This document shows, piece after piece, positions 1 to 64,000 of a stretch of 64,000 nt of DNA. Source of the DNA: an uncultured Candidatus Saccharibacteria bacterium. GTDB lineage: Bacteria; Patescibacteriota; Minisyncoccia; Phycocordibacterales; GWA1-40-21. Within the stretch, counting starts at the first letter, position 1; each line of letters opens with the position of its first letter. The stretch is from the NCBI GenBank assembly GCA_964562105.1, contig CAZLRP010000002.1, positions 19,222-83,221 of the forward strand, in the 5' to 3' direction. Both the position numbers and the translations under genes were made by a program. The notes beneath the pieces were generated by a model, which saw nothing but the letters and a program-made list of their open reading frames with translations, had not been told where the DNA came from and did no database searches.

Positions 1-1853
1 TCACTCGCAAAATCCCAAATTGATAATCCGTTTTCAACTTCCTTTTTCGCCTGTTCTTCCGTAAGCCAAATAGGCTCAATTGTTTTTTCGGAAACTATTA
101 CATTAATTTCATTTTTAGAAGCTAAGCATTTTTGCGCTATCAAAACAGCTTCGTTTGCATCTGCCGGAAAATATACATTTATAAAATCGTGGTGTTTTTG
201 CAAGACGCTATCTATAAAACCCGGGTTTTGGTGTGAAAATCCATTATGTTCCTGCCTCCATCCTGTAGAGGTTAAAATATAATTTAAGGAAGGAATATCC
301 CCGCGCCATTCTGTCTGTCGTGCCACTTTCAAGAACTTGCTGTATTGATCTGCCATGCTTCCTACTATAGGGATAAAAGCTTCATAGGAGGCAAAAACAG
401 CGAATCTTCCCGTCAAGATATATCCTTGGGTAAGCCCTTGTAGAGAATTTTCCGAAAGCATTTCTATAACCCTGCCATCACGTGACATATCCCTATCCCA
501 TGATTCTATCTTTCCTACGAAAGCTCTTGTGGTCTGAGTAAACATATCCTGCAATCTGTTTGAGTAAGTTTCATCGGGAGAAAACAATCTGAAATTTCTT
601 TTTTCTTTATTTAACCTTACAACTTCGGCAAAATATTCACCGATTTTTTTCATCGCGCCTGCGCAGACTTTTCCCGGACCTTCTATTTTTGTTTCAAATT
701 GATTTACCTCCGGCAAAATCAGATCGCGTGAATGATCCCCTTTTTTAATGCCAAAAGCTATCTGGTTGTCACCCATCCTTAAGCCTTCCCTTGGAACATT
801 TTCCAAAATATCTTGAGAAAAACCTCTTTGAGAGTCAAAAAGTTTTTCAAACTTGTATGACTTAAACCATTTTTCAACAGCTTTTAATTGGCTTTTATCC
901 GTTTTTACTTCTTTTCCAACGACTTGATGAGAGAGACAATTCCCTTCTATTTTTTCTCCCTTTCCTTCTATTTTGAAACCTTTTAAATATTTTATACCCG
1001 TCCAACCTTTTGGAGTTTTCAAAATAATCATCGGAAATCTTAAATAGTCTTCAAGTTTTCTGTTTGGATTTTCTCTGGCTTCTTTTTGGATAGCTGTTAT
1101 AGAAGCATACGCAACATCTAAAGCTTTTACCATTTTTTCATACACCTTATCGTTATGCCCTTCAACAATAATCGGCTCGTAGCCATAACCTTTGAATAAA
1201 GATTTTAGATCTGAATTTTTCATTCTTCCAAAAATGGTGGGGCCGGAAATTTTGTATCCGTTCAAATGGAATATCGGCAAAACTGCTCCGTTTTTTGCAG
1301 GATCAATAAATTTATTTAGATGCCATGCAGTCGCCGATGAAGCCGTTTCATTTTCTCCATCTCCGACAAGACAAGCAACAATAAGGTCTGGATTATCTAA
1401 AACTGCTCCGTATGATGTAGAAAGTGAATATCCAAGCTCCCCGCCTTCAAGAATAACACCTGGAGTTGCGGGACTTGCATGACTTGGAAAACCGTAGGGC
1501 CAGCTGAAATTTTTTGTGACATAAGCTATGCCTGCCTCATCTCTTTGTGCTTCTTTGTAATATTTAGCCAAAGTTCCCTCCAAAAATAAATTGGATTGAA
1601 TTGCAGGAAAACCGTGCCCAGGACCCAATACGAACATCATGTTTGCATTCGTCTTTTTAATTAAATTGTTCAGGCAAGCGTATGTAAAATTTATGCCCGG
1701 GCATGTTCCCCAATGACCCAAAAGCCTTGTCTTTATATCATCAAAGATTAATTTATCTTTTAATAAAAAATTACTCTGTAAATATATTTGGCCTGCGGAT
1801 AGATAATTTGTCGCACGAACATACTTTTTGATATTTTCAATTTCTTGTGACAT
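1..1853 (-). CDS. xfp: Phosphoketolase (xylulose-5-P/fructose-6-P phosphoketolase), N-terminal ~617 aa; C-terminus lies beyond window start
   Basis: Reverse translation from ATG (cat at 1851-1853) gives MSQEIENIKKYVRATNYLSAGQIYLQSNFLL...TRLLGHWGTCPGINF...VLGPGHG...LVGDGENETASSATAWH. These are the typical phosphoketolase N-terminal TPP-enzyme motifs. The ORF is open to the window edge, so it is absent from the ORF track. Confidence 0.85.
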   Translation of the reverse strand, partial: MSQEIENIKKYVRATNYLSAGQIYLQSNFLLKDKLIFDDIKTRLLGHWGTCPGINFTYACLNNLIKKTNANMMFVLGPGHGFPAIQSNLFLEGTLAKYYKEAQRDEAGIAYVTKNFSWPYGFPSHASPATPGVILEGGELGYSLSTSYGAVLDNPDLIVACLVGDGENETASSATAWHLNKFIDPAKNGAVLPIFHLNGYKISGPTIFGRMKNSDLKSLFKGYGYEPIIVEGHNDKVYEKMVKALDVAYASITAIQKEARENPNRKLEDYLRFPMIILKTPKGWTGIKYLKGFKIEGKGEKIEGNCLSHQVVGKEVKTDKSQLKAVEKWFKSYKFEKLFDSQRGFSQDILENVPREGLRMGDNQIAFGIKKGDHSRDLILPEVNQFETKIEGPGKVCAGAMKKIGEYFAEVVRLNKEKRNFRLFSPDETYSNRLQDMFTQTTRAFVGKIESWDRDMSRDGRVIEMLSENSLQGLTQGYILTGRFAVFASYEAFIPIVGSMADQYSKFLKVARQTEWRGDIPSLNYILTSTGWRQEHNGFSHQNPGFIDSVLQKHHDFINVYFPADANEAVLIAQKCLASKNEINVIVSEKTIEPIWLTEEQAKKEVENGLSIWDFAS

Positions 1854-1968
1854 ATTCAATATTATAACAAATAATTAATAAAATTTATTTAAAACTAGTA
1901 TTGATATAATATCATATATTATTGAATATTTCTTCCAATAAAAAGTCTGGTGATGCCAGTTTATAAAT

Positions 1969-2274
1969 ATGATACAATACAAGCGTGCAAACAAAAGGTC
2001 TCAATATATTAGTCAAAAAAACAATTTTATAAAAATGAAAGAAAATAGAAAAGATGATGATGTAGTAGATAATGCTATATCTGAGGCTGTAAAAAGTTTT
2101 TCTTCGCTGAAAGAAAAAAGTAAGAAGATTATGGACAAAGTTAAAAAAGAATGGGAAGAAAGCGAACCTGACAGAAAAATGATGAAAGAAGATATTAAGA
2201 AAGGAAGTAAAATACTACTTGATAAATCAATCAAACTCAAAAAAGATATTGAAAAGAAATTGGACTCAATTTAA
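1969..2274 (+). CDS. Small Lys/Glu-rich hypothetical protein (101 aa; true start may be internal Met)
   Basis: ORF followed by a perfect 16-bp-stem hairpin. No recognisable domain. Confidence 0.3.
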   Translation: MIQYKRANKRSQYISQKNNFIKMKENRKDDDVVDNAISEAVKSFSSLKEKSKKIMDKVKKEWEESEPDRKMMKEDIKKGSKILLDKSIKLKKDIEKKLDSI

Positions 2275-2325
2275 ATAAACATAAAAAAATACTATACTTT
2301 CTGCTTTTATTTATTATTTTAAAAA

Positions 2326-2361
2326 CAACCCTCATTCGCAACTAATTGCGAATGAGGGTTG
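2326..2361. terminator. Bidirectional intrinsic terminator hairpin (caaccctcattcgcaa-ctaa-ttgcgaatgagggttg)
   Basis: Perfect 16-bp inverted repeat between convergent ORFs 1969..2274(+) and 2370..2966(-), with A/T flanks. Confidence 0.55.
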
Positions 2362-2369
2362 AGATTTAT

Positions 2370-2966
2370 TTAACAAAATATTTCAGCAAAATGATAAGGT
2401 ACTACTTCACGAACACCTGCGTTTTTATTGCAATAGTCGCCGTCCTTTAAAACTATTACGACTTTGCCTTCATGAAATCCAACGACAGGAACTCGTCCGT
2501 CAGATGCGCAATATGTTCCAGAACATATTGTCTGAGTTTTGATATCAAGATGTTCGCCACCAGTTTCTAGAAAATATTCAAGCTCTTGGACCATTCTCCC
2601 AATAAGACTGATTCCGCGAACTCCTTCTTCTCCAAGCATTCTGGCGGATTTGCCTCTGTGAATTTTATCAACTTCTTTTGTTTTACGGATCCATTTGGCA
2701 TAAGTGCCGTAATCTGGATTTCTGTAACTTATCAACCTACACGGACTAATCATATTGAGACACGGAAAATGATTACTACAGATTTCCAAAATATTAGCAT
2801 AAGTCAGACCACCATAAGTAAATAACAGTTTATCAAAATCCTCCTGCCCTGGTTTTTTGGTGGGAAGTACTATTTTTTCTATAGAACTATCAGAACTTCT
2901 CGGATACCATACTGGCCTAATTACTGGTTGCAGAACACCTAGCGAGCTACTTACATTATTTAACAT
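2370..2966 (-). CDS. Hypothetical protein, 198 aa, several Cys (CSGTYCASDG...DGDYC); no family recognised
   Basis: Long ORF in a coding-dense region. No motif I can assign. Confidence 0.45.
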   Translation of the reverse strand: MLNNVSSSLGVLQPVIRPVWYPRSSDSSIEKIVLPTKKPGQEDFDKLLFTYGGLTYANILEICSNHFPCLNMISPCRLISYRNPDYGTYAKWIRKTKEVDKIHRGKSARMLGEEGVRGISLIGRMVQELEYFLETGGEHLDIKTQTICSGTYCASDGRVPVVGFHEGKVVIVLKDGDYCNKNAGVREVVPYHFAEIFC

Positions 2967-3148
2967 AATGACTCCTTTTTTAGTTTACCCTCATGGACGG
3001 CAAACCGATTTAGTTCAAAAAACTTCTGCTGGCGATTGTATAACTAATAGTGCATAAAAGTCAACAGTAAAAATGAGGGTTTGGCTTCTATTTTTAACTA
3101 AAATTCTTTTAAGAATTGCATTCTTTAAGCTTTACCTGAAGAATTGAA

Positions 3149-4819
3149 TTACAGATTTCTCTTCACAAAAAGCCTTACAATTCTTAATTCTTCGTAAGTA
3201 TAAGCGAGCCCCAGTTTATTTTTTATCGGTGAAAGCAAAAAATCGCGATTTTCTCCATAAAGTTCACGAAAAGCCATCCAGATTTTTTTGTACTTCCCTG
3301 TTGGGACTTCTTTTTTTAAATGATTTATATCAAAGGTCGGATCTTCTGTAATAATTTTTTCTATATGGTCTAAAATCGTTCCTATTTTTACTCCTTTGAT
3401 TTCTAAAATTTCTTTGAGTCCCATTCCTTGTATAAGCATATTTTTTGTTTCTTGCATCGGTGAGATTCTGTTCTTTTTCTTCTTATCAATCTTAGTTCCT
3501 TCTGGTGGAGCTACTTTTTTCAAAAATTCTTCCTGTTTTTGTTTTACTTCCTTATCTGATAGTAAATAAAACCACTGCTTATCAGAATCAGACATTTCCT
3601 TCAAATCTTCATCAAAAATCATTATATCTTCCCTCACCTGTAGTGCATTTTTATTTATTCCAAGGAGACGAAGGCCTTCAAGCGTGCGAACACGAGAAAG
3701 CGCAACATATCCCATTCCTTTTTCAAAAGATTTTGAAAGGTCCACTTCAACAGCATCCAAGCTCATACCTTGGCTTTTGTGCACTGTGATAGCCCAAGCT
3801 AGACGGAGAGGATATTGTGTAATCGTCGCTTTAATTTTTCCTTCTTCTTCAATAACCCAATTTACTTTTTCCGGAGTGATTATCTTCCCTGAAGTAAGCA
3901 TAATTTTCGGTCCATAATTTGAACATTCAATCACTTTTCCGAGAGTTCCATTTGCATATCCTTCTTCAAAATTATTTTTTACAAACATCACTCTGGCACC
4001 TTTTTTTAGGCGCAAAATTTCCGGTGCAAGACAACTTTTCTTCAACGCTTCCACGAGAGCCTTTCTTCCTTTATCTTCCATCTGATATGTAAAAATCTGG
4101 CCAAAAAGTTTATTAAGCTCACTGTCATTTATAGTATCCACATTTATATTATGGGTGTGGAGCTTCGTTGGTTCAATTCCCTCTTTTAAACAAGCGTTGT
4201 TTCTTGAATTTAAACAAAACAAAGATTCTTCAGAAAGATTATTTCCGCGAATTCCATTCAAAATTTTTATAAACTTATCTTCTTTGTGTCTATATTGCTC
4301 TTCCAAATAGCATATTTTTAAATCTAGTTTTTTCCAAGTTTCTGATTTATAGGAAAAATGAGATTCTTTTTCGCCCATTCTTGAAACTGGCGGAAGCTGA
4401 AAAAAATCTCCACAAAGTATCACCTGCATTCCACCGAATGGAAGCTGATTTCTTTTTAAATGTCTTGCAATTCTTTCTATCAAATCTAGCCGAAAATGAT
4501 GTAGCATTGAAACCTCATCAATAATCAAAACATCAGTATTTGCAAATCTGTCATGTAAATATTTTTTGCTTTCTAAATCCTCAAGATCGTATTCTGAAAG
4601 CTCATCGCGAATTCCAAGTCCGCTCCAAGAATGAATTGTCGTTCCACCCATATGTGTTGCGGCAATCCCGGTGCTAGCCGTAATACCAACTTCAACTCCT
4701 TTATTTTTAAGAAATTTTATATATTCGTTTAGAAGATGTGTTTTTCCGCTTCCCGCCGCTCCGGTAATGTAGCAGTTGTATCCCATCTTCAATATGTCCA
4801 GCGCATCCTTTTGGGTCAT
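3149..4819 (-). CDS. PIF1/RecD-like ATP-dependent DNA helicase with C-terminal HTH-like extension
   Basis: Walker A (ITGAAGSGKTHLL), Walker B (VLIIDEVSM), QLPPV motif and a C-terminal UvrD_C_2-like segment (LRLAWAITVHKSQGMSLD). Confidence 0.8.
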   Translation of the reverse strand: MTQKDALDILKMGYNCYITGAAGSGKTHLLNEYIKFLKNKGVEVGITASTGIAATHMGGTTIHSWSGLGIRDELSEYDLEDLESKKYLHDRFANTDVLIIDEVSMLHHFRLDLIERIARHLKRNQLPFGGMQVILCGDFFQLPPVSRMGEKESHFSYKSETWKKLDLKICYLEEQYRHKEDKFIKILNGIRGNNLSEESLFCLNSRNNACLKEGIEPTKLHTHNINVDTINDSELNKLFGQIFTYQMEDKGRKALVEALKKSCLAPEILRLKKGARVMFVKNNFEEGYANGTLGKVIECSNYGPKIMLTSGKIITPEKVNWVIEEEGKIKATITQYPLRLAWAITVHKSQGMSLDAVEVDLSKSFEKGMGYVALSRVRTLEGLRLLGINKNALQVREDIMIFDEDLKEMSDSDKQWFYLLSDKEVKQKQEEFLKKVAPPEGTKIDKKKKNRISPMQETKNMLIQGMGLKEILEIKGVKIGTILDHIEKIITEDPTFDINHLKKEVPTGKYKKIWMAFRELYGENRDFLLSPIKNKLGLAYTYEELRIVRLFVKRNL

Positions 4820-4842
4820 AGTGAAAATGATTATATCATTTT

Positions 4843-5529
4843 CTACTTACTTTTTCTCCACTCATCAATCAATTTATGATTTCCTGACAACAGAACTTTT
4901 GGAACACGATATTTTTTACCTTTATATTCCAAAACTTCAGGTCTTGTATAAATCTCACCGCTTGAAATTCTTCCTTCTTCAAGCGAAGCTTTGTTCCCAA
5001 GCACACCATCTATCTGTCTTGAAACACAATCCATGATAATCATTGCTGGAAGTTCGCCACCTGTGAGGACAAAATTTCCTACGGAAATTTTGTCCGTTTT
5101 GAATATTTTATTCACTCTTTCATCAATTCCTTCATATCTTCCGGAAATAATTATAATATCGGAATACTTTTTTGCAGATTCTTTTGCATAAGTGGTATCA
5201 AATTGTTTTCCTCTTGGACTTAAAAATATAATTTTGTATTTTGACTTTCCACTTTTAACTTTCAACTTTATAACTCTTAAGGCTTTTTCCAAAGCTTTAA
5301 GCACCGGTTCTGCTTGCATTACCATTCCTGGACCTCCACCATAAGGAATATCATCTACTCTTTTGTATGGCTTGTCTTTTTCTTTTTGCACTTTTGTAAC
5401 TTTTGCAAAATCACGTGGATTATAAAAAACTACCTTGATTTTCTTTTCTTTTATCGCGCGTGCCAAAATAGACTCATTTAAATATGAGCTGAAAGCCTCC
5501 GGAAATAATGTGATTATGTGAAATGTCAT
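4843..5529 (-). CDS. trmD: tRNA (guanine37-N1)-methyltransferase TrmD
   Basis: MTFHIITLFPEAF...DIPYGGGPGMVM...IISGRYEGIDERV. Start taken at the MTFHII Met; the ORF track extends to 5550. Confidence 0.9.
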   Translation of the reverse strand: MTFHIITLFPEAFSSYLNESILARAIKEKKIKVVFYNPRDFAKVTKVQKEKDKPYKRVDDIPYGGGPGMVMQAEPVLKALEKALRVIKLKVKSGKSKYKIIFLSPRGKQFDTTYAKESAKKYSDIIIISGRYEGIDERVNKIFKTDKISVGNFVLTGGELPAMIIMDCVSRQIDGVLGNKASLEEGRISSGEIYTRPEVLEYKGKKYRVPKVLLSGNHKLIDEWRKSK

Positions 5530-5578
5530 CGCCACAATAAAATACAACATAATTGATAAAATTACAAATCACAAACCT

Positions 5579-5693
5579 CAATTCAGCGATAGCGTAATTA
5601 CACACTCCAATCTTTACCGTTTGTACTTTTTTGTCAAAAAGGTCTTAGTGTCCTAATGCACCCACTACCCCAATTACGCTATCGCTGAATTGG
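5579..5693. repeat. Perfect 21-bp inverted repeat (CAATTCAGCGATAGCGTAATT / AATTACGCTATCGCTGAATTG) separated by 73 bp
   Basis: Arms at 5579-5599 and 5673-5693 are exact reverse complements. They lie between the trmD start and ORF 5698. Confidence 0.7.
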
Positions 5694-5697
5694 TTTA

Positions 5698-6102
5698 TTG
5701 TGTATACTATATGAAATGAAAAAGATGAGAGATATAAAATACAAAGGTATTAGTGTTGGCGCTTTTGGTTTACCTAGACTAAACTCATTTTCAAAGCCTC
5801 CTGTACAAAAACCAACAAAAAGAATCTTTCATGCCACCTTTCTGTCAATTTTCGAAAAAGATGCAACGAAGAATTTGATAGTTATTTATGATATTCCGGA
5901 AGAAAAGAAAAAAGAAAGAGACTGGTTTCGTCGCCATTTAAAAAAATTTAATTATGTCATGATTCAAAGAAGTGTTTGGGTTGGTCCTTCTCCCCTACCA
6001 AAAGATTTTCTTAATTATGTAAAATCAATCGGCTTAAAAGATAAACTAAAAACTTTTAAATTAGCAAAACCTTATTCAGAAAATAGTAACAATATAGATT
6101 AA
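5698..6102 (+). CDS. Small Cas2/VapD-like protein, hypothetical (134 aa as ORF). The Cas2-like beta1-alpha1 segment starts about residue 55; an alternative TTG start would give ~80 aa.
   Basis: Segment LIVIYDIPEEKKKERDWFRRHLKKFNYVMIQRSVWVG matches the Cas2/VapD N-terminal pattern: hydrophobic strand, YD(V/I)-P, R..L...G...Q.SV(F/W). No CRISPR array nearby. Confidence 0.4.
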   Translation: MCILYEMKKMRDIKYKGISVGAFGLPRLNSFSKPPVQKPTKRIFHATFLSIFEKDATKNLIVIYDIPEEKKKERDWFRRHLKKFNYVMIQRSVWVGPSPLPKDFLNYVKSIGLKDKLKTFKLAKPYSENSNNID

Positions 6103-6106
6103 ATTT

Positions 6107-6126
6107 TATTTACGCTATAGCGTAAA
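6107..6126. promoter_or_regulatory. Perfect 20-bp palindrome ATTTACGCTATAGCGTAAAT sharing the TTACGCTAT core with the upstream IR arms
   Basis: Located 5 bp after the stop of ORF 5698..6102. A zero-spacer palindrome suggests a dimeric protein-binding site rather than a terminator. Confidence 0.45.
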
Positions 6127-6229
6127 TGAAACGATTATCTCACCAAATTTTCTTCTAGGTTTACATTAATAAAAGTTATGCTAATCTAATAAACGGAAGA
6201 TTTAACAAATCGATTTAAGGGGGTGTATT

Positions 6230-6511
6230 ATGGAAGAGAAAATGGAGAAAAAAGACGTAGACGCTCTTGCTATTCTTTTGGAAAAAGTGGGATATGATAA
6301 TCCTGAAAAACTCATAGAAAAAGAGCTTATTCCGCTCGCAATCAAAGAAAGCTGGTCTTTACGCAAAGCCCTGAACAAATATGCAGATGCATATTTAGGC
6401 GAAAAGACAAATTGGCACCAGCTTCGTATAGCCCTGAATCACATCAGTTCTGCAGACTTAAACGTATTGGCTATCAATGAAGTCGTTATTAAAAAACCAC
6501 CCTGGTTATAA
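6230..6511 (+). CDS. Hypothetical protein, 93 aa
   Basis: Strong SD (AAGGGGGTG) 7 nt upstream of the ATG, followed by two terminator hairpins. Confidence 0.5.
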   Translation: MEEKMEKKDVDALAILLEKVGYDNPEKLIEKELIPLAIKESWSLRKALNKYADAYLGEKTNWHQLRIALNHISSADLNVLAINEVVIKKPPWL

Positions 6512-6526
6512 GGGTGGTTTTTTTAA
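6491..6526 (+). terminator. Intrinsic terminator (ccaccctggttataagggtgg + T-run)
   Basis: Hairpin overlapping the stop of ORF 6230..6511, followed by TTTTTTT. Confidence 0.6.
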
Positions 6527-6537
6527 TTATTAAATAC

Positions 6538-6575
6538 AAAAGGCGCGACCTTCGGTCGCGCCTTTTGATTTTTTA
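6538..6575. terminator. Bidirectional intrinsic terminator (ggcgcgacc-ttcg-ggtcgcgcc flanked by A- and T-runs)
   Basis: GC-rich 9-bp stem with A-run on the left and T-run on the right. It sits between convergent genes. Confidence 0.7.
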
Positions 6576-6577
6576 TT

Positions 6578-6904
6578 TTATAACTTCAAATCTGCCATCG
6601 CCTCATCTACAGTTTTTGTAGAAGGCTCTTTTGAAAGAGTCGTCATTCTTGGCGCGCTTCCTTCAGGCTCTTCAATTTTCAAGTTTACTCTTGAATTGTT
6701 TTTCATTCCTACAACTCTTAATAGAGTTCTTATTGCTTTTGCTGTGTTGCCCGATCTCCCTATAACTTTGCCCATATCGGCATTATCCACAACAAGGGTC
6801 ATCAATACGCCCATTTCATCCACTGTTCTGGTAATTTTTACTTTTTCTGGAACATCAACTAAAGCCTTAACAACGAGTTCAAGAAATTTTGTATCGTTCT
6901 CCAT
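6578..6904 (-). CDS. KH-domain RNA-binding protein (YlqC/UPF0109 family)
   Basis: VDEMGVLMTLVVDNADMGKVIGRSGNTAKAIRTLL, a KH GxxG motif. Classic position downstream of rpsP. Start taken at the MENDTKF Met. Confidence 0.75.
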   Translation of the reverse strand: MENDTKFLELVVKALVDVPEKVKITRTVDEMGVLMTLVVDNADMGKVIGRSGNTAKAIRTLLRVVGMKNNSRVNLKIEEPEGSAPRMTTLSKEPSTKTVDEAMADLKL

Positions 6905-7017
6905 TGTGTTTAATTTCTGATTCTGATATTTACAGCAGTTCGACCGGTAATTTATAAAATACTGCCTGCACATATATTATCACAAGTAAAAAACTCTGCA
7001 ATTATTTTAACAACAAA

Positions 7018-7047
7018 AATCTGCCTGTTTTCACAGGCAGATTTTAG
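7018..7047 (-). terminator. Hairpin (aaatctgcctg-ttttca-caggcagattt) just downstream of rpsP
   Basis: Perfect 11-bp stem with A/T flanks. Possible attenuator between rpsP and the KH gene. Confidence 0.5.
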
Positions 7048-7054
7048 AAGATCT

Positions 7055-7486
7055 TTATATTTCAGCTTTTATTTCTTCTTTTGGCAATTCCGTTGGAACA
7101 GGTTCCGAAGCTATTACTGGAGTTTCTGTTGGAGTTGGCTCCGCCTTCGAAGCTTTTGCAGTGGCTTCAGTTTTCACCGCATCTTCTTTTGCTTTTTTTG
7201 CGTTTATAATTTTATTTTTGGGAAGTACATTTATTTTCTTTCCGGTGACAATTTTTTGGTCAACAAGAAAATTGTGAACTGTATCTGAAACTTGAGCACC
7301 TTTTGAAATCCAGTATTTTACTTTTTCTGCATCTACATGATTATTGCCTTTTCCTTTCCTTGCATCATAAGAACCCAAAACTTCAACGGCTTTCCCGCTT
7401 TTTGGTCCGAACTTCGAGTCTGTAAGCACGATACGAAAAGTTGGTTCATGAACTCTTCCTACCCTTTGTAATCTAATTATTAACAT
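7055..7486 (-). CDS. rpsP: 30S ribosomal protein S16 with Lys/Ala/Glu-rich C-terminal tail
   Basis: MLIIRLQRVGRVHEPTFRIVLTD...YWISKGAQVSDTV matches bS16. Confidence 0.9.
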   Translation of the reverse strand: MLIIRLQRVGRVHEPTFRIVLTDSKFGPKSGKAVEVLGSYDARKGKGNNHVDAEKVKYWISKGAQVSDTVHNFLVDQKIVTGKKINVLPKNKIINAKKAKEDAVKTEATAKASKAEPTPTETPVIASEPVPTELPKEEIKAEI

Positions 7487-7531
7487 AGACGCCATAGTAA
7501 CAAAATATTTCAAAAAAGCAAGGCTTATGCT

Positions 7532-9604
7532 ATGCTTATTTCACAAATGAAAAAGAATAACAAATTCTGGAAAGAGAGAAGAAAAGACAACCGAAAGACT
7601 GAACACTCTGGCAAATTAAGGATTCTAAGTGGTAAAATCAAAGCCATCCGAGGACATACAGCCTATTTTATATCTGATATAAATAATATTTCAGTCGAAA
7701 TTTCTACAAGACAGATAAATACTGCAATGGCTGGAGATAAGGTTGAAATTAAGTTATTTAAAAAAAATAAAGCTGGGGTCCACGAAGGTGAAGTGGTAAA
7801 AATTCTAAGTCGCGCAAAAAATTATTTTGTCGGAACTATTGAATTGTCTGCCAAAGGTGTACTTGTGATTCCAGATGATAGAAGAATTAAAATTTCAGTA
7901 AAAATTACCCCGGAAAAAGCCATCGATTTAAAAAACAAGGATAAGGTTAGGGTAAAAATAATAAAATGGGTAGAAGCCCCTGCGTTTTCCGAAGGAGAGA
8001 TTGTAACTGTTTTAGGCAAAAAAGGAGATAATTCCACCGAGATGAATTCTATTGCGATAGATAAAGGTTTTGATATAGATTTTCCCGCGCAGGTTTTACA
8101 GGAATCCAAAAATATTTTCAATCAAAGCGCAAAAATTTCTTCCGAAGAAATCGCAAAGAGAAAAGATTTGAGAAATACGCTTACCTTTACGATTGACCCA
8201 AAAACTGCAAAAGATTTTGACGATGCAATTTCCTTTAAAAAACTCTCGAATGGAAATTTTGAAATTGGGGTTCATATCGCCGATGTATCTCACTACGTCA
8301 CAGAAAAAAGCGAGCTAGACAAAGAAGCTTATAAGCGAGGATGTTCCGTGTATCTTCCCGATAGAACGATCCCTATGCTTCCCTTTGAGCTTTCTGATAA
8401 CCTCTGCAGTTTGAGCGAAGGAGATGAAAAACTCGCCTTTTCAGCTATTTTTGAAATTAATCCTCATGCAAAAGTACTTTCAAAATGGTTTGAAAAATCT
8501 GTCATAAAATCTGCAAAAAGATTCACTTATGAAAGTGCCCAAGAAATTTTGAATGCAAAAACAGGTCAGCACTTTGAAGAGCTTAATACATTAAATAAAA
8601 TTGCAAAACTTTTGAGACGTGAAAAATTCCAAAAAGGCGCGATAGATTTTGAACAGGAAGAAATAGCTTTTGAACTAGACGAGGCTGGAAAACCTATAAA
8701 AATTTACAAAAAACAAAGACTTGATACTCACAAACTAGTTGAAGAATACATGCTTCTTGCAAACAAAGAAGTTGCTGAATATGTCTATAAATTTGAGAAA
8801 AAGTCCGGTAAACTGTTCCCTCTTCCGTATCGTATTCACGATTTTCCAGACAAAGATAGAATTTCCGAGCTCGCAGTTTTTGTAAAAGCTTTGGGACATG
8901 AGCTTATTATCGGAAAAACAGGAAGCATTACAGGAAAAGATATGCAGGCACTTTTTGCTCAAGTAGAAGGAAAAGCTGAAGAATCACTTGTAAAAACTGC
9001 TGCGATTCGCTCAATGTCAAAAGCAATCTACTCAACAAAAAATATCGGACATTTCGGACTGGCCTTTGAATATTACGCACACTTCACCTCGCCTATCAGA
9101 AGATATCCTGATCTTTTGGTTCACAGGATTTTGCAAAAAATACTTAGCAAAGACCGCAGTCAAATAAAAAGCCAATTTGACGGGGCAAGAAATATCGCCC
9201 ACGAAAAGTCTGCTGACCTCGTGGCAAGAGAAATAAATCTGGTATTTTACGAGAAAGCTTGTTCACACAGTACAGATCAAGAAATAAAAGCTTCCGAAGC
9301 AGAACGTGACGGAAGAAAATACAAACAAATAGAATATATGCAAGATAAAGTTGGAAAAACTTTTGACGGTATTATTACCGGCGTCACTGAATGGGGTATT
9401 TATGCGGAAGATTCGCAAACTAGAGCGGAGGGTATGATAAAGCTTTCTTCACTCGGAGATGACTTCTATAAACTTGATGCAAAAACTTATTCTGTAATCG
9501 GAGAAAAAACAAAACAAGTTTATTCGCTTGGACAAAAAGTAAAAATTAAACTAGTTTCTGCAGATTTAGACAAAAAGCAGATGGATTATGAAATAATTAG
9601 CTAA
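7532..9604 (+). CDS. rnr: Ribonuclease R (RNB-family 3'-5' exoribonuclease with C-terminal S1 domain)
   Basis: Cold-shock/OB N-terminus, RNB motifs (HFGLAFEYYAHFTSPIRRYPDLLVHR) and a C-terminal S1-like domain. Confidence 0.9.
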   Translation: MLISQMKKNNKFWKERRKDNRKTEHSGKLRILSGKIKAIRGHTAYFISDINNISVEISTRQINTAMAGDKVEIKLFKKNKAGVHEGEVVKILSRAKNYFVGTIELSAKGVLVIPDDRRIKISVKITPEKAIDLKNKDKVRVKIIKWVEAPAFSEGEIVTVLGKKGDNSTEMNSIAIDKGFDIDFPAQVLQESKNIFNQSAKISSEEIAKRKDLRNTLTFTIDPKTAKDFDDAISFKKLSNGNFEIGVHIADVSHYVTEKSELDKEAYKRGCSVYLPDRTIPMLPFELSDNLCSLSEGDEKLAFSAIFEINPHAKVLSKWFEKSVIKSAKRFTYESAQEILNAKTGQHFEELNTLNKIAKLLRREKFQKGAIDFEQEEIAFELDEAGKPIKIYKKQRLDTHKLVEEYMLLANKEVAEYVYKFEKKSGKLFPLPYRIHDFPDKDRISELAVFVKALGHELIIGKTGSITGKDMQALFAQVEGKAEESLVKTAAIRSMSKAIYSTKNIGHFGLAFEYYAHFTSPIRRYPDLLVHRILQKILSKDRSQIKSQFDGARNIAHEKSADLVAREINLVFYEKACSHSTDQEIKASEAERDGRKYKQIEYMQDKVGKTFDGIITGVTEWGIYAEDSQTRAEGMIKLSSLGDDFYKLDAKTYSVIGEKTKQVYSLGQKVKIKLVSADLDKKQMDYEIIS

Positions 9605-10093
9605 TTATTTCTCAAATTCTTGTAATAATTTAATATATTCTTGTTGTCTTTCTTTTATAACCCAATTCTCTCCTAGTAGATTAATTTTATTTTCATTTAT
9701 AATCCATTTACACATACCACAAAAAAATCCTTTTGGAGTTGCAATAAAAAGCCAGGGACAATTCCATCTATCTAAAAGTTTCTGCGCATGCGCTTTGATA
9801 TCATCCATATCTAGTAACTGTCGATATTTTACTTCCACGAGATAAAGTTCAGGTTTATTTTTTGATTTTAAATCTTCAGAGATTAAAACAAAATCTGGTG
9901 CTTCTGAAATGTTTTCAATAATATGTTTAATTTCCGTAAAATGATGTTGATATTGAGCAAGCATTGGCATTGTATATTCGTAGCCAAATGGAATAACTGT
10001 ATATCGTTTTTCATCTCGAATCATCTGTTCAAAAATAACTTCTGCTATTTTCCCTTTTATTAATTCTTTTGAAAATTTGATTTCTTTTTCCAT
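9605..10093 (-). CDS. Hypothetical PD-(D/E)xK nuclease-fold-like protein (about 163 aa from Met at 10093)
   Basis: PDFVLISED ... ELYLVEVKYRQ resembles the D...(D/E)xK restriction-endonuclease-like motif. The gene overlaps the 3' end of smc on the same strand. Confidence 0.45.
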   Translation of the reverse strand: MEKEIKFSKELIKGKIAEVIFEQMIRDEKRYTVIPFGYEYTMPMLAQYQHHFTEIKHIIENISEAPDFVLISEDLKSKNKPELYLVEVKYRQLLDMDDIKAHAQKLLDRWNCPWLFIATPKGFFCGMCKWIINENKINLLGENWVIKERQQEYIKLLQEFEK

Positions 10094-10103
10094 GTTATTT
10101 AAT

Positions 10104-12392
10104 TTATTTCGCCACCTCGACCGCCTCCTCAAACTGAATAGAAAGTAATCTTGAAACTCCATCTGAACCCATTGTCACTCCATAAATTACACCCGCACGA
10201 GACATTGTTTCTCTATTATGAGTAATAAGAATAAGCTGAGAGTATTTTGAAAGTTCGGTTATCATATCTCCATATTTTTTAGAATTGGCTTCATCAAGAG
10301 CCGCATCCGTCTCATCAAGAATAATAAATGGTGGCGGATTGACCTGAGAAATTGCAAAAAGAAGCGCGATGGATGTAAGAGCTCTTTCTCCACCAGAGAG
10401 CATCATCAAGCCCTTTATTTTTTTCTTCGGCAGATTTACTTCAATTTCCAAACCCTCTTCGGTTTCTTCCTCTTCTTCTTCGACTAATTCTTCACCGTCG
10501 GATTCTACAGGTAAATCCGTATCAAGTTTTTTTCTCTTCTTTTCTTTAACAACCGAAAGTGTGGCTGAACCTCCTCCAAACATTGCAGTAAAAAATTGCT
10601 GGAATTGAGTATTTATTTTAGCAACTCCAGTTTTAAATTCTGTTGTAAGCTTTTCTTCCAATTCTTTGATTAAATTCTTCAAAGATTCTGATGAATTGAT
10701 AAGGTCTACAAGTTCTTTTTCAAGGAAAGTGTCTCTTTCGGTAGTTTCTTTGTATTCTTTTACAACATCATCTCCACCAGAAACTCCGGCATCTTCTAGA
10801 CGAATTTTTATCTTTTCCATTGCGCGCTTTTTATCTTCCTGTACTTGTCTTCCTTCTTTGACAATCTGTTCCAAAGAAAGCGCTGAGCCGTCTGCATTTG
10901 TAGGCCAAAAATCTTTGTATCTAAGCGCGGAAATTCCTACTAAAATAGAAGCCTCTTGAAGTTCCCTGTTAAGCTCATCTTCGTCATGTTTCAATCTTGA
11001 TTCCCTATTTTCAAGTCCGTTTAACTTACCTCTTATTTCATTTTGTTCAGCAACAATTCTAAACAAAGATTTTTCGGCATCTCTGTTTGAATCCTTTTCT
11101 TTTTCAATATCGTTCTTCAAGAAGGAATATTGCTCAGAGAGTTCTGTTTCAATATTATTTGCTTCTTTTAATTTTTCTTCATGGCCCTTTTTCTCTGATT
11201 CAAGTTTTTTAATTTCTTCTTCCAAATCTGTGATAGCTTGTTTATCTTCATTTTCTTTGTTTCTTTCAATAAAATCACGAAGAATTTTTTTAATTGAAGA
11301 AAAAATTTCTTTTATTTTTGAAAAATCATGGCTTTCATTTACTCCATCAATTTCCAAATCTATTTGTTTAGAGATATTTTCAACAGCCGATAAATCCACT
11401 GTTTTTAAAGACTTTGCGGAATTTGCTTCGTGCTGTTTTTTAATCATCCTTTCTAGGGATGAAATCTCTCCTTCAATACGCCCAATACTCCTCATCAGAT
11501 TATCTTTTTGATTACGAGTTTCTTTGAGTTTTCCTTCTACTTTGATAACTTCCTCGCTTCTTGAGTCTTTAGAAGATGATTTCTCTAAAACTTGTTTTGC
11601 CTCGGCAAGTTCCCTTTCTAATTTGTGTGACATTTCAAGCAAAGGCTTTTTTTCGCTAGAAATGCTTTGTTTTTCATATTTAATATATTCTTCCTCACGC
11701 CTGAAATAATCGTGATACATTTTTGTAAGATCCTCCTTCATCTCAAACATCTTTTCTATCTTTTCCACTTGTTTTTTCAAAAACTTGATATGAGGAGCAA
11801 TCTCTCTTCTCAGGGATTCTACTTGCTTTATATTTTCTTCTGTCTTTTCAAGTTTGCGAACACTTTCATCTTTTTTGTTTTGATAAATCTTCAAACCTAA
11901 AGCATCTTCAATCATTTCTCTTCTCTCGCGAATGTTTGAATTTAAAACTTTATCGGCTTCTCCTTGAGAAATGATTTGATGGCCAGAAGCGCCGATATGC
12001 GCAGAAGAGAGCAGTTCAACAATATCTTTCAAACGAACAACGCTTCCATTTATAGAATATTCGCTTGAAGAGTCTCTATTCACGACACGTTCAATAGCAA
12101 CTTCGTCAAAGTCTATATTTAAAATCCTTTGGATATTATTGAAAACTAATTTAACAGAAGCACGATTTGAACGCGACGCATCTTTTCCTCCGTTAAAAAT
12201 AAGGTCTTCGGCTCTTTTACCTCTCAAAGATTTGATGGATTGCTCTCCCAAGACAAAGCTGAATGCTTCTGCAACATTTGATTTTCCTGAGCCGTTTGGC
12301 CCTACAATAGCAGAAATAGGAACATTAAAATCCAATACGGACTTTTTCCCGAATGATTTGAATCCCGATATTTCTATTGATTTTAGATACAT
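10104..12392 (-). CDS. smc: Chromosome segregation protein SMC, unusually short (762 aa), no recognisable hinge; acidic insert before the signature motif
   Basis: N-terminus MYLKSIEISGFKSFGKK...IVGPNGSGKSNVAEAFSFVLGEQS. C-terminus LSGGERALTSIALLFAIS...FIILDETDAALDEAN...ILITHNRETM. Conserved rnc-smc neighbourhood. Confidence 0.8.
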   Translation of the reverse strand: MYLKSIEISGFKSFGKKSVLDFNVPISAIVGPNGSGKSNVAEAFSFVLGEQSIKSLRGKRAEDLIFNGGKDASRSNRASVKLVFNNIQRILNIDFDEVAIERVVNRDSSSEYSINGSVVRLKDIVELLSSAHIGASGHQIISQGEADKVLNSNIRERREMIEDALGLKIYQNKKDESVRKLEKTEENIKQVESLRREIAPHIKFLKKQVEKIEKMFEMKEDLTKMYHDYFRREEEYIKYEKQSISSEKKPLLEMSHKLERELAEAKQVLEKSSSKDSRSEEVIKVEGKLKETRNQKDNLMRSIGRIEGEISSLERMIKKQHEANSAKSLKTVDLSAVENISKQIDLEIDGVNESHDFSKIKEIFSSIKKILRDFIERNKENEDKQAITDLEEEIKKLESEKKGHEEKLKEANNIETELSEQYSFLKNDIEKEKDSNRDAEKSLFRIVAEQNEIRGKLNGLENRESRLKHDEDELNRELQEASILVGISALRYKDFWPTNADGSALSLEQIVKEGRQVQEDKKRAMEKIKIRLEDAGVSGGDDVVKEYKETTERDTFLEKELVDLINSSESLKNLIKELEEKLTTEFKTGVAKINTQFQQFFTAMFGGGSATLSVVKEKKRKKLDTDLPVESDGEELVEEEEEETEEGLEIEVNLPKKKIKGLMMLSGGERALTSIALLFAISQVNPPPFIILDETDAALDEANSKKYGDMITELSKYSQLILITHNRETMSRAGVIYGVTMGSDGVSRLLSIQFEEAVEVAK

Positions 12393-12459
12393 TGAACCTA
12401 TATTATCAGATTATTTGATAAAAAAAAGACCGGCAAAAATAGCTTTATTTTTGAGAAAG

Positions 12460-12789
12460 CTATTTTTGTTCCTGTAAAGATTTGAGATTCCTTATGAATG
12501 ATTCTATTTCTCCATCTTCGGTATCAAAATATTTATAGTTTGACAGATCAAAAGTATCTTCAGAAGAAAGTAAAACCCCTCCTAAAAAATAATCTTTTAA
12601 TTTCAGACCGGCATTTTCAAATTCTTTTTTGAAATCATTTATTGAGGTTGCAACTTCATAAGCATCATTTGAATCAACAAAAAATTTGGGCAGAGATGAC
12701 ATAATATCCAAAAGTTCGGCAAATTTTTGTTGTCGTTCATTTTGTTCTTGCTGTTCTGCCGATGAAAAATCTTCTTTAAATTCTTCCAT
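12460..12789 (-). CDS. Acidic hypothetical protein, 109 aa
   Basis: ORF between rnc and smc on the same strand. An A/T-rich hairpin lies at 12421-12453, downstream. Confidence 0.45.
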   Translation of the reverse strand: MEEFKEDFSSAEQQEQNERQQKFAELLDIMSSLPKFFVDSNDAYEVATSINDFKKEFENAGLKLKDYFLGGVLLSSEDTFDLSNYKYFDTEDGEIESFIRNLKSLQEQK

Positions 12790-12795
12790 AAAAAA

Positions 12796-13497
12796 TTAAT
12801 TTGCTGACCAATCTTTGGCAGAAAGTGCGTTGTTTGCGGCAACTTGTTCTGCTTCTTGTTTTGATTTACCTTCACCTTCCGCAACTTTAGTTTTATCCAG
12901 ATATACGCCTACTGTAAACTTTTTATCGTGATCCGGGCCTTCTTCTTTTAATGTTTTATAAAGCGGCGTTATACCTTCATAATCCTGCGCCTGTTCTTGA
13001 AATTTGCTTTTTGCATCAAGCCATGTTTTTTCTTCAATTATTTTTTCTATCAGATTAAAGATGTTGTTTGAGATAAAATATTTTGCTACATCATATCCCT
13101 GATCCAAAAAAATCGCTCCGATCAAAGCCTCTATCGCATTTGCTAAAATAATCTGCCTTGCCCGTCCAACATCTTTAGCTTCGCCTTTTGAAAGCAATAA
13201 AAAATCATTCATATTTATTTTCCCCGCAGCATCCGAAAGAGTGTTCGCGTTGACAAGCGCAGATCTATAGGCAGTAAGCTCGCCTTCATTGCTGTCGGGA
13301 TATTTTACATAAAGATACTCGGTAACGATAAGTTCAAGCACGGCATCTCCTAAAAATTCCAATCTTTCGTTGTGAACCAACTCTGAATCTTTGTGTTCAT
13401 TCAAATAAGACCTGTGCGTAAAGGCTTGTTTTAATATATTTTTATCTTTAAAGATAATTCCTATTTTTTTTTCGAAGTTTGAAAAATCGGGTTTCAT
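12796..13497 (-). CDS. rnc: Ribonuclease III
   Basis: HRSY...NERLEFLGDAVLELIVTEYLY signature plus a C-terminal dsRBD (KSKFQEQAQ...GEGKSKQEAEQVAANNAL). Confidence 0.9.
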   Translation of the reverse strand: MKPDFSNFEKKIGIIFKDKNILKQAFTHRSYLNEHKDSELVHNERLEFLGDAVLELIVTEYLYVKYPDSNEGELTAYRSALVNANTLSDAAGKINMNDFLLLSKGEAKDVGRARQIILANAIEALIGAIFLDQGYDVAKYFISNNIFNLIEKIIEEKTWLDAKSKFQEQAQDYEGITPLYKTLKEEGPDHDKKFTVGVYLDKTKVAEGEGKSKQEAEQVAANNALSAKDWSAN

Positions 13498-13518
13498 AAA
13501 TTATGATTTATTATTTTT

Positions 13519-13655
13519 ATCCGCACACTAATTCTATCATCGTTGCATCGTGTTCTTAATATCAGTAAATATTATGTTGTTTATTAAGTAAGTTTAATTT
13601 TATATAACTAATCTCTCTGCGCAACAAAAACACAATGATAGAGTTAGTGTGCGGA
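13519..13655. repeat. Family-A palindromic element copy 1 (about 137 bp; termini CCGCACAC...GTGTGCGG with 35-nt arm complementarity)
   Basis: Left arm tccgcacactaattctatcatcgttgcatcgtgtt and right arm gcaacaaaaacacaatgatagagttagtgtgcgga. The right 35 nt are identical to the copy at 52862-53000. The element overlaps the last 4 codons and stop of the nusB-Nudix gene and ends 22 nt before the rnc start codon. Confidence 0.7.
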
Positions 13656-14543
13656 CTTGCTACTTATTATTGTTATAGCTTTTGTGATGATCGGCAATAT
13701 ATCATTATAAAAATTAAGGTTTTGAATTTCTTGAAGCTTGAACCATTTGGCATCATCAAGGCCTCCGCTGTCTCCGCGTTTTAATTCTGTTCTCTCGGCT
13801 TTTGCAAGAAAATATATCACCTGTTTTCTTATTTTTCCTTCTTCGGGATGATTTGCCACATATTCATTTTTTAAAAGTTCATCTTCAATCGTGATATCAA
13901 TACCCATTTCTTCTTTTATTTCCCTCACCGCTCCTATTTTTGGATCTTCGCCTGCATCTATCTTTCCTTTTGAAAGAGTCCACTTCCCAAAAACATCGTG
14001 AACGAGAGCAAAATAAATATTTCCGTCTTCAACACTATAGACCACAGCTCCCGCGAGTTGTTTTATCGGCATTTGCTCAAACGGAACATCTTTATGTTTT
14101 TTAGAAACTTCGTCTTTGCCTGGCTCTCCAAGCTCTTTGTATATAGTGCCCAAAACTCCATTTATAAAGCCTCCGCTCTTTTCTCCGCTGTAAGTTTTTG
14201 CAAGCTCAATAGCTTCGTTAATTGCAACTTTTGCCGGAACTTCTTTTCTATCAGAGAACAACAGCTCATAAAGCCCCAGACGCAAAATATTTCTGTCGGC
14301 GATAGAAATTTTTTCTATCGGCCAGTCAGGCGCAGCTTTTACAATAATACTGTCCAAATCCGTTTTTTTATCAATTATTCCTTTCAAAAGATTTTCGGAA
14401 AAATTTTTTTCTGCATTTCCCTCTCCAAATTCTTTATTATTTCTTTCTAGAGATAATAAAGCTTCTTCTCTTGAAGAATTTCTAAAATCCCACTCAAAAG
14501 CGGATTGAAATACTATTGATCTTGCAAGGTGCCTGCTAAACAT
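13644..14543 (-). CDS. nusB: NusB (antitermination factor)-Nudix hydrolase fusion protein
   Basis: N-terminal half is NusB-like (ARSIVFQSAFEWDF...VAINEAIELAKTYSGEKSGGFINGVLG). C-terminal half has a Nudix box (GKWTLSKGKIDAGEDPKIGAVREIKEEMG). Confidence 0.75.
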   Translation of the reverse strand: MFSRHLARSIVFQSAFEWDFRNSSREEALLSLERNNKEFGEGNAEKNFSENLLKGIIDKKTDLDSIIVKAAPDWPIEKISIADRNILRLGLYELLFSDRKEVPAKVAINEAIELAKTYSGEKSGGFINGVLGTIYKELGEPGKDEVSKKHKDVPFEQMPIKQLAGAVVYSVEDGNIYFALVHDVFGKWTLSKGKIDAGEDPKIGAVREIKEEMGIDITIEDELLKNEYVANHPEEGKIRKQVIYFLAKAERTELKRGDSGGLDDAKWFKLQEIQNLNFYNDILPIITKAITIISSKSAH

Positions 14544-14744
14544 ATGATTTCTTTGAACTTTTTAATCCGTCTCAGACGGATATGGCTTATTTATCACTGC
14601 ACGTATTCTATCTCAAAGCTAAAAAAAAGAAAAGGCTTCGCAGTAAAAAATATTATTGCAAAAACTTTTTTAATAAAACAAAGAAGTTTCCGTTGATTTA
14701 AAATATTTCTCAAGATATTATTATCCCCATTTCAGCAATAAAAT

Positions 14745-14775
14745 AAAAAATACCCTTTTGGGTATTTTTTTATTG
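14745..14775 (-). terminator. Intrinsic terminator downstream of rpmF (aaaaaataccc-tttt-gggtattttttt)
   Basis: Hairpin plus T-run just 3' of the rpmF stop. Confidence 0.55.
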
Positions 14776-14776
14776 C

Positions 14777-14986
14777 CTATGCTTTTTTCTCAGATTTTTT
14801 AGAGGTTTTTGATTTTTTTGTCTTTTTTTCAAGGTTTATCACAACTCTCCCTCTGTATTTTCCGCAATTTGAACATGCCTGATGCCTCATCACAGGATTA
14901 TTGCAATCTGGGCACTTTGTAAGTGCAATCCCCTTCAAAGCATGATGTGATCTCGTGCTTCCTCTCTGGGATCTATTATGTCTCAT
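14777..14986 (-). CDS. rpmF: 50S ribosomal protein L32
   Basis: MRHNRSQRGSTRSHHAL...CPDCNNPVMRHQACSNCGKYRGRVVI, a bL32 zinc-ribbon pattern. Start taken at the internal Met of the 73-aa ORF. Confidence 0.8.
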   Translation of the reverse strand: MRHNRSQRGSTRSHHALKGIALTKCPDCNNPVMRHQACSNCGKYRGRVVINLEKKTKKSKTSKKSEKKA

Positions 14987-15039
14987 TCTATTTACCATAG
15001 TGAAAAAGAGTATAGCTTATTTTCTTAAAAAAGAAAAGC

Positions 15040-15078
15040 CCGTGAGATTTTTTTCGTAAAATCTCACGGGCCTTAAAA
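15040..15078 (-). terminator. Terminator hairpin (gcccgtgagatttt...aaaatctcacgggc)
   Basis: 14-bp stem followed by a T-run on the minus strand, 3' of gene 15082..15516. Confidence 0.55.
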
Positions 15079-15081
15079 AAT

Positions 15082-15516
15082 TTAGATTCTGAATGTTTTA
15101 TCAACCCGTGACATATCGTCAACAGCTTTGATAAATGCTTTCTGGTAGTTCATAAAGAGTTTTGCTAAAAATTCTTTAGGAGCCCATAAACAGATTTTCA
15201 ACGTTTCTTCGTTTGTTCTTTTTACAATTATTTCTTCACCGGGGACTATTTTTCCGGAGATTTCAGTAACCAAAAAAAATACTTTATTATTCTCTCCGTC
15301 TTCCCGATAAACTTCTCGAAATTTTATAGGGGTTAATTTTTTGTTTGTATTTCCCAAAAATTCTCGTACAAGTGTTTGATCAAACCTTTCTGGATATTTT
15401 CCATATCCTCCCAAAGGCTTCACCTTATCGGGGTCTCTAATATCAGTAGCTCCCAGTATATACCATGCGCCTCCTATCCTAATGATACAAAATGCCACAC
15501 AATACCAACTTTTCAT
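15082..15516 (-). CDS. Nudix-fold paralog with a degenerate Nudix box (likely catalytically inactive)
   Basis: WYILGATDIRDPDKVKPLGGYGKY...VREFLGNTN aligns with the neighbour's WKVLGATDSRFPNDAKIPGGTNKD...KREFYEETG, but the REx2EE glutamates are lost. Confidence 0.5.
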   Translation of the reverse strand: MKSWYCVAFCIIRIGGAWYILGATDIRDPDKVKPLGGYGKYPERFDQTLVREFLGNTNKKLTPIKFREVYREDGENNKVFFLVTEISGKIVPGEEIIVKRTNEETLKICLWAPKEFLAKLFMNYQKAFIKAVDDMSRVDKTFRI

Positions 15517-15657
15517 TTTGTCCTCCAGTCATTGATGTTTTACTTCTATTTGTAGTTTTATCATATTGATACAATACGTCAAGCAATTTAAATAATAAGA
15601 AAACCCTAAAAACTCCACTCGCGTAAAATTTTTAGGGTTTTAAAAATAGCTTAAAAA

Positions 15658-16182
15658 CTAGAACTTCATCACGGAAAATCTATCATACATCTCTAGATTA
15701 TCTTGACGAAACTTTTCATCGGAGTTCGCCATCGCAAGAAAAGCTTTAACAAAACCATTTCTGTGATTGATAAGAAGTGCTTTCTCAAAATCCTGAAGAG
15801 TCCACCAACGAACTTTTATCTTGTCTTTATCGTCGGTAAATTCCCTGATGAAATCAAACGGAAAATTTCCTGTAGCATTTTTCACCAAATAAAAATACCT
15901 GGTGTGTATGGTTCCTTTGACTCTACCAGGAATCTTTACGAAATGGGCTTGAAGACATTCACCGTTTGTCCTAAACCCAGTTTCCTCATAAAACTCGCGT
16001 TTTAAGGTATCGCCCGGTGTTTCTTCAATCAATTCCTTCGTCTCATCATCTTTATTCGTACCCCCTGGAATTTTAGCATCGTTTGGGAAACGAGAATCCG
16101 TGGCACCGAGAACTTTCCACCGGTTATCTTTCGTATCAAAACTGAAATAAACTCCTGCCGAAAAATGATCGCTGGTATTCAC
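15658..16182 (-). CDS. Nudix hydrolase
   Basis: Nudix box IPGGTNKDDETKELIEETPGDTLKREFYEETGF. Confidence 0.75.
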   Translation of the reverse strand: MNTSDHFSAGVYFSFDTKDNRWKVLGATDSRFPNDAKIPGGTNKDDETKELIEETPGDTLKREFYEETGFRTNGECLQAHFVKIPGRVKGTIHTRYFYLVKNATGNFPFDFIREFTDDKDKIKVRWWTLQDFEKALLINHRNGFVKAFLAMANSDEKFRQDNLEMYDRFSVMKF

Positions 16183-16371
16183 TTTTCCCTCCTAGGGAAA
16201 CAAAATTTAAAAAAGACCTTAATTAATTGGTCTACCGCTAATAGTACACTTTTATTTCAATTTGTCAAGTTTAATGACTATTCGTTTTAACGGCTAAAAA
16301 TGAAATTTGTAAAAAGAGAATCCGCGCAAGCTTTATATTAGCCTGCGCGGATTTATAACTCGTACTCTAAA

Positions 16372-16737
16372 TCAATAAGGACTATTACCACTCCATTTAT
16401 ACACATGAATAAACCCGTCGGGATCTTTCCATACCATATTCAATATTGATTTAGCTTTAATGGTAATAGAATATCTTGTCGCCAAACATGTCTCCATACC
16501 GTATTTCGGATCATCCACCGACATTTCTCTTTCACCAAGAGATTCTAAATGTAAATCTTTAGTATTACTAATGAGAAATCTTTCTTTCATCAACTTGGTA
16601 ATATAGCGATCCAGGTTTTTTTCTTTAGGAAAATTTACTATGGGAGGAACTTTTAATCCGGTCATTTTCTTTTCTTCCATCAAAAAACCATAGGAAGCAA
16701 CGTCGCTTGTAATGTACAGTACGATTTTTTTCTTCAT
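16372..16737 (-). CDS. Hypothetical protein (about 122 aa from the MKKKIVLY Met)
   Basis: ORF with a downstream 10-bp-stem hairpin (aatccgcgca...tgcgcggatt) at 16330-16365. Confidence 0.4.
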   Translation of the reverse strand: MKKKIVLYITSDVASYGFLMEEKKMTGLKVPPIVNFPKEKNLDRYITKLMKERFLISNTKDLHLESLGEREMSVDDPKYGMETCLATRYSITIKAKSILNMVWKDPDGFIHVYKWSGNSPY

Positions 16738-16808
16738 ATTAATCCCCTTTTTGCTCAATTTAATGAGTGTTTTTTGATTCAAATTACTATCTCTCTACAT
16801 TATAGCAC

Positions 16809-17468
16809 TTATAAAATATTTGTCAATAGATTTTTACAAAAATATTTCCTATGTTCAAAACAAAGACCATGTTTTTTTATGGAGTCACAATGTCTTTTCG
16901 TACCATACCCCTTGTGTATTTCAAAAGAATATTTTGGATATTTTTTCGCAAGTCTGCACATCAGAGCGTCTCTTGAAACTTTTGCAATAATTGAAGCAAA
17001 AGCTATCGCTCTTTCTTTTTCATCGCCTTTTATGATAGTTTTTTGGTTTTTGTATTTTTCCGGAGCTTTTAGTCCCCCGTCAAGTAATACCAGGCATTCT
17101 TTCGGTTTTAGTTTGAGTTTTTCTAAAGATTTTTTTAAGCAATTTTTAATCGCTTTGCTTATTCCAAATTTATCAATTTTTTGAGCGCTTTCATAACTTA
17201 CACAATAATCGATAGTTTTTTCTTTCTTAATCATTCTTAATTTTTCAAAAATTTCTTCTCTTTTTTCTGGAGTCAATTTTTTTGAATCTTTTATCCTGCC
17301 AAAGTTTTTTGTATTAAAATTCAATGGCATTTTGAAAGCACAAACTGCCACCGGGCCTGCAAGAGGCCCTCTACCCACTTCATCTATTCCCACAACAAAT
17401 TTTATTTTGGAAGCCACCCCATAAGGATTTTTTACATATATTTTTTTACTTTTCAAATTTGATTTCAT
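16809..17468 (-). CDS. rnhB: Ribonuclease HII
   Basis: FVVGIDEVGRGPLAGPVAVCAF, the RNase HII catalytic motif. Confidence 0.85.
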   Translation of the reverse strand: MKSNLKSKKIYVKNPYGVASKIKFVVGIDEVGRGPLAGPVAVCAFKMPLNFNTKNFGRIKDSKKLTPEKREEIFEKLRMIKKEKTIDYCVSYESAQKIDKFGISKAIKNCLKKSLEKLKLKPKECLVLLDGGLKAPEKYKNQKTIIKGDEKERAIAFASIIAKVSRDALMCRLAKKYPKYSFEIHKGYGTKRHCDSIKKHGLCFEHRKYFCKNLLTNIL

Positions 17469-17570
17469 ATAAATTTTAATTCGCGCATTATGTATTATTT
17501 TCCATTGAAAATCCTAACGGGGCAAGACTTTTTATTTTTCATAAACTAAAGTATTATTAATAGTAACATT

Positions 17571-20500
17571 ATGCCTAAATTTATTCATTTACATACGCAC
17601 AGTCACTACAGTTTGCTTAACGCCCTGCCTAAATTAAAAGAGCTTATTCATACAGCAAAAGATTTAGATATGCCGGCTCTTGCTTTGACAGACGCAGGAA
17701 ATATGTACGGAGCAATTGAATTTTATCAGAATTGCAAAAAGAACGGGATTAAACCGATTATCGGAGTAGATTTTTATGTCGCTGCAAGAACTCGCACTGA
17801 CAAACAAGGAGGCGTAGATAATCGCCGAACTCGCCTAGTTCTTTTAGCAAAAAATGAAATCGGCTACAAAAATCTTATAAAACTTGTCACTGATTCTTAT
17901 TTTGAAGGATTTTATTATAAGCCAAGAATAGATCGCGAGCTCATAGAAAAATATTCTGATGATTTGGTCTGCATTATGCCACATTTTTCTGGAGAAACTT
18001 CCCACGCCTTAAAAAATGGAGACATTGAAAAAGCTGAAAATATTATAAATTGGTATAAAAAAGTTTATGGGAAAGAAAATTTTTTCTTGGAAGTAACACA
18101 TCATCCTGAAATAGAAGGACAGATTGAACTCAAAGAAAAAATTATAAAATTAGCAAAAGAAACGAACACTCAGATTGTAGCAGGACACGATGTTTATTAT
18201 CTTAAACCAGAAGATAAAATGGCCCGAGATACACTTGTCCAAGTAAATTCGCATTCGGACTTTTCAGACCGAGAGCAAAAAGAAAGCGCTGATGATTTTT
18301 CTTTTATCTCATCTGAAAAAGCAGAAGAATATTTTAAAGATATTCCGAAAGCTTTGGAAAACACGCTTAAGATTGCGGATATGTGTAATATTGAAATAAA
18401 GCTTGGTAAAGAAGCGTGGGTATTTCCAGACTTTGTAGTAGAAAGTGGCCTTACACACGATGAAGAATTAAAAAGGCTCACATATCTTGGCATAGATAAA
18501 AGAAATCTTTCGCATTCAAAAGAAGTTATAGATAGAGTTGAATACGAACTTAAAATCATCAAAGATAAGGGTTATTCAAAATATTTTCTTGTGGTATCCG
18601 ACTTGTTACGTTTTTCTGCAGAAAATGGAATCTATACGAACATCAGAGGTTCGGTCGCAGGATCAATCGTCACATATCTCACCGGCATTACAAAAGTAAA
18701 TCCGCTTGAATACAAACTTCCCTTCGAAAGATTCCTTAATCCTGAAAGACCTTCGGCACCCGATATTGATATGGACTTCGCCGACAACAGACGAGACGAC
18801 GTCATAAATTATACAAGACAAAAATATGGAAAAGATAATGTCGCACAAATTGGAACTTTCGGTACGATGATGGCTCGAGGTGCCGTCCGAGATGTTGCAA
18901 GAGCAATGGGCTTTCCGCTTCCCCTTGCCGATAAAATTGCCAAACTTGTGCCTTTGGGCGCGCAAGGTTTTCCGATGACCCTCAAAAAAGCACTTAGAGA
19001 TGTTCCGGAACTTAAAGAAATGTATGATAACAATAAAGATACAAAAACTATCATAGATATGGCAGAAAAAATTGAGGGATGTGCACGACATATTTCTGTT
19101 CACGCAGCCGGAGTTGTAATAGCACCAACAGCACTTACAAAGTATGTTCCGCTTCAATATGATCCTAAAGGCGAAGGGAAAATTATCACTCAATATGACA
19201 TGCACACCGTCGGTGAAGACGGCGTTGGACTTTTGAAATTTGATTTTCTTGGAATAAAAAATCTTTCAATACTTGCTGATGCCGTAGACAGAGTTAAAAA
19301 AATTGAAAATATAGATTTGGATATTGAAGCTATCCCACTTGATGATAAATTGACTTTTGAAATGCTTGCCCGTGGAGAAACCACCGGTCTTTTTCAGCTT
19401 AACGGCTCTGGAATGACAAAATATCTGAAAGATTTGAAACCAACAACTATCCATGATATCAACGCTATGGTTGCTCTTTATCGCCCAGGACCTATTGAAA
19501 TGATCCCCGAATATATAGACAGAAAACATCATCCTGAAAAAATAAAATATCTTGATCCGCGACTTAAAGAAATTCTTGATCAATCTTACGGGGTTATTAC
19601 ATATCAGGACGACGTCATGCTTACTGCTATAAAACTCGCGGGATATTCTTGGCTTGAAGCAGACAAACTTAGAAAAGCTATGGGTAAAAAAATCCCCGCA
19701 GAAATGCAAGCTCAGAAAGAAAAACTCTTAAAAGGTTTTGTTGAACACGGACTCACTGAGAAAAAAGCAGACACTCTTTGGAAACTCATTGAACCTTTTG
19801 CCGCTTACGGATTCAACAAAGCTCACGCTGCAAGTTATGGAAGAGTTTCTTATCAAACCGCTTATATGAAAGCAAACTTCCCCGCAATTTACATGTCTTC
19901 CGTGCTTACAGCAGATTCAGGGGATGTAGAAAAAATCGGCGAATTTATAACAGACTGCAAAAAAATGGGGATTCCAGTATTACCTCCATCCGTCAATGAA
20001 AGCTTCAGCGATTTCACTGTTGTAAAAACTCCTAGTGTAAGTCCACACGGAACTGGGCCAGATAGAGATAAAATTCGTTTTGGTCTTACAACAATTAAAA
20101 ATTTCGGTGAAGGAATTTCAAAAACCATTATTCACGAAAGAAAAGCAAAAGGTAAATTTAAATCTCTTTCAGATTTTCTTGAAAGAATTCAGACTAAAGA
20201 TATGAATAAGAGATCTCTTGAAGCTCTTATAAAAACCGGTGCACTTGATGACCTGCCTGCGCAGTCAGGATTTGCAGATAGAGGTGTCATGCTCGCAAAT
20301 ATGGAAAATCTTTTGAGATACAATAAAGAAGTAAGTAAACGAGACCAAAATCAGGATTCCCTTTTTGGAATTTTTGATGGTAATAACACACCAGATGACA
20401 CAAAAAAATATGAGGCCTTTACTCTTGAATCCGCAGAAAAAGCTACAATGAAAGACAAGCTCGCTTGGGAAAAAGACTTGCTCGGACTTTATATTTCTGG

Positions 20501-20843
20501 TCATCCTCTTGATAAATACAGAGCCACTTTGGAAAAACAGCCGATAAACATAAAAAGAATTATAGAAGAAACAGAAACTGTCAAAAAAGAAATTGATGGT
20601 GGCAAACCAATCGGTGGAATCATAGAAGAGGTTCGAGAAATTATGACAAAAAATAATGAGCCCATGGCTTTCATCAAAATTGCTGATTTCACCGGTTCAA
20701 TTGACGCTGTGGTCTTCCCAAGAACTTATTCACAATTTAAATCCGCCATCGCTCCCGATAAATGTATCGCAGCAATATGCAAAGTTTCAGAAAGAAATGG
20801 AGAAATAAGTTTGATTATTGAGAGGTTAAAGGTTTTGGAATAG
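17571..20843 (+). CDS. dnaE: DNA polymerase III alpha subunit
   Basis: PHP domain FIHLHTHSHYSLLNALPK, polymerase core, OB-fold C-terminus. 1090 aa. Confidence 0.9.
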   Translation: MPKFIHLHTHSHYSLLNALPKLKELIHTAKDLDMPALALTDAGNMYGAIEFYQNCKKNGIKPIIGVDFYVAARTRTDKQGGVDNRRTRLVLLAKNEIGYKNLIKLVTDSYFEGFYYKPRIDRELIEKYSDDLVCIMPHFSGETSHALKNGDIEKAENIINWYKKVYGKENFFLEVTHHPEIEGQIELKEKIIKLAKETNTQIVAGHDVYYLKPEDKMARDTLVQVNSHSDFSDREQKESADDFSFISSEKAEEYFKDIPKALENTLKIADMCNIEIKLGKEAWVFPDFVVESGLTHDEELKRLTYLGIDKRNLSHSKEVIDRVEYELKIIKDKGYSKYFLVVSDLLRFSAENGIYTNIRGSVAGSIVTYLTGITKVNPLEYKLPFERFLNPERPSAPDIDMDFADNRRDDVINYTRQKYGKDNVAQIGTFGTMMARGAVRDVARAMGFPLPLADKIAKLVPLGAQGFPMTLKKALRDVPELKEMYDNNKDTKTIIDMAEKIEGCARHISVHAAGVVIAPTALTKYVPLQYDPKGEGKIITQYDMHTVGEDGVGLLKFDFLGIKNLSILADAVDRVKKIENIDLDIEAIPLDDKLTFEMLARGETTGLFQLNGSGMTKYLKDLKPTTIHDINAMVALYRPGPIEMIPEYIDRKHHPEKIKYLDPRLKEILDQSYGVITYQDDVMLTAIKLAGYSWLEADKLRKAMGKKIPAEMQAQKEKLLKGFVEHGLTEKKADTLWKLIEPFAAYGFNKAHAASYGRVSYQTAYMKANFPAIYMSSVLTADSGDVEKIGEFITDCKKMGIPVLPPSVNESFSDFTVVKTPSVSPHGTGPDRDKIRFGLTTIKNFGEGISKTIIHERKAKGKFKSLSDFLERIQTKDMNKRSLEALIKTGALDDLPAQSGFADRGVMLANMENLLRYNKEVSKRDQNQDSLFGIFDGNNTPDDTKKYEAFTLESAEKATMKDKLAWEKDLLGLYISGHPLDKYRATLEKQPINIKRIIEETETVKKEIDGGKPIGGIIEEVREIMTKNNEPMAFIKIADFTGSIDAVVFPRTYSQFKSAIAPDKCIAAICKVSERNGEISLIIERLKVLE

Positions 20844-20846
20844 TAT

Positions 20847-20875
20847 TTGACTTATAAAACTCAATTGACTATCAT
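20847..20875 (+). promoter_or_regulatory. Sigma70-like promoter TTGACT-17-TATCAT for the thrS leader
   Basis: TTGACT at 20847-20852 and TATCAT at 20870-20875, 17-bp spacer. Confidence 0.5.
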
Positions 20876-20881
20876 AGACAC

Positions 20882-21042
20882 ATAGAAATTGGTGGCTACC
20901 AACCACAATTATGACGATTTCTATATTAAAAGAGAACTCTGCTTCGCATGAAGCTACGCAGGGCAAGAAATCGGGTGGAACCGCGAGTAGAATCGCCCCG
21001 ACAAAAAACGATAACTCGTTTTTTGTCGGGGCTGTTTTATTT
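20882..21042 (+). ncRNA. T-box riboswitch leader (tRNA-Thr-responsive by context) with terminator/antiterminator
   Basis: Conserved T-box sequence AAATCGGGTGGAACCGCGAG at 20968-20987. Immediately followed by a terminator (ccccgacaaaaaacga...tcgttttttgtcgggg + T-run, 20996-21042). Stem-I-like helix ATAGAAAT/ATTTCTAT (20882-20924) with ACC-A and ACG-A candidate specifiers. Upstream of thrS. Confidence 0.7.
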
Positions 21043-21079
21043 AAACATACGAATATACAAATATTACTAATGGTACAAA

Positions 21080-21158
21080 TGGCTACAAATAATTAATTCG
21101 TTTCGAATTTATTCGTAGCCATTCGTATCATTCGCATAATTCGTTAATTCGTAATAAC
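21080..21158 (+). promoter_or_regulatory. ATTCGTA heptamer direct-repeat array (motif copy A) in the thrS 5' region
   Basis: attcgtt..attcgtagcc attcgtatc attcgcata attcgtta attcgtaa with about 9-10 bp spacing, plus a flanking near-IR ATGGCTACAAATAA / TTATTCGTAGCCAT. Homologous to 29404-29449 and 36193-36250. Confidence 0.55.
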
Positions 21159-21169
21159 ATCATAAAAAT

Positions 21170-22960
21170 ATGGAAAACGAAAAATTACACAGAATGAGAC
21201 ACTCGCTCGCCCACATACTTGGCGCAGCTGTTATCGAATTGTATCCTGATGTAAAAATAGCAACAGGTCCAGCAATTGAAAACGGTTTTTATTATGATTT
21301 TGATTTTTCCGCACCGATTACAGACAAAGACCTTGGAAAAATTGAGCAAAAAATACGTGAACTTTCAAAAAAAATAAAATCTTTTGATAAAGCAGAAATT
21401 TCGGAGAATGATGCAAAGAAACTTTTCGCAGACAATCCATATAAACTTGAGCTTATAGATGAATATGCAAAAGACGGAAAAACTCTTACTGCTTATACTT
21501 CGGGAGATTTTACAGACCTTTGCGCAGGCCCTCACGTAGAAAGTATGGATGAAATTAAAAATAGCGCTTGGAAACTTGAAAGGCTTGCCGGAGCATATTG
21601 GAAAGGAGATGAAAACAATAAAATGCTTACAAGAATTTACGGCTTAGCATTTCCAACAAAAGAAGAACTTGATGCATACGAAAAACAACAAGAAGAAGCT
21701 AAGAAAAGAGATCATAGAAAGCTTGGAAAAGATTTAGATCTTTTTCACATGGATGAAAAAGTTGGGCTCGGTCTCCCTTTATGGCATCCAAAAGGAGCTA
21801 TGCTATGGAGAATCATTGAAGATTTTTGGTATCAGGAGCATCTCAAAAATGACTACGATTTAGTAAGAAGCCCGCATATAGGTAAAAAAGAATTATGGGA
21901 AACATCAGGTCATTGGGGTTTTTATAATTCAAGCATGTATCCTCCGCTTGAAGCAGGACAAACATTGAAAGAAAAACAGGAAGGTAAAAAAATTGAACAT
22001 TCTGAGGAATACTTACTTAAACCAATGAATTGTCCTTTTCATGTTCAGATATATAAAAACAGTCCAAAATCCTACAGAGAATTCCCTTTCAGATGGGCAG
22101 AATGTGGAACGGTTTACAGATTTGAGAAAAAAGGTGAACTTTCCGGACTAACTAGAGTAAGAGGATTCACACAAGACGACGCACACATACTTTGTAGAAA
22201 AGATCAGGTTGAAGATGAATTAAAAAGAGTCATTGATTTTATTTTATTTATTTATAAATCTTTTGGTTTTGATATTAGTTCAGTAAAGGTATTTCTTTCT
22301 TTGAGAGATCCAAATAATAAAGAAAAATATGCCGGTAATGATGAAGGTTGGGATTTTACTGAAGAAGTTTTAAGAAAAGTTGCCATAGAGAAAAAACTTG
22401 ATTTTGCAGAAGAAAAAGGAGAAGCGGCATTTTATGGACCAAAACTTGATTTTAAAGTCAAAGATGCTCTAGGAAGATTGTGGCAATGTTCCACACTACA
22501 ATTTGATTTTAATTTGCCTGAAAGATTTGATCTAACATTCATGAATTCAAAAAGCGAACAAGAAAGACCATACATGCTTCATAGAGCTCTCTTTGGAAGC
22601 TTTGAAAGATTTATAGGACTACTCATTGAACATTATTCTGGTGCATTCCCTCTCTGGCTCGCACCCGTGCAAATAAAAATAGTTCCGATAAGAGAAAATC
22701 ATAACGAGCATGCAGAAAAAATTTCTAAGGAACTAAAAGATGCTGGGTTCAGAGTAGATTGCGATACAAAAGAAGGAAATATGGGAGGAAAAGTTCGCGA
22801 TGCAAAAAATAATAAAATTCCTTATACGATAATCATCGGAGACAAAGATATTGAAGCTAAAAAAATATCAGTGGAATCAAGAGATAAAGGACAGCTCGGT
22901 CAGATGGATTTGAAAGATTTTATTGAAAAGATTGAAAAAGAAAAGGAAAACAGAGAGTAA
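21170..22960 (+). CDS. thrS: Threonyl-tRNA synthetase (lacks N-terminal TGS domain)
   Basis: HSLAHILGAAV editing-domain start, class-II core (FRWAECGTVYRFE, GFTQDDAHI), C-terminal anticodon-binding domain. Confidence 0.9.
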   Translation: MENEKLHRMRHSLAHILGAAVIELYPDVKIATGPAIENGFYYDFDFSAPITDKDLGKIEQKIRELSKKIKSFDKAEISENDAKKLFADNPYKLELIDEYAKDGKTLTAYTSGDFTDLCAGPHVESMDEIKNSAWKLERLAGAYWKGDENNKMLTRIYGLAFPTKEELDAYEKQQEEAKKRDHRKLGKDLDLFHMDEKVGLGLPLWHPKGAMLWRIIEDFWYQEHLKNDYDLVRSPHIGKKELWETSGHWGFYNSSMYPPLEAGQTLKEKQEGKKIEHSEEYLLKPMNCPFHVQIYKNSPKSYREFPFRWAECGTVYRFEKKGELSGLTRVRGFTQDDAHILCRKDQVEDELKRVIDFILFIYKSFGFDISSVKVFLSLRDPNNKEKYAGNDEGWDFTEEVLRKVAIEKKLDFAEEKGEAAFYGPKLDFKVKDALGRLWQCSTLQFDFNLPERFDLTFMNSKSEQERPYMLHRALFGSFERFIGLLIEHYSGAFPLWLAPVQIKIVPIRENHNEHAEKISKELKDAGFRVDCDTKEGNMGGKVRDAKNNKIPYTIIIGDKDIEAKKISVESRDKGQLGQMDLKDFIEKIEKEKENRE

Positions 22961-23008
22961 AAAAGGCGGTTCTGCGCAGCTTTATGCGAAGCAGAACCGC
23001 CTTTTTTA
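22961..23008. terminator. Intrinsic terminator ggcggttctgcgcagctttatgcgaagcagaaccgcc (near-identical copy at 24858-24894)
   Basis: 11-bp GC-rich stem flanked by A-run and T-run, after the thrS stop. Confidence 0.7.
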
Positions 23009-23016
23009 TTACTTTT

Positions 23017-23664
23017 TTAATTGTTAGTCAAACTTTTTTTAGCTACAAATTCAGACTTCACAACATATCTGTCGGTGTTATCGGATTTCGTACTAAAATT
23101 ATTACATGTAGAGATGGTCAGTATCTTACTTTTAGTATTGAACTCAACCATTGCTTTATCAGCGCTTTCCACTGATACAGACAAAACTTTATATACATAT
23201 TCATACTTATCCGAAAAAACATGGACTAAATCTCCTTGTTTCAAATTCTGCAATCCATTAAATGTTTTATATGCTTGATTATTAACAAGCTTGATTCCCG
23301 TGCTATGACCAAAAAGAAAAATATTTCCGCTCCCTCCTAAAAGTCCGGAGCCTGGATATCTTACTGCGCCTTTCAAAAGATAATCATTGAGTACTTCTAT
23401 ACTTGTAGTAGCGGGATTATAGATTTGAGAATCTACACCAATAGCGGGAATTTTTATATTAAGAGGCAATTCTCCAATTTGATTGCCTTTAAAATCTTGT
23501 CCTGGCTCTCTACCAAAAATTGATTTTAGTTGTTCTGGCACTAAATTAAAAAAATATAACGTGGAAAAAGTAAGAATTAATATAATAAAAAGATTAACAA
23601 AAAAATAGCCTTTGTTTTTTGAGATTAACTCTATAATTCCCTGCTTTTGCTGTTTATTGTCCAT
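23017..23664 (-). CDS. Sortase family transpeptidase
   Basis: N-terminal signal-anchor, LFGHS (His), LTISTC (Cys), conserved Arg region. Confidence 0.7.
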   Translation of the reverse strand: MDNKQQKQGIIELISKNKGYFFVNLFIILILTFSTLYFFNLVPEQLKSIFGREPGQDFKGNQIGELPLNIKIPAIGVDSQIYNPATTSIEVLNDYLLKGAVRYPGSGLLGGSGNIFLFGHSTGIKLVNNQAYKTFNGLQNLKQGDLVHVFSDKYEYVYKVLSVSVESADKAMVEFNTKSKILTISTCNNFSTKSDNTDRYVVKSEFVAKKSLTNN

Positions 23665-23772
23665 TAATGTTAAATTAAACTTCTATTGTTAGGATTATGT
23701 TAGCATCTTGACACTGAAAGTCAAGTGGTGTACAGTAGTAGCGAACTAATTTAGCGAATTAATAATAAAACT

Positions 23773-24813
23773 ATGAATAATAAAGAAACAGAAAACAGAA
23801 AAACATTATACGAAAAAGCCGAAGAAGCATTCGGTACTGCTCTGATGTCAGCGGGAATCGTTCTTGTTGTATTATTTTTGCTTTGGATTCCTCTTAAGCT
23901 TATTCCGGCTATATATAGCCGTGGTACAAACTACGTGTCCACTTCCCTATCATCTTTATTTATTTCTGGAGATGCAACTTCAACTCAGCAAAATATAACA
24001 AATACAAATACGCCTGTAAAAACAAACAGCAATCCAACTGTAAATACAAGCGTAACATCAAATACAAAAACGACTTATTCTAATATTCAAGTACAAAAAA
24101 CTTACTATGGCAAACCAGATCTGCAAATTACTCTCATAGGTACAGGTATTATAGATCCAGCATCTGGACAATTTACTTTGACAAATTATGCAGGATTTAA
24201 CGATGAAATCGCCATAAGATTTGAAGTAAAAAATATAGGAACAAATATTTCTGGTCCATGGAAACTTAGAATTAATACCCCTTCAAGAACAACTCCTTAT
24301 TATGATTCTGCCTATCAAACTTCTATAAAACCAGGAGACAGAATTATTTTTACAACAAGTTTCAATAGCCCTACAGCTACAGGCATTAATACAGCTTATA
24401 TTACAGCCGACCCATTAAATGTGGTTAATGAAATTTCTGAAAGCAATAATCAGATCACAGTTCCCATCAAAATTGAAGGTACTTCATATAGTTACAACAA
24501 TAATTACAACTACGGAAGCTATGTTGCAACACCAAATCTTCCTTACGGTACTTTATTTACATGGACAAATATAAATGCAAATTGTTATGCCAATCCTCAA
24601 ACATCATATCCGGGTAGTCCAATAACATGGTACGCCACGGCTTCGGGAGGAAACGGATATTTCACATACTCTTGGAGCGGGTCAGATTCATTGAACGGAA
24701 ATCAAAGCGCTGTTTCAAAAATATATTATTATTCAGGGACAAGAACAGCGAGAGTTACAGTAACTTCAAATGGCCAATCGGTAACGACACAATGCAGTGC
24801 GTACATTTACTAA
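23773..24813 (+). CDS. Secreted/membrane-anchored Thr/Asn-rich protein with CARDB-like segment
   Basis: N-terminal TM, low-complexity T/N/S region, ADPLNVVNEISESNNQ. No LPXTG seen. Confidence 0.55.
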   Translation: MNNKETENRKTLYEKAEEAFGTALMSAGIVLVVLFLLWIPLKLIPAIYSRGTNYVSTSLSSLFISGDATSTQQNITNTNTPVKTNSNPTVNTSVTSNTKTTYSNIQVQKTYYGKPDLQITLIGTGIIDPASGQFTLTNYAGFNDEIAIRFEVKNIGTNISGPWKLRINTPSRTTPYYDSAYQTSIKPGDRIIFTTSFNSPTATGINTAYITADPLNVVNEISESNNQITVPIKIEGTSYSYNNNYNYGSYVATPNLPYGTLFTWTNINANCYANPQTSYPGSPITWYATASGGNGYFTYSWSGSDSLNGNQSAVSKIYYYSGTRTARVTVTSNGQSVTTQCSAYIY

Positions 24814-24852
24814 AAATAGAAGGTAGAATATAGGATATAGAAAATATAAATA

Positions 24853-24900
24853 CAAAAGGCGGTTCTGCGTAGCTTTATGCGAAGCAGAACCGCCTTTTGT
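24853..24900. terminator. Intrinsic terminator ggcggttctgcgtagctttatgcgaagcagaaccgcc (1-nt variant of the 22965-23001 hairpin)
   Basis: Between convergent genes 23773..24813(+) and gyrB(-). Confidence 0.7.
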
Positions 24901-24942
24901 ATTTTGCATTGAATTTCCTATCTTCTACCTTTTACATTCTGT

Positions 24943-27024
24943 TTATATGTCTATATTCGCCAATTTTGCATTTGACTGTATAAAAGCTTTTCTTGATGGG
25001 ACATCTGTTCCCATAAGCATATCAAAAATTTTATCTGCTTCTTGTGCATCATCAATGGTAACTCTCTTCATCATCCTCCTTGCAGGGTCCATCGTTGTTT
25101 CCCAAAGTTCATCTGCATTCATTTCTCCCAAACCTTTATACCTTTGAACTGAAACTTTTGGACCTCTTTTATTTTCAACCTCCGTATTTTCAGCAACTTC
25201 CTCTTCTACAGATTCAACTTCAGCTACCTCAGTATCAGAAATTTTTGACTTTTTAAAAAATGTTTCTTTTTCTTCCTCTGTATAAAAATAATGAACTTCT
25301 TTTCCTACCTTAACTTTGTAAAGTGGTGGCTGAGCAATACAAATATGTCCGCCGTCAATCAACGGTTTAAAATATCTATAGAACAAAGTCAGAAGAAGAG
25401 TCGTGATGTGCGCTCCATCAACATCTGCATCAGTTGCAATAATTATTTTATGATATCTTAATTTTTCAATATCAAATGTATCACCTATCGCAGCACCAAG
25501 TGCAACAACAAGATTTTTAATTTGTTCGGAATCAAGCATTTTATCAAGTCTTGCTCTTTCAACATTCAAAATTTTTCCTCTGAGCGGAAGAATAGCTTGT
25601 ATTTTTCTATCACGTCCCATTTTTGCCGTACCGCCTGCAGAATCTCCCTCCACAATAATCAACTCTGATTCCGAAGCGTCCTTACTCTGACAATCCGCGA
25701 GCTTTCCTGGAAGTGTCATTCCTTCAAGTGCTCCTTTCCTAAGAATAGAATCCTTTGCAGCCTTAGCTGCTTTTCTGGCCTTAAGAGCCAAAATTACCTT
25801 AGAAATTATCGCTCTGGCATCATCTGGGTTTTCCTCAAGAAACATACCAAAAGCCTCTCCAAAGACCTCTTCTACAGCACCGCGGGCCTCTACAGAACCG
25901 AGTTTTGCTTTAGTTTGTCCTTCAAATTGTATTTCGCGAATTTTTACAGAAATAACAGCAGTCAAACCTTCAAGCACATCATCTCCGGTAAAATTATCCT
26001 CGCTTTCTTTTGTGAGATTATTCTTTCTAGCATAATTATTTAATGATCTCGTGAGAGAGGTTTTGAAACCTGTGATATGTGTTCCTCCTTCCGGAGTTTC
26101 AATATCATTGGCGAATGCCATAATTCTAGAAGAAATATCATCTACATATTGCAAAGAAATTTCCACCGACTCAACTCCTGTTGCTTTTTTCTCAATATAA
26201 AAAACATTTTTGTGTATTGGCTTTTGAAATTGATTGTAAAACTTAACAAGAGATAAAAGACCTCCCTCAAAACAAAACGATTGAGATGGGGCTTCTATTC
26301 CATATTCTGAAAAATAAAATATTTCCTTATCACCAAATTTTTCCGTAACTTCTCTTGCATCAATAGCGGTAATTTTTAAACTTTTTACAAGATATGCTTG
26401 TTGTCTCATATGAGAAACAACTCTATTAAAATCAAAAACTATTCCTTCTTTAAAAATTTCTGGATCCGGTTCAAAATTTACCACAGTCCCGTGATTGCTT
26501 GTTTTTCCAATTTTCTTAACAGAAGACTTTACTTTTCCTCTAGCATATTCTTGCATGTATGCAGTACCTTCTTTATGCACAATTACTTTCATATAAGTAG
26601 AAAGTGCATTCACAACTGAAGCTCCCACTCCGTGAAGTCCTCCGGAAACTTTGTATCCGGTGCCTTCTCCTCCAAACTTTCCTCCTGCATGAAGTACGGT
26701 CATAATCGTTTCAAGCGCAGAAACTTTTGTTTGTTTGTGAATATCAATAGGAATGCCTCTTCCGTTATCCGTAACTCTTACTCTGTTTCCTGGCAACAAA
26801 ACTACTTCAATACGGTCAGCAAAACCGCCCATAGCTTCATCGCGGGCATTATCAAAAATTTCAGTAATAAGATGCTGTAATCCATCGGGCCCCGTTGTCC
26901 CAATATACATCCCAGGACGCCTTCTAACCGGCTCTAAACCCTCAAGGACTTGAATGGAACTGGCATCATATTTAGCCTCTTTTTTGCTGTTTTTTACCTC
27001 TTTTTCGTCTTTATTTTTTGCCAT
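24943..27024 (-). CDS. gyrB: DNA gyrase subunit B
   Basis: GHKL ATPase N-terminus (LEGLEPVRRRPGMYIGTTG...ITEIFDNARDE), Toprim (EGDSAGG). Confidence 0.9.
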   Translation of the reverse strand: MAKNKDEKEVKNSKKEAKYDASSIQVLEGLEPVRRRPGMYIGTTGPDGLQHLITEIFDNARDEAMGGFADRIEVVLLPGNRVRVTDNGRGIPIDIHKQTKVSALETIMTVLHAGGKFGGEGTGYKVSGGLHGVGASVVNALSTYMKVIVHKEGTAYMQEYARGKVKSSVKKIGKTSNHGTVVNFEPDPEIFKEGIVFDFNRVVSHMRQQAYLVKSLKITAIDAREVTEKFGDKEIFYFSEYGIEAPSQSFCFEGGLLSLVKFYNQFQKPIHKNVFYIEKKATGVESVEISLQYVDDISSRIMAFANDIETPEGGTHITGFKTSLTRSLNNYARKNNLTKESEDNFTGDDVLEGLTAVISVKIREIQFEGQTKAKLGSVEARGAVEEVFGEAFGMFLEENPDDARAIISKVILALKARKAAKAAKDSILRKGALEGMTLPGKLADCQSKDASESELIIVEGDSAGGTAKMGRDRKIQAILPLRGKILNVERARLDKMLDSEQIKNLVVALGAAIGDTFDIEKLRYHKIIIATDADVDGAHITTLLLTLFYRYFKPLIDGGHICIAQPPLYKVKVGKEVHYFYTEEEKETFFKKSKISDTEVAEVESVEEEVAENTEVENKRGPKVSVQRYKGLGEMNADELWETTMDPARRMMKRVTIDDAQEADKIFDMLMGTDVPSRKAFIQSNAKLANIDI

Positions 27025-27184
27025 AAATTAAAAATAGCTGTTAGCTTTTTATACCTAAATTATAGCAAATTTTCATGATAAAAGGAAGCCAAAAATGAGC
27101 ATTTTATCCTCTTGTATATTTGGTTATTTGTGTTATTCTAGCTATCGGATTAGTACAAAAAAAACTTTTGAGGGAGGTGGAAAT

Positions 27185-27361
27185 ATGACAAAATCAGAGG
27201 AACTTTCCAAAATTCTTGATGAGATTGTCACAAAAGCAAAAAAACAAGGAGTGGAGAGAGACGATATCGCGCAAGAAACAATCGAACTGATTGCCAAAGG
27301 ATGTCAGATTCCTGTGGAAGAAGTTCATACGCACCTCGATCAAAAGTGGAATTTAAAATAA
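27185..27361 (+). CDS. Small hypothetical protein (58 aa)
   Basis: SD GGAGGTG 6 nt upstream of the ATG at 27185. Downstream hairpin with T-run at 27366-27400. Confidence 0.4.
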   Translation: MTKSEELSKILDEIVTKAKKQGVERDDIAQETIELIAKGCQIPVEEVHTHLDQKWNLK

Positions 27362-27410
27362 TGATAAAAAAGCACCAATTTTTATTCTTGGTGCTTTTTA
27401 TTTTTATTTA

Positions 27411-29378
27411 CTACCTGACCTGCCAACCATCATTCGCATTCATTTTTTCAGTGATTTTTGCCATAATAACATTTACTTCGTCATCAGTAAGAGTTCTATC
27501 ATAAGATTGAAAAACAATTCTGTATGCATACGACGTCTTTTTTGTTCCGTCTTCAAAAGTTTTGGTAAATACGTCAAACAATCTGTTCTTTATCATAAGT
27601 TCGCCAGCTTCCTTGTTTATTATTTCCAAAACATTTTCCGCTTTTGTCTCTTCTGGAGTAAATACAGCAATATCGCGTATCATAAATGGAAACTGGGAAA
27701 TTTTCTTATATTTTTTATTTTTATCGCCGATTTCTGAAAAATCGTATTCTGTCATGTCGGGGAACTTTTCAAGCATTTTCTCAAAATTAAATTCGGCGAT
27801 ATTCTCTTCTTGATTTATCTTTATTAATTTTGTATTTAATTTCTTTTCAATTACAACAATTACATCATTTATAACATCCTGCTCCTTTGGTTTTTTTAAA
27901 CCTATCGGATTTTTGACACCAATTACAAAATTACTTTCTTCCCCACTATTTTTAAATACGTGTCCGAATTCAAAAATTTTTATCTGTGGCATATCCACAA
28001 GCTCAGAATATCTTGAATTAAAATCTAAACTTTCTTTTAAACCGTCTGTGAGATTTGTCCTTAAAAACTTTTTTTCCGGAGACATTGGATTAGAAAGCTC
28101 AATCTCGCCTTTTTCCACAAAAGTGTAATTTATCACCTCCGAAAAACCCTCTTCATAAAGAATTCTTCTGATTTTTTCTTTATATGTAAAACCTTTGTCT
28201 ATTTTTACTTTCTCTGTATTTTTAGGAACAGGGATATCTTTTATTTTTTCGTAGCCATAAACTCTACCAATTTCCTCGGCCAAATCTTCTTTGATTCTCA
28301 AATCCAATCTTTCATCCGGAACTACAATTACAAACTCGTCACCTTCTTTTTTCCACTCAAATCCAAATCTGTTAAATATGTCTTCTATATCAGAATCTTT
28401 TATTAGAACACCTATTATTAAACTAGCTTCTTCCGCTCTAATTCCGAGTTTGATCTTTTCTGCCTTAGTTGGATAATTATCTACAACTTCTCCAACTTTT
28501 GTATCTTTTGTGCCAGCAATCTCTACAATAAGTTTTGTAAGAATATCCATTGCTTCACCACAAAGTTCTTGAGTCAGGTCGTTTTCATATCTCTTTGAAG
28601 CATCTGTCTGAATCTTTATTTTTTGCGCAGTTTTTCTTATTAAAACTGGATTAAAACTCGCTGATTCAAGAATTATATTTTTTGTATTTGTTTCAAGCTC
28701 GGCATAATTTCCTCCTTTTATTCCAGCAATAGCCAAAGGATTTTCTCCATCGGTAATAAGCAAAACACTTTCATCCAGATCTACTTCTTTTTTATCAAGC
28801 GTCGTAATTTTTTCTCCGTTCTTAGCATTTTTAACTACAATCTGTATTAATCCGCGTTCATCTGCGTTTTTGTTATCCGCATTCATCTGCGTTAATTTGT
28901 CCACGTCAAAGGCATGCATCGGCTGACCGATTTCCAACATCACAAAATTTGTCGCATCAACAATATTATTTATTGACCTTTGTCCTAACGTTTCGAGTTT
29001 TTCCTTAAGCCATGCTGGAGATGGGCCAACTTTTATATTTTCAACAACTCTTCCGATATATCTTCTGCATAAATTCGCATTTTCAATTATAACTCTCAAA
29101 TCTTTTGAGGTTTTTGAGACTGAAAAATCTTTAAAAACTTTTGAGCATAAATTCGGTTTGATTCCGGTCAGAACTCCGATTTCACGAGCAATTCCTCGAT
29201 GACAAAGACAACTGTGATTATTATTTGGAAGAGTTTTTGCATCAATCACAGTGTCATCGCCAATTTTTTCCAAGCTTTCAATCTCCATAGTGTGCATGGT
29301 CAAAATCTCCTCTATTTTTTGTGGAGCCGGTGCTTTGCCGTCAAAATATTCATTTAGCCATTTGTATGAAACTTTCAT
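27411..29378 (-). CDS. pheT: Phenylalanyl-tRNA synthetase beta subunit
   Basis: MKVSYKWLNEYF N-terminus, B3/4 and B5 regions. 655 aa. Confidence 0.85.
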   Translation of the reverse strand: MKVSYKWLNEYFDGKAPAPQKIEEILTMHTMEIESLEKIGDDTVIDAKTLPNNNHSCLCHRGIAREIGVLTGIKPNLCSKVFKDFSVSKTSKDLRVIIENANLCRRYIGRVVENIKVGPSPAWLKEKLETLGQRSINNIVDATNFVMLEIGQPMHAFDVDKLTQMNADNKNADERGLIQIVVKNAKNGEKITTLDKKEVDLDESVLLITDGENPLAIAGIKGGNYAELETNTKNIILESASFNPVLIRKTAQKIKIQTDASKRYENDLTQELCGEAMDILTKLIVEIAGTKDTKVGEVVDNYPTKAEKIKLGIRAEEASLIIGVLIKDSDIEDIFNRFGFEWKKEGDEFVIVVPDERLDLRIKEDLAEEIGRVYGYEKIKDIPVPKNTEKVKIDKGFTYKEKIRRILYEEGFSEVINYTFVEKGEIELSNPMSPEKKFLRTNLTDGLKESLDFNSRYSELVDMPQIKIFEFGHVFKNSGEESNFVIGVKNPIGLKKPKEQDVINDVIVVIEKKLNTKLIKINQEENIAEFNFEKMLEKFPDMTEYDFSEIGDKNKKYKKISQFPFMIRDIAVFTPEETKAENVLEIINKEAGELMIKNRLFDVFTKTFEDGTKKTSYAYRIVFQSYDRTLTDDEVNVIMAKITEKMNANDGWQVR

Positions 29379-29403
29379 GATTGATCTGGTATTTAAATTT
29401 AAT

Positions 29404-29449
29404 TATTTGTAGCCATTTGTATCATTCGAATAATTTGTATATTCGTATG
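29404..29449 (+). promoter_or_regulatory. ATTCGTA/ATTTGTA heptamer array (motif copy B) between pheS and pheT
   Basis: ttatttgtagccatttgtatcattcgaataatttgtatattcgtatg. Same order and orientation on the + strand as copy A. Confidence 0.5.
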
Positions 29450-29456
29450 TTCATCT

Positions 29457-30221
29457 TCAAAATTGATTTACCAACCTCAAATCCCCTGAGTAAAACAGTC
29501 TGATATCATCTATCCCGTATTTCATCATTGCCAATCGTTCCACAGAACCACCGAAGGCAAAACCTGTCCATTCATCCGGATTTATTCCAACATTTTTCAA
29601 AACTTTCGGATGCACAATTCCCGCTCCCATTACTTCCACCCAGCCGGTTCCTTTGCATACTGGGCAACCAGCCTCTCCCCCGTTGCATTTAAAACAAGAA
29701 ATATCTATTTCCGCCCCAGGCTCAACAAACGGAAAATAACTTGGCCTGAATCTGACATTAATATCTTTTTCAAAAAATTTATCAAAAAAAACGTTTACGA
29801 CAGACTTAAGGTTTGCCAAAGAAACATTTTTATCTACATACAAACCTTCAAATTGTTGGAACTGCATTTCATGCGTAGCATCAGTCGCTTCTTTTCTATA
29901 AACTTTACCTGGACAAATTATTCTAAAAGGAAGTTTTTTATTTTCTTCCATAAAATGAACTTGCATCGGGCTTGTGTGCGTTCGCAATAATTTATTTTCC
30001 ACACCAGGCGAATTTTTATTCGGTTTGACCCAAAAAGTATCCTGCATATCTCTTGCTGGGTGATCCTTAGGAACATTTAGAGCATCGAAGTTGTAATATT
30101 CCGTTTCCAATTCTGGTCCATCAGTAAGAGTGAATCCCATTTCAAAAAAAATCTTATTGATGTCGTTTATCACTCGGGTAATCGGATGAACATGTACGGT
30201 TTTTTTGTCCAAATTTTGCAT
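29457..30221 (-). CDS. pheS: Phenylalanyl-tRNA synthetase alpha subunit
   Basis: Class-II motifs ...FRPSYFPFVEPGAE...GFAFGGSVERLAMMKYGIDDIRLF. Confidence 0.9.
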   Translation of the reverse strand: MQNLDKKTVHVHPITRVINDINKIFFEMGFTLTDGPELETEYYNFDALNVPKDHPARDMQDTFWVKPNKNSPGVENKLLRTHTSPMQVHFMEENKKLPFRIICPGKVYRKEATDATHEMQFQQFEGLYVDKNVSLANLKSVVNVFFDKFFEKDINVRFRPSYFPFVEPGAEIDISCFKCNGGEAGCPVCKGTGWVEVMGAGIVHPKVLKNVGINPDEWTGFAFGGSVERLAMMKYGIDDIRLFYSGDLRLVNQF

Positions 30222-30268
30222 AACCCCAATTATACAGAATTTTTACCTTTTTGCATCATATATGTTGT

Positions 30269-30339
30269 GCCATTCCCGTGAAAACGGAAATCTAGATTGA
30301 ATTAAATTAATTTTGGATTCCCGTTTTCACGGGAATGGC
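30269..30339. repeat. Family-B REP-like palindromic element copy 1 (GCCATTCCCG...CGGGAATGGC)
   Basis: Outer IR plus two internal ATTCCCG-loop-CGGGAAT hairpins and the shared core AATCTAGATTGAATTAAATTAATTTTGGATTCCC. Confidence 0.7.
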
Positions 30340-30345
30340 AGATGT

Positions 30346-30375
30346 GAAGAGCGGCGCCGAAGGCGCCGCTCTTTT
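30346..30375. terminator. GC-rich hairpin agagcggcgcc-gaa-ggcgccgctct + T-run
   Basis: 11-bp stem. Intergenic between pheS and the GT2 gene. Confidence 0.5.
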
Positions 30376-30472
30376 AAATTCTTAAATTAACTATTTTTAT
30401 ACCACATTTTCACTTTTTTCTTCGTACAAAATCCATATTTAAAGCTTTTTTTATATAATAAAAAGTGCTATA

Positions 30473-31711
30473 TTGATGTTTATGATTTCGAATTATATCG
30501 TATATATAGCTTTATTCTTTTCCCTGTATTTCGAGGTTTTTGTGATGATAACCTATATTGAAAAAAGGAAAATCATAAAAACCGAATATCAAAAAATAAA
30601 TCCAAAAAAATGGCTCTCCGTCAATATTATCGTGCCTTGCTTTAATGAAAGCACCACAGTAATTGCAACCATAAATTCTCTGCTAAGTCTGGATTATCCT
30701 AAAGATAAATTAAAAATAATAGCCGTAGATGACGGAAGCACGGACAATACTTTTGAAGTATTACAAATTTTTAAAGACAATCCTCAAGTGCAAATTCATC
30801 ACAAAGAAAACGGCGGGAAATACACGGCATTGAATTTTGGCATTGAAAATAGCAAGTCCGATCTTTTGGGTTGTCTTGACGCCGATTCGTTCGTAGACAA
30901 AGATGCTTTGAAAAATATGCTTCCATATTTTGAAAATGAAAGAATAATGGCTGTCGTTCCGTCCATAAAAACATTTGAGTCGAAAAATCTCGTGCAAAAG
31001 ATGCAAATTACCGAATATGGTTGGGGTATTTTTATTAGAAAAATATTCTCATATTTAAATGCGCTTCATGTTACCCCAGGACCTTTCACTATTTTTCGCA
31101 GAAAAGTCTTCAAAAATATAGGAAAATATAGACATGCTCATCACACCGAAGATCTAGAAATGGCACTCCGAATGCAAAAAAACAATTATAAGATAGTAAA
31201 TAGCCACAGATCTATTGTTTATACCGTAACTCCGAATACCATTAAAACTTTATATAAACAAAGGCGCAGATGGACATATGGCTTTTTGAAAAACGTTATA
31301 GACTACAAAACTATGTTTTTTAAAAAAGAATATGGAAATCTTGGGTTCTTCGTTTTACCTCTCTCGGTAATATCCGTTTTCACTAGCATTTATTTAGCTA
31401 CAAATTTTGTAATAGCAAATGCAAATAAACTTTTTGAACAAATAACAAAAATTAAGATGGTGGGCATCACTTTTACCAAGTTTAATTTTGATTGGTTTTA
31501 CTTTAATACAAGCTTGTCGTCTATAATAGCCATAATTATCGTACTGACAAGCATTGCCATAATTTTAATATCAATAAAGTTATCAGAGGGAAAAATAAAA
31601 ATAAAATCCGGGTTCTTTTATTTTATATTCTTATATCCATTTATTGCTCCGCTATGGCTCGCAAGTGCAGTATTTAATACTCTTTTTTCAAAAACAATAA
31701 CATGGAGATAA
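30473..31711 (+). CDS. Family-2 glycosyltransferase (membrane, cellulose/chitin-synthase-like)
   Basis: IIVPCFNESTTV...IIAVDDGSTDNT, DAD-like (DADS), QRRRW-like motif (QRRRWTYG), flanking TM helices. Confidence 0.8.
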   Translation: MMFMISNYIVYIALFFSLYFEVFVMITYIEKRKIIKTEYQKINPKKWLSVNIIVPCFNESTTVIATINSLLSLDYPKDKLKIIAVDDGSTDNTFEVLQIFKDNPQVQIHHKENGGKYTALNFGIENSKSDLLGCLDADSFVDKDALKNMLPYFENERIMAVVPSIKTFESKNLVQKMQITEYGWGIFIRKIFSYLNALHVTPGPFTIFRRKVFKNIGKYRHAHHTEDLEMALRMQKNNYKIVNSHRSIVYTVTPNTIKTLYKQRRRWTYGFLKNVIDYKTMFFKKEYGNLGFFVLPLSVISVFTSIYLATNFVIANANKLFEQITKIKMVGITFTKFNFDWFYFNTSLSSIIAIIIVLTSIAIILISIKLSEGKIKIKSGFFYFIFLYPFIAPLWLASAVFNTLFSKTITWR

Positions 31712-32415
31712 AAAACGACAGGGAAAAAACGGACTGGCTTAAATATTTTTATACTTTTGTTATTACCGCTTTGATTTTTGTTACGGCAATATACATAAGC
31801 AACTACTTCAGCAATAAAAAATTGGGTCAACTAAAAACAATGGAAGATAAGATATCTCTGGATATACTTTCTTCGGAAATACAGTTCTCCCTGCTATCCG
31901 AATCATCGTGCCAAGATATTGATGACAATACTCTTTCTAGGGAAGTCAGCCAACTTGGAGATAAGCTTTCTTATACCGAGGGAAAAATCGGTTCAGATAA
32001 TCCAGATTTCATAAATTTAAAAACGTATTATTCTTTGCTTGAAATAAAAGATTATCTTTTAATGAAAAAAATTAGCGATAAATGCAAAGATAAGCCGGTT
32101 TTTATACTCTACTTTTACTCAAATGATAAGAATTCTTGTCCAGATTGTCAAAAAGAAGGGTATGTGCTGACAAAACTGCACGAAATGTATCCATTAATCA
32201 GAATATATTCATTTGATTATGATTTTAATATATCAACGATAGAAACTTTAAAATCAATATATAAGATAGAGAATAGGCTTCCTGCAATGTATATAAATGG
32301 AAAAATTCAATACGGATTAAAAAACATTGATGAAATAAAAAAGATTATACCTGAGACAAAGGTTTGGGATAAAGAAGCTGCGGCAAGCAGTACGTCAAAT
32401 GGACCAGGAAATTAA
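31702..32415 (+). CDS. Membrane-anchored hypothetical protein (overlaps the GT2 gene by 10 nt; probable operon partner)
   Basis: N-terminal TM. No recognised catalytic motif. Confidence 0.5.
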   Translation: MEIKNDREKTDWLKYFYTFVITALIFVTAIYISNYFSNKKLGQLKTMEDKISLDILSSEIQFSLLSESSCQDIDDNTLSREVSQLGDKLSYTEGKIGSDNPDFINLKTYYSLLEIKDYLLMKKISDKCKDKPVFILYFYSNDKNSCPDCQKEGYVLTKLHEMYPLIRIYSFDYDFNISTIETLKSIYKIENRLPAMYINGKIQYGLKNIDEIKKIIPETKVWDKEAAASSTSNGPGN

Positions 32416-32514
32416 ATTTTTTAAAAAACAGATAGATTTTTCTAAAAAATACTGGTTTTTTCTGTAATAATGTGTATAATATCCGCTAGTTGAGTATAAA
32501 CACCCTTTAATTAC

Positions 32515-32587
32515 GCCACCTTAGCTCAGTTGGTAGAGCAACGCTTTTGTAAAGCGAAGGTCCCCAGTTCAAGTCTGGGAGGTGGCT
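32515..32587 (+). tRNA. tRNA-Thr (anticodon TGT)
   Basis: Cloverleaf: acceptor GCCACCT/AGGTGGC, D-arm GCTC-AGTTGGTA-GAGC, anticodon loop TTTGTAA, T-arm CCCAG-TTCAAGT-CTGGG. No encoded CCA. Confidence 0.85.
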
Positions 32588-32736
32588 CAATAAAAAAAAT
32601 CCCTTATCAGGTTTTTTATTGAGTTACCTCAGAAAGCAAACTGCTTTGCTTTCGTCCAGACTTGAAAGACTTTTCCGTATCGAATGAAATGAAAATGGAA
32701 AAGTACCTGGCTACGTGGTAGCCAAGTCTGGGAGGT

Positions 32737-32755
32737 GGCTCCAAAAACAAAAACC
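32737..32755 (+). repeat. 19-bp direct repeat of the tRNA-Thr 3' end (CAAGTCTGGGAGGTGGCTC)
   Basis: Identical to 32570-32588. Lies about 150 bp downstream of the tRNA. An inverted partial copy (tccagacttgaaag) also occurs between. Confidence 0.7.
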
Positions 32756-32777
32756 ACTTATTTTTAAGTGGTTTTAA

Positions 32778-33158
32778 TTATGATAAATTCTTTTTTCTTA
32801 AAGAATTTTTGTAGTCTGTAACATTTTTAAGAAAAAAAGATACTGAATTTTTATTCATCTGGTTAGGTTTTTGCGGACTTAAAAAAAATGTGGGCTGTTT
32901 GCTATCAAACCTTCTTTTTAAATAAATTACTTCTTTTTTTATAAAGTTGACAATAGCTACCGTTAACCTGTGAAAATTTTTAAATTTTATCTTGGAAAAG
33001 ATATTTCTGCTTTTGCTGACTATTTTATGGCAATGTTCATCATTTTTACAAACTATATTTGAGATAACTTCATGGTGTTCAAAAGATATGCCAAAATACT
33101 TCATCGTAAACATTAGAATCAGAAAAAGTAATGATGTATAAAATAAAGTTATAGACAT
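32778..33158 (-). CDS. Hypothetical protein (126 aa); weak
   Basis: ORF only. Hydrophobic N-terminus. Confidence 0.25.
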   Translation of the reverse strand: MSITLFYTSLLFLILMFTMKYFGISFEHHEVISNIVCKNDEHCHKIVSKSRNIFSKIKFKNFHRLTVAIVNFIKKEVIYLKRRFDSKQPTFFLSPQKPNQMNKNSVSFFLKNVTDYKNSLRKKNLS

Positions 33159-33255
33159 AATTTAAAAAGTTGTAGCTTATTAGCCTTTTAGCTTATACTG
33201 AGACACACATGTAATTATATTCCCCAAGAAGATAAAAAGCTACAAGCCAATTCTC

Positions 33256-33843
33256 CTACTTAGTTGTACTGAAACGAACAAATCTGGCTATTTCTATCTT
33301 TTCGCCAAACTTTTGTATGGCATTCTGAATAAGCGTATTTATAGTGATGCTTGGATCTTTTATAAAATCCTGTTCTATCAATATTCTTTCTTTGAAAAAT
33401 GCATCGAGTTTGCCATTTAATATTTTTTCCCTCATAGCCTCTGGTTTATCTTTAACTTCATCAAGAAAAGCATTCGAGACTTTTGTTTTTTCAGCTTCAG
33501 ATACGTCTTCTTTTTTGATATAAGCAGGATCAGTAGCCGCTATCTGCATGGCAATATCATATGCCAGCTTTTGAAAATCTTCGTGTTTAGACACAAAATC
33601 TGATTCGGAACAAAGCTCTACCAAAACCCCAACTGAGCCTATTCCGTGAACATAAGACACTATTCTGCTTGATTTTAAAACTCTATCTGCTTTTTTGGCG
33701 GCTGTTTCTGCTCCTTTTTTTTGAAGATACACCATAGCCTTGCTCATATCACCGCTAGCATCTTCAAGAGCTTTCTTGCACTGCATTATTGATATTCCAG
33801 TTTTCTCGCGAAGTTCTTTTACTAATTCCATTGATATATCCAT
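33256..33843 (-). CDS. tsf: Elongation factor Ts (short form)
   Basis: ELVKELREKTGISIMQCKKAL, a UBA-like N-terminus; the start may be the MELVK Met. Adjacent to rpsB. Confidence 0.9.
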   Translation of the reverse strand: MDISMELVKELREKTGISIMQCKKALEDASGDMSKAMVYLQKKGAETAAKKADRVLKSSRIVSYVHGIGSVGVLVELCSESDFVSKHEDFQKLAYDIAMQIAATDPAYIKKEDVSEAEKTKVSNAFLDEVKDKPEAMREKILNGKLDAFFKERILIEQDFIKDPSITINTLIQNAIQKFGEKIEIARFVRFSTTK

Positions 33844-33920
33844 AAATAATAAGTTTAAAAGTTGAAAGTTATAAAGTTAACACAAAAAAATAAAATCAAA
33901 CAAATACGGGAGCAATTATA

Positions 33921-34679
33921 CTACACTTTTTCTGACTTTCCAGCTTTGTATGATTTTACTATTTCTGACACGAAAAATGCGACACTTGAAATAGATGCGT
34001 CATTAGCAACTATCGGGAAATCAATAATTTTAATATTGCAATCTGTATTGGCAAGCGCAATTACTGGAATTCCAGCTTTTTTAGCTTCAGCTACCGCAAT
34101 AAATTCTTTTTTGGGATCAATTACAAATAAAGCCTTTGGAGCGTCTTTCATTATTACTATGCCTGAAAACATTTCTTCTAGATTAGCTATTTCTCTATCA
34201 ATAAGTAGTCGTTCCTTTTTTGTATATTTTGATAACTCCCCTTTTTCTTTTTGTTTTTGCAAATCTTCAAATTTAGCAATCCTTTTTTTAATTTCTGCAA
34301 AGTTTGTAATAGCGCCTCCTATCCATCTTCCATCTACATATGGCATATTAATAGATTCTGCGCCAATTTTTAAGGCGGTTCTTGCTTCGTTTTTTCCTCC
34401 AACAAAAAGTATTTGTTTTCCCGATTTGGCAAGATCCGAGACAAATTTTTTGGCTTTCTCAAGCTGTTCATTTGTCTTTTCCAGATCTATTATCTCCACT
34501 TTGTTTTTTGTTCCAAAAATAAAAGGCGATGTTGAGGCGTCTCTTCTAGATTTTTGATAACCAAAATGAGCGCCTGCTTTGAACATAGCGTCAATCGTAT
34601 CGTTGTTTTTTGGTTGCACTAAAGCTGTTGAATGTGCCGAAGTCTGACTTGTTAAATGTGTTTTTTTTTCTTCTACCAT
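33921..34679 (-). CDS. rpsB: 30S ribosomal protein S2
   Basis: AGAHFGYQKSRRDASTSPFIFG...ILFVGGKNEA. Confidence 0.9.
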   Translation of the reverse strand: MVEEKKTHLTSQTSAHSTALVQPKNNDTIDAMFKAGAHFGYQKSRRDASTSPFIFGTKNKVEIIDLEKTNEQLEKAKKFVSDLAKSGKQILFVGGKNEARTALKIGAESINMPYVDGRWIGGAITNFAEIKKRIAKFEDLQKQKEKGELSKYTKKERLLIDREIANLEEMFSGIVIMKDAPKALFVIDPKKEFIAVAEAKKAGIPVIALANTDCNIKIIDFPIVANDASISSVAFFVSEIVKSYKAGKSEKV

Positions 34680-34869
34680 AGTTTTCCGAGTATATCAGAA
34701 TATAAAAAAATATCAAGATAGTTTGATATTGTAGTTGCTATGGTTTTTAAAAAACGGTTGAATTTTCGCTCTGCGAAAATTCAACCGTTTTTGTATTAAG
34801 TAATCTATAATATTACAACAACTAAAACATCACTATGGATATCCCTTCGTATCATTGTTAATTTCTGCG

Positions 34870-35880
34870 TCAGTCTGCGTCTTGTCCGCTATTGTCTGCA
34901 TCAGCATCTTGAGGCTTGCAGTTATTTTTTACTATGTAATCCACGATATCAACCATTCCATCTCCCGCGAATATATTTTCTATATTATACCAGGAATGTT
35001 TTACTCTATGATCTGTGACTCTATCCTGTAAAATATTGTAGGTTCTAATTTTTTCTGATCTATCAGCAGTTCCTATTTGATCCTTTCTTTCTCCGGCAAA
35101 TTTCTTGGCATCTTCTTCTTCTTTTTTCAATTCAATTTTTGCAATAAGAATAGACATGGCTTTATCTTTATTTTTTGCCTGACTTCTTTCCGCAGTTGAA
35201 CGAACATCAATCCCCGTCGGAATGTGAACTATCCTTACGGCAGTTTCAACTTTATTTACATTCTGACCCCCAGCTCCACCGGATCTAGAAAATTCCACAA
35301 GCAAATCTGATGGTTTTATTTCTATTTTCGATTTTTTTCTTATAGGCAAAACTGCCACTGTAGCGGTAGAGGTATGAACCCTTCCGGATTTTTCAGTTTC
35401 TGGAACTCTTTGGACTCTATGTACGCCTGTCTCAAACCTTAATTCCTTATAAACTTCTTTCCCTTTAATTTCAATTGATACTTCTTTATAACCCCCCAAA
35501 GATGATCTTGACTCATTTACAAAAGAGAAAGACCATCCTTTAAGTTCAGAAAATCTTTTATATATTTTTGCCAAATCTTCCGCAAAAATCGCCGCTTCCT
35601 CACCTCCCACTCCTGCTCGGATTTCCATAACTGCTTCATTTGGAAATTCATCCGCCTTTTCATCAACGGCGGTAATATTTTTCATTTGCTCCAAGAGATT
35701 TTCTTTTTGAGAAGCTATGCTTTTCATCTCTTCATCTGCCAAAGAAAACATGGCGGGATCTTTTTCAGCCATTTTTTTTATGGATTCTTCTTCATTTTCC
35801 AAACGAATATACTCTTCGGCTAAAAAAGTCGTTTTTTTATTTTTTCTAAATTCTTCTATTAATTCTTGATTTGGATTCAT
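34870..35880 (-). CDS. prfA: Peptide chain release factor 1
   Basis: GGQ motif (SGGAGGQNVNKVETAVRIVHIPTG) and RF1-type tripeptide region (RVQRVPETE). Start taken at the MNPNQ Met. Confidence 0.85.
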   Translation of the reverse strand: MNPNQELIEEFRKNKKTTFLAEEYIRLENEEESIKKMAEKDPAMFSLADEEMKSIASQKENLLEQMKNITAVDEKADEFPNEAVMEIRAGVGGEEAAIFAEDLAKIYKRFSELKGWSFSFVNESRSSLGGYKEVSIEIKGKEVYKELRFETGVHRVQRVPETEKSGRVHTSTATVAVLPIRKKSKIEIKPSDLLVEFSRSGGAGGQNVNKVETAVRIVHIPTGIDVRSTAERSQAKNKDKAMSILIAKIELKKEEEDAKKFAGERKDQIGTADRSEKIRTYNILQDRVTDHRVKHSWYNIENIFAGDGMVDIVDYIVKNNCKPQDADADNSGQDAD

Positions 35881-35951
35881 AATATAATGATAATATTTTA
35901 ACACACAATAATAAAACCGCACTTTAAAGCACGGCTTCATTATAAAAACAA

Positions 35952-36191
35952 CTATTTACCCGTTTTATTTTTTTTAATTTTTTTAACAGACGCTTTTGTT
36001 GCTCTGGCCTTGAATTTTTCCACTCTGCCTGCTGTATCTAAAACTTTTTCATTTCCGGTATAAAATGGGTGACAATTGCCACAAATTTCCACACTAATAG
36101 TCTCTTTGGTTGAACCAAAGTCATACGTCGCTCCGCAAGCGCAAACTGTTTTCGCTTTATTAAAATATTTTGGGTGTATATCTTTTTTCAT
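35952..36191 (-). CDS. rpmE: 50S ribosomal protein L31
   Basis: MKKDIHPKY...CACG...[10 protein letters not shown]. Confidence 0.9.
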
Positions 36192-36192
36192 G

Positions 36193-36250
36193 TTACGAAT
36201 TATTATACTAATATACGAATTTATGCGAATGATACGAATGGCTACAAATA
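36193..36250 (-). promoter_or_regulatory. ATTCGTA heptamer array (motif copy C) abutting the rpmE start codon
   Basis: Reverse complement reads tttgtagccattcgtatcattcgcataaattcgtatattagtataataattcgtaac-ATG, nearly identical to copy A upstream of thrS. Confidence 0.55.
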
Positions 36251-36371
36251 TACACCATACGAACTATTCAGATGCAAGAATAGTACATTATTTTATAAAA
36301 AATACAAGAGCGGTTTTGGCTTCGCCAAAACCGCTCTTGTATTTTTTATTTTTCCTAAAAACTAGGACCTA

Positions 36372-37742
36372 CTATAGACTTAGAGTCTCAATATCCTTCT
36401 CAAACTGCAAGGCCCTTGTTAAAACCGATGCTCCGTAACCATAACGCATAGAATTTGAAAGTTTCGTGCCCTTTAAACTTAAGCCCCCATAATATTTTGC
36501 TGCAGAACACGACCAAAGATCATTTCTTTTTGTAAAGGCGGTTTTGCATCGATCCTGATTATCTTTGAGTAAAACTGCGGAAGCGGTAAAAGCAGCCAAA
36601 TTATTAAAAGGCGAAGGGTATGATACGCCTATAATATTGGAAACTCTAGTTGATATACTATCCCATGTAAGTGGCATAAATTGAGCGGGACCCATGGCAC
36701 CGCCGTAATTTCCGTCCCTACATATCGGGCAAGATATAGGAGTGGTATTAGCGTTCAAACCAAGATTATTCATTATTTCCAAGAAATATGGCTTTTGAGT
36801 TTCGGACATAACTGTTTTACCAGTTAAACACAGTGACGCCTGATTATATGTGCATTTGCCGATATTTTTTCCGATAGTATTATCTACGGCAGATTCCTGA
36901 AAAAGTACTGCAAGAATTAAAGCGGAATTTACGCCTATCGTGCTTTCATAAGGTTGAATAATTTTAAGCGCATTACCAAAAGATATTTCCTCACCGCTTG
37001 CGGTTTTGTACAGTCTATTTCTTATTTGATTTTTTAATTTTTCTTTCTCAGCAATAAGTTTCTGGTATTCCGTTTCCTTATTTTTTGTTATTGATAAAAG
37101 AGTTTGTTGTTCTGTCTTATAACTTTCGGTTGTTTTTTTCGCTTGCTCTTGTTCGTATTTCAATTTTGATTCTTGTGTTTGTTTCGTCTCCAAATCTTTT
37201 TTTTCTGTTTCGGACGTCTTTTTTATACCGGTAAGCTCTTGTATGAGCTCCTGAAGTTTTTCGTTTATAGTGGCATAATTATCCGTGTCTATAAAAAAAT
37301 TGGACAAATCTTTGCTGGACAAGAGCACATCAACAATCGATGTATCGTCCATAGCATAACTTTCCCTTATCATCTTTCCGATAGATTTTTTTATATCCTC
37401 CATTCTATCTGATAATTGACCTATGTATTTGGTTTTTGTAACGATATTATCACCTAATTGCTTAATTTTTGCGTTTTTTGCCTTTATTTCCAATTGTATT
37501 TTTGTTATTTTATAGTTTAAATCAGCTATACCCTGTTGTAATTGTGAAGAATACTGTTTTGTACTATTGAATTTATTATTTAAATCAGCAAGGTCGGCAT
37601 CACATTGAGCCGAAATAGCCTGTAATTCCTGGTCAGTCTTGCCATCTAAATTTGAATCACAAGCAACAGCCCAAGCTATTGCGGGAGATAAAAATAATAC
37701 AAAAGAAATAAATGCCAAAATTTTGTTTTTGTAATAACTCAC
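36372..37742 (-). CDS. Secreted coiled-coil protein with C-terminal lytic transglycosylase (SLT)-like domain
   Basis: Signal peptide, long coiled coil, ILAVLFQESAVD (SLT catalytic Glu context). Confidence 0.55.
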   Translation of the reverse strand: MSYYKNKILAFISFVLFLSPAIAWAVACDSNLDGKTDQELQAISAQCDADLADLNNKFNSTKQYSSQLQQGIADLNYKITKIQLEIKAKNAKIKQLGDNIVTKTKYIGQLSDRMEDIKKSIGKMIRESYAMDDTSIVDVLLSSKDLSNFFIDTDNYATINEKLQELIQELTGIKKTSETEKKDLETKQTQESKLKYEQEQAKKTTESYKTEQQTLLSITKNKETEYQKLIAEKEKLKNQIRNRLYKTASGEEISFGNALKIIQPYESTIGVNSALILAVLFQESAVDNTIGKNIGKCTYNQASLCLTGKTVMSETQKPYFLEIMNNLGLNANTTPISCPICRDGNYGGAMGPAQFMPLTWDSISTRVSNIIGVSYPSPFNNLAAFTASAVLLKDNQDRCKTAFTKRNDLWSCSAAKYYGGLSLKGTKLSNSMRYGYGASVLTRALQFEKDIETLSL

Positions 37743-37785
37743 AGTTATATTTTACTACATTTTATGGAGAAAAAACAGACATAAA

Positions 37786-37832
37786 TAATACAAACTAAAA
37801 AGGATTTTGCTTCGCGAAATCCTTTTTAGTTT
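37786..37832. other. Perfect 18-bp-stem hairpin (acaaactaaaaaggattt-tgcttcgcg-aaatcctttttagtttgt)
   Basis: Intergenic between gene 36372..37742 and rplY. Flanked further out by the imperfect IR cccccacaccattt / aaatggtgaggggg. Confidence 0.5.
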
Positions 37833-37970
37833 GTATTATTTCTTTTCTTCCCCCACACCATTTTCAAAGAATAAATATTATTATTTAATATTAAGATTTA
37901 TATGAAAAATATATTTTTGTCTTTATTATTCACATGTAAAAATGGTGAGGGGGCTGCGACAAAAAATTAA

Positions 37971-37994
37971 AAAATGCCCGAAAGGGCATTTTTT
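37971..37994 (-). terminator. Terminator aaaatgccc-gaaa-gggcatttt overlapping the rplY stop
   Basis: 9-bp stem with T-runs on both sides. Confidence 0.6.
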
Positions 37995-38682
37995 AATTTT
38001 TTGTCTCCGCTTTCTTTGGGGTTGCTTCTGGAGTTGCGGCTGCACCTTCTTCTCCCACTTCGCCTTCTTTAGCTTCCTTACCTTTCTTTTCTACTTCAAT
38101 TGCAGAAAGATCTACTGGAGCCACTTCTACAACTTCTTCTTTTGGTTCATATACTGAAGCAACTACATCTTCCGGCTTAACTTTTAACAAAACTCCTTCA
38201 GGAAGTTTTATTTTATCAGCTGTAATAACACTATCAAATGTTGCTAAGCTTGAAATATCTACTTCCAGCTTGTGAGGCAAATCTTTTGGCAAAGCTTCAA
38301 TTTCAACTTCGTGCATAACTTTTACGAGAATTCCTCCAAGATCTTTTACAGCCGGAGCAACTCCGATAAATTCAAGTGGAATTTTTATTTCAAGTTTCTT
38401 TCCTTTTTCAATAGCATAAAAATCAGCATGTCTTGGTTTGTCTGTAACAGGATCCAAATCCACATCTTTTATCAAAACATCAACATCAATGTCTTTCCCA
38501 TCAAGGTGTAATATTGTTGATTCTCCGGCTTCTTTTAGTGTTTTTTCAAAAATTGCATAAGGAAGCTGAATTGGAGTTGAAACTTCTTTTTTCCCATAAA
38601 AAACAGCCGGCATTTTTCCCGCTTTTCTGATTTCTGATAAGCTTTCTTTTAGACTTCTTTTTTCTACAGCTAATGTAATCAT
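37993..38682 (-). CDS. rplY: 50S ribosomal protein L25 / general stress protein Ctc, with acidic C-terminal extension
   Basis: ITLAVEKR...GKMPAVFYGK...ILHLDGKDIDVDVLIKDV. Confidence 0.8.
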   Translation of the reverse strand: MITLAVEKRSLKESLSEIRKAGKMPAVFYGKKEVSTPIQLPYAIFEKTLKEAGESTILHLDGKDIDVDVLIKDVDLDPVTDKPRHADFYAIEKGKKLEIKIPLEFIGVAPAVKDLGGILVKVMHEVEIEALPKDLPHKLEVDISSLATFDSVITADKIKLPEGVLLKVKPEDVVASVYEPKEEVVEVAPVDLSAIEVEKKGKEAKEGEVGEEGAAATPEATPKKAETKN

Positions 38683-38736
38683 AGAAACAACATTATACAT
38701 AAAATAAGCTTGTTAGCAAGCCAAATACATACTATT

Positions 38737-39324
38737 TCAGAAATGAATTATTGACTTTTTATATTTTGTCCAGAGATAAAACAAAATTAACAATTGAATT
38801 CCTGCCATCAAAAACATTGGCAAAGCGATTGTTTGTGGAAAAATTGCTGAATCAACAAAGCCAGATTGAAGATAAATAATAGATCCAAAAGGAAATATAG
38901 AAACTATTAAAGGGAGGAGGATCAATGGTATTGCAAAAAATAGCCAAACAGCATCAGGCAAAGATAAAGATTGAAAAAAATGTGGCGTGGATAAGTAAGC
39001 AAATATAGATAAAGCACATAAAATTACGAGTAATGTCCAAATTGCAAATACATAAAGATCTGACCTGCTTATTTTCTTTAATTTTGAAAAATTAATTAGA
39101 ATTTTCGCTATTACTACATATATTCCTACTTTAACAGAAAAGGGTAATATTTTGTCAACCAGAGAATAGCCAATGGGATCTCGGTTACAATACAGATGAA
39201 TTACTAAAAAAATATCAAAAATACTTGCGAGAAAGAAAATCCATATAAAAATAGTAAGAAACTTGGGTGATTTTACTTCATTTATTGTTGTTTGAATATT
39301 ATCACTGTTTAAGTTTTGATCCAT
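38737..39324 (-). CDS. Integral membrane hypothetical protein (about 6 TM)
   Basis: Hydrophobic helices throughout. Confidence 0.5.
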   Translation of the reverse strand: MDQNLNSDNIQTTINEVKSPKFLTIFIWIFFLASIFDIFLVIHLYCNRDPIGYSLVDKILPFSVKVGIYVVIAKILINFSKLKKISRSDLYVFAIWTLLVILCALSIFAYLSTPHFFQSLSLPDAVWLFFAIPLILLPLIVSIFPFGSIIYLQSGFVDSAIFPQTIALPMFLMAGIQLLILFYLWTKYKKSIIHF

Positions 39325-39447
39325 ATATGTTTATCTTTTATTAACTTATAAAATTAAAAATTCTCAGTTTTTCTTCTATCACTTTTTCCGACAAATCAAT
39401 TGCTGTAACATTTATGCCTTTTTCGGCAATCTATTTTATTTAACAGT

Positions 39448-40443
39448 TTAATATTTACCAATACGTGCCAAACTGTTTGACTTTGCAGCAGATAGAAGTA
39501 ATTCTTGTGCAGTTGTAATATCAGATGAATTTTTTGCCCAACTCATAAGGGCTTTGTTTTGTATTGCTCTTCCGTAAGAAAATGTAAGTGGCCATGGCAG
39601 TGGTGCATATTTATACATGGCATTTAAATTGAGAGACGCTTGTTCATCATCTTGTCCCCCTGACAGAAAAACGATACCACCAATCTCTTTTGGTACGTGT
39701 TCAATAAGACATTTTATTGTCATACCTGCAACATCTTGAGCTAGTGATTGAACAGTCGAATCCTTTCCAGAAATAACCATACTTGTTTTTAAAATCATAC
39801 CAGGGATAAAAATATTTTTTTCTTTAAGAGTTTTAAATATAATATCAAGATTTCGCGCAGTAACCTCAAGACATTTATTTATTGTATGATCACCATCCAT
39901 CAATATTTCTGGCTCAACAATAGGCACAATTCCTACACTCTGACAAAAATGTGCGTACTCGGCAAAAATGCGAGCATTTTCTTGCATGCATTCTTCACTA
40001 GGTGTTTCTGTACTTATATTATATATTGCACGCCACTTAGCGAATGTAGCACCCATCTTCTTATATTCATCTAAACGATCGGGAAGACCAATGAGTCCTT
40101 CAGTAATTTTATCTCCATCATGAGGTGGAAAATCTTTTGTACCCATATCTACTTTTATACCTATATCTATACCCTTTTCTTGTAAGACTGATGTAAAATT
40201 TTTTCCATCAATAGTTTTTTGACGTATTGTTTCGTCAAAAAAAATATAACCGGAAATATAATTTTCAATATCTGGTGCAGTTACAAGTAATTCGCGATAT
40301 TTCCTACGATTTTCCTCTGAGGGAATAATGCCAAGTTTTAGAAAACGTTTATTACATGTCGGTATACTTTCATCTATAGCAAGAATACCTTTAGGTGAAA
40401 GCATTAGGCGTGATATTGTTTCCGTTAAGTTTTTTGTATCCAT
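39448..40443 (-). CDS. fba: Class I fructose-bisphosphate aldolase
   Basis: KGILAIDES...; class-I FBA Schiff-base family architecture. Confidence 0.75.
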   Translation of the reverse strand: MDTKNLTETISRLMLSPKGILAIDESIPTCNKRFLKLGIIPSEENRRKYRELLVTAPDIENYISGYIFFDETIRQKTIDGKNFTSVLQEKGIDIGIKVDMGTKDFPPHDGDKITEGLIGLPDRLDEYKKMGATFAKWRAIYNISTETPSEECMQENARIFAEYAHFCQSVGIVPIVEPEILMDGDHTINKCLEVTARNLDIIFKTLKEKNIFIPGMILKTSMVISGKDSTVQSLAQDVAGMTIKCLIEHVPKEIGGIVFLSGGQDDEQASLNLNAMYKYAPLPWPLTFSYGRAIQNKALMSWAKNSSDITTAQELLLSAAKSNSLARIGKY

Positions 40444-40445
40444 AT

Positions 40446-40591
40446 TATTTACCCGAGAAAATTTTTGCCAATAAAAATTGTTTGTTTGACTTAATAACTT
40501 ACATCTATTATATCACATGACATAACAAAATTTGTACGTAGTAGAAACAACTAATTTTTAACAAACATTGGCAAAAACTTTAACGGGTGAA
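40446..40591 (-). repeat. Family-C TIR cassette copy (reverse orientation) abutting the fba start codon
   Basis: Ends atttacccgagaaaatttttgccaa (40446-) and ttggcaaaaactttaacgggtgaac (-40591). In gene sense the proximal end reads ...gcaaaaattttctcgggtaaataat-ATG. Confidence 0.65.
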
Positions 40592-40609
40592 CAAGTTTTA
40601 GAAATTTAA

Positions 40610-40642
40610 AAAAGCGGGTTTTGGGCAAAGCCCAAAACCCGC
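40610..40642 (-). terminator. Terminator agcgggttttgggc-aaa-gcccaaaacccgct
   Basis: 14-bp stem 3' of the DUF1653 gene. Confidence 0.55.
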
Positions 40643-40648
40643 TCCAAT

Positions 40649-40873
40649 TCATTTTTCTACAAATTCAAACCTTGCTTTTTTTGTTCCATCTGGAGCTATC
40701 ACTTCCCCAGTAAACATTTTCAGAGGCCTTGCCCAAAGTTTAGAAGTTTTATTATCATACATGGCTTCATAAAAAACCAAATCCTCCGGAGTTTCAGAAT
40801 GTTTTCCCTCACCGATTACTTTATAAAGATTTCCTGTTTTGTAATGTTTATAAATTCCCTGTTTTAATTTCAC
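40649..40873 (-). CDS. DUF1653-family small protein
   Basis: GIYKHYKTGNLYKVIG...EDLVFYEAMYDN. Confidence 0.55.
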   Translation of the reverse strand: MKLKQGIYKHYKTGNLYKVIGEGKHSETPEDLVFYEAMYDNKTSKLWARPLKMFTGEVIAPDGTKKARFEFVEK

Positions 40874-40885
40874 AATAAAGATAAA

Positions 40886-41293
40886 TTAATTTTTATAATA
40901 ATCTTCCTTGACTTCCTCTGGTTCTTGAAGAGAATTGTAGTCAATTAATATTTCTTCCCCTTCTTTTATATCCCGCGAGGCATAATAATCATAATCTTTG
41001 TTAAGAGCATTCGGAGTTTTAGAATGATTAAGATACCACCCGATTGGCATTCTCCCAAAATCTGCAGGACACATTAGTTTCTTCCCGAAATTAACACAAT
41101 AAGATTGAAATGGTTCGGGAATATCTTTAATATCAAAAAAACGCTCATTACTTCCTGTTTCTACTCCGGTTTTTTCATCTCCAAACAACCGCAAATATGT
41201 ATCTTTTGCGATATTATGTGTAGCAAAAACGCCAACGCCAAATTTTGAAGGTTTTAAAATAAAAGAAAATTCGTTTGTTGTGTTTTTATTCAT
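40886..41293 (-). CDS. SET-domain protein (putative protein-lysine methyltransferase), 135 aa
   Basis: GVGVFATHNIAKDTYL ... GWYLNHSKTPNA (NHSxxPN) ... GEEILIDY (ELxxDY-like). Confidence 0.6.
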   Translation of the reverse strand: MNKNTTNEFSFILKPSKFGVGVFATHNIAKDTYLRLFGDEKTGVETGSNERFFDIKDIPEPFQSYCVNFGKKLMCPADFGRMPIGWYLNHSKTPNALNKDYDYYASRDIKEGEEILIDYNSLQEPEEVKEDYYKN

Positions 41294-41305
41294 AATTTTT
41301 TAATT

Positions 41306-41376
41306 GTCATTCCCGTGCAGACGGGAATCCAGAATTAGTTTAATACAACCTAGATTCCCGCATCCGCGGGAATGAC
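41306..41376. repeat. Family-B REP-like element copy 2 (inverted core orientation), 12 bp upstream of the SET-gene start
   Basis: gtcattcccgtgcagacgggaatccagaattagtttaatacaacctagattcccgcatccgcgggaatgac. Confidence 0.7.
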
Positions 41377-41381
41377 ACACA

Positions 41382-42101
41382 CTAAATTCCTGACATTTCT
41401 TCCACCGCTTCTTTTATATTTTCGCTTTCATAAATCGCCGAGCCGGAGATAAGTTTGTTGGCTCCAGCTTCCACTAAATATTTGTAATTATCAAAACTGA
41501 CTCCCCCGTCTACGCTAATTGTGATATTCGGATATTTTTTTCTTAAATCGGAAATTTTTTCATATACTTCTTCATCAAACTCCTGACCTTGATATCCTAT
41601 TTTTTTAATTCCCATAAACTGGACAAAATCCGCAAGTGTTTTATCTTGCGCATTTGGTTCTAAAAATTCATTCAAAACTTCATTTGAAGTATCTATATTC
41701 AAAGCGATTCCTATTTCAACATTTATAAGAGAGTCTCCGGAATATCCATAAGTTTTTCTCAAATCTTTTACCAATTCCAAAATTTTTGGTGACGATTCAA
41801 TATGCAACACAAGTGCTTTTGCCCCAGCTTTTATCCATTTTTCTGCAGACTCTTCAGGATTTTTAATCATCAAATCTGCTTCAAAATCCATGTTCTGCCA
41901 AAATGGAAATCCTTCATCCTCTTCTGTAATTTTTTCAAAATGGTTTTCATAATCCCCTACATACGGCCAACTTTTTGAAGGAACAAATTTTCCATCACAA
42001 ATATCCACTTGCACCAATTTTACAACGCCTTTCACGGCAGACATCTTGCAATTAAGATCTTCGTATGATTCCGGTATTATTGCTGGAAGCACTTCTGTCA
42101 T
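41382..42101 (-). CDS. rpe: Ribulose-phosphate 3-epimerase family protein (with insertion)
   Basis: VQVDICDGKFVP and ISVDGGVS, the RPE signatures. Confidence 0.65.
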   Translation of the reverse strand: MTEVLPAIIPESYEDLNCKMSAVKGVVKLVQVDICDGKFVPSKSWPYVGDYENHFEKITEEDEGFPFWQNMDFEADLMIKNPEESAEKWIKAGAKALVLHIESSPKILELVKDLRKTYGYSGDSLINVEIGIALNIDTSNEVLNEFLEPNAQDKTLADFVQFMGIKKIGYQGQEFDEEVYEKISDLRKKYPNITISVDGGVSFDNYKYLVEAGANKLISGSAIYESENIKEAVEEMSGI

Positions 42102-42152
42102 AATTAATTTTAGAAAACTATTAGCGCTTAATTTTTTATTAAATTATTAAAA

Positions 42153-42854
42153 TTAGCGGGCACAATGAACATTACTACCCGGGTAACTTTTTCCACCATC
42201 GCCTACACTGCCACTCGTCATATAAACAAAGTAAGCAACATCACTATAAGTTTCCGCTGGATAAGTAGTTCCCGACCAATAGTAATCACCCAGAAAATTG
42301 GAATGGTCTTGACTATATTTAGCTACCAATTCATCCTTTGATGGGAGTCTCCAAGGTGCTCCATCCTTTGTCCCTCCGACAGATGAAAGACCGGCACAAG
42401 TTGTGCCTGCAGTGTACCAATCTGTATCATCGCCTGGCGTGTCAGTTGCATACCACTCCGTTGCTTGAGCCCCCACAAGAGTTCCAACAGAACTTGTTCC
42501 GTAAGAAGTGCCTGTAGCTACATTGCCTGGAATAAGGTTTGATGTGTTATAAGCTCCAGCTATTCCCATGATAGTAGTACCTGTTGTAATAGTACCAGAT
42601 GATAACGTTGGTATGGCGTTGTATATGTCAGACAGAGTATACATTGATGCTACAGGAGCTGATGTGGTGGATATGGAGTGAGTGGAAGTAGAGTATGTAT
42701 TCAGTATGATTTTGTTGTATATATCAGATAAAGTTACAAAGTTTGCTGTATCTGTGCTTACTGAAGGAGTAAGTGTACCGGCAAAGACTACTCCCCCAAT
42801 TACGAGAGTGGCTCCGAGGATATAGGAGAGAATGTGTTTGAGTTTAGGTTGCAT
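42153..42854 (-). CDS. Secreted Gly/Thr-rich protein with C-terminal DUF1566 (Lcl-like) domain
   Basis: Signal anchor. GAPWRLPSKDELVAKY...YYWSGTTY. Confidence 0.55.
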   Translation of the reverse strand: MQPKLKHILSYILGATLVIGGVVFAGTLTPSVSTDTANFVTLSDIYNKIILNTYSTSTHSISTTSAPVASMYTLSDIYNAIPTLSSGTITTGTTIMGIAGAYNTSNLIPGNVATGTSYGTSSVGTLVGAQATEWYATDTPGDDTDWYTAGTTCAGLSSVGGTKDGAPWRLPSKDELVAKYSQDHSNFLGDYYWSGTTYPAETYSDVAYFVYMTSGSVGDGGKSYPGSNVHCAR

Positions 42855-42967
42855 AATTAAAATAAAATTATTAATTTATACAGTTAATTATATCTTTTCT
42901 ATTTATGTATGGCAATGTTTTACAAGACAGAGTAAAAATTCACACGGAACAGGTATTCTGCTATACT

Positions 42968-43107
42968 TGACCCGTTAAAGTTTTTGCTGATGTGTTGAAA
43001 ATGAGAAGAAAAATAATTATCTTTTTTAAAGATAGTTTCTAGTAAAAATTTTATTTAATCGTTTAACATCAACACATTTTTGTCAGCAAAAATTTTCTCG
43101 GGTAAAT
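42968..43107 (+). repeat. Family-C TIR cassette copy abutting the asnB start codon
   Basis: Left end tgacccgttaaagtttttgctga and right end tcagcaaaaattttctcgggtaaat are mutual inverted repeats. Contains an internal palindrome atcttttttaaagat and a TTGTCA-17-TAAATT promoter-like pair at the proximal end. Confidence 0.65.
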
Positions 43108-43110
43108 TTT

Positions 43111-44970
43111 ATGTGTGGAATTGCCGGGACTGTGAGTCCCGAAATAAAAGAAAAAGATAGTGTTATACGAGAAATGATTTCTCGCATTTTTCATCGTGGA
43201 CCAGATGATGACGGTTTTTTTGTGGACGAGAATATTGCTTTGGGTATGCGCAGATTGTCTATAATAGATATTTCTACCGGTAAACAACCTATATGGTCGC
43301 AAGATAAAAAGAAAGTTATATTTTTTAATGGTGAAATTTATAATTATCTCGAACTCCGTAAAGAATTGATTTCAAAAGGCCATATTTTTGATACACATGG
43401 CGACACAGAAGTTATCTTGCACATGTATGAAGAATATGGAGAAAAAATGCTTACCCAGCTACGAGGTATGTTTGCATTTTGCATATATGACAAAGAAAGC
43501 AAAGCTGTTTTTCTGGCACGAGATTTTTTCGGAATAAAACCGCTTTATTATCTTAAAGATGCCGAAAAAATAGTTGCGTTCTCGTCTGAAATAAAAAGTT
43601 TTTTGTCTTACCCAGGATTCAAAACCGTGGTCAATGATTCAGCTGTCTACAATTATTTATCATTCCAATACAATCCACTTCCCGAAACTTTTTTCAAATC
43701 CGTTTATAAGCTTCCTCCTGCCCACTGCATGAAAATTGACTTAAAAAATGGAAGCGTGGAAATTAAAAAATATTGGTCATACGAAATTAAGCCAGATGAA
43801 AATTTGGAAGAGATTGAGACCACAAAAAAAATCCACGAAACTATACGAGATTCAGTAGAACATCACATGATTGCAGATGTTCCCGTCGGCTCTTTTCTTT
43901 CTGGCGGAATTGACAGTAGTATTATTGCCACGATGATGCAGGAAATCCGTGGAGGCAACCCCAGTCAAATAAAAAGCCAATTTGACGGGGCAAGAAAAAT
44001 TAAAACTTTTACAGTTGGTTTTGATACACTAACAGAAGGCGTAGAATCAAAAGAAACATCAGATTTTCTTGGCACAGATCATACAGAAATAAAAATCGGG
44101 CCTGAAGAATATTTTAATATTCTTCCAAAAGCCGTATATCACTTTGATGAGCCCGTCGCCGATCCTTCCGCTATTGGGCTTTATTTTGTAGCCCGTGAAG
44201 CAAAAAAACATGTCAAAGTTGTACTTTCTGGTGAGGGGGCTGATGAACTTTTCGGCGGATATAATATATATCTTGCACCTTTTGCTTACAAAAAAATATC
44301 TTGGATTCCTAAAAGCTTTTTGAAAATAATTTTAAAAATACCATTTGAATTTTTTGGAAAAAACTATATTCGCCGCGCGAGCGACTTGCTTTCAAACTGG
44401 TATGTAGGCAACGCTTCAATATTTAAAGATTTTGAGCGAGATTTGTTGTGGAAAAAACAAGTTGAACAAAAATATTCCCTTTCGCCATTTTATGAACATG
44501 TAAAAAATTTGAGTGATTCTACGCAAATGCAATATATTGATGTTTCTACTTGGCTCATTGGAGACATCCTGGCAAAAGCTGATAAAATGACAATGGCAAA
44601 TTCATTGGAGCTTCGCGTGCCTTTTTTGGATAAGAAAGTTTCAGATTTGGCCTCCACTTTGCCAGATAAATTTAAATGGCGTAAAGGCGTGACTAAATAC
44701 CTTTTGCGAGAGGCATTTAAGAATGTAATCCCCGAGAGCACCCGCAATAGAAAAAAGCTTGGTTTTCCAACACCAATTCGCGATTGGTTCACCGAAGACA
44801 GACAAGATTTATACCAGAAAATATACGACTGTAAATACATAAGAGAGCATATGAATGTTGAATATATTAAAAAAATTGTGGAAGATCATATAAATAAAAA
44901 AATCGATAACTCCAGAAAAATATATTTACTTTTAATGCTCGCTTTGTGGTTTGAGGTATTTGTTAAATAA
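43111..44970 (+). CDS. asnB: Asparagine synthase (glutamine-hydrolysing)
   Basis: MCGIAG N-terminal nucleophile, SGGIDSS PP-loop. Confidence 0.9.
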   Translation: MCGIAGTVSPEIKEKDSVIREMISRIFHRGPDDDGFFVDENIALGMRRLSIIDISTGKQPIWSQDKKKVIFFNGEIYNYLELRKELISKGHIFDTHGDTEVILHMYEEYGEKMLTQLRGMFAFCIYDKESKAVFLARDFFGIKPLYYLKDAEKIVAFSSEIKSFLSYPGFKTVVNDSAVYNYLSFQYNPLPETFFKSVYKLPPAHCMKIDLKNGSVEIKKYWSYEIKPDENLEEIETTKKIHETIRDSVEHHMIADVPVGSFLSGGIDSSIIATMMQEIRGGNPSQIKSQFDGARKIKTFTVGFDTLTEGVESKETSDFLGTDHTEIKIGPEEYFNILPKAVYHFDEPVADPSAIGLYFVAREAKKHVKVVLSGEGADELFGGYNIYLAPFAYKKISWIPKSFLKIILKIPFEFFGKNYIRRASDLLSNWYVGNASIFKDFERDLLWKKQVEQKYSLSPFYEHVKNLSDSTQMQYIDVSTWLIGDILAKADKMTMANSLELRVPFLDKKVSDLASTLPDKFKWRKGVTKYLLREAFKNVIPESTRNRKKLGFPTPIRDWFTEDRQDLYQKIYDCKYIREHMNVEYIKKIVEDHINKKIDNSRKIYLLLMLALWFEVFVK

Positions 44971-45610
44971 AATGGGAAATCAAAAAGCTTTAAAAAGAGA
45001 GGATGTTAAAAAAGTAAAAATTCTAGAAAACAACGAACCTTTGGTTGAAATTTTTGAAACTGAAAAAATTTCACTTTTATCCGAACACAAATTTTTATAT
45101 CCTTTTTTGAGAAAAACTACTTTGGAAAAATTAATAGAAGCGAGCCGAAATCTGCCAGATCAATATAAATTACTGGTAGTTACAGCGTACAGATCATTTG
45201 AAATGCAAAAAGAACTTCACCGTCAAAGATCTTGGCAGATGGCGAAAAAATATCCTTTTTTGATGATTTTTTGGTATAAAAAATGGCAAAGTTTTGTAAT
45301 GAAATATACAGCTCCTCCTGGCGGTTCCCCACATCAAAGTGGCGGAGCTGTTGATGTTACTTTGATAGATAAAAATGGAAATAGATTAGATATGGGAACA
45401 AGTTTAACTGATTTTGGAGAAAAAGTTCATACAAATTCAAATTTAATTACAAGCGAGCAAAAAACAAATAGAAAAATCCTATGTGAAGCTATGACTAAGG
45501 CAGATTTTACAAACTATCCGTTGGAATGGTGGCATTTCGATTATGGCGACAATATGTGGGCTGCTTATTCAGGCTTAGATAATTGTATGTACGGACCTTT
45601 AAATAAATGA
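44951..45610 (+). CDS. VanX/DdpX-family D-Ala-D-Ala dipeptidase (M15 peptidase)
   Basis: SPHQSGGAVDVTL and EWWHFDY motifs. Confidence 0.7.
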   Translation: MRYLLNKMGNQKALKREDVKKVKILENNEPLVEIFETEKISLLSEHKFLYPFLRKTTLEKLIEASRNLPDQYKLLVVTAYRSFEMQKELHRQRSWQMAKKYPFLMIFWYKKWQSFVMKYTAPPGGSPHQSGGAVDVTLIDKNGNRLDMGTSLTDFGEKVHTNSNLITSEQKTNRKILCEAMTKADFTNYPLEWWHFDYGDNMWAAYSGLDNCMYGPLNK

Positions 45611-45617
45611 TGGTATG

Positions 45618-45849
45618 TTTACCCGTTAAAGTTTTTACTAACGCATTTTTGTCTTTACAAATAAAGTTAAGTAGACTAGATTAAATAAAACATAATTATC
45701 TGAATAGTCTTGCTGTGTTTAAAATGACAAAAATGCAAAAAAGTTAGTTTTGAGTTAAGATATTACTTGTAATATAAATGTTTGATAAATTAAGTAAGTT
45801 AGATATAGTCACTACTAACTTTTTTATTAGTAAAAATTTTTTCGGGTAA
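45618..45849 (+). repeat. Family-C TIR cassette copy (about 232 bp) abutting and overlapping the mraY start codon
   Basis: Left end tttacccgttaaagtttttactaa and right end ttagtaaaaattttttcgggtaaat(g)ATG. Confidence 0.65.
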
Positions 45850-46899
45850 ATGATGATCAACGCTTTAAAAGTCGTAATTCCCTCTGTTTTAACATTCTTT
45901 TTGGGTATTTTAATAACGCCTTTTTTCACCAATTTTTTCTACAAATACAAAATGTGGAAGAAATCTTCACGAACAGAAGCCGGCACTACGGAAGAATTTG
46001 CAAAAGTACATAACACAAAAGGTGAGCTTTCCACTCCCCGAGTCGGTGGAGTAATTATATGGGTATCGGTATTGCTTACAATCGGCATAATATATCTGCT
46101 TTCAATTCTTTTTCCGACAGATCTGACTGAAAAATTAAATTTCCTCAGTCGCAACCAAACACTTGTGCCTCTTGTCGCATTTATATTTGCATCTTTAATT
46201 GGACTCGCAGATGACATGTTGCAAATAATGGGAAAAGGCAGTTATGCAAAAGACAGTTTAATCTACAGAAAAATAAAAATAATCGTTGTAACGCTTATCG
46301 GCTTGATTATCGGTTTTTGGTTTTATAATAAACTTGAAGTAAGTTCTATTTATATGCCTTTTCTTGGAGATATAAATCTTGGCTTGTGGTTTATTCCATT
46401 TTTCATTACAGTTATGTTAGCCACATTTTCAACTAGCGTTATTGATGGAATTGACGGACTTTCAGGAGGGGTGCTAACAAGCGCTTTTACCGCATATGCA
46501 ATTATAGCTTTTGCAAACAATCAGATAGATATAGCTGCTTTTTGTGCCGTCATTGCAGGTGGAACATTAGCCTTCCTTTGGTTTAATATTCCTCCGGCTA
46601 GATTTTATATGGGAGAAACGGGAATACTTGGTCTTACCATTGTACTTTCTGTAATTGCTTTTATGACTGATGCAGTCGTAGTTCTTCCTATCATCGCTTT
46701 ACCTTTGGTTTTGACATCCGCTTCGGTCATTATACAAATGATTTCTTATAAATATTATAAGCGCAGAGTTTTTCGCGTAGCTCCACTGCATCATCACCTT
46801 GAAGCAATCGGCTGGTCAAAAGAAAAAGTTGTGATGCGTTATTGGATAGTCAGTGCTGTTTTTGCAATAATCGGAGTGATTGTAGCTCTCGTAAGCTAA
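45850..46899 (+). CDS. mraY: Phospho-N-acetylmuramoyl-pentapeptide transferase
   Basis: 10-TM protein with LADDMLQ and VAPLHHHLE motifs. Confidence 0.85.
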   Translation: MMINALKVVIPSVLTFFLGILITPFFTNFFYKYKMWKKSSRTEAGTTEEFAKVHNTKGELSTPRVGGVIIWVSVLLTIGIIYLLSILFPTDLTEKLNFLSRNQTLVPLVAFIFASLIGLADDMLQIMGKGSYAKDSLIYRKIKIIVVTLIGLIIGFWFYNKLEVSSIYMPFLGDINLGLWFIPFFITVMLATFSTSVIDGIDGLSGGVLTSAFTAYAIIAFANNQIDIAAFCAVIAGGTLAFLWFNIPPARFYMGETGILGLTIVLSVIAFMTDAVVVLPIIALPLVLTSASVIIQMISYKYYKRRVFRVAPLHHHLEAIGWSKEKVVMRYWIVSAVFAIIGVIVALVS

Positions 46900-46902
46900 T
46901 AA

Positions 46903-47020
46903 TTTAGCTTGTAGCTTTTTAGAACAGTAGCTTCTTAGGAAATTCAAAGAGAGACGCGCTTTGTGCGTCACTTATTGAATTTTCCTAAAAAGCTAAGAAG
47001 CTACGGCCTACAAGCTAGTT
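46903..47020. other. Long imperfect palindrome / compound hairpin between mraY and rpiB
   Basis: Arms of about 50 bp with centre gacgc-gctttgt-gcgtc. Confidence 0.4.
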
Positions 47021-47021
47021 T

Positions 47022-47546
47022 CTACTTAAAATCAAAATTATTTTTAATTTCTCTTGAAATTTTTTCTATTTTCTTGATTCTACGAATATGTCTTTGTCCG
47101 TTTGAAAAATCGGTTTCAAGCCATATTTTAATCGCTTTTTTGGCTTGTCTTAGTTTTAAAAATCTAGCACCCAAAGAAAGAACATTTGAATCGTTATGAA
47201 GTCTCCCCAATTTTATTATTTTCCATTTAGAAAAAAAATGCGGATTCCCATAAAAAACTATTGCGCGAACATGGGGGAATCTATTCGCCACCATTGCCTC
47301 CCCTTGCCCTGAACCTCCAAGAATAATTCCAAGATTATGTTCTGGATTCAAAGCAACTGCTTTTGCAACAATTGAAATATGATCGGGATAATCGTCTCCT
47401 TCTTCATATCTGTAAGCTCCACAATCAATAATTTTATATCCCAGTTTCTCAATAAAAGGAATGAGTTTTTGTTTCAAAGAAAAACCAGCATGATCTGTGC
47501 CTATATATATTTTTGGCTTGTGACTTTTGTAACCAAGATTTTTCAT
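47022..47546 (-). CDS. rpiB: Ribose-5-phosphate isomerase B (RpiB/LacAB family) with C-terminal extension
   Basis: KIYIGTDHAGF...IIDCG. Confidence 0.8.
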   Translation of the reverse strand: MKNLGYKSHKPKIYIGTDHAGFSLKQKLIPFIEKLGYKIIDCGAYRYEEGDDYPDHISIVAKAVALNPEHNLGIILGGSGQGEAMVANRFPHVRAIVFYGNPHFFSKWKIIKLGRLHNDSNVLSLGARFLKLRQAKKAIKIWLETDFSNGQRHIRRIKKIEKISREIKNNFDFK

Positions 47547-47570
47547 AGAAACATTATAACATTATATTAC

Positions 47571-47652
47571 GTCATTGCGAGTGTAACGAAGCAATCCAGG
47601 TTTAATTTAAATTAATTCTGGATTGCCACGTCGCTTCGCTCCTCACAAAGAC
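47571..47652. repeat. Family-B REP-like element copy 3 (divergent ends, conserved core AATCCAGGTTTAATTTAAATTAATTCTGGATTGCC)
   Basis: 25 bp upstream of the rpiB start. Confidence 0.55.
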
Positions 47653-47664
47653 ATACGTATTGAT

Positions 47665-49083
47665 CTATTTCGTTGACAATATTTCCACTAAAACTTTTTT
47701 AATTACTTGGGGATTTGCAGAACCTTTCGTTTCTTTCATTATTTGTCCGACAAAAAACATCAGCGCCGCTTCTTTTCCTGCCTTATAATCAGCCACAACT
47801 TTCGGATTTTCTTTTATCAATTTTTCTGCAATTTCTTTTATTGCGCCTTCATCAGATTTTTGTATCAATCCTTCTTTATTGGCTATTTCTTCTGGATCAC
47901 CTCCCTTTTCATACATAATTTTTAAAATATCTTTTGCACCACGAGAAGATAAAACATTCTTTGCAATCATGCTAATAAGCGTTGAGAAATTACTTGGAGT
48001 TAGTTTACCAAATGTAAATTCGCTTCCAGAGGCTTTTGAAAGTCCTACCAAATCAGACGTAATATAATTTGATACAGTTTTTGCACCCAACGATCCAAAA
48101 TTTTTAATTACTGATTCAAAAAATTCAGATACTTTTATATTATTCGCGTAAAATTCAATGTCTGCATTTGAAAGTCCGAAGTCTTTTTCATACCTTGTTC
48201 TTTTATCCCAAGGCAATTCCGGAAGTTCTTCCTTAAGCTTTTTCAAGTCAAAAACTTCGGAAATCATCATTTTTGGCAAATCCGGGTCTGGAAAATATCT
48301 ATAATCGTGAGAATCTTCTTTTATTCTTTGCGAATATGTTTTTTGTTTGCTTTCGTCCCAACCACGAGTTTCCTGAACAACTTTTTCTCCTTTTTCCAAG
48401 GCATCAATCTGCCTTTGAATTTCATAAGCCAATGCCCTTTCCAGAGTTCTAAAAGAATTCAAATTTTTAATCTCAACTTTTGTTCCAAGCTTGTCGGTAT
48501 CGGAAACGGAAATGTTCGCCTCAACCCTCATTTCCCCTTTTTCCATATTTGCATCTCCTGCTCCCAAGTATTGCAAAAGTAACTGGAGTTCTTTTGCAAA
48601 ATCAGCGGCTTGTTTGCCAGAATGAATTACAGGTTCCGTAACAAGTTCCATAAGCGGAACTCCCGAACGGTTAAAATCTACAAGCGAAAAATCTCCTGCG
48701 TCGTGAGTGGATGAACCTGTATCCTCTTCAAGATGAATTCTTGTTAGCTTTACTCCATTTATGGAACCGCCTAAAACTAAAGGATATTTGTATTGAGAAA
48801 TTTGATAACCTTTTGGAATATCGGGATAAAAATAATTTTTTCTGTCCCATTCCGTAAAATCTGCAATTTTTGAGCCACAAGCCAAACCAACTTTCAAAAC
48901 ATGCTTGATGGCTTCTTTATTTAAAACGGGCAAAGTTCCCGGCTGTGCAGTACAAATGGAACAAATATTTGAATTCGGTTTTTCTTCATCTGGATCATTC
49001 TTGCAAGAACAAAACATCTTTGTTTTTGTTTTGAGTTCCGCGTGGATTTCAAGTCCGATTGTAGCCTTATATTTTTCGTTCAT
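47665..49083 (-). CDS. gatB: Asp-tRNA(Asn)/Glu-tRNA(Gln) amidotransferase subunit B
   Basis: ATIGLEIHAEL...FCSC. Confidence 0.9.
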   Translation of the reverse strand: MNEKYKATIGLEIHAELKTKTKMFCSCKNDPDEEKPNSNICSICTAQPGTLPVLNKEAIKHVLKVGLACGSKIADFTEWDRKNYFYPDIPKGYQISQYKYPLVLGGSINGVKLTRIHLEEDTGSSTHDAGDFSLVDFNRSGVPLMELVTEPVIHSGKQAADFAKELQLLLQYLGAGDANMEKGEMRVEANISVSDTDKLGTKVEIKNLNSFRTLERALAYEIQRQIDALEKGEKVVQETRGWDESKQKTYSQRIKEDSHDYRYFPDPDLPKMMISEVFDLKKLKEELPELPWDKRTRYEKDFGLSNADIEFYANNIKVSEFFESVIKNFGSLGAKTVSNYITSDLVGLSKASGSEFTFGKLTPSNFSTLISMIAKNVLSSRGAKDILKIMYEKGGDPEEIANKEGLIQKSDEGAIKEIAEKLIKENPKVVADYKAGKEAALMFFVGQIMKETKGSANPQVIKKVLVEILSTK

Positions 49084-49094
49084 ATTTGTTTTGT

Positions 49095-49162
49095 GTCATT
49101 CCCGTGTAAACGGGAATCTAGGTTGAATTTTAATAATGGATTCCCGCATTCGCGGGAATGAC
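49095..49162. repeat. Family-B REP-like element copy 4, 11 bp upstream of the gatB start codon
   Basis: gtcattcccgtgtaaacgggaatctaggttgaattttaataatggattcccgcattcgcgggaatgac. Confidence 0.7.
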
Positions 49163-49290
49163 AATACAAAAATACAAATAAATAATAGCATAAAAATTAT
49201 AAAATGAGCTTCATTTTTATCCTTGACAAAAGATTTATAATGAGGTACAATTCACAAGTAGCTAAATTTGTTCTTCAAAAGGAGAAAAAC

Positions 49291-49470
49291 ATGACAGATC
49301 AAATTTTTATAGCAATTTTTGTTCTTGTGAGTGCTTTTTCAGCTGGCAAATTTGTAGAAACACATTCGTCCTTTTGGCTTAGTGTATCAGTGGCTTGGGG
49401 ACTTTGGGTAATTTGTAACAGTATTTTAATAACAGGAAAAAACATTATCAAAGAAATTAAAGAAAAATAA
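49291..49470 (+). CDS. Small two-TM membrane peptide (59 aa)
   Basis: SD AAGGAG 8 nt upstream. Sequence MTDQIFIAIFVLVSAFSAGKF...WLSVSVAWGLWVICNSILITG. Followed by a terminator identical to the one after the next ORF. The ORF track gives a longer 88-aa form. Confidence 0.5.
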   Translation: MTDQIFIAIFVLVSAFSAGKFVETHSSFWLSVSVAWGLWVICNSILITGKNIIKEIKEK

Positions 49471-49488
49471 GTGAAAGAGGATGTAACG

Positions 49489-49522
49489 AGCGGTATCTTT
49501 TATGAGGAGATGCCGCTTTTTT
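49489..49522 (+). terminator. Intrinsic terminator agcggtatc-ttttatgaggag-atgccgct + T6 (identical copy at 50011-50046)
   Basis: 9-bp stem including one G-T pair, followed by a T-run. Confidence 0.65.
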
Positions 49523-49616
49523 AATTACATTTTTATCCATTTTTACAACTTGATAATACAATTATAATAATGTAGAGTTTTGCTAGATAGTTATATTTTA
49601 ACAAAGGAGGTATTTT

Positions 49617-49994
49617 ATGCCTATGATGTATTGTCCAATTTGTGGATATTTTTCATTTAATCCCAAGAAACAGAATCATCCCTTGCTAGGTGAACAACCT
49701 AACGACTGTCATGATCCTTGGAACCATTACACAGAAGAGCAAAGAAAAGAAATTAAAATGTTACCCGTAACTACAGAAAATTTATTTTGTGGTAAGTGCG
49801 ACAAGATATTTTCTGTCGGTTATGTGGAAAAGGTATTTTGTTCATCCGTCGCAGGAATTAAAGAGATAACTTGTCCACATTGTTTCGGGTATCCGCTTGC
49901 GCCAATAACAGAGTCTCATCTAAAAGCTGGTGAAAATGGTGGAGTAGTATTTCTTTCCGGCCTCGCACAAGAAACATTTGGAATTTCTCATTAA
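49617..49994 (+). CDS. Cys-rich zinc-ribbon protein (125 aa)
   Basis: SD AAGGAGG 6 nt upstream. CPICG...CGKCD...CPHC. Confidence 0.5.
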   Translation: MPMMYCPICGYFSFNPKKQNHPLLGEQPNDCHDPWNHYTEEQRKEIKMLPVTTENLFCGKCDKIFSVGYVEKVFCSSVAGIKEITCPHCFGYPLAPITESHLKAGENGGVVFLSGLAQETFGISH

Positions 49995-50010
49995 AAAGCA
50001 CGGGGAGATA

Positions 50011-50046
50011 AGCGGTATCTTTTATGAGGAGATGCCGCTTTTTTTA
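50011..50046 (+). terminator. Intrinsic terminator, exact duplicate of 49489-49522
   Basis: aagcggtatcttttatgaggagatgccgctttttttatt. Confidence 0.65.
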
Positions 50047-50055
50047 TTGTACACT

Positions 50056-50126
50056 GTCATTCCCGCGGAGGCGGGAATCTAGGTTGAATTAAATTAATTC
50101 TGGATTCCCGCCTGCACGGGAATGAC
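50056..50126. repeat. Family-B REP-like element copy 5 (most complete)
   Basis: gtcattcccgcggaggcgggaatctaggttgaattaaattaattctggattcccgcctgcacgggaatgac. Just 3' of the obg stop. Confidence 0.7.
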
Positions 50127-50133
50127 ACACGAT

Positions 50134-51147
50134 TTATTTTATAGCTCTTAGTATTTTAATCAGATTATCTTTCAGCCCTTTTATAGATTGGTCATCCAAA
50201 ACCGTCACAGTCAAAATGTTAGGATTTAACTTTGACATTTTTTTTATCGCTTGAGCTATTTTCTTATCTGCGTAAAGTCCGCGTGAAGTCCGCGTTTTTT
50301 CCGCGTCTTCCAGCAAATCTTTCTTTGTAAGGATTAGAACTTCTTTTTTTTCTGCGAGTTCTTCGCTGTAAACTTTGAGCTCATTTCTGATGACTTTGTA
50401 ATCTTTTACCAAATCTTCGCTATCAAGAGAAAGACAATGAAGCAAAGTTTTTGTCCTTTTTATATGTCTCAGAAATTTATGTCCAAGTCCCTTTCCTTCT
50501 GAAGCGCCTTCTATGAGTCCAGGAATGTCAGCCAAAATATAGCCATGCATATCTCCAAGCGAAGGTTCAAGCGTTGTAAATTGGTAAGCTCCGATTTTTG
50601 ATTTTGAATTGGTAAGGACATTTATCAAACTGGATTTTCCTGCATTTGGAAGCCCGATAAGCCCCGCATCAGCTACAAGTTCAACTTCAATGGAAAAATC
50701 CGCTTCTTCCGCAGATTTTCCGTCAGTTTGGTTTTCCGGAGATCTATTTACGGCATTTTTAAAATATTCGTTTCCAAGACCTCCCTTTCCGCCATTTAGT
50801 ATTTTTATTTTCTCGTCATCAGTAACCAGATTGAATTTTTCTCTTGTTTCAAGATTGGTAACGACAGAACCGATAGGTACATCTATTATCAAATCCGCGC
50901 CATTTTTTCCATGCATGCTTTTTTTCATTCCGTCTTCTCCTTTTTCTGCAATAAATTCTTTTGTATTTTTATATCTTGCAAGCACAGCAATATCGCGAAT
51001 GGCGCGTAAATATACATCGCCACCTTTTCCTCCATTTCCACCTGCAGGACCTGCTCTATCAATTCCCTTCTCGTGCCTCCAACGCACAACTCCGTTTCCT
51101 CCGTACCCGGCAGATATATGTATTTTTAATTCATCTATAAAAGCCAT
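50134..51147 (-). CDS. obg: GTPase Obg
   Basis: Obg fold FIDELKIHISAGYGGNG..., G-domain GLPNAGKSSL. Confidence 0.9.
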   Translation of the reverse strand: MAFIDELKIHISAGYGGNGVVRWRHEKGIDRAGPAGGNGGKGGDVYLRAIRDIAVLARYKNTKEFIAEKGEDGMKKSMHGKNGADLIIDVPIGSVVTNLETREKFNLVTDDEKIKILNGGKGGLGNEYFKNAVNRSPENQTDGKSAEEADFSIEVELVADAGLIGLPNAGKSSLINVLTNSKSKIGAYQFTTLEPSLGDMHGYILADIPGLIEGASEGKGLGHKFLRHIKRTKTLLHCLSLDSEDLVKDYKVIRNELKVYSEELAEKKEVLILTKKDLLEDAEKTRTSRGLYADKKIAQAIKKMSKLNPNILTVTVLDDQSIKGLKDNLIKILRAIK

Positions 51148-51176
51148 AATTAGTTATAAAGTTAAAAGTTATAATG

Positions 51177-51521
51177 TTATAAAGTTTTAATAAAACCAGA
51201 TAATAATCTTGAGATATCCAAGGATAGATCGTTCAATCCTGTATATTCTTTATTATCTATATATTTCAAATCTTTAGCTAATGAAAGCATGGATCTTACT
51301 TCCGCACAAGAACCTTTCGCTATATAAAAAAACTGAATAATTTCTTTATTACTTTTTCTCTCAAATCCTTCGGCGATATTATTCATAATTGAAACCCCAG
51401 CTCTTTGTATTTGATCTTTAAATGAGTAATCTTTAGAAAACTTAAAAATACAATGGACTTGCAAAGTCAAAACTTTCGCTTTTTGCCAAGCTATAATATC
51501 TTCAAATTTCTCTATCTTCAT
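51177..51521 (-). CDS. Four-helix-bundle protein (23S rRNA IVS-protein family)
   Basis: FEDIIAWQKA...QIQRAGVSIMNNIAEGFERKSNKE...IAKGSCAEV. Confidence 0.65.
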   Translation of the reverse strand: MKIEKFEDIIAWQKAKVLTLQVHCIFKFSKDYSFKDQIQRAGVSIMNNIAEGFERKSNKEIIQFFYIAKGSCAEVRSMLSLAKDLKYIDNKEYTGLNDLSLDISRLLSGFIKTL

Positions 51522-51543
51522 TTGTATTTAAACTTTATAACTT

Positions 51544-52455
51544 TCAACTTTGTACTTTATAACTTGCAAGCGCGAGCTTCGCGAGCGCGATTGCTCCCTC
51601 TTTTGACTTTGCCACGGCGACGAATCTGTCATTATGACAAAAAATTGCGCCTGAAACTCCTGTTATTTTTTCCAAATCTCCGTCTCTTTTTCCAGACCAA
51701 CTTTCTGGAAAATATATTCTTCTTTCAAATTTTGCATCAATTTTTACAACAGCTTCAACGCTCCAAGTCTTATTTGGTTTTGGAGATATTACAAAAAGCG
51801 GCTCAGAATAACTAACAACAGTTTTTTTCCATGAATAATTGTCATCTAAAATAATAATTCGCTTATCTTCAGTTTTTTTATATATGTCCCGAACAATTTC
51901 AATAGCAATATAATTATCTTTTGCACGTTTTATTTCTCTTAAAAGCATTTTTTTAACTTCTTTCACAGCAAATAAGAATGATTTTAAATGATCTCCCTTT
52001 TCTCTCCATGTAGGGTTAAGTGCATGCACATAATCAAAAAAAGAATATGGCGATATTTTTTCGAAAATATTTTTATATATTTCTACACCACTATCTTCAG
52101 CATCTACTGGTTGAATTATTTTTTCATCAATTTTATCTGCTATTTCTTGAGAGTCAGCTATTTTTTCTCCATACTCTTTCCATACTAGACCGCTAGTGGC
52201 ATAAGGAATGCCATTTCCCCTTTTTTTATTCCAACCTTCCTCATGATGATCAAACTTATTTGTTTTTGGATTATATTCTCCTCCGACATCCAGAACGAAA
52301 TCCATATCTGATAAAATTTTCTTATTTCTTGTCCTAAAAATTTTTAATGGTTTTTTTAAATATAAAGATAAAATCGCTACAGAAAATACATCGTCCGGGT
52401 GAAACCTTCCGTCATGAACCGCGACTTTTATTTTTTTACTTTTTCGTAATGTCAT
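51544..52455 (-). CDS. MYG1/UPF0160-family metal-dependent hydrolase
   Basis: VAVHDGRFHPDDVFSVAIL resembles the MYG1 GTHxGxFHxDE motif. Confidence 0.6.
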   Translation of the reverse strand: MTLRKSKKIKVAVHDGRFHPDDVFSVAILSLYLKKPLKIFRTRNKKILSDMDFVLDVGGEYNPKTNKFDHHEEGWNKKRGNGIPYATSGLVWKEYGEKIADSQEIADKIDEKIIQPVDAEDSGVEIYKNIFEKISPYSFFDYVHALNPTWREKGDHLKSFLFAVKEVKKMLLREIKRAKDNYIAIEIVRDIYKKTEDKRIIILDDNYSWKKTVVSYSEPLFVISPKPNKTWSVEAVVKIDAKFERRIYFPESWSGKRDGDLEKITGVSGAIFCHNDRFVAVAKSKEGAIALAKLALASYKVQS

Positions 52456-52852
52456 CTCTGATTTCTTCTATATCCTTTGAAATATGATCTATCTTAACCC
52501 TGACATTTGTGATTTCTTCTTCCTCTTTAGCTACCTCGGCTTCAGTTTTATCTGTTACTTTTTTTTCTTTTTTAATTCCAGAAATAATAACTCTTTCTCC
52601 AATAAGGTTTGATACAAAAAGACCTGTCATAAGTAAGATGAGCGAAGACCAAATTACTGTAACCGGTTCATAAAAAAACCAACCCAAAAAACCACCCCTT
52701 GCCATTAAAATATCGGCTGTATGCCATATTCCTCTCCATAAAAGAATAGTCCCCATCCCACCGACAAATGCGTATATTATTGATCTGTGGCTCAACCTTA
52801 TTCTTACTCTATCTTCAAGCTTGTCAAAATAACTTACTATCGATTTAAACAT
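52436..52852 (-). CDS. Small membrane protein with C-terminal coiled coil
   Basis: Two TM helices followed by a KE-rich helix. Confidence 0.4.
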   Translation of the reverse strand: MFKSIVSYFDKLEDRVRIRLSHRSIIYAFVGGMGTILLWRGIWHTADILMARGGFLGWFFYEPVTVIWSSLILLMTGLFVSNLIGERVIISGIKKEKKVTDKTEAEVAKEEEEITNVRVKIDHISKDIEEIRDDITKK

Positions 52853-52861
52853 ATGAATCTT

Positions 52862-53000
52862 GTCCGCACACCAACTCTATCATCGTTACATTGTGTTTAC
52901 AGTATCATTAAACGTCAACTTTTATTTACTAAGAAAATTTGCTTTTATTTTACAAATCTCCTTTAGCAACAAAAACACAATGATAGAGTTAGTGTGCGGA
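52862..53000. repeat. Family-A palindromic element copy 2 (about 139 bp)
   Basis: Left arm tccgcacaccaactctatcatcgttacattgtgtt; right 35 nt identical to copy 1. Ends about 10 nt before the start codon of gene 52436..52852. Confidence 0.7.
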
Positions 53001-53137
53001 TTAATTAAATTTAATAATGTAAGCATTATACACTAAAAACAATTAAAAAAAATGAGCTGTTTGTGAGTACACAACAGCCCAATGCAAAAGTATCAAAAGA
53101 TAGAAATATCGTTAAAAATCAACAGTTTTTATGATTC

Positions 53138-53431
53138 TTATAAGATAATTTTCTTTTTAAACGCTCTCCGTAATTTTATCTTTTTGTTTTTTATAGATTC
53201 AAGTTTTTTCTTATTAAATTTTTTATATTTGCAAACAGCATTAAGAACTTCTTCAATATCAGCAATTTCATCAATAGTTTCGTTATCTAAAAATTCTTTT
53301 ACTTCTTCAGTCAACTTATTTTTAAGTTTTTGCCAATATTCTTCATCACCAGCAATATGAAAACTGACTTTTTCACCTTTGCTTTTTATATATTCAGGAA
53401 TTTTGTCTCTTACTAATTTATTATATTTCAT
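53138..53431 (-). CDS. MazG-like nucleotide pyrophosphohydrolase (small, all-alpha)
   Basis: MKYNKLVRDKIPEYI ... EEVKEFLDNE...EIADIEEVLNAV. Confidence 0.55.
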   Translation of the reverse strand: MKYNKLVRDKIPEYIKSKGEKVSFHIAGDEEYWQKLKNKLTEEVKEFLDNETIDEIADIEEVLNAVCKYKKFNKKKLESIKNKKIKLRRAFKKKIIL

Positions 53432-53436
53432 AGATT

Positions 53437-53865
53437 TTATGCATCAAAATAAATTTTTTCCGTTTTATAACTCTCTACAGCAAATGCACAAGCTTCAAAT
53501 ATCGGCTCGGGTAATTTTTCTATATCATACCACTTCCACGGTTCCGATTTGTCAGGTTCTAACGTCTTTGGTTCCCCGCTTTCCCAATCGGCAATAAGTC
53601 CTATATGCACATAATGTTTGGGCGCATATTTTTTGAGATTCAATAAAAACTGAAAACGTATATTTTTAATATTAACCCCGCATTCTTCAGCAATTTCTCG
53701 CTTGGCACAATTTTCAAACGATTCCATATATTCAAGATGACCGCCAGGAGAAGCATATTCCCCTTCACCGTGCGACCCTTTTCTTTTTCCAAGCAAAACT
53801 TTTCCATTCTTAACAATCATTATGCCTATGCCAACTTTTGGTCTTTGCTCTTTATTATTTTCCAT
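53437..53865 (-). CDS. Nudix hydrolase
   Basis: GKRKGSHGEGEYASPGGHLEYMESFENCAKREIAEECGV, a Nudix box. Confidence 0.75.
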   Translation of the reverse strand: MENNKEQRPKVGIGIMIVKNGKVLLGKRKGSHGEGEYASPGGHLEYMESFENCAKREIAEECGVNIKNIRFQFLLNLKKYAPKHYVHIGLIADWESGEPKTLEPDKSEPWKWYDIEKLPEPIFEACAFAVESYKTEKIYFDA

Positions 53866-54379
53866 GACATTCTTTAAATCTTTTAGCACTACCACACGGA
53901 CACAAAGCATTATATATTTCAGTAAATTCTTTTATTAGCCATGAGCTAGATTGAACTTTCCCCCCTTTTCCAACACCAAAAACCATTCTGCACCCGATTT
54001 CTTCGCATACGGCAACCTCAGGAATATTACTTTTTACTCTATCTCCTCCATTTGCAAAAACATCCGGTTTAATTTTTCTAAGCTCCGTGCATATGCTCCT
54101 GTCGGCAGAATTTTTAGGGTGAGAGGTTACTACTACATCATCTACTCCTTTTATCGCCTTTATTATTTCTTTTCTCTCATGCTCCGACATAAATACATAT
54201 CCTTTCTTTTTTCTTAGCCAATTGTCATTATTCAAAATAACTATGAGTTTATCACCAAGTTTTTTTGCTTTTTGAATCATCCTTACATGTCCAATATGGA
54301 CAGGATCAAATCCCCCACTTACTGCAACAACTATTGATTTTTTCTTTCGTGTGTTTAAATTTTTAGATTTATTTGTCAT
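53855..54379 (-). CDS. Cytidylyl/adenylyltransferase-like protein (RfaE-II/HldE-like HxGH fold) with C-terminal SEC-C zinc motif
   Basis: VAVSGGFDPVHIGHVRMIQKAKKLGDKLIVILNND and a C-terminal CPCGSAKRFKECHGK. Confidence 0.65.
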   Translation of the reverse strand: MTNKSKNLNTRKKKSIVVAVSGGFDPVHIGHVRMIQKAKKLGDKLIVILNNDNWLRKKKGYVFMSEHERKEIIKAIKGVDDVVVTSHPKNSADRSICTELRKIKPDVFANGGDRVKSNIPEVAVCEEIGCRMVFGVGKGGKVQSSSWLIKEFTEIYNALCPCGSAKRFKECHGK

Positions 54380-54441
54380 GACAATATTTCAGTATCATTT
54401 TTGATTAAGAAATAATTATAAAAATAATTTCATATAATATT

Positions 54442-55062
54442 TCATATTTTTCTAACATCGTCTTTTATCATTTTGATAATTTCTGGAAATTTAGGCACAT
54501 CAAAATGTCCATTTTTACTTTTGTAGACAATAATATTAGCATTTTTTAACTTTTTTCTGTATTTATCGGCGTGAGAAACTGGAACAACATCATCATCTTT
54601 GGAGAACATCATGTATAAATTTTTACAATTCTTTTCGATTAAAGTTAAATCGCTCTTGAGCTTAAACCCTCCGACTAAATCTTCTGCACTCGAAGAGTTA
54701 TCAAAGGGGGCACAGATCAAATAAGTTGATAATGCTTTTTTGGATAATTTATTTTCAGACAAATATTTAGCTAGGAAAATTCCACCTAATGAACATCCAA
54801 TTAAAATGTCATTATTCTTAAGAAAAGGGATGTATTTTTCAAAATATATCTCCCACTCATCATACTTTGCATCTTCAGACAATGGCATTCTTGGCCTAAT
54901 AATTTTAAAGTTTTTACCCAATTCTTTCTCAAAATAATCAGCAGCCCAATTTACTCTCTTATCAACCGAAACTTTTTTGTTTTTTAAGTATTTTAAATAA
55001 TCCTTTTTGTTTTTAAAAGTCATTCCGCCGTGAACTATTAATATTTGTGTTTTCTTTTTCAT
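54442..55062 (-). CDS. Alpha/beta-hydrolase-fold serine esterase
   Basis: ILIVHGG ... GCSLGG nucleophile elbow ... C-terminal His region. Confidence 0.55.
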   Translation of the reverse strand: MKKKTQILIVHGGMTFKNKKDYLKYLKNKKVSVDKRVNWAADYFEKELGKNFKIIRPRMPLSEDAKYDEWEIYFEKYIPFLKNNDILIGCSLGGIFLAKYLSENKLSKKALSTYLICAPFDNSSSAEDLVGGFKLKSDLTLIEKNCKNLYMMFSKDDDVVPVSHADKYRKKLKNANIIVYKSKNGHFDVPKFPEIIKMIKDDVRKI

Positions 55063-55097
55063 ACTATTTTTACAAAATTTACAATTTTTCACTTCTA

Positions 55098-57611
55098 TTA
55101 CTCCTTGTGATGTGAAGCGTTTATCATTCCACATTGCTTATATTTGTAAATGTTACCAGTATTCGGATTTATCGCCCCGCAAGGACAAGGATCATTTCTT
55201 CCAACTTCATTTTTATTTTTTACTGAAGCCACTGCAGAATTATCGGATTTCCCTTCTCCTCCAGCCATTTTCATACCTTTTTGGGTTTCTTTAAGTTTTT
55301 CTTCTTCGGCTTGAAATGCTCCTGCGCCAATATGTGGTAATAGACTTATTACTTGAGCATTTATAGCTACCTGCATTTCTTTAAACAAACTTAAGCCCTC
55401 TCTTTTATATTCCACGAGAGGATCTCTTTGCCCATAGCCTCGGAGATTTACTGAACCGCGAAGATAATCCATCATTTCAAGATGATCCACCCAAAACATA
55501 TCTATCGCTTGAAGCATTATTATTCTCGCAATTCTATAAAATTCCTCTTCTCCCAAAACAGAAATTTTTTCCGCGATTATTTTTCTAGAATTTTCGTCTT
55601 CTGCAATTTCCGCCAATTTTTCTTTAACTGCTTCCATTCCGCCGTTTAAAATCTTTCTTCTTCGCTCATATACAGTGATTCTTTGGAAATTTAGGACGTC
55701 ATCATATTCCAAAACATGTTTTCTGGCGTCAAAATTAAAACCTTCTATTTTAGTCTGCGCGCTTTCAAGAGATCTCGTAACAAGAGAATTTTCTATTGGT
55801 TGGTCTTCAGGAATGCCAAATCTATTCATCATTCTTTTGACGCTATCATTTGCAAAAATTCTCATCAAAGAATCTTCGAGAGAAACAAAAAAACGAGTTT
55901 CTCCGGGATCACCTTGTCTTCCGGATCTTCCGCGAAGCTGATTGTCTATTCTTCTTGCGTCATGCCTTTCTGTTCCAAAAACCGCCAACCCTCCGAGAGA
56001 TTTTACTTTTTCATATTCTTCTTTATTAAATTGCGCCCCTCCAAGCTTGATGTCTACTCCTCTTCCGGCCATATTTGTAGCTACGGTAACAGTTCCAAAT
56101 TTTCCCGCTTCTGCAACAATTTCTCCTTCCTTCTCGTGATTTTTAGCATTCAAAACATTATGAGGAACTCCTTCTCTTTTTAAAAATTCAGAGAGCACTT
56201 CGTTTTTTTCAATTGAAACAGTACCAATAAGCACCGGTTGTCCAGCCTTATTTTTTTCTTTTACCATTTTAGCCAGTGCTTTAAATTTTCCTTGTTCCGT
56301 TTGAAAAATTAAATCGTTAAGATCTTTTCTTTTGCTTGGCACATTTGTAGGAACAGGAATAGTGTCCATGTGATATACTTTAAAAAATTCTTCTGATGAG
56401 GTAAGAGCGGTTCCCGTCATACCAGAAAGTTTTTTATACATCCTGAAATAATTTTGGTATGTGATGGAAGCATAAGTTCTGGATTCCTTTTGAATTTTTA
56501 CTCCTTCTTTTGATTCAATGGCCTGATGAAGACCTTCGGACCATCTTCTTCCGGGCTGAAGTCTTCCTGTGAATTCATCCACTATGATTATTTCCCCTTC
56601 TTTTACGACATAATCTTTATTTATTTCATAAAGGGCTTTTGCTCGAGTGGCAGTTTCCAAATGATGGACATATCTGATTCCTCCCTCTGTATAAATATTT
56701 TCTACATCGAGAGATTTTTCGGCTTTATTTATTCCAGCATCTGTAAGCTGTATCGCTTTATGTTTTTCATCAACTGTATAATCAACATCCTTCACAAATT
56801 CTCTGACAATTTTTGTAAAAACATCATAAAGACTTCCGGAATCTGCTGATGGGGCTGAAATGATAAGCGGGGTTCTGGCTTCATCTATAAGTATGGAGTC
56901 AACTTCATCAACAATCGCAAAATTGTATCCTCTCTGCCTGAGATCATCAACATTGTATTCAATGTTGTCTCTCAAATAATCAAAACCGAATTCGCTATTT
57001 GTTCCATAAGTAATATCAGCCTTATATGCCTCTCTTCTTGAACATGGTTTTAAAAATTCGTGAATAACTTTAAAAGAACCCAGTTCATCTCTCTCTTCGT
57101 CTTTTTCAACATGTGTTGGATCATATAAAAATGAAGCTTCGTGATTTAAAATTCCAACAGATAAACCTAGTGCATTATAAATCTGGCCCATCCATGTAGC
57201 ATCTCTTCTTGAAAGATAATCATTTACCGTAACGATATGAACGCCATCTCCGCTTATGGCATTCAGATAAGCAGGCAAAGTAGCGACAAGAGTTTTTCCC
57301 TCCCCCGTCTTCATTTCTGAAATATTTCCTCTATGTAAAATAATTCCGCCTACAAGCTGAACATCAAAATGCCTTTGACCGAGAGTTCTTTTTGAAGCCT
57401 CACGAACAACGGCAAAGGCTTCCGGCAAAATTGAATCCGTGCTTTCTCCTTTCTCTAATCTGGCTTTAAATTCTAATGTTTTATTTTTAAGTTGCTCATT
57501 GGTAAGCACCTTCAAACTAGCCTCAATAGAGCCAATATTCTTGACAATTGGTTCTAAAATCTTTATAAATTTGGAGTGTCTATTTCCAAAAATTTTGCTT
57601 AAAAATGACAT
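55098..57611 (-). CDS. secA: Preprotein translocase ATPase SecA
   Basis: DEAD motor, PPXD, C-terminal zinc-finger-like CPCG...C..H. Start taken at MSFLSKIFG. Confidence 0.9.
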   Translation of the reverse strand: MSFLSKIFGNRHSKFIKILEPIVKNIGSIEASLKVLTNEQLKNKTLEFKARLEKGESTDSILPEAFAVVREASKRTLGQRHFDVQLVGGIILHRGNISEMKTGEGKTLVATLPAYLNAISGDGVHIVTVNDYLSRRDATWMGQIYNALGLSVGILNHEASFLYDPTHVEKDEERDELGSFKVIHEFLKPCSRREAYKADITYGTNSEFGFDYLRDNIEYNVDDLRQRGYNFAIVDEVDSILIDEARTPLIISAPSADSGSLYDVFTKIVREFVKDVDYTVDEKHKAIQLTDAGINKAEKSLDVENIYTEGGIRYVHHLETATRAKALYEINKDYVVKEGEIIIVDEFTGRLQPGRRWSEGLHQAIESKEGVKIQKESRTYASITYQNYFRMYKKLSGMTGTALTSSEEFFKVYHMDTIPVPTNVPSKRKDLNDLIFQTEQGKFKALAKMVKEKNKAGQPVLIGTVSIEKNEVLSEFLKREGVPHNVLNAKNHEKEGEIVAEAGKFGTVTVATNMAGRGVDIKLGGAQFNKEEYEKVKSLGGLAVFGTERHDARRIDNQLRGRSGRQGDPGETRFFVSLEDSLMRIFANDSVKRMMNRFGIPEDQPIENSLVTRSLESAQTKIEGFNFDARKHVLEYDDVLNFQRITVYERRRKILNGGMEAVKEKLAEIAEDENSRKIIAEKISVLGEEEFYRIARIIMLQAIDMFWVDHLEMMDYLRGSVNLRGYGQRDPLVEYKREGLSLFKEMQVAINAQVISLLPHIGAGAFQAEEEKLKETQKGMKMAGGEGKSDNSAVASVKNKNEVGRNDPCPCGAINPNTGNIYKYKQCGMINASHHKE

Positions 57612-57769
57612 CCCGTACGAAATAGGACGCGGACAAAGATATCTCTCTGCCAACCTTCTACTTCAAAATTAACTAATAAAATTAACTCTTTTTACCCGGT
57701 TCCGAATTTCGCGTCCGCGATTTCGTACGGGACAATAAAATACATAATAGCATAAATTAAATAATATAA

Positions 57770-57800
57770 AACGGCGCGTCCAAAGGACGCGCCGTTTCAA
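57770..57800. terminator. Perfect 13-bp-stem hairpin aaacggcgcgtcc-aaa-ggacgcgccgttt
   Basis: GC-rich stem with A/T flanks in the long secA upstream intergenic region. Confidence 0.45.
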
Positions 57801-57958
57801 GAAAGTTAACGGAGATTGGTCTTCAAAGCTGTAACCTGCCTGCGCAAGCAGGTCAGCTAAGAAAAGCAAGTTGTGTTTAGTATTTGTGGTGACAAATTCA
57901 TATACCGTAAAGAAAATCTGACATTTTAAAACCGCCCTAAAGCGGTTTTAAAATTTTC

Positions 57959-58015
57959 TTATCTTCGCTTCTTTGATTTCTTTGCTTTCTTCTTTGCTTT
58001 CTTTTTCTTTGCCAT
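57959..58015 (-). CDS. Candidate micro-ORF encoding the poly-Lys peptide MAKKKKAKKKAKKSKKRR (18 aa); speculative
   Basis: ATG...TGA on the minus strand immediately followed by the hairpin aaaaccgctttagggcggtttt (57931-57952). No clear SD. Confidence 0.2.
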   Translation of the reverse strand: MAKKKKAKKKAKKSKKRR

Positions 58016-58313
58016 TTTTTTGTGTTCCGGATCAAGGAGACTCGTACAATGTAATCCGGAAAAATTATTTTGTTTCTAAATAGTAGTTTATCGACAAAAG
58101 TTTTAAAAAACTTTAAACCTACTGCTACCTATAATTTTACAACTAATTAAAATTAATACAATAGTTTTTGAGCTGTTGATAACTTTTTTTAAAAATATTT
58201 TTCTAAATATTTTTTACCTCGGCACTATTTTTAAAAATAATTTCAAATTTATAAGTCCATTCTTATTATTTACCTCACAAAAAGCATTTTATTCATTAAA
58301 TTACACGAAACAA

Positions 58314-58345
58314 AAAACGATTTCGCTTTGCGAAATCGTTTTTTG
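58314..58345. terminator. Hairpin aaaacgatttcgc-tttgcgaaatcgtttt
   Basis: Perfect stem with A/T flanks, 3' of gene 58408..60516. Confidence 0.5.
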
Positions 58346-58407
58346 TATTTTTATTTACCTGAAAACCTTGTAAAGAATTTTGACTTAAAAAAATAATACT
58401 TTTTATT

Positions 58408-60516
58408 TTAATCTCCATTCAAGATATTTTTTATAATCGTTTCTCCCTGCGTTTTAAAACTTGGATTTATATTTATTGCTTTTTGCACTTCAGCTATAGC
58501 AGAACCTTTGTCTCCTTTTTGCACAAAAATCTGCGCATTTATAAGATAAGCTCTAACAATGTTTTGGTCCGTGGTCGTAGCGCTTCCTATAAGCTGTAAT
58601 GCTTTAGATTCTTGATTATTTACGATAAGCGCAGCGGCGTAACTCATTCTTCCGTCAACATACTCCGGAACTAAATCATACGCGGTTTTAGCCATTTGAA
58701 GAGCTTCTGTTTTTTGTCCTAAGTAAGCATAACATCTCGCGAGTTCAAACATCATGGTTAATTTATTGGGAGAAAGTTCTACTGCTTTTTGAAGATAAGG
58801 CAAAGCTGTCTCATATTGACCCATATTTTCCAAAAAGATTCCCATAAAAAATTGATATCGCGCATCATTAGGAGTTTGTTTTAGTTGTTCCTGCATTTCT
58901 GCATAAGCAAGATCTGCAAATTCTTGCCTGATTTTTATATCTATACTGGTAGCAGACACGATAGACGGAACAACATTGATTAATTGTTCCCTTGCTTCCG
59001 AACTCCCGAAAGTATTTGCAGAAAAAACTTTCTTATAATAAGTTAAGGATGTTTCTGGGGACTGATTAAGAGATCCCAGAGCTTTTATAAGATTTTTATT
59101 CGCATTTATCGGCTTAATATTGCAATACCAAAGCATCGCTCCCAAGACTATAACAGCAATTGGGATAACGACATAGTTTGCAATATCGTCTGTTATTATT
59201 CTCTTATCGGTAGAGTCTTCTTTCGTATCTCTCGAATAAAGATATGCAAGAACCACATAAAAAAATATGTAGCTTATCAAATTATCAAACACAAAAAGGC
59301 TCTGTGCAAAATATGCCGCAAGCAATCCTACAATTAAACCAACTTCAGTAACTCCAAAACCATTTTTCTTTCTTTTAACAACAAATAAAGAAGAAATAAA
59401 AATTGAAAGATATGTTATAAGTCCAAGAGCTCCTCCTGCAACAAGCACATCTAAAGGAGTACTGTGTGCTCTGTCAAACCATTGTTCTTGATTATACATT
59501 CTATAATCATAATATTTATTAAACACATTATTGAATCCTTCGTTTCCCCAACCCAATATTGGTCTTTCTTGAAAACCTTTCAAAGCCATTGGCCATACAT
59601 ATTGTCTAGCCTGACCTTGTCCGTTGACGTCCTTCCATGAAATTGCCGCTAACCTGCTTAAAGTAACATTGTTTTTTACAAACTGAGTATTTTTTACCGC
59701 AAAGAATCCTCCTATAAGCAAAGCGATAACAACAAGTGTACCTATGGAGCATTTTTTTATTAATTTGTTTTTATTTTCAAATATAGCGATTATTGTTGCC
59801 GTTACTATCAAACCTCCAAGCAAGCCTAGTATTACCCCTCTAGTAGATGTTCTCCATATACCAAAAAAATAAATAAAAGTAGCTACAGAATATGCATAAG
59901 TAAGCCAATTACTAAAAATAGTTTCTACTGGTTTTGCCTCATTTTCACTTTTTGCTATGACATCTTTATATAGAAGAATTAAAGCAAAGAAAAAATTAAA
60001 CATAAAAAACACAGCGACATAAATGGGATTGCCAAGAGTCACTGAAACTCTGGATGTTCCCGTTTTATTCCATTCCTGTATAACAGGTATTATCATAATA
60101 ATACTTGTAATAACTGATGATCTGAAAAACCAAAGCCAGATTTTTTCTGTTTTCATTACAGAACCAAATACAAGCAAATACATAATTAAATGCAGGAGAG
60201 TAATAAAACCATCCATTCTTTCAAAATTGCTCCAAATCGCTTTTGCTGGATTTACGGCAAAAATATCGGCTATAGCCATGATTAGAACAAATGCTCCTAC
60301 AGAAACCGCTACCCAAGAAAACTTCGGCCTATATTTCGCATCTACAAAAGCCAAATAAACCCAAAGCGCAAAAATAATTTCTATTATTATTCTAAATACA
60401 AAATTTTTCCCTGTAATATACGGAAAGAACATACTTTGCGCCACAAAGAAAGGAATGAGAAGAATTGCCCAAAGACCCGTCATTATTGTCCATTTTAATA
60501 TACTATTTTTGTTCAT
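58408..60516 (-). CDS. O-antigen-ligase-like polytopic membrane protein with C-terminal TPR repeats
   Basis: About 12 TM helices in the N-terminal 450 aa. C-terminal TPR-like repeats (AYLGQKTEALQMAKTAYDLVPEY...). Confidence 0.65.
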   Translation of the reverse strand: MNKNSILKWTIMTGLWAILLIPFFVAQSMFFPYITGKNFVFRIIIEIIFALWVYLAFVDAKYRPKFSWVAVSVGAFVLIMAIADIFAVNPAKAIWSNFERMDGFITLLHLIMYLLVFGSVMKTEKIWLWFFRSSVITSIIMIIPVIQEWNKTGTSRVSVTLGNPIYVAVFFMFNFFFALILLYKDVIAKSENEAKPVETIFSNWLTYAYSVATFIYFFGIWRTSTRGVILGLLGGLIVTATIIAIFENKNKLIKKCSIGTLVVIALLIGGFFAVKNTQFVKNNVTLSRLAAISWKDVNGQGQARQYVWPMALKGFQERPILGWGNEGFNNVFNKYYDYRMYNQEQWFDRAHSTPLDVLVAGGALGLITYLSIFISSLFVVKRKKNGFGVTEVGLIVGLLAAYFAQSLFVFDNLISYIFFYVVLAYLYSRDTKEDSTDKRIITDDIANYVVIPIAVIVLGAMLWYCNIKPINANKNLIKALGSLNQSPETSLTYYKKVFSANTFGSSEAREQLINVVPSIVSATSIDIKIRQEFADLAYAEMQEQLKQTPNDARYQFFMGIFLENMGQYETALPYLQKAVELSPNKLTMMFELARCYAYLGQKTEALQMAKTAYDLVPEYVDGRMSYAAALIVNNQESKALQLIGSATTTDQNIVRAYLINAQIFVQKGDKGSAIAEVQKAININPSFKTQGETIIKNILNGD

Positions 60517-60625
60517 TGATTGATTTATATTAATTTTTAATACCTGCGATTATAGCATAAAAGACGATAAGTAACTATTTAATCGGCAGGTTTTATTTTT
60601 CATTTAAAAATGCTAGTATGAGGGA

Positions 60626-61666
60626 ATGAAAAAAATAAAAAAGGCCCTTATAACAGGAATTACAGGCCAAGATGGCTCTTATTTAGCTGAACTCTTACTA
60701 GAAAAAGGATACGATGTGCATGGAATAATCAGAAGAAGTTCATCTTTTAATACATCAAGAATAGACCATATCTACAAAGATCTTCATATTAAAGGAAATA
60801 AACTATTTTTACATTTTGGAGATCTTTCCGATTCAAGTAATATATCCAGGCTTATAGAAAAAATTAAACCGGACGAAATATATAACCTCGGCGCTCAAAG
60901 CCACGTAAGAGTAAGTTTTGATATACCGGAATATACGGCAGATGTTGTTGGACTTGGCGCTCTTAGAATCCTAGACGCCATAAAAGACACCAGGATAAAA
61001 ACAAAATTCTATCAAGCTTCTTCTTCCGAAATGTTTGGTGAAGTTGAAGAAATTCCACAAAAAGAAACTACCCCATTCCACCCCCGTTCGCCTTATGGCT
61101 GTGCGAAAGTTTTTGCTTATTGGATAACAAGAAATTACAGAGAAAGCTACGGAATATTTGCTTGCAATGGAATTCTTTTCAACCATGAGGGTCCGAGAAG
61201 AGGTTCAACTTTTGTAACCAAAAAAATTACCGAGGGTCTAGTTAAAATAAAACTAGGAAAACAGGACAGACTTTACCTTGGAAATCTTGAAGCAAAAAGA
61301 GATTGGGGTCATGCCAAAGATTATGTGGAAGGAATGTGGCTTATGATGCAAGCGAAAAAACCTGGAGATTATATTTTGGCAACAAATGAAACGCATAGTG
61401 TAAGAGAATTTATTGAAGAATCAGCCAAAGTGCTTGGTATGGATATAAAATGGACAGGTTCCGGAGTAAACGAAAAAGGAATTGATAAAAAAACCGGAAA
61501 AACAATCATAGAAATAGACCCTAAATATTTCAGGCCTGCGGAAGTAGATTTACTTCTCGGAGATAATTCCAAAGCCAAAAAAGAGCTTGGCTGGAAACCA
61601 AAAACGTCTTTTAAAGAATTGGTCAAATCGATGGTTGAATCGGACTTAAAAAAAGAAAGAAAGTAA
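60626..61666 (+). CDS. gmd: GDP-mannose 4,6-dehydratase
   Basis: [23 protein letters not shown]; SDR with catalytic Y..K. Confidence 0.9.
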
Positions 61667-61669
61667 ATT

Positions 61670-62152
61670 ATGAAAACCGAAAAAGATTTGGCTCCTAGAA
61701 AAATATACAAAATATTGATGAAAAATGGTCCAATTAGTTGTGTAGATGTGGTTTTTTTAAACAAGAAAAAAGATAAGATTCTTCTTTTTAAAAGGAATAA
61801 CGATCCGGTAAAAGGAATATATTATACGACAGGCGGACGTTTACTTAAGGAGGAGACACTCCTTGAATGCGCTGTGAGACAAGCAAAGCGTGAGGCTGGT
61901 CTTATTATTAATCCCAAAAAAGTTACTTTCGCAGGAATTATACAAGAGAATAATGAAAGTTCAATTTTTAAAGGAATATCATACCATGGCGTTGTTATTT
62001 TTTATGGTTACATTTTGAAAAATAAAAATGTAAAAATAAAACTGGATGAACAGCACAGTGATTGCAAATGGTTTAGCATCAAAGATAAAAGTATACATCC
62101 AAAAGTCAGGGAAAGAATAAAACAGGTATTATTAGCTTTTAATAAAAAATGA
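61670..62152 (+). CDS. gmm: GDP-mannose mannosyl hydrolase-like Nudix protein
   Basis: Nudix box [24 protein letters not shown]. Located between gmd and fcl. Confidence 0.7.
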
Positions 62153-62153
62153 T

Positions 62154-63101
62154 ATGCCCAAAAAAACGGATTTAAAAAATAAGAAAATATTGGTCACAGG
62201 GGGAGCCGGATTCCTCGGTTCGTTTGTTGTGGAAAAACTTTTGGCAGAAGGAATACCAGCAAAAAATATTTTTGTGCCAAGGTCATGTGACTATGATTTG
62301 AAGAAACTGGAACATGCCCAAAAGGTTTTGGAAGATATGCATGTTGTTATACATCTTGCAGCCAAAGTCGGCGGGATCGGCTTCAATCGAGAGCATCCGG
62401 GACAACTTTATTATGACAATTTAATCATGGGCGCCCAACTTATGGAAGAAGCCAGAAAACAAAAAATAGAAAAATTTGTTGCCATTGGTACAATATGTGC
62501 TTATCCAAAATTCACCCCTACTCCATTCAAAGAAGAAGATTTGTGGATTGGATATCCTGAAGAAACAAATGCTCCGTATGGCCTTGCTAAAAAAATGATG
62601 CTTGTGCAGTCTCAAGCGTATAGGAATGAGTATGGTTTTAATTCAATATACTTATTGCCGGTAAACCTATACGGGCCAAGAGATAATTTTAATCCGAACT
62701 CAAGCCATGTAATCCCCGCTCTTATTAAAAAAGTCATAGAAGCAAAAGAAAAAAATGCTCCATATGTAGAAGTTTGGGGCACAGGAAAAGCAACAAGAGA
62801 ATTTTTATACGTGGAAGACGCGGCAGAAGCGATTGTATTGGCTACAAAAAAATATGATGGGCATGAACCAGTTAATATTGGTTCTGGAATGGAAATTTCC
62901 ATAAAAAATCTAATCAAAATAATCTGCGAAATAGTCGGTTATAAAGGGAAAATAAAATGGGATATAACCAAGCCAGACGGTCAGCCAAAACGAAAACTAC
63001 ATGTGGGACGAGCAAAAAAAGAATTCGGCTTCAAAGCAAAAACAAATTTTAAAAAAGGCTTGAAAAAAACTATTGAGTGGTATCTGGCAAATAGAAAATA
63101 A
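62154..63101 (+). CDS. fcl: GDP-L-fucose synthase (GDP-4-keto-6-deoxymannose 3,5-epimerase/4-reductase)
   Basis: [12 protein letters not shown]; SDR. Confidence 0.9.
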
Positions 63102-63123
63102 AAATTCCGTTTATTTCATTTCA

Positions 63124-63780
63124 TTAGGTTTGACCTGAGGTTCCATTTAATAATGCTGTTAATTGTTTAATATTGTTCAGATAAGGTATTTGTCCTCTTC
63201 TTGCGGCTTCCCCATCTTTGTCATCCCTATCGCCTATCACTAAACATTCTTCAGGTAATAACTCCATTTTTTCACAAGCTAAAATTAAACCCTTAGGATT
63301 TGGTTTGAAAGCATTTACTTCTGGATCTGTAGAACAAATTTTTACATCGGCGGTCAAACCCAAAGCAACAAGTTTTTGATCTATCGGATAATCTGAAACA
63401 ACAGCAATTTTTAAATTAATTTTTCTTAATAACTTAAATATATTTAATACATTGGAATACCTGCATATTTTCATATAACGTATGGGTCTATTTAAAATCC
63501 ACTTTTCAATGATAGAGCGAACTTCTTCTGTAGGAAGGTTTAAATAATCAGCAGTTATTTGATACTGTGTTTTCTCCAATTCAAGAGAACTGTCTGCTTC
63601 ATACCTTTTTTTACGAAAATAATAAATGATTCTCAAATCATTTATTCTAAGCGGATGAATCAAATAATACGTGAAGATATCAAAAAACATGCAAATATGC
63701 ATCTTCAATTGACTGTAAAGAGTTCCATCAAGATCAAAGATTATTCCTTTTATATCTTTTACATTTATTTGATGGTTCAT
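63124..63780 (-). CDS. HAD-superfamily hydrolase
   Basis: IIFDLDGTLY (DxDxT) and a C-terminal GDRDDKDGEAARRG motif IV. Confidence 0.7.
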   Translation of the reverse strand: MNHQINVKDIKGIIFDLDGTLYSQLKMHICMFFDIFTYYLIHPLRINDLRIIYYFRKKRYEADSSLELEKTQYQITADYLNLPTEEVRSIIEKWILNRPIRYMKICRYSNVLNIFKLLRKINLKIAVVSDYPIDQKLVALGLTADVKICSTDPEVNAFKPNPKGLILACEKMELLPEECLVIGDRDDKDGEAARRGQIPYLNNIKQLTALLNGTSGQT

Positions 63781-63785
63781 AAAAA

Positions 63786-64000
63786 TTAATTTAAAAACCA
63801 GTGGAAAATTGGAAAATCAACCAATAACAAAAAAATGACAACACAGATAACAAAAGTAAGATAAAACATAAAATTTTTCTCCTTGAATAACTCCTCTGGT
63901 CTTTGTGCAACAGAATTTTCATTCATTCCGATTTTTAAATACCATGTAAAAAGAAGCGCAAAAAGCGGAAAACTGACCACAAAACCAATTCTATGCTTGA
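63786..64000 (-). CDS. 3' end of a membrane-protein gene continuing beyond the window end
   Basis: Hydrophobic ORF running to the window edge. Confidence 0.3.
   Translation of the reverse strand, partial: KHRIGFVVSFPLFALLFTWYLKIGMNENSVAQRPEELFKEKNFMFYLTFVICVVIFLLLVDFPIFHWFLN

Follow-up and report, generated by a model that had tools for sequence, protein, structure and literature searches.

Inverted pairs of NTS-like hairpins in intergenic spacers of a low-GC Paceibacterota/CPR genome

The Neisseria Transformation Sequence (NTS) is an oriented 28-nt motif, CGTCATTCCCGCGMAVGCGGGAATCYRG, which extends the classical dRS3 repeat ATTCCC-N8-GGGAAT and for which a degenerate form, the 'Ssn-related motif' (SRM), has also been defined (Chenal et al., Nat Commun 2025, PMC11893778). 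Its enzyme partner, SsnA, is a 94-aa single-domain GIY-YIG nuclease (cd10448) that binds the NTS hairpin solely as single-stranded DNA, shows no RNA binding, and cuts a few nucleotides upstream. The C located right after the palindrome is the most important base for SsnA binding, while the three bases before the palindrome (GTC) are critical for cutting (PMC11893778). The ssn genes themselves frequently have NTS on both sides, an arrangement that resembles an IS, and the authors left open whether Ssn-type nucleases mobilise their own repeats. Their survey covered RefSeq reference and representative genomes and located Ssn mainly in Pseudomonadati; SRM-rich genomes were enriched in symbionts, with Wolbachia as one SRM-rich genus. 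In addition, dRS3 is the target of a Neisseria filamentous-phage recombinase and is enriched near variable genes (PMC11893778).

A similar type of repeat was identified in a 34% GC Paceibacterota/CPR genome. The window, which is the whole stretch of 64,000 nt analysed here, contains four tight copies (1, 2, 4, and 5) and one variant (copy 3):

Copy 1, 30268..30340, no strand assigned: composite element with sense arms at 30269-30292 (+) and 30316-30339 (-)
Copy 2, 41305..41377, no strand assigned: composite with arms at 41306-41329 (+) and 41353-41376 (-)
Copy 3, 47570..47653, no strand assigned: variant located between the gatB stop and the rpiB start
Copy 4, 49094..49163, no strand assigned: composite with arms at 49095-49118 (+) and 49139-49162 (-)
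Copy 5, 50055..50127, no strand assigned: composite with arms at 50056-50079 (+) and 50103-50126 (-)

An earlier note on this DNA had described these five copies as a REP-like palindromic family, and all of them were found in place. The half-site GTCATTCCCG-N6-CGGGAATC, searched with up to 3 mismatches, gave 8 matches, corresponding to the two arms of each of the four tight elements, compared with 0.02 expected from shuffles. All copies in the window are intergenic, as had been observed, and are flanked by pheS, a GT2 glycosyltransferase gene, rpe, a SET-domain gene, gatB, rpiB, and obg. Furthermore, four copies do lie upstream of minus-strand start codons, at distances of 47 nt (copy 1, pheS), 12 nt (copy 2, SET-domain gene), 24 nt (copy 3, rpiB), and 11 nt (copy 4, gatB). 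Copy 2 lies within an operon spacer, with the rpe stop located 5 nt before it, and copy 5 is found 7 nt past the obg stop, between this stop and the terminator of a small plus-strand ORF.

The arms follow the layout TGTCATTCCCG-N6-CGGGAATCYAG. Each composite can be read as two inverted 28-nt NTS joined by an AT-rich linker of approximately 17 nt (GTTGAATTAAATTAATT), because the arms match the NTS and exhibit the GTC head, the trailing C, and GNAN loops. The conserved AT-rich core proposed earlier is therefore present, with a size of only about 17 nt once the full 28-nt arms are counted; copy 4 has a linker shorter by 3 nt. Each element is a long imperfect palindrome, with an arm-to-arm complementarity of 83-86%. 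As single-stranded DNA, entire elements are predicted to fold at -19 to -29 kcal/mol (z -6 to -10), while single arms are predicted to form an 8-bp stem with a 4-nt loop at -6.9 to -8.9 kcal/mol (z -3.5 to -5.4). The stem reads ATTCCCGY/RCGGGAAT and the loop GNAN, which replaces the 7-bp stem and 6-nt loop of the earlier description. The eighth stem pair covaries between C-G and T-A: among 63 readings, in which each arm was read on both strands, we counted 37 C-G, 18 T-A, 4 T.G, 3 C.A, and 1 G.G. The strand asymmetry of G.T versus A.C mismatches, used as a test of single-strand selection, showed no clear bias, the mismatches being too few. In the isolated whole element, one long hairpin is predicted to be favoured over the two arm hairpins, and this form would hide the NTS fold.

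Based on these sequences, the arms almost certainly belong to the NTS/SRM hairpin class. The dRS3 palindrome is exact in 7 of the 8 arms of copies 1, 2, 4, and 5, and the remaining one (the left arm of copy 1) has a single mismatch, located in the stem; copy 3 is devoid of this palindrome. The GTC head was observed in 6 of the 8 window arms, the others being the two GCC-headed arms of copy 1, the most degenerate copy. The C after the palindrome is present in all eight, followed by TAG, CAG, CAT, or CAA. In a collection of 35 distinct sense arms, drawn from both the window and related contigs, the GTC head is present in 31 and the trailing C in every one. The published degenerate SRM pattern fits 4 of the 8 arms, compared with 0.08 expected. 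In relation to the 28-nt NTS, 2, 5, and 6 of the 8 arms are within 2, 3, and 4 mismatches, respectively, and none is within the 1 mismatch allowed by the authors.

The similarity with the NTS/SRM system thus comprises the 20-bp dRS3 palindrome, the oriented flanks (xGTC at the 5' side and C-YRG at the 3' side), the 8-bp stem with a G-N-A-N loop, and a multi-copy, intergenic distribution with bracketed genes. The differences, in turn, include the 34% GC Paceibacterota/CPR host, a T instead of a C at position -1, and an arrangement almost exclusively as tight inverted pairs joined by the same conserved linker of 17 nt. Moreover, a cd10448-type ssn gene was not found in the 64-kb window or in the related loci read.

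In the case of N. gonorrhoeae, the ssnA locus contains 16 arms (GTCATTCCCGCGCAGGCGGGAATC) within 3.2 kb, nearly identical to those of the window, and many of them are arranged as convergent +/- pairs. These pairs, directly visible in the gonococcal locus, are shared with the Neisseria intergenic mosaic elements (NIME), in which RS units are flanked by dRS3, and both NIME and the present elements have inverted dRS3-type palindromes on either side of a short unique segment. The NIME linker in Neisseria, from the work of Parkhill and colleagues in 2000, is reportedly about 50-150 nt long. The linker described here (~17 nt) is much shorter, and the elements are distributed as solitary units, in contrast to the tandem arrays of the NIME.

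Copy 3 has the AT-rich linker and the GTCATT...AATCCAG frame in common with the other copies. Its left arm reads GTCATTGCGAG...GCAATC and its right arm is a degenerate GATTGCCACGTCGCTTCGCTCCTC(G)CAA(T)GAC, neither of which is predicted to form a stable hairpin by itself. This copy is chimeric, its arms being derived from another widespread family, GATTGCCACGTCGCT..GCTCCTCGCAATGAC. The right arm (window 47626-47653) belongs to a widespread exact repeat, GATTGCCACGTCGCTNNGCTCCTCGCAATGAC, with 74 occurrences in 63 viral-collection contigs (L026-L088) of 36-67% GC. These occurrences are mostly solitary and often located beside other GTCATT...AATC-type hairpins, and no Ssn gene was identified near them in these viral-collection loci.

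A search with a core-specific pattern returned matches in only three GTDB species genomes, one of them (L008) titled Candidatus Paceibacterota, now assigned to the phylum Minisyncoccota at NCBI. This relative is syntenic with the window over 29.2-36.6 kb, at 76-80% nucleotide identity. A metagenome scan added nine contigs with the same composite (32-40% GC), and the composite is also present in relatives that carry a GIY-YIG gene. Two Logan contigs (run SRR13007705) are 100% identical to the window and contained within it. Looser double-hairpin composites with other linkers were observed in seven viral-collection contigs of 47-66% GC, which agrees with the wide spread reported previously (PMC11893778).

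All 18 copies read in the window and its relatives are intergenic. Many occupy very short spacers, with a stop codon 4-14 nt behind them and/or a start codon 10-23 nt ahead; several are placed between genes of the same direction, and both orientations are present. The bias towards start codons suggested by the earlier note is real; it is mainly a consequence of the elements having inserted into very short spacers, since operon copies lie just past stops, both orientations occur, and orthologous spacers are found without the element. For instance, upstream of the release-factor gene an element is present in L008 and the syntenic window site is empty, and upstream of nusB the site is filled in L018 and empty in the window. 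Two orthologous sites are thus filled in a relative and empty here, indicating that the element is gained and lost. These filled and empty pairs come from genomes that are only ~78-85% identical and are too diverged to define a target-site duplication or a clean junction; no duplication is visible in the 18 copies.

Copy 2 had been thought to carry an inverted core alone; instead, the entire element is inverted and is 95% complementary to copy 5, loops included. When the linker is compared with the loop variants of the arms, copy 5, copy 2, L010, and L015 display one arrangement, while L008 and L014 display the opposite one and represent true core-versus-arm flips. An exchange between the inverted arms would give either linker orientation.

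We propose that the composite joins two Ssn recognition hairpins into a NIME-like or MITE-like unit acting on single-stranded DNA, a reading to which we assign a probability of roughly 0.65. The identity between the arms and the NTS, the retention of the nucleotides critical for SsnA, the covariation in the hairpin, the copies in both orientations, and the gain and loss between relatives form its basis. In the proposed mechanism, a strand would become unpaired during replication, repair, or the uptake of outside DNA, and an arm reading GTC-ATTCCCGY-GNAN-RCGGGAAT-C on the exposed strand would fold into an 8-bp hairpin. A putative Ssn-family GIY-YIG nuclease could then bind this hairpin and nick a few nucleotides upstream, as in the organisms studied. 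Because the two arms are inverted, each strand would have a single sense site, at the element edge that is 5' on that strand, and either strand would consequently be recognisable, with predicted cuts just outside both ends. Such a geometry would fit the cutting of incoming single strands, whichever enters, and also the excision or spread of the unit itself. We infer that the organism encodes a nuclease of this kind acting on these sites, and the same applies to the mode of spread.

The search for the corresponding nuclease covered the window with motif regexes, tblastn, and Pfam scans of about 50 ORFs, which detected no Ssn, other GIY-YIG, RAYT, or transposase gene and assigned the ORFs to housekeeping families or to no family. 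Around 20 related loci were additionally screened by tblastn with GIY-YIG queries, the search for Y1 transposases being confined to the window. In several relatives (L008, L020-L023, and L092), an 89-aa single-domain GIY-YIG protein was identified (Pfam PF01541, E 2.6e-14), a member of a large Patescibacteria family. Its gene is located in a 303-bp cassette with terminal inverted repeats of ~22 bp that always adjoins the ATG of the next gene. One 733-kb contig comprises two cassette copies with 99.3% identical DNA and the same protein, along with one decayed copy. Gene-less pairs of the cassette terminal repeats were also found in the window:

L020 10001-10270: GIY-YIG cassette copy in the 733-kb CPR contig
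L020 12069-12335: GIY-YIG cassette copy in the same contig
L021 10001-10270: GIY-YIG cassette copy in the same contig
Window 42956-43107 (+): gene-less pair of terminal repeats, ACCCGTTAAAGTTTTTGCTAAC ... TTAGCAAAAATTTTCTCGGGTAAAT
Window 45618-45851 (+): gene-less pair of the same repeats
Window 40446-40591 (-): gene-less pair of the same repeats

In the 733-kb contig, the cassettes have type IV pilus / T2SS genes immediately downstream of their insertion points. The gene-less pairs end 0-4 nt before the next ATG, the genes concerned being an aldolase gene, a 619-aa ORF (43111-44970), and a GT4 glycosyltransferase gene. Their appearance is that of MITE-like remnants left by a tiny mobile GIY-YIG gene, and they may exceed the finding of the NTS pairs in novelty.

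The 89-aa protein shares 31% identity with gonococcal SsnA (38 bits) and scores 33 bits against UPF0213 proteins; being about equally far from both, it counts only as a candidate Ssn. The cassette has its own terminal repeats in place of NTS flanks. It co-occurs with composites in several genomes and, in L092, is located 375 nt from one of them. Of the features of a MITE, the NTS pairs have clear terminal inverted repeats (TGTCATTCCCG, often TGTGTCATT); no target-site duplication is visible, and no parent element with NTS-pair ends was found in the loci read. A stronger reading, which we consider unlikely, would make the NTS pairs of the CPR lineage genuine non-autonomous transposons, with a very small single-domain GIY-YIG nuclease as the enzyme that moves them. 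If it were true, small GIY-YIG genes bounded by inverted repeats would constitute a minimal class of mobile element based on single-strand DNA; the canonical NTS-ssn-NTS unit and the cassette of 303 bp would be candidate examples, and the NTS pairs and the gene-less repeat pairs would be the MITEs of small GIY-YIG elements.

A different possibility is a function at the RNA level, where a hairpin transcribed as part of an operon or 5' leader would stabilise, process, or attenuate mRNA, comparable to REP/BIME in enterobacterial operons, or yield a small RNA. The positions of several copies are suggestive in this respect: they occupy co-directional intercistronic spacers (rpe-SET, gatB-rpiB, L014, L017, and L010), with the preceding stop 4-14 nt away, the next start 10-23 nt away, and no Shine-Dalgarno sequence intervening, and the predicted fold is very stable. 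However, the elements occur in both orientations relative to transcription, and orthologous spacers in close relatives lack them, so that the element is not needed for the flanking genes. Furthermore, the conserved unpaired GTC head and C tail are those required by a DNA nuclease without RNA binding (PMC11893778). The hairpins also lack a U-tract and are not called as terminators, which speaks against the role in termination raised previously. A Rho-independent terminator was ruled out as an identity, as no T-run follows the hairpins and the terminator scan passes over the elements while calling canonical terminators nearby. Taken together, an RNA-level function appears improbable as the main explanation.

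The RNA databases offered one related candidate. At gathering score, Rfam identified only a tRNA-Thr in the window, and a permissive scan added just a sub-threshold match of copy 5 to RF02625 (WsnRNA46; 34.4 bits, E 1.8e-5), a point in favour of an RNA-level function. Membership in this family was rejected, the gathering score being 65.3. The Wolbachia RNA has the same palindrome plan and inner sequence, GUGUCAU-stem-GGAUCCAGAA-AU-rich-CUGGAUUCC-stem-AUGACAC, and differs in its stems and in a linker 40 nt longer than the one described here, and the present elements are known from sequence alone. An outward promoter from the terminal ATGACA was also set aside: copy 4 gave only consensus-level matches, and for gatB the -10 box would fall inside the gene.

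The elements could also be passive sites, serving as targets for site-specific recombinases or integrating elements or as hot spots of homologous exchange near the genes that they flank. The role of dRS3 as a phage-recombinase target enriched near variable genes (PMC11893778) points in this direction, and so does the pheS-GT2 spacer, which holds copy 1 in the window and the mobile 89-aa GIY-YIG cassette in L008. Copies 4 and 5, in addition, bracket a segment of ~0.9 kb with two small orphan ORFs and near-identical terminators. Against this, no recombinase or prophage was detected in the window by Pfam among about 50 ORFs, and in the one readable homologue context of the bracketed 125-aa ORF, NTS flanks are missing. 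We rate a purely passive role as quite unlikely. The two ORFs were likewise rejected as NTS-associated genes, as they have no Pfam/NCBIfam matches and the same homologue context is free of NTS.

The comparison with REP/BIME elements, on which the earlier note was built, holds as an analogy, given that the class has a dedicated small nuclease in other bacteria. Both types are dispersed, intergenic, hairpin-forming repeats in inverted pairs, linked to a small nuclease acting on single-stranded hairpins, and neither system exhibits target duplications. The REP head is GTAG, and RAYT belongs to the HUH/Y1 family. The present elements have a GTC head and NTS/SRM arms, with GIY-YIG as the partner family, and are therefore placed outside the REP family; the known partner of the motif is an Ssn-type GIY-YIG single-strand nuclease, not the REP-associated transposase that had been suggested. 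Strict REP/BIME repeats mobilised by a RAYT (IS200/IS605-like TnpA) encoded elsewhere would account for the short intergenic palindromes, the inverted pairs, the single-strand hairpins, and the lack of visible target-site duplications, yet this is very improbable considering the nearly base-for-base match to NTS/SRM, the missing GTAG-type head, and the absence, already pointed out in that note, of a Y1 transposase domain among about 50 window ORFs.

Both the repeat class and its enzyme partner were already published in 2025 (PMC11893778). The new aspects are the host lineage, a CPR with 34% GC, and the arrangement of the arms in fixed, tight inverted pairs that share a single conserved linker; since the elements sit in a tiny-genome candidate-phyla bacterium, they add a host to a repeat type already known. 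The NTS/Ssn repeat system, mainly studied in Pseudomonadati, is extended to an ultra-small episymbiotic CPR lineage, in which the nearly unchanged GC-rich 28-nt motif is conspicuous against the genome background. This case fits the reported enrichment of SRM-rich genomes in symbionts (PMC11893778). Considering the Ssn recognition pair as the preferred reading, the fixed inverted arrangement together with its gain and loss offers a clean substrate for the question of Ssn repeat mobilisation. CPR bacteria are thought to be dependent on DNA uptake, and a nuclease site readable on both strands could therefore bear on the handling of incoming DNA. In terms of annotation, the elements account for spurious small ORFs (encoding '...IPA.AGMT' type peptides) and contig breaks in such genomes.

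Various additional features were observed in the window and the related loci. The orphan ORFs between copies 4 and 5 are located at 49204-49470 (membrane-like) and 49617-49994 (125 aa, with four CxxC-type motifs), the product of the latter having only three database relatives. Both are followed by terminator hairpins (49488-49526 and 50010-50048) that are 97% identical to each other. Another palindromic pair of terminator-like hairpins, at 22958-23010 and 24851-24903, is 94% identical (AAAAGGCGGTTCTGCG.AGCTTTATGCGAAGCAGAACCGCCTTTT). Right after copy 1, a strong GC-rich hairpin with a T-run, AGAGCGGCGCCGAAGGCGCCGCTCTTTT, is found at 30346-30378 (+) with no plus-strand gene upstream, and this spacer corresponds to the site of the GIY-YIG cassette in L008. 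In L092, a solitary arm variant at 13976-13999, GTAATCCCCGTGAAGACGGGGATC, exhibits a compensated stem in which ATCCCCG/CGGGGAT replaces ATTCCCG/CGGGAAT, so that the hairpin is kept despite the altered sequence.

Furthermore, a repeat family of ATTCGTA/ATTTGTA-like units (TTATTCGTAGCCATTCGTATCATTCGCATAATTCG) is distributed in intergenic regions in both orientations (window 21044-21169, 29399-29463, and 36218-36266), and in L012 (380-420) such a repeat directly adjoins an NTS pair. An element of ~150 nt is present in two copies, 13509-13667 and 52851-53000, with 79-84% identity; it contains an internal inverted repeat, TCCGCACAC.A..TCTATCAT / ATGATAGAGTTAGTGTGCGGA, and has no Rfam match at gathering score. 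Finally, a gene for a 23S rRNA intervening-sequence protein (PF05635) was identified at 51177-51521, between obg and a MYG1-family gene.

Follow-up and report, generated by a model that had tools for sequence, protein, structure and literature searches.

A MITE-like mobile palindrome and possible cis-acting mRNA hairpin in Patescibacteria

Why does the same long palindrome stand just ahead of a start codon at two loci of one bacterial contig, and does this position mean that the genes need it? The window, that is the whole 64-kb stretch of DNA analyzed here, contains two copies of the element, copy 1 of 136 nt (13520..13655, − strand) and copy 2, a 138-nt palindrome at positions 52863-53000 that is read on the − strand, in the direction of the flanking genes. 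A previous sequence-only reading had placed the start of copy 2 at 52862, and the measured end differs from this by 1 nt; the element itself is recovered by its arm pattern, by comparison between the copies and by a score of 142 bits with covariance model R1. The two copies are alike in architecture, as had been noted, with the same orientation on the + strand and all flanking genes on the − strand, and the right arm, described as perfectly conserved, is identical at all 35 positions (52966-53000 against 13621-13655 of copy 1).

Read on the − strand, copy 2 consists of the arm TCCGCACACTAACTCTATCAT, a subterminal block TGTGTTTTTGTTGC, an AT-rich core, the motif AAACACA, an 8-nt segment AATGTAAC and the second arm ATGATAGAGTTGGTGTGCGGA. 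These parts form a 21-bp terminal stem, a one-sided bulge of 8 nt, a 6-bp inner helix and the AT-rich core. In transcript sense, the 5' arm of the terminal stem lies at 52980..53000 and its partner, the 3' arm, at 52863..52883, with one G-U pair on the sense strand; the conserved block of the 5' arm reaches further, to 52966 (…TGTGTTTTTGTTGC), and it is over this length that all 35 positions match copy 1. The asymmetric bulge occupies 52884-52891, and the inner helix joins TGTGTT (52974..52979) to AACACA (52892..52897), as deduced from pairing in an alignment of eight copies and from RNAalifold; one of its pairs covaries, from G-C to A-U in three copies. The bulge contains the motif GCAAC in six of the eight copies, complementary to GTTGC of the 5' arm, and the alternative inner helix GTTGC/GCAAC is 91% paired and shows no covariation.

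The arm pattern TCCGCACACYAACTCTATCAT, searched with up to three mismatches, has four matches in the window versus 0.00 expected from 100 shuffles, and these correspond to both arms of copies 1 and 2, with no further arms there. The transcript-sense strand of copy 2 folds at −56.5 kcal/mol (z = −8.6) and that of copy 1 at −44.9 kcal/mol (z = −7.1), and the opposite (+) strand also folds well, with z values of −6.6 and −5.3 for the two window copies. The element does not belong to any Rfam family at gathering score: the scan of the whole window at this threshold matched only a tRNA (32515-32587), and a permissive scan of the local region (E up to 10) gave only sub-threshold matches, such as MIR530 (23.9 bits vs 85) and ncr1015 (24.2 bits vs 60).

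The nature of the element becomes evident from its neighborhood at copy 1 (site A), which is inserted into the last codons of nusB-NUDIX and supplies the ending Ser-Ala-His-stop, its other end lying 22 nt ahead of the ATG of rnc, the gene of RNase III (12796-13497, with catalytic and dsRNA-binding domains). The NusB protein is here fused to a C-terminal NUDIX hydrolase domain (window 13644-14543), and both domains are found in each of the 120 listed homologues. In the related locus L003 the element lies in the same place between nusB-NUDIX and rnc, and this allele can be compared with that of L013, the rnc genes of the two being 95% identical in nucleotides. The filled allele of L003 reads CAGTAAA[TCCG…CGGA]TAAAAATGATAAG and the empty allele of L013 reads CAGTAAAAATGATAAG; at the junction, …AAGCAGTAAA[TCCG…CGGA]TAAAAATGATAAGTAAAATATTCTATG in L003 is set against …AAGCAGTAAAAATGATAAGTAAAATATTTTATG in L013. 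Since the filled allele exceeds the empty one by precisely the element and one additional TAAA, the element has been inserted with a 4-bp target duplication. The insertion swapped the C-terminus …SSKNDK of NusB-NUDIX for …SSKS(A/E)H, with the stop codon coming from the arm, and the ending SAH occurs in two of the 120 NusB-NUDIX homologues, namely the window protein and P0323. L003 (JAGVNG010000018.1) is titled Nanoarchaeota archaeon, yet it carries bacterial nusB, rnc and rpmF genes, and the protein relatives of L013 (k141_534983), with its closely similar rnc, are named Paceibacterota; the bin label of L003 is probably wrong.

Besides L013, the site of copy 1 is empty also in L019, and in other relatives the element lies elsewhere around rnc. 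Locus L008 lacks it between nusB-NUDIX and rnc and has it right behind rnc at site C, 1 nt past the stop codon, with the next ATG 8 nt further on, while L024, which was reached via P0323, has two more copies. One of these (site A2) lies at the stop codon of nusB-NUDIX at a junction other than that of site A and likewise gives the protein the C-terminus Ser-Ala-His-stop; the other (site D) lies between a terminator and the rpmF promoter, with the flanks TTTA and TTTG. In L026, whose NusB-NUDIX is 94% identical to that of L024, sites A2 and D are empty and a copy follows rnc at site C, with TAAA on both sides as in L008. The spacer between nusB-NUDIX and rnc consists of 102-109 nt of unrelated AT-rich sequence in L016 (9899-10000) and L008 (899-1007), versus 8-24 nt at other empty sites; these long spacers may represent another element or an insertion that has decayed.

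Altogether, the eight copies of the family occupy five independent sites (A, A2, B, C and D, site B being that of copy 2), all in one orientation relative to the neighboring genes and each site with known empty alleles. The copies are 118-139 nt long, with an AT-rich core and no conserved ORF. The insertion targets are A-rich and TAAA-like (G/TAAA/AA, with the duplicated 4 bp set off), and at sites B, A2 and D the duplication is imperfect, with a match in two or three of the four positions. A short non-coding sequence with terminal inverted repeats, a target duplication visible from filled and empty alleles and several non-homologous, variable sites are the hallmarks of a MITE, and we therefore regard the element, with high confidence, as a mobile, non-autonomous, MITE-like element. 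The most suitable classification is that of a new MITE family, present in few copies within a small clade of Paceibacteria-type (Patescibacteria) bacteria; the source records of proteins homologous to the flanking ones carry the names Paceibacterota or Patescibacteria. No IS family is assigned, because a 4-bp duplication fits several of them.

The relatives' rnc loci were fetched through their proteins. A scan of genome and metagenome collections with an exact 19-mer of the arm gave ten matches, two of them true copies (L003 and L008) and the others chance matches to a single arm; the same scan of viral contigs returned no copies of the element. These exact 19-mer scans of genome, metagenome and viral collections, which miss diverged ends, found no transposase-encoding element with the same inverted repeats, and an nhmmer profile together with model R1, applied to the window and to related loci totaling about 220 kb, found no further copies. 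The density of copies is thus low, with two in the 64-kb window and zero to two per 20 kb in relatives. Finding L003 and L008 by exact arm 19-mer, and L024 by its arm-encoded C-terminus, biases the sample to conserved arms, and decayed copies would score as unrelated spacers, as is possible for the nusB-rnc spacers of L016 and L008; L023 and L026, reached through neighboring proteins, carry no bias to intact arms. Three of the five independent sites flank rnc. Site A comes from the window and site C (L008) from a DNA scan blind to gene content, whereas site A2 counts less for such clustering because it was found by a search aimed at that junction; moreover, in one lineage no more than 3 kb separates sites C, A2 and D, and the clustering near rnc could have arisen from local hopping.

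We now turn to the locus of copy 2, which stops 10 nt (52853-52862) ahead of the ATG (52850-52852) of a 138-aa gene (52436..52852, − strand), as previously noted. This gene is the first of a run that continues with MYG1 (51544-52455), a PF05635 gene and obg. Its earlier label of membrane protein has no family match behind it, the sole basis being the names given by JGI to its homologues and the presence of hydrophobic stretches; the label MazG-like for the 97-aa ORF upstream (53138..53431, − strand) is not confirmed, since this ORF has no significant Pfam, NCBIfam or PDB sequence match. The transcript of the 97-aa ORF is predicted to end at a terminator-like hairpin with U8 (53044..53081, − strand; hairpin at 53053-53081, −15.3 kcal/mol, z = −4.2, with U8 at 53045-52), and L022 has a hairpin with T-run in the equivalent place, ahead of GTGTATAAT. 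The latter sequence precedes the homologue of the 138-aa gene in every site B locus compared, filled or empty. Its counterpart in the window, TAGTGTATAAT (53025..53035, − strand), contains a TATAAT −10 box at 53025-53030 that is the probable promoter of the downstream operon; a consensus promoter scan did not list it, as it has no −35 match. The likely order of site B is thus terminator of the upstream gene, promoter, element, 10 nt and AUG. Because it follows both the terminator-like hairpin and the conserved TATAAT box, copy 2 is probably part of the 5' leader of the transcript encoding the putative membrane protein, MYG1 and obg, and would constitute the bulk of a leader of about 165 nt, compared with about 25-35 nt at empty sites. 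In this predicted leader the hairpin folds independently and the start codon stays unpaired.

Many window genes have a TATAAT-like box within 20 nt of their ATG, and a GGAG, GAGG or AGGA motif is found within 18 nt of the start codon in only three of 57 crude gene calls of the whole window, which suggests that the host translates without Shine-Dalgarno sites, from mRNAs that are leaderless or have very short leaders.

Site B also varies among relatives. It is filled in the window and in L023 (a 550-kb contig, with a 138-aa protein 74% identical), where a diverged copy of 118 nt has the same junctions, …AATTAA followed by the element and CAAAATTCAGATG versus CAAGATTCATATG in the window. Copy 2 is flanked upstream by TTAA (53001..53004, − strand) and downstream, in transcript sense, by CAAG (52859-52862), L023 having TTAA and CAAA at the same places; the flanks of copy 2 may represent a decayed 4-bp target duplication. 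The site is empty in L022, L028, L030-L032 and the genome encoding P0131. The called N-terminus of P0131, VYNSFIIKFNENIKM, is the translation of GTGTATAAT… running straight into the ATG, and longer homologues of the 138-aa protein do not read into the element, for their extra length is mostly C-terminal and the extension of P0131 translates an empty site. The independent Logan assemblies of SRR13007705 break within both arms of copy 2, as expected of a repeat.

Further along the same operon, the gene of a 114-aa PF05635 (23S_rRNA_IVP) protein (51177-51521) lies between MYG1 and obg, is present in L023 and absent in L022 and L028, and is bracketed by AAAGTTGAAAGTTATAAAGTT-type repeats (51139-51174 and 51521-51565), which recur in the window at 5231-5288 and 33844-33896; gene and repeats may constitute a small mobile cassette. 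The window contains other repeats too. An unrelated family of four copies, 73-95% alike (30268-30340, 41305-41377, 49094-49163 and 50055-50127), consists of palindromes of about 73 nt with two GC-rich hairpins, TGTCATTCCCG…CGGGAATC…GATTCCCG…CGGGAATGACA. A 104-nt palindrome at 37850-37953 (− strand), AT-rich in its core and GC-rich over its 15-nt ends (CCCCCTCACCATTTT…AAAATGGTGTGGGGG), comes immediately after a terminator-like hairpin; it is a borderline match to model R1 (29.9 bits), similar in build to the element and different in sequence, and may be a single copy of another MITE-like family. Near-identical pairs of GC-rich hairpins with T-runs (22958-23010/24851-24903, 94%; 49489-49526/50011-50048, 97%) look like terminators reused at different genes, and an AT-rich repeat with GTAGCCATTTGTATCATTCG occurs at three intergenic places in both orientations (21044-21139, 29399-29451 and 36218-36266).

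What, then, does the closeness to start codons mean? It had been taken, as a placement conserved at both loci, to argue for a cis-acting RNA role. The argument fails on the comparison with relatives, for the element is a mobile insertion absent from most of them at both loci, and the distance is not conserved either, the next ATG lying at 8, 10, 22 or 24 nt, or, where a promoter intervenes, at about 80 nt. In a gene-dense genome with short A-rich spacers, any insertion into a TAAA-like target there is expected to fall close to a start codon. Given this expectation and the lack of the insertion in most relatives, the element is not a dedicated regulatory leader of these genes, and the hairpin, judging by its patchy presence, is dispensable to the host at these loci.

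The proposed role in cis has nonetheless a part that stands, namely selection on the paired structure of an element lying in the position of an mRNA leader. In the alignment of the eight copies, 95.8% of the cells of the 21-bp stem and 6-bp inner helix are paired, and six of the 27 stem pairs show compensatory changes, with both sides altered and the pair kept, a number reached in none of 500 shuffles; sliding the partner columns by 1-3 positions lowers pairing to 30-46%. RNAalifold independently recovers the same fold, including the asymmetric 8-nt bulge. Between the window and L003 at site A, arm identity is 0.96 and core identity 0.63, with 0.53-0.57 at four-fold sites of the adjoining genes; between the window and L023 at site B, the values are 0.86 for the arms, 0.68 for the core, which has a 20-nt deletion in addition, and 0.40-0.45 for the four-fold sites; between L008 and L026 at site C, they are 0.83, 0.72 and 0.53, respectively. 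Three of the compensated pairs are found in L023 and one in L026, and the T-to-C changes that restore pairs oppose the AT bias of a genome of 34% GC. These comparisons show what appears, at the level of sequence, to be purifying selection with compensatory substitutions that keeps the arms paired where an insertion persists at the same site, with the core left to drift.

Two qualifications apply. The pair at stem position 10 occurs as U-A, U-G and C-G, a series tolerated only in sense-strand RNA, and two further G-U pairs are found on the sense strand; the evidence for one strand is weak, because a C·A mismatch of copy 1 would be G-U on the other strand. Furthermore, the pattern at site A, filled in the window and L003 and empty in L013, the sister of L003, fits either a precise loss or two insertions in a hot spot, and if there were two independent insertions the conservation at this site would be uninformative on selection in place.

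A mechanism by which the hairpin might act can be outlined as follows. Copy 2 would have landed between the TATAAT promoter (53025-53030) and the start codon of the 138-aa gene, and would be transcribed as an interrupted hairpin of about 27 bp, some 18-25 nt from the mRNA 5' end and 10 nt before the AUG. The hairpin would then affect its own mRNA in cis by offering a double-stranded site for cleavage or binding to RNase III, whose action would set half-life and processing of the flanking cistrons, as with Correia elements in Neisseria, and next to rnc it might feed back on RNase III itself. With a 21-bp lower and a 6-bp upper stem, amounting to about two turns or more, the helix is long enough for this enzyme, its transcript context being inferred from terminator, −10 box and operon layout. 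RNase III is favored since it is encoded in the window and the element repeatedly adjoins its gene, and by analogy with known systems we name it, tentatively and with less than even confidence, as the acting enzyme; arm sequence, chiefly ATCATTGTGTTTTTGTTGC, is conserved beyond the simple need for pairing, and this counts against a pure RNase III hairpin, which needs pairing only. Two other roles in the transcript were discarded. A terminator would require a U-run, and none follows the hairpin, the sense 3' flanks being CAAGAUUC, UAAAAAU and UUUGCCC; a terminator scan of 52700-53300 found none either. Masking of a Shine-Dalgarno site is at odds with the rarity of such motifs in the 57 crude gene calls and with a hairpin that leaves the AUG unpaired.

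That the transcribed hairpin is under selection at the level of the host is, on the patterns of substitution described above, a claim for which we see even chances. The combined reading, from a MITE-like element up to and including a selected cis-acting mRNA hairpin, is the one we lean to, if only slightly; being derived from a transposon, the hairpin may have acquired a cis effect on RNA or may simply impose one. It would be a much bolder step to propose that streamlined Patescibacteria have taken over a transposable hairpin family as a portable control module for RNase III, linking rnc autoregulation to other operons. This speculation, which we consider improbable, would draw on repeated independent insertion on both sides of rnc and into the operon of MYG1 (of an RNA-exonuclease family) and obg (a ribosome-assembly GTPase), and on a putative selection that keeps the arms in sequence as well as in pairing.

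The main rival is a purely selfish and neutral MITE, in which the arms are alike through descent of transposition-competent copies, shared copies are recent independent insertions in hot spots and the hairpin RNA is a by-product. Presence is indeed patchy at every site, to the point that L003 is filled and L013 empty with rnc genes 95% identical; the similar targets G/TAAA/AA render hot spots plausible; the sample is partly biased to intact arms; and in the window group core similarity is no higher within a site than between sites (0.63-0.68 throughout). We nevertheless consider neutrality rather unlikely, on account of site B, where the window and L023 share the imperfect junctions TTAA and CAAR, pointing to one old insertion, and where L023, found via a neighboring protein, still has arms of 86% identity with three compensated pairs next to four-fold sites of 40-45%. 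The copies at site C (L008 and L026, the latter also found via a protein) add one compensated pair, and the arms remain GC-rich in a genome of 34% GC. The compensatory changes also weigh against a palindrome that works at the DNA level, by extrusion of cruciforms or hairpins or by binding a protein, in recombination, replication or the nucleoid (for example as an integron attC-like site or a pair of operators), since they indicate base pairing and not two half-sites. Such a DNA element would account for the good folding of both strands (z = −6.6 and −5.3 for the + strand), for the weakness of the one-strand G-U evidence and for conserved arm sequence, which fits recognition by a protein, and a single orientation could follow the direction of replication. 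It is quite improbable, however, for an element that carries no cargo gene, inserts by itself and leaves a 4-bp duplication, lies mostly in transcribed spacers within operons or leaders and has arm ends that, by eye, are unlike attC core sites (CACTAAC vs RYYYAAC and GTTAGTG vs GTTRRRY).

Two remaining explanations fare worse on the same body of evidence. An outward-facing promoter within the element, as in some Correia and IS ends, could drive the downstream gene, and copy 2 does contain TTGACG-17 nt-CACAAT (9 of 12 matches; 52918-52890, − strand) facing the 138-aa gene; yet three such matches in the region compare with 3.3 expected by chance, the motif is not conserved in copy 1 or in the copies of L023, L008 and L024, and a better box, the conserved TATAAT, precedes the element and is retained where the site is empty, so that we give the internal promoter very little credence. 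The least credible explanation is an immobile RNA dedicated to the two window operons, either cis-regulatory (a leader, attenuator or terminator) or from a separate small-RNA gene. Strong folding and the position just upstream of start codons would suit it, but it is already contradicted by the empty sites of close relatives at both loci and is further weakened by the occurrence of the element at other positions in relatives, by the missing U-tract in the sense direction, by Rfam matches of chance level only, with none at gathering score, and by the want of Shine-Dalgarno sites to mask (three in 57 crude gene calls). The reading we retain is thus that of a mobile MITE-like element which, once inserted, may be held as a paired RNA.

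Patescibacteria (CPR) have small genomes that are usually thought poor in mobile DNA and known regulators. The family analyzed here provides a documented MITE example in these bacteria, with exact filled and empty alleles; our full-text literature search found no description of MITEs in Patescibacteria, which is weak negative evidence. If arm conservation and clustering near rnc reflect function, the element would represent a simple, transposon-borne form of post-transcriptional control where gene regulation is hardly known. In practice, short-read assemblies are interrupted at the arms, and the element gives rise to spurious differences at the ends of genes.

Among known systems, REP/BIME sequences are imperfect palindromes of 20-40 nt without target duplication, mobilized by the RAYT transposase, and the present element, with about 136 nt and a 4-bp duplication, does not belong to them. 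Rickettsia palindromic elements (RPE) are small palindromic mobile elements that can enter coding sequence and be translated, as copy 1 and the A2 copy of L024 also are; RPEs lengthen proteins by peptide segments through in-frame insertion within genes, whereas the present element clips only the last codons and brings its own stop codon, and the sequences are unrelated. The autoregulatory hairpin of the E. coli rnc leader and the intercistronic RNase III sites of phage T7 are long helices that are fixed operon features and not mobile. They resemble the present hairpin in having an asymmetric internal loop that splits the helix into lower and upper stems, as in T7 R1.1-type sites, and an element adjoining rnc would allow a similar feedback of RNase III; in contrast, the lower stem is much longer here (21 bp), the loop is much larger and cleavage is only predicted.

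The likeness to Correia elements (CREE/NEMIS) of Neisseria is broader, for these too are non-coding, measure about 100-155 bp, enclose a variable core between terminal inverted repeats of about 20-26 bp, target intergenic spacers and gene ends and vary in presence among related genomes. Correia elements duplicate a TA target, while the present element duplicates 4 bp (TAAA) and resides in a Paceibacteria-like host; their copy number exceeds 100 per Neisseria genome, as opposed to two in 64 kb here. The arms TCCGCACACTAA… are unrelated to the end and core motifs that PMC2649163 gives for Correia elements, and neither an IHF site nor an end-generated promoter was recognized in the present element. 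Membership of the Correia family is thus rejected, arms, duplication size and host all being different. The functional parallel concerns elements that sit between a native promoter and its gene and are co-transcribed as a hairpin, with cleavage or binding by RNase III known in Neisseria (PMC2649163; PMC10969869) and proposed for the present element; in particular, a Correia element located downstream of the native mtrCDE promoter and ahead of the genes is carried in the mRNA, where RNase III cleaves it (PMC2649163; PMC10969869). ERIC/IRU and related palindromic MITEs of enterobacteria or Yersinia, of about 127 bp, are similarly co-transcribed with flanking genes as long RNA hairpins, with an effect on mRNA level that varies with their orientation (PMC10969869; PMC2229807). 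They have no sequence similarity with the present element, which has been seen so far in one orientation only, and their reported effects in Yersinia occur via RNase E sites and not RNase III. In its overall behavior, the present element is like Correia and ERIC sequences, rewriting the C-terminus of a protein and apparently adding a long hairpin to mRNA leaders and intercistronic spacers.
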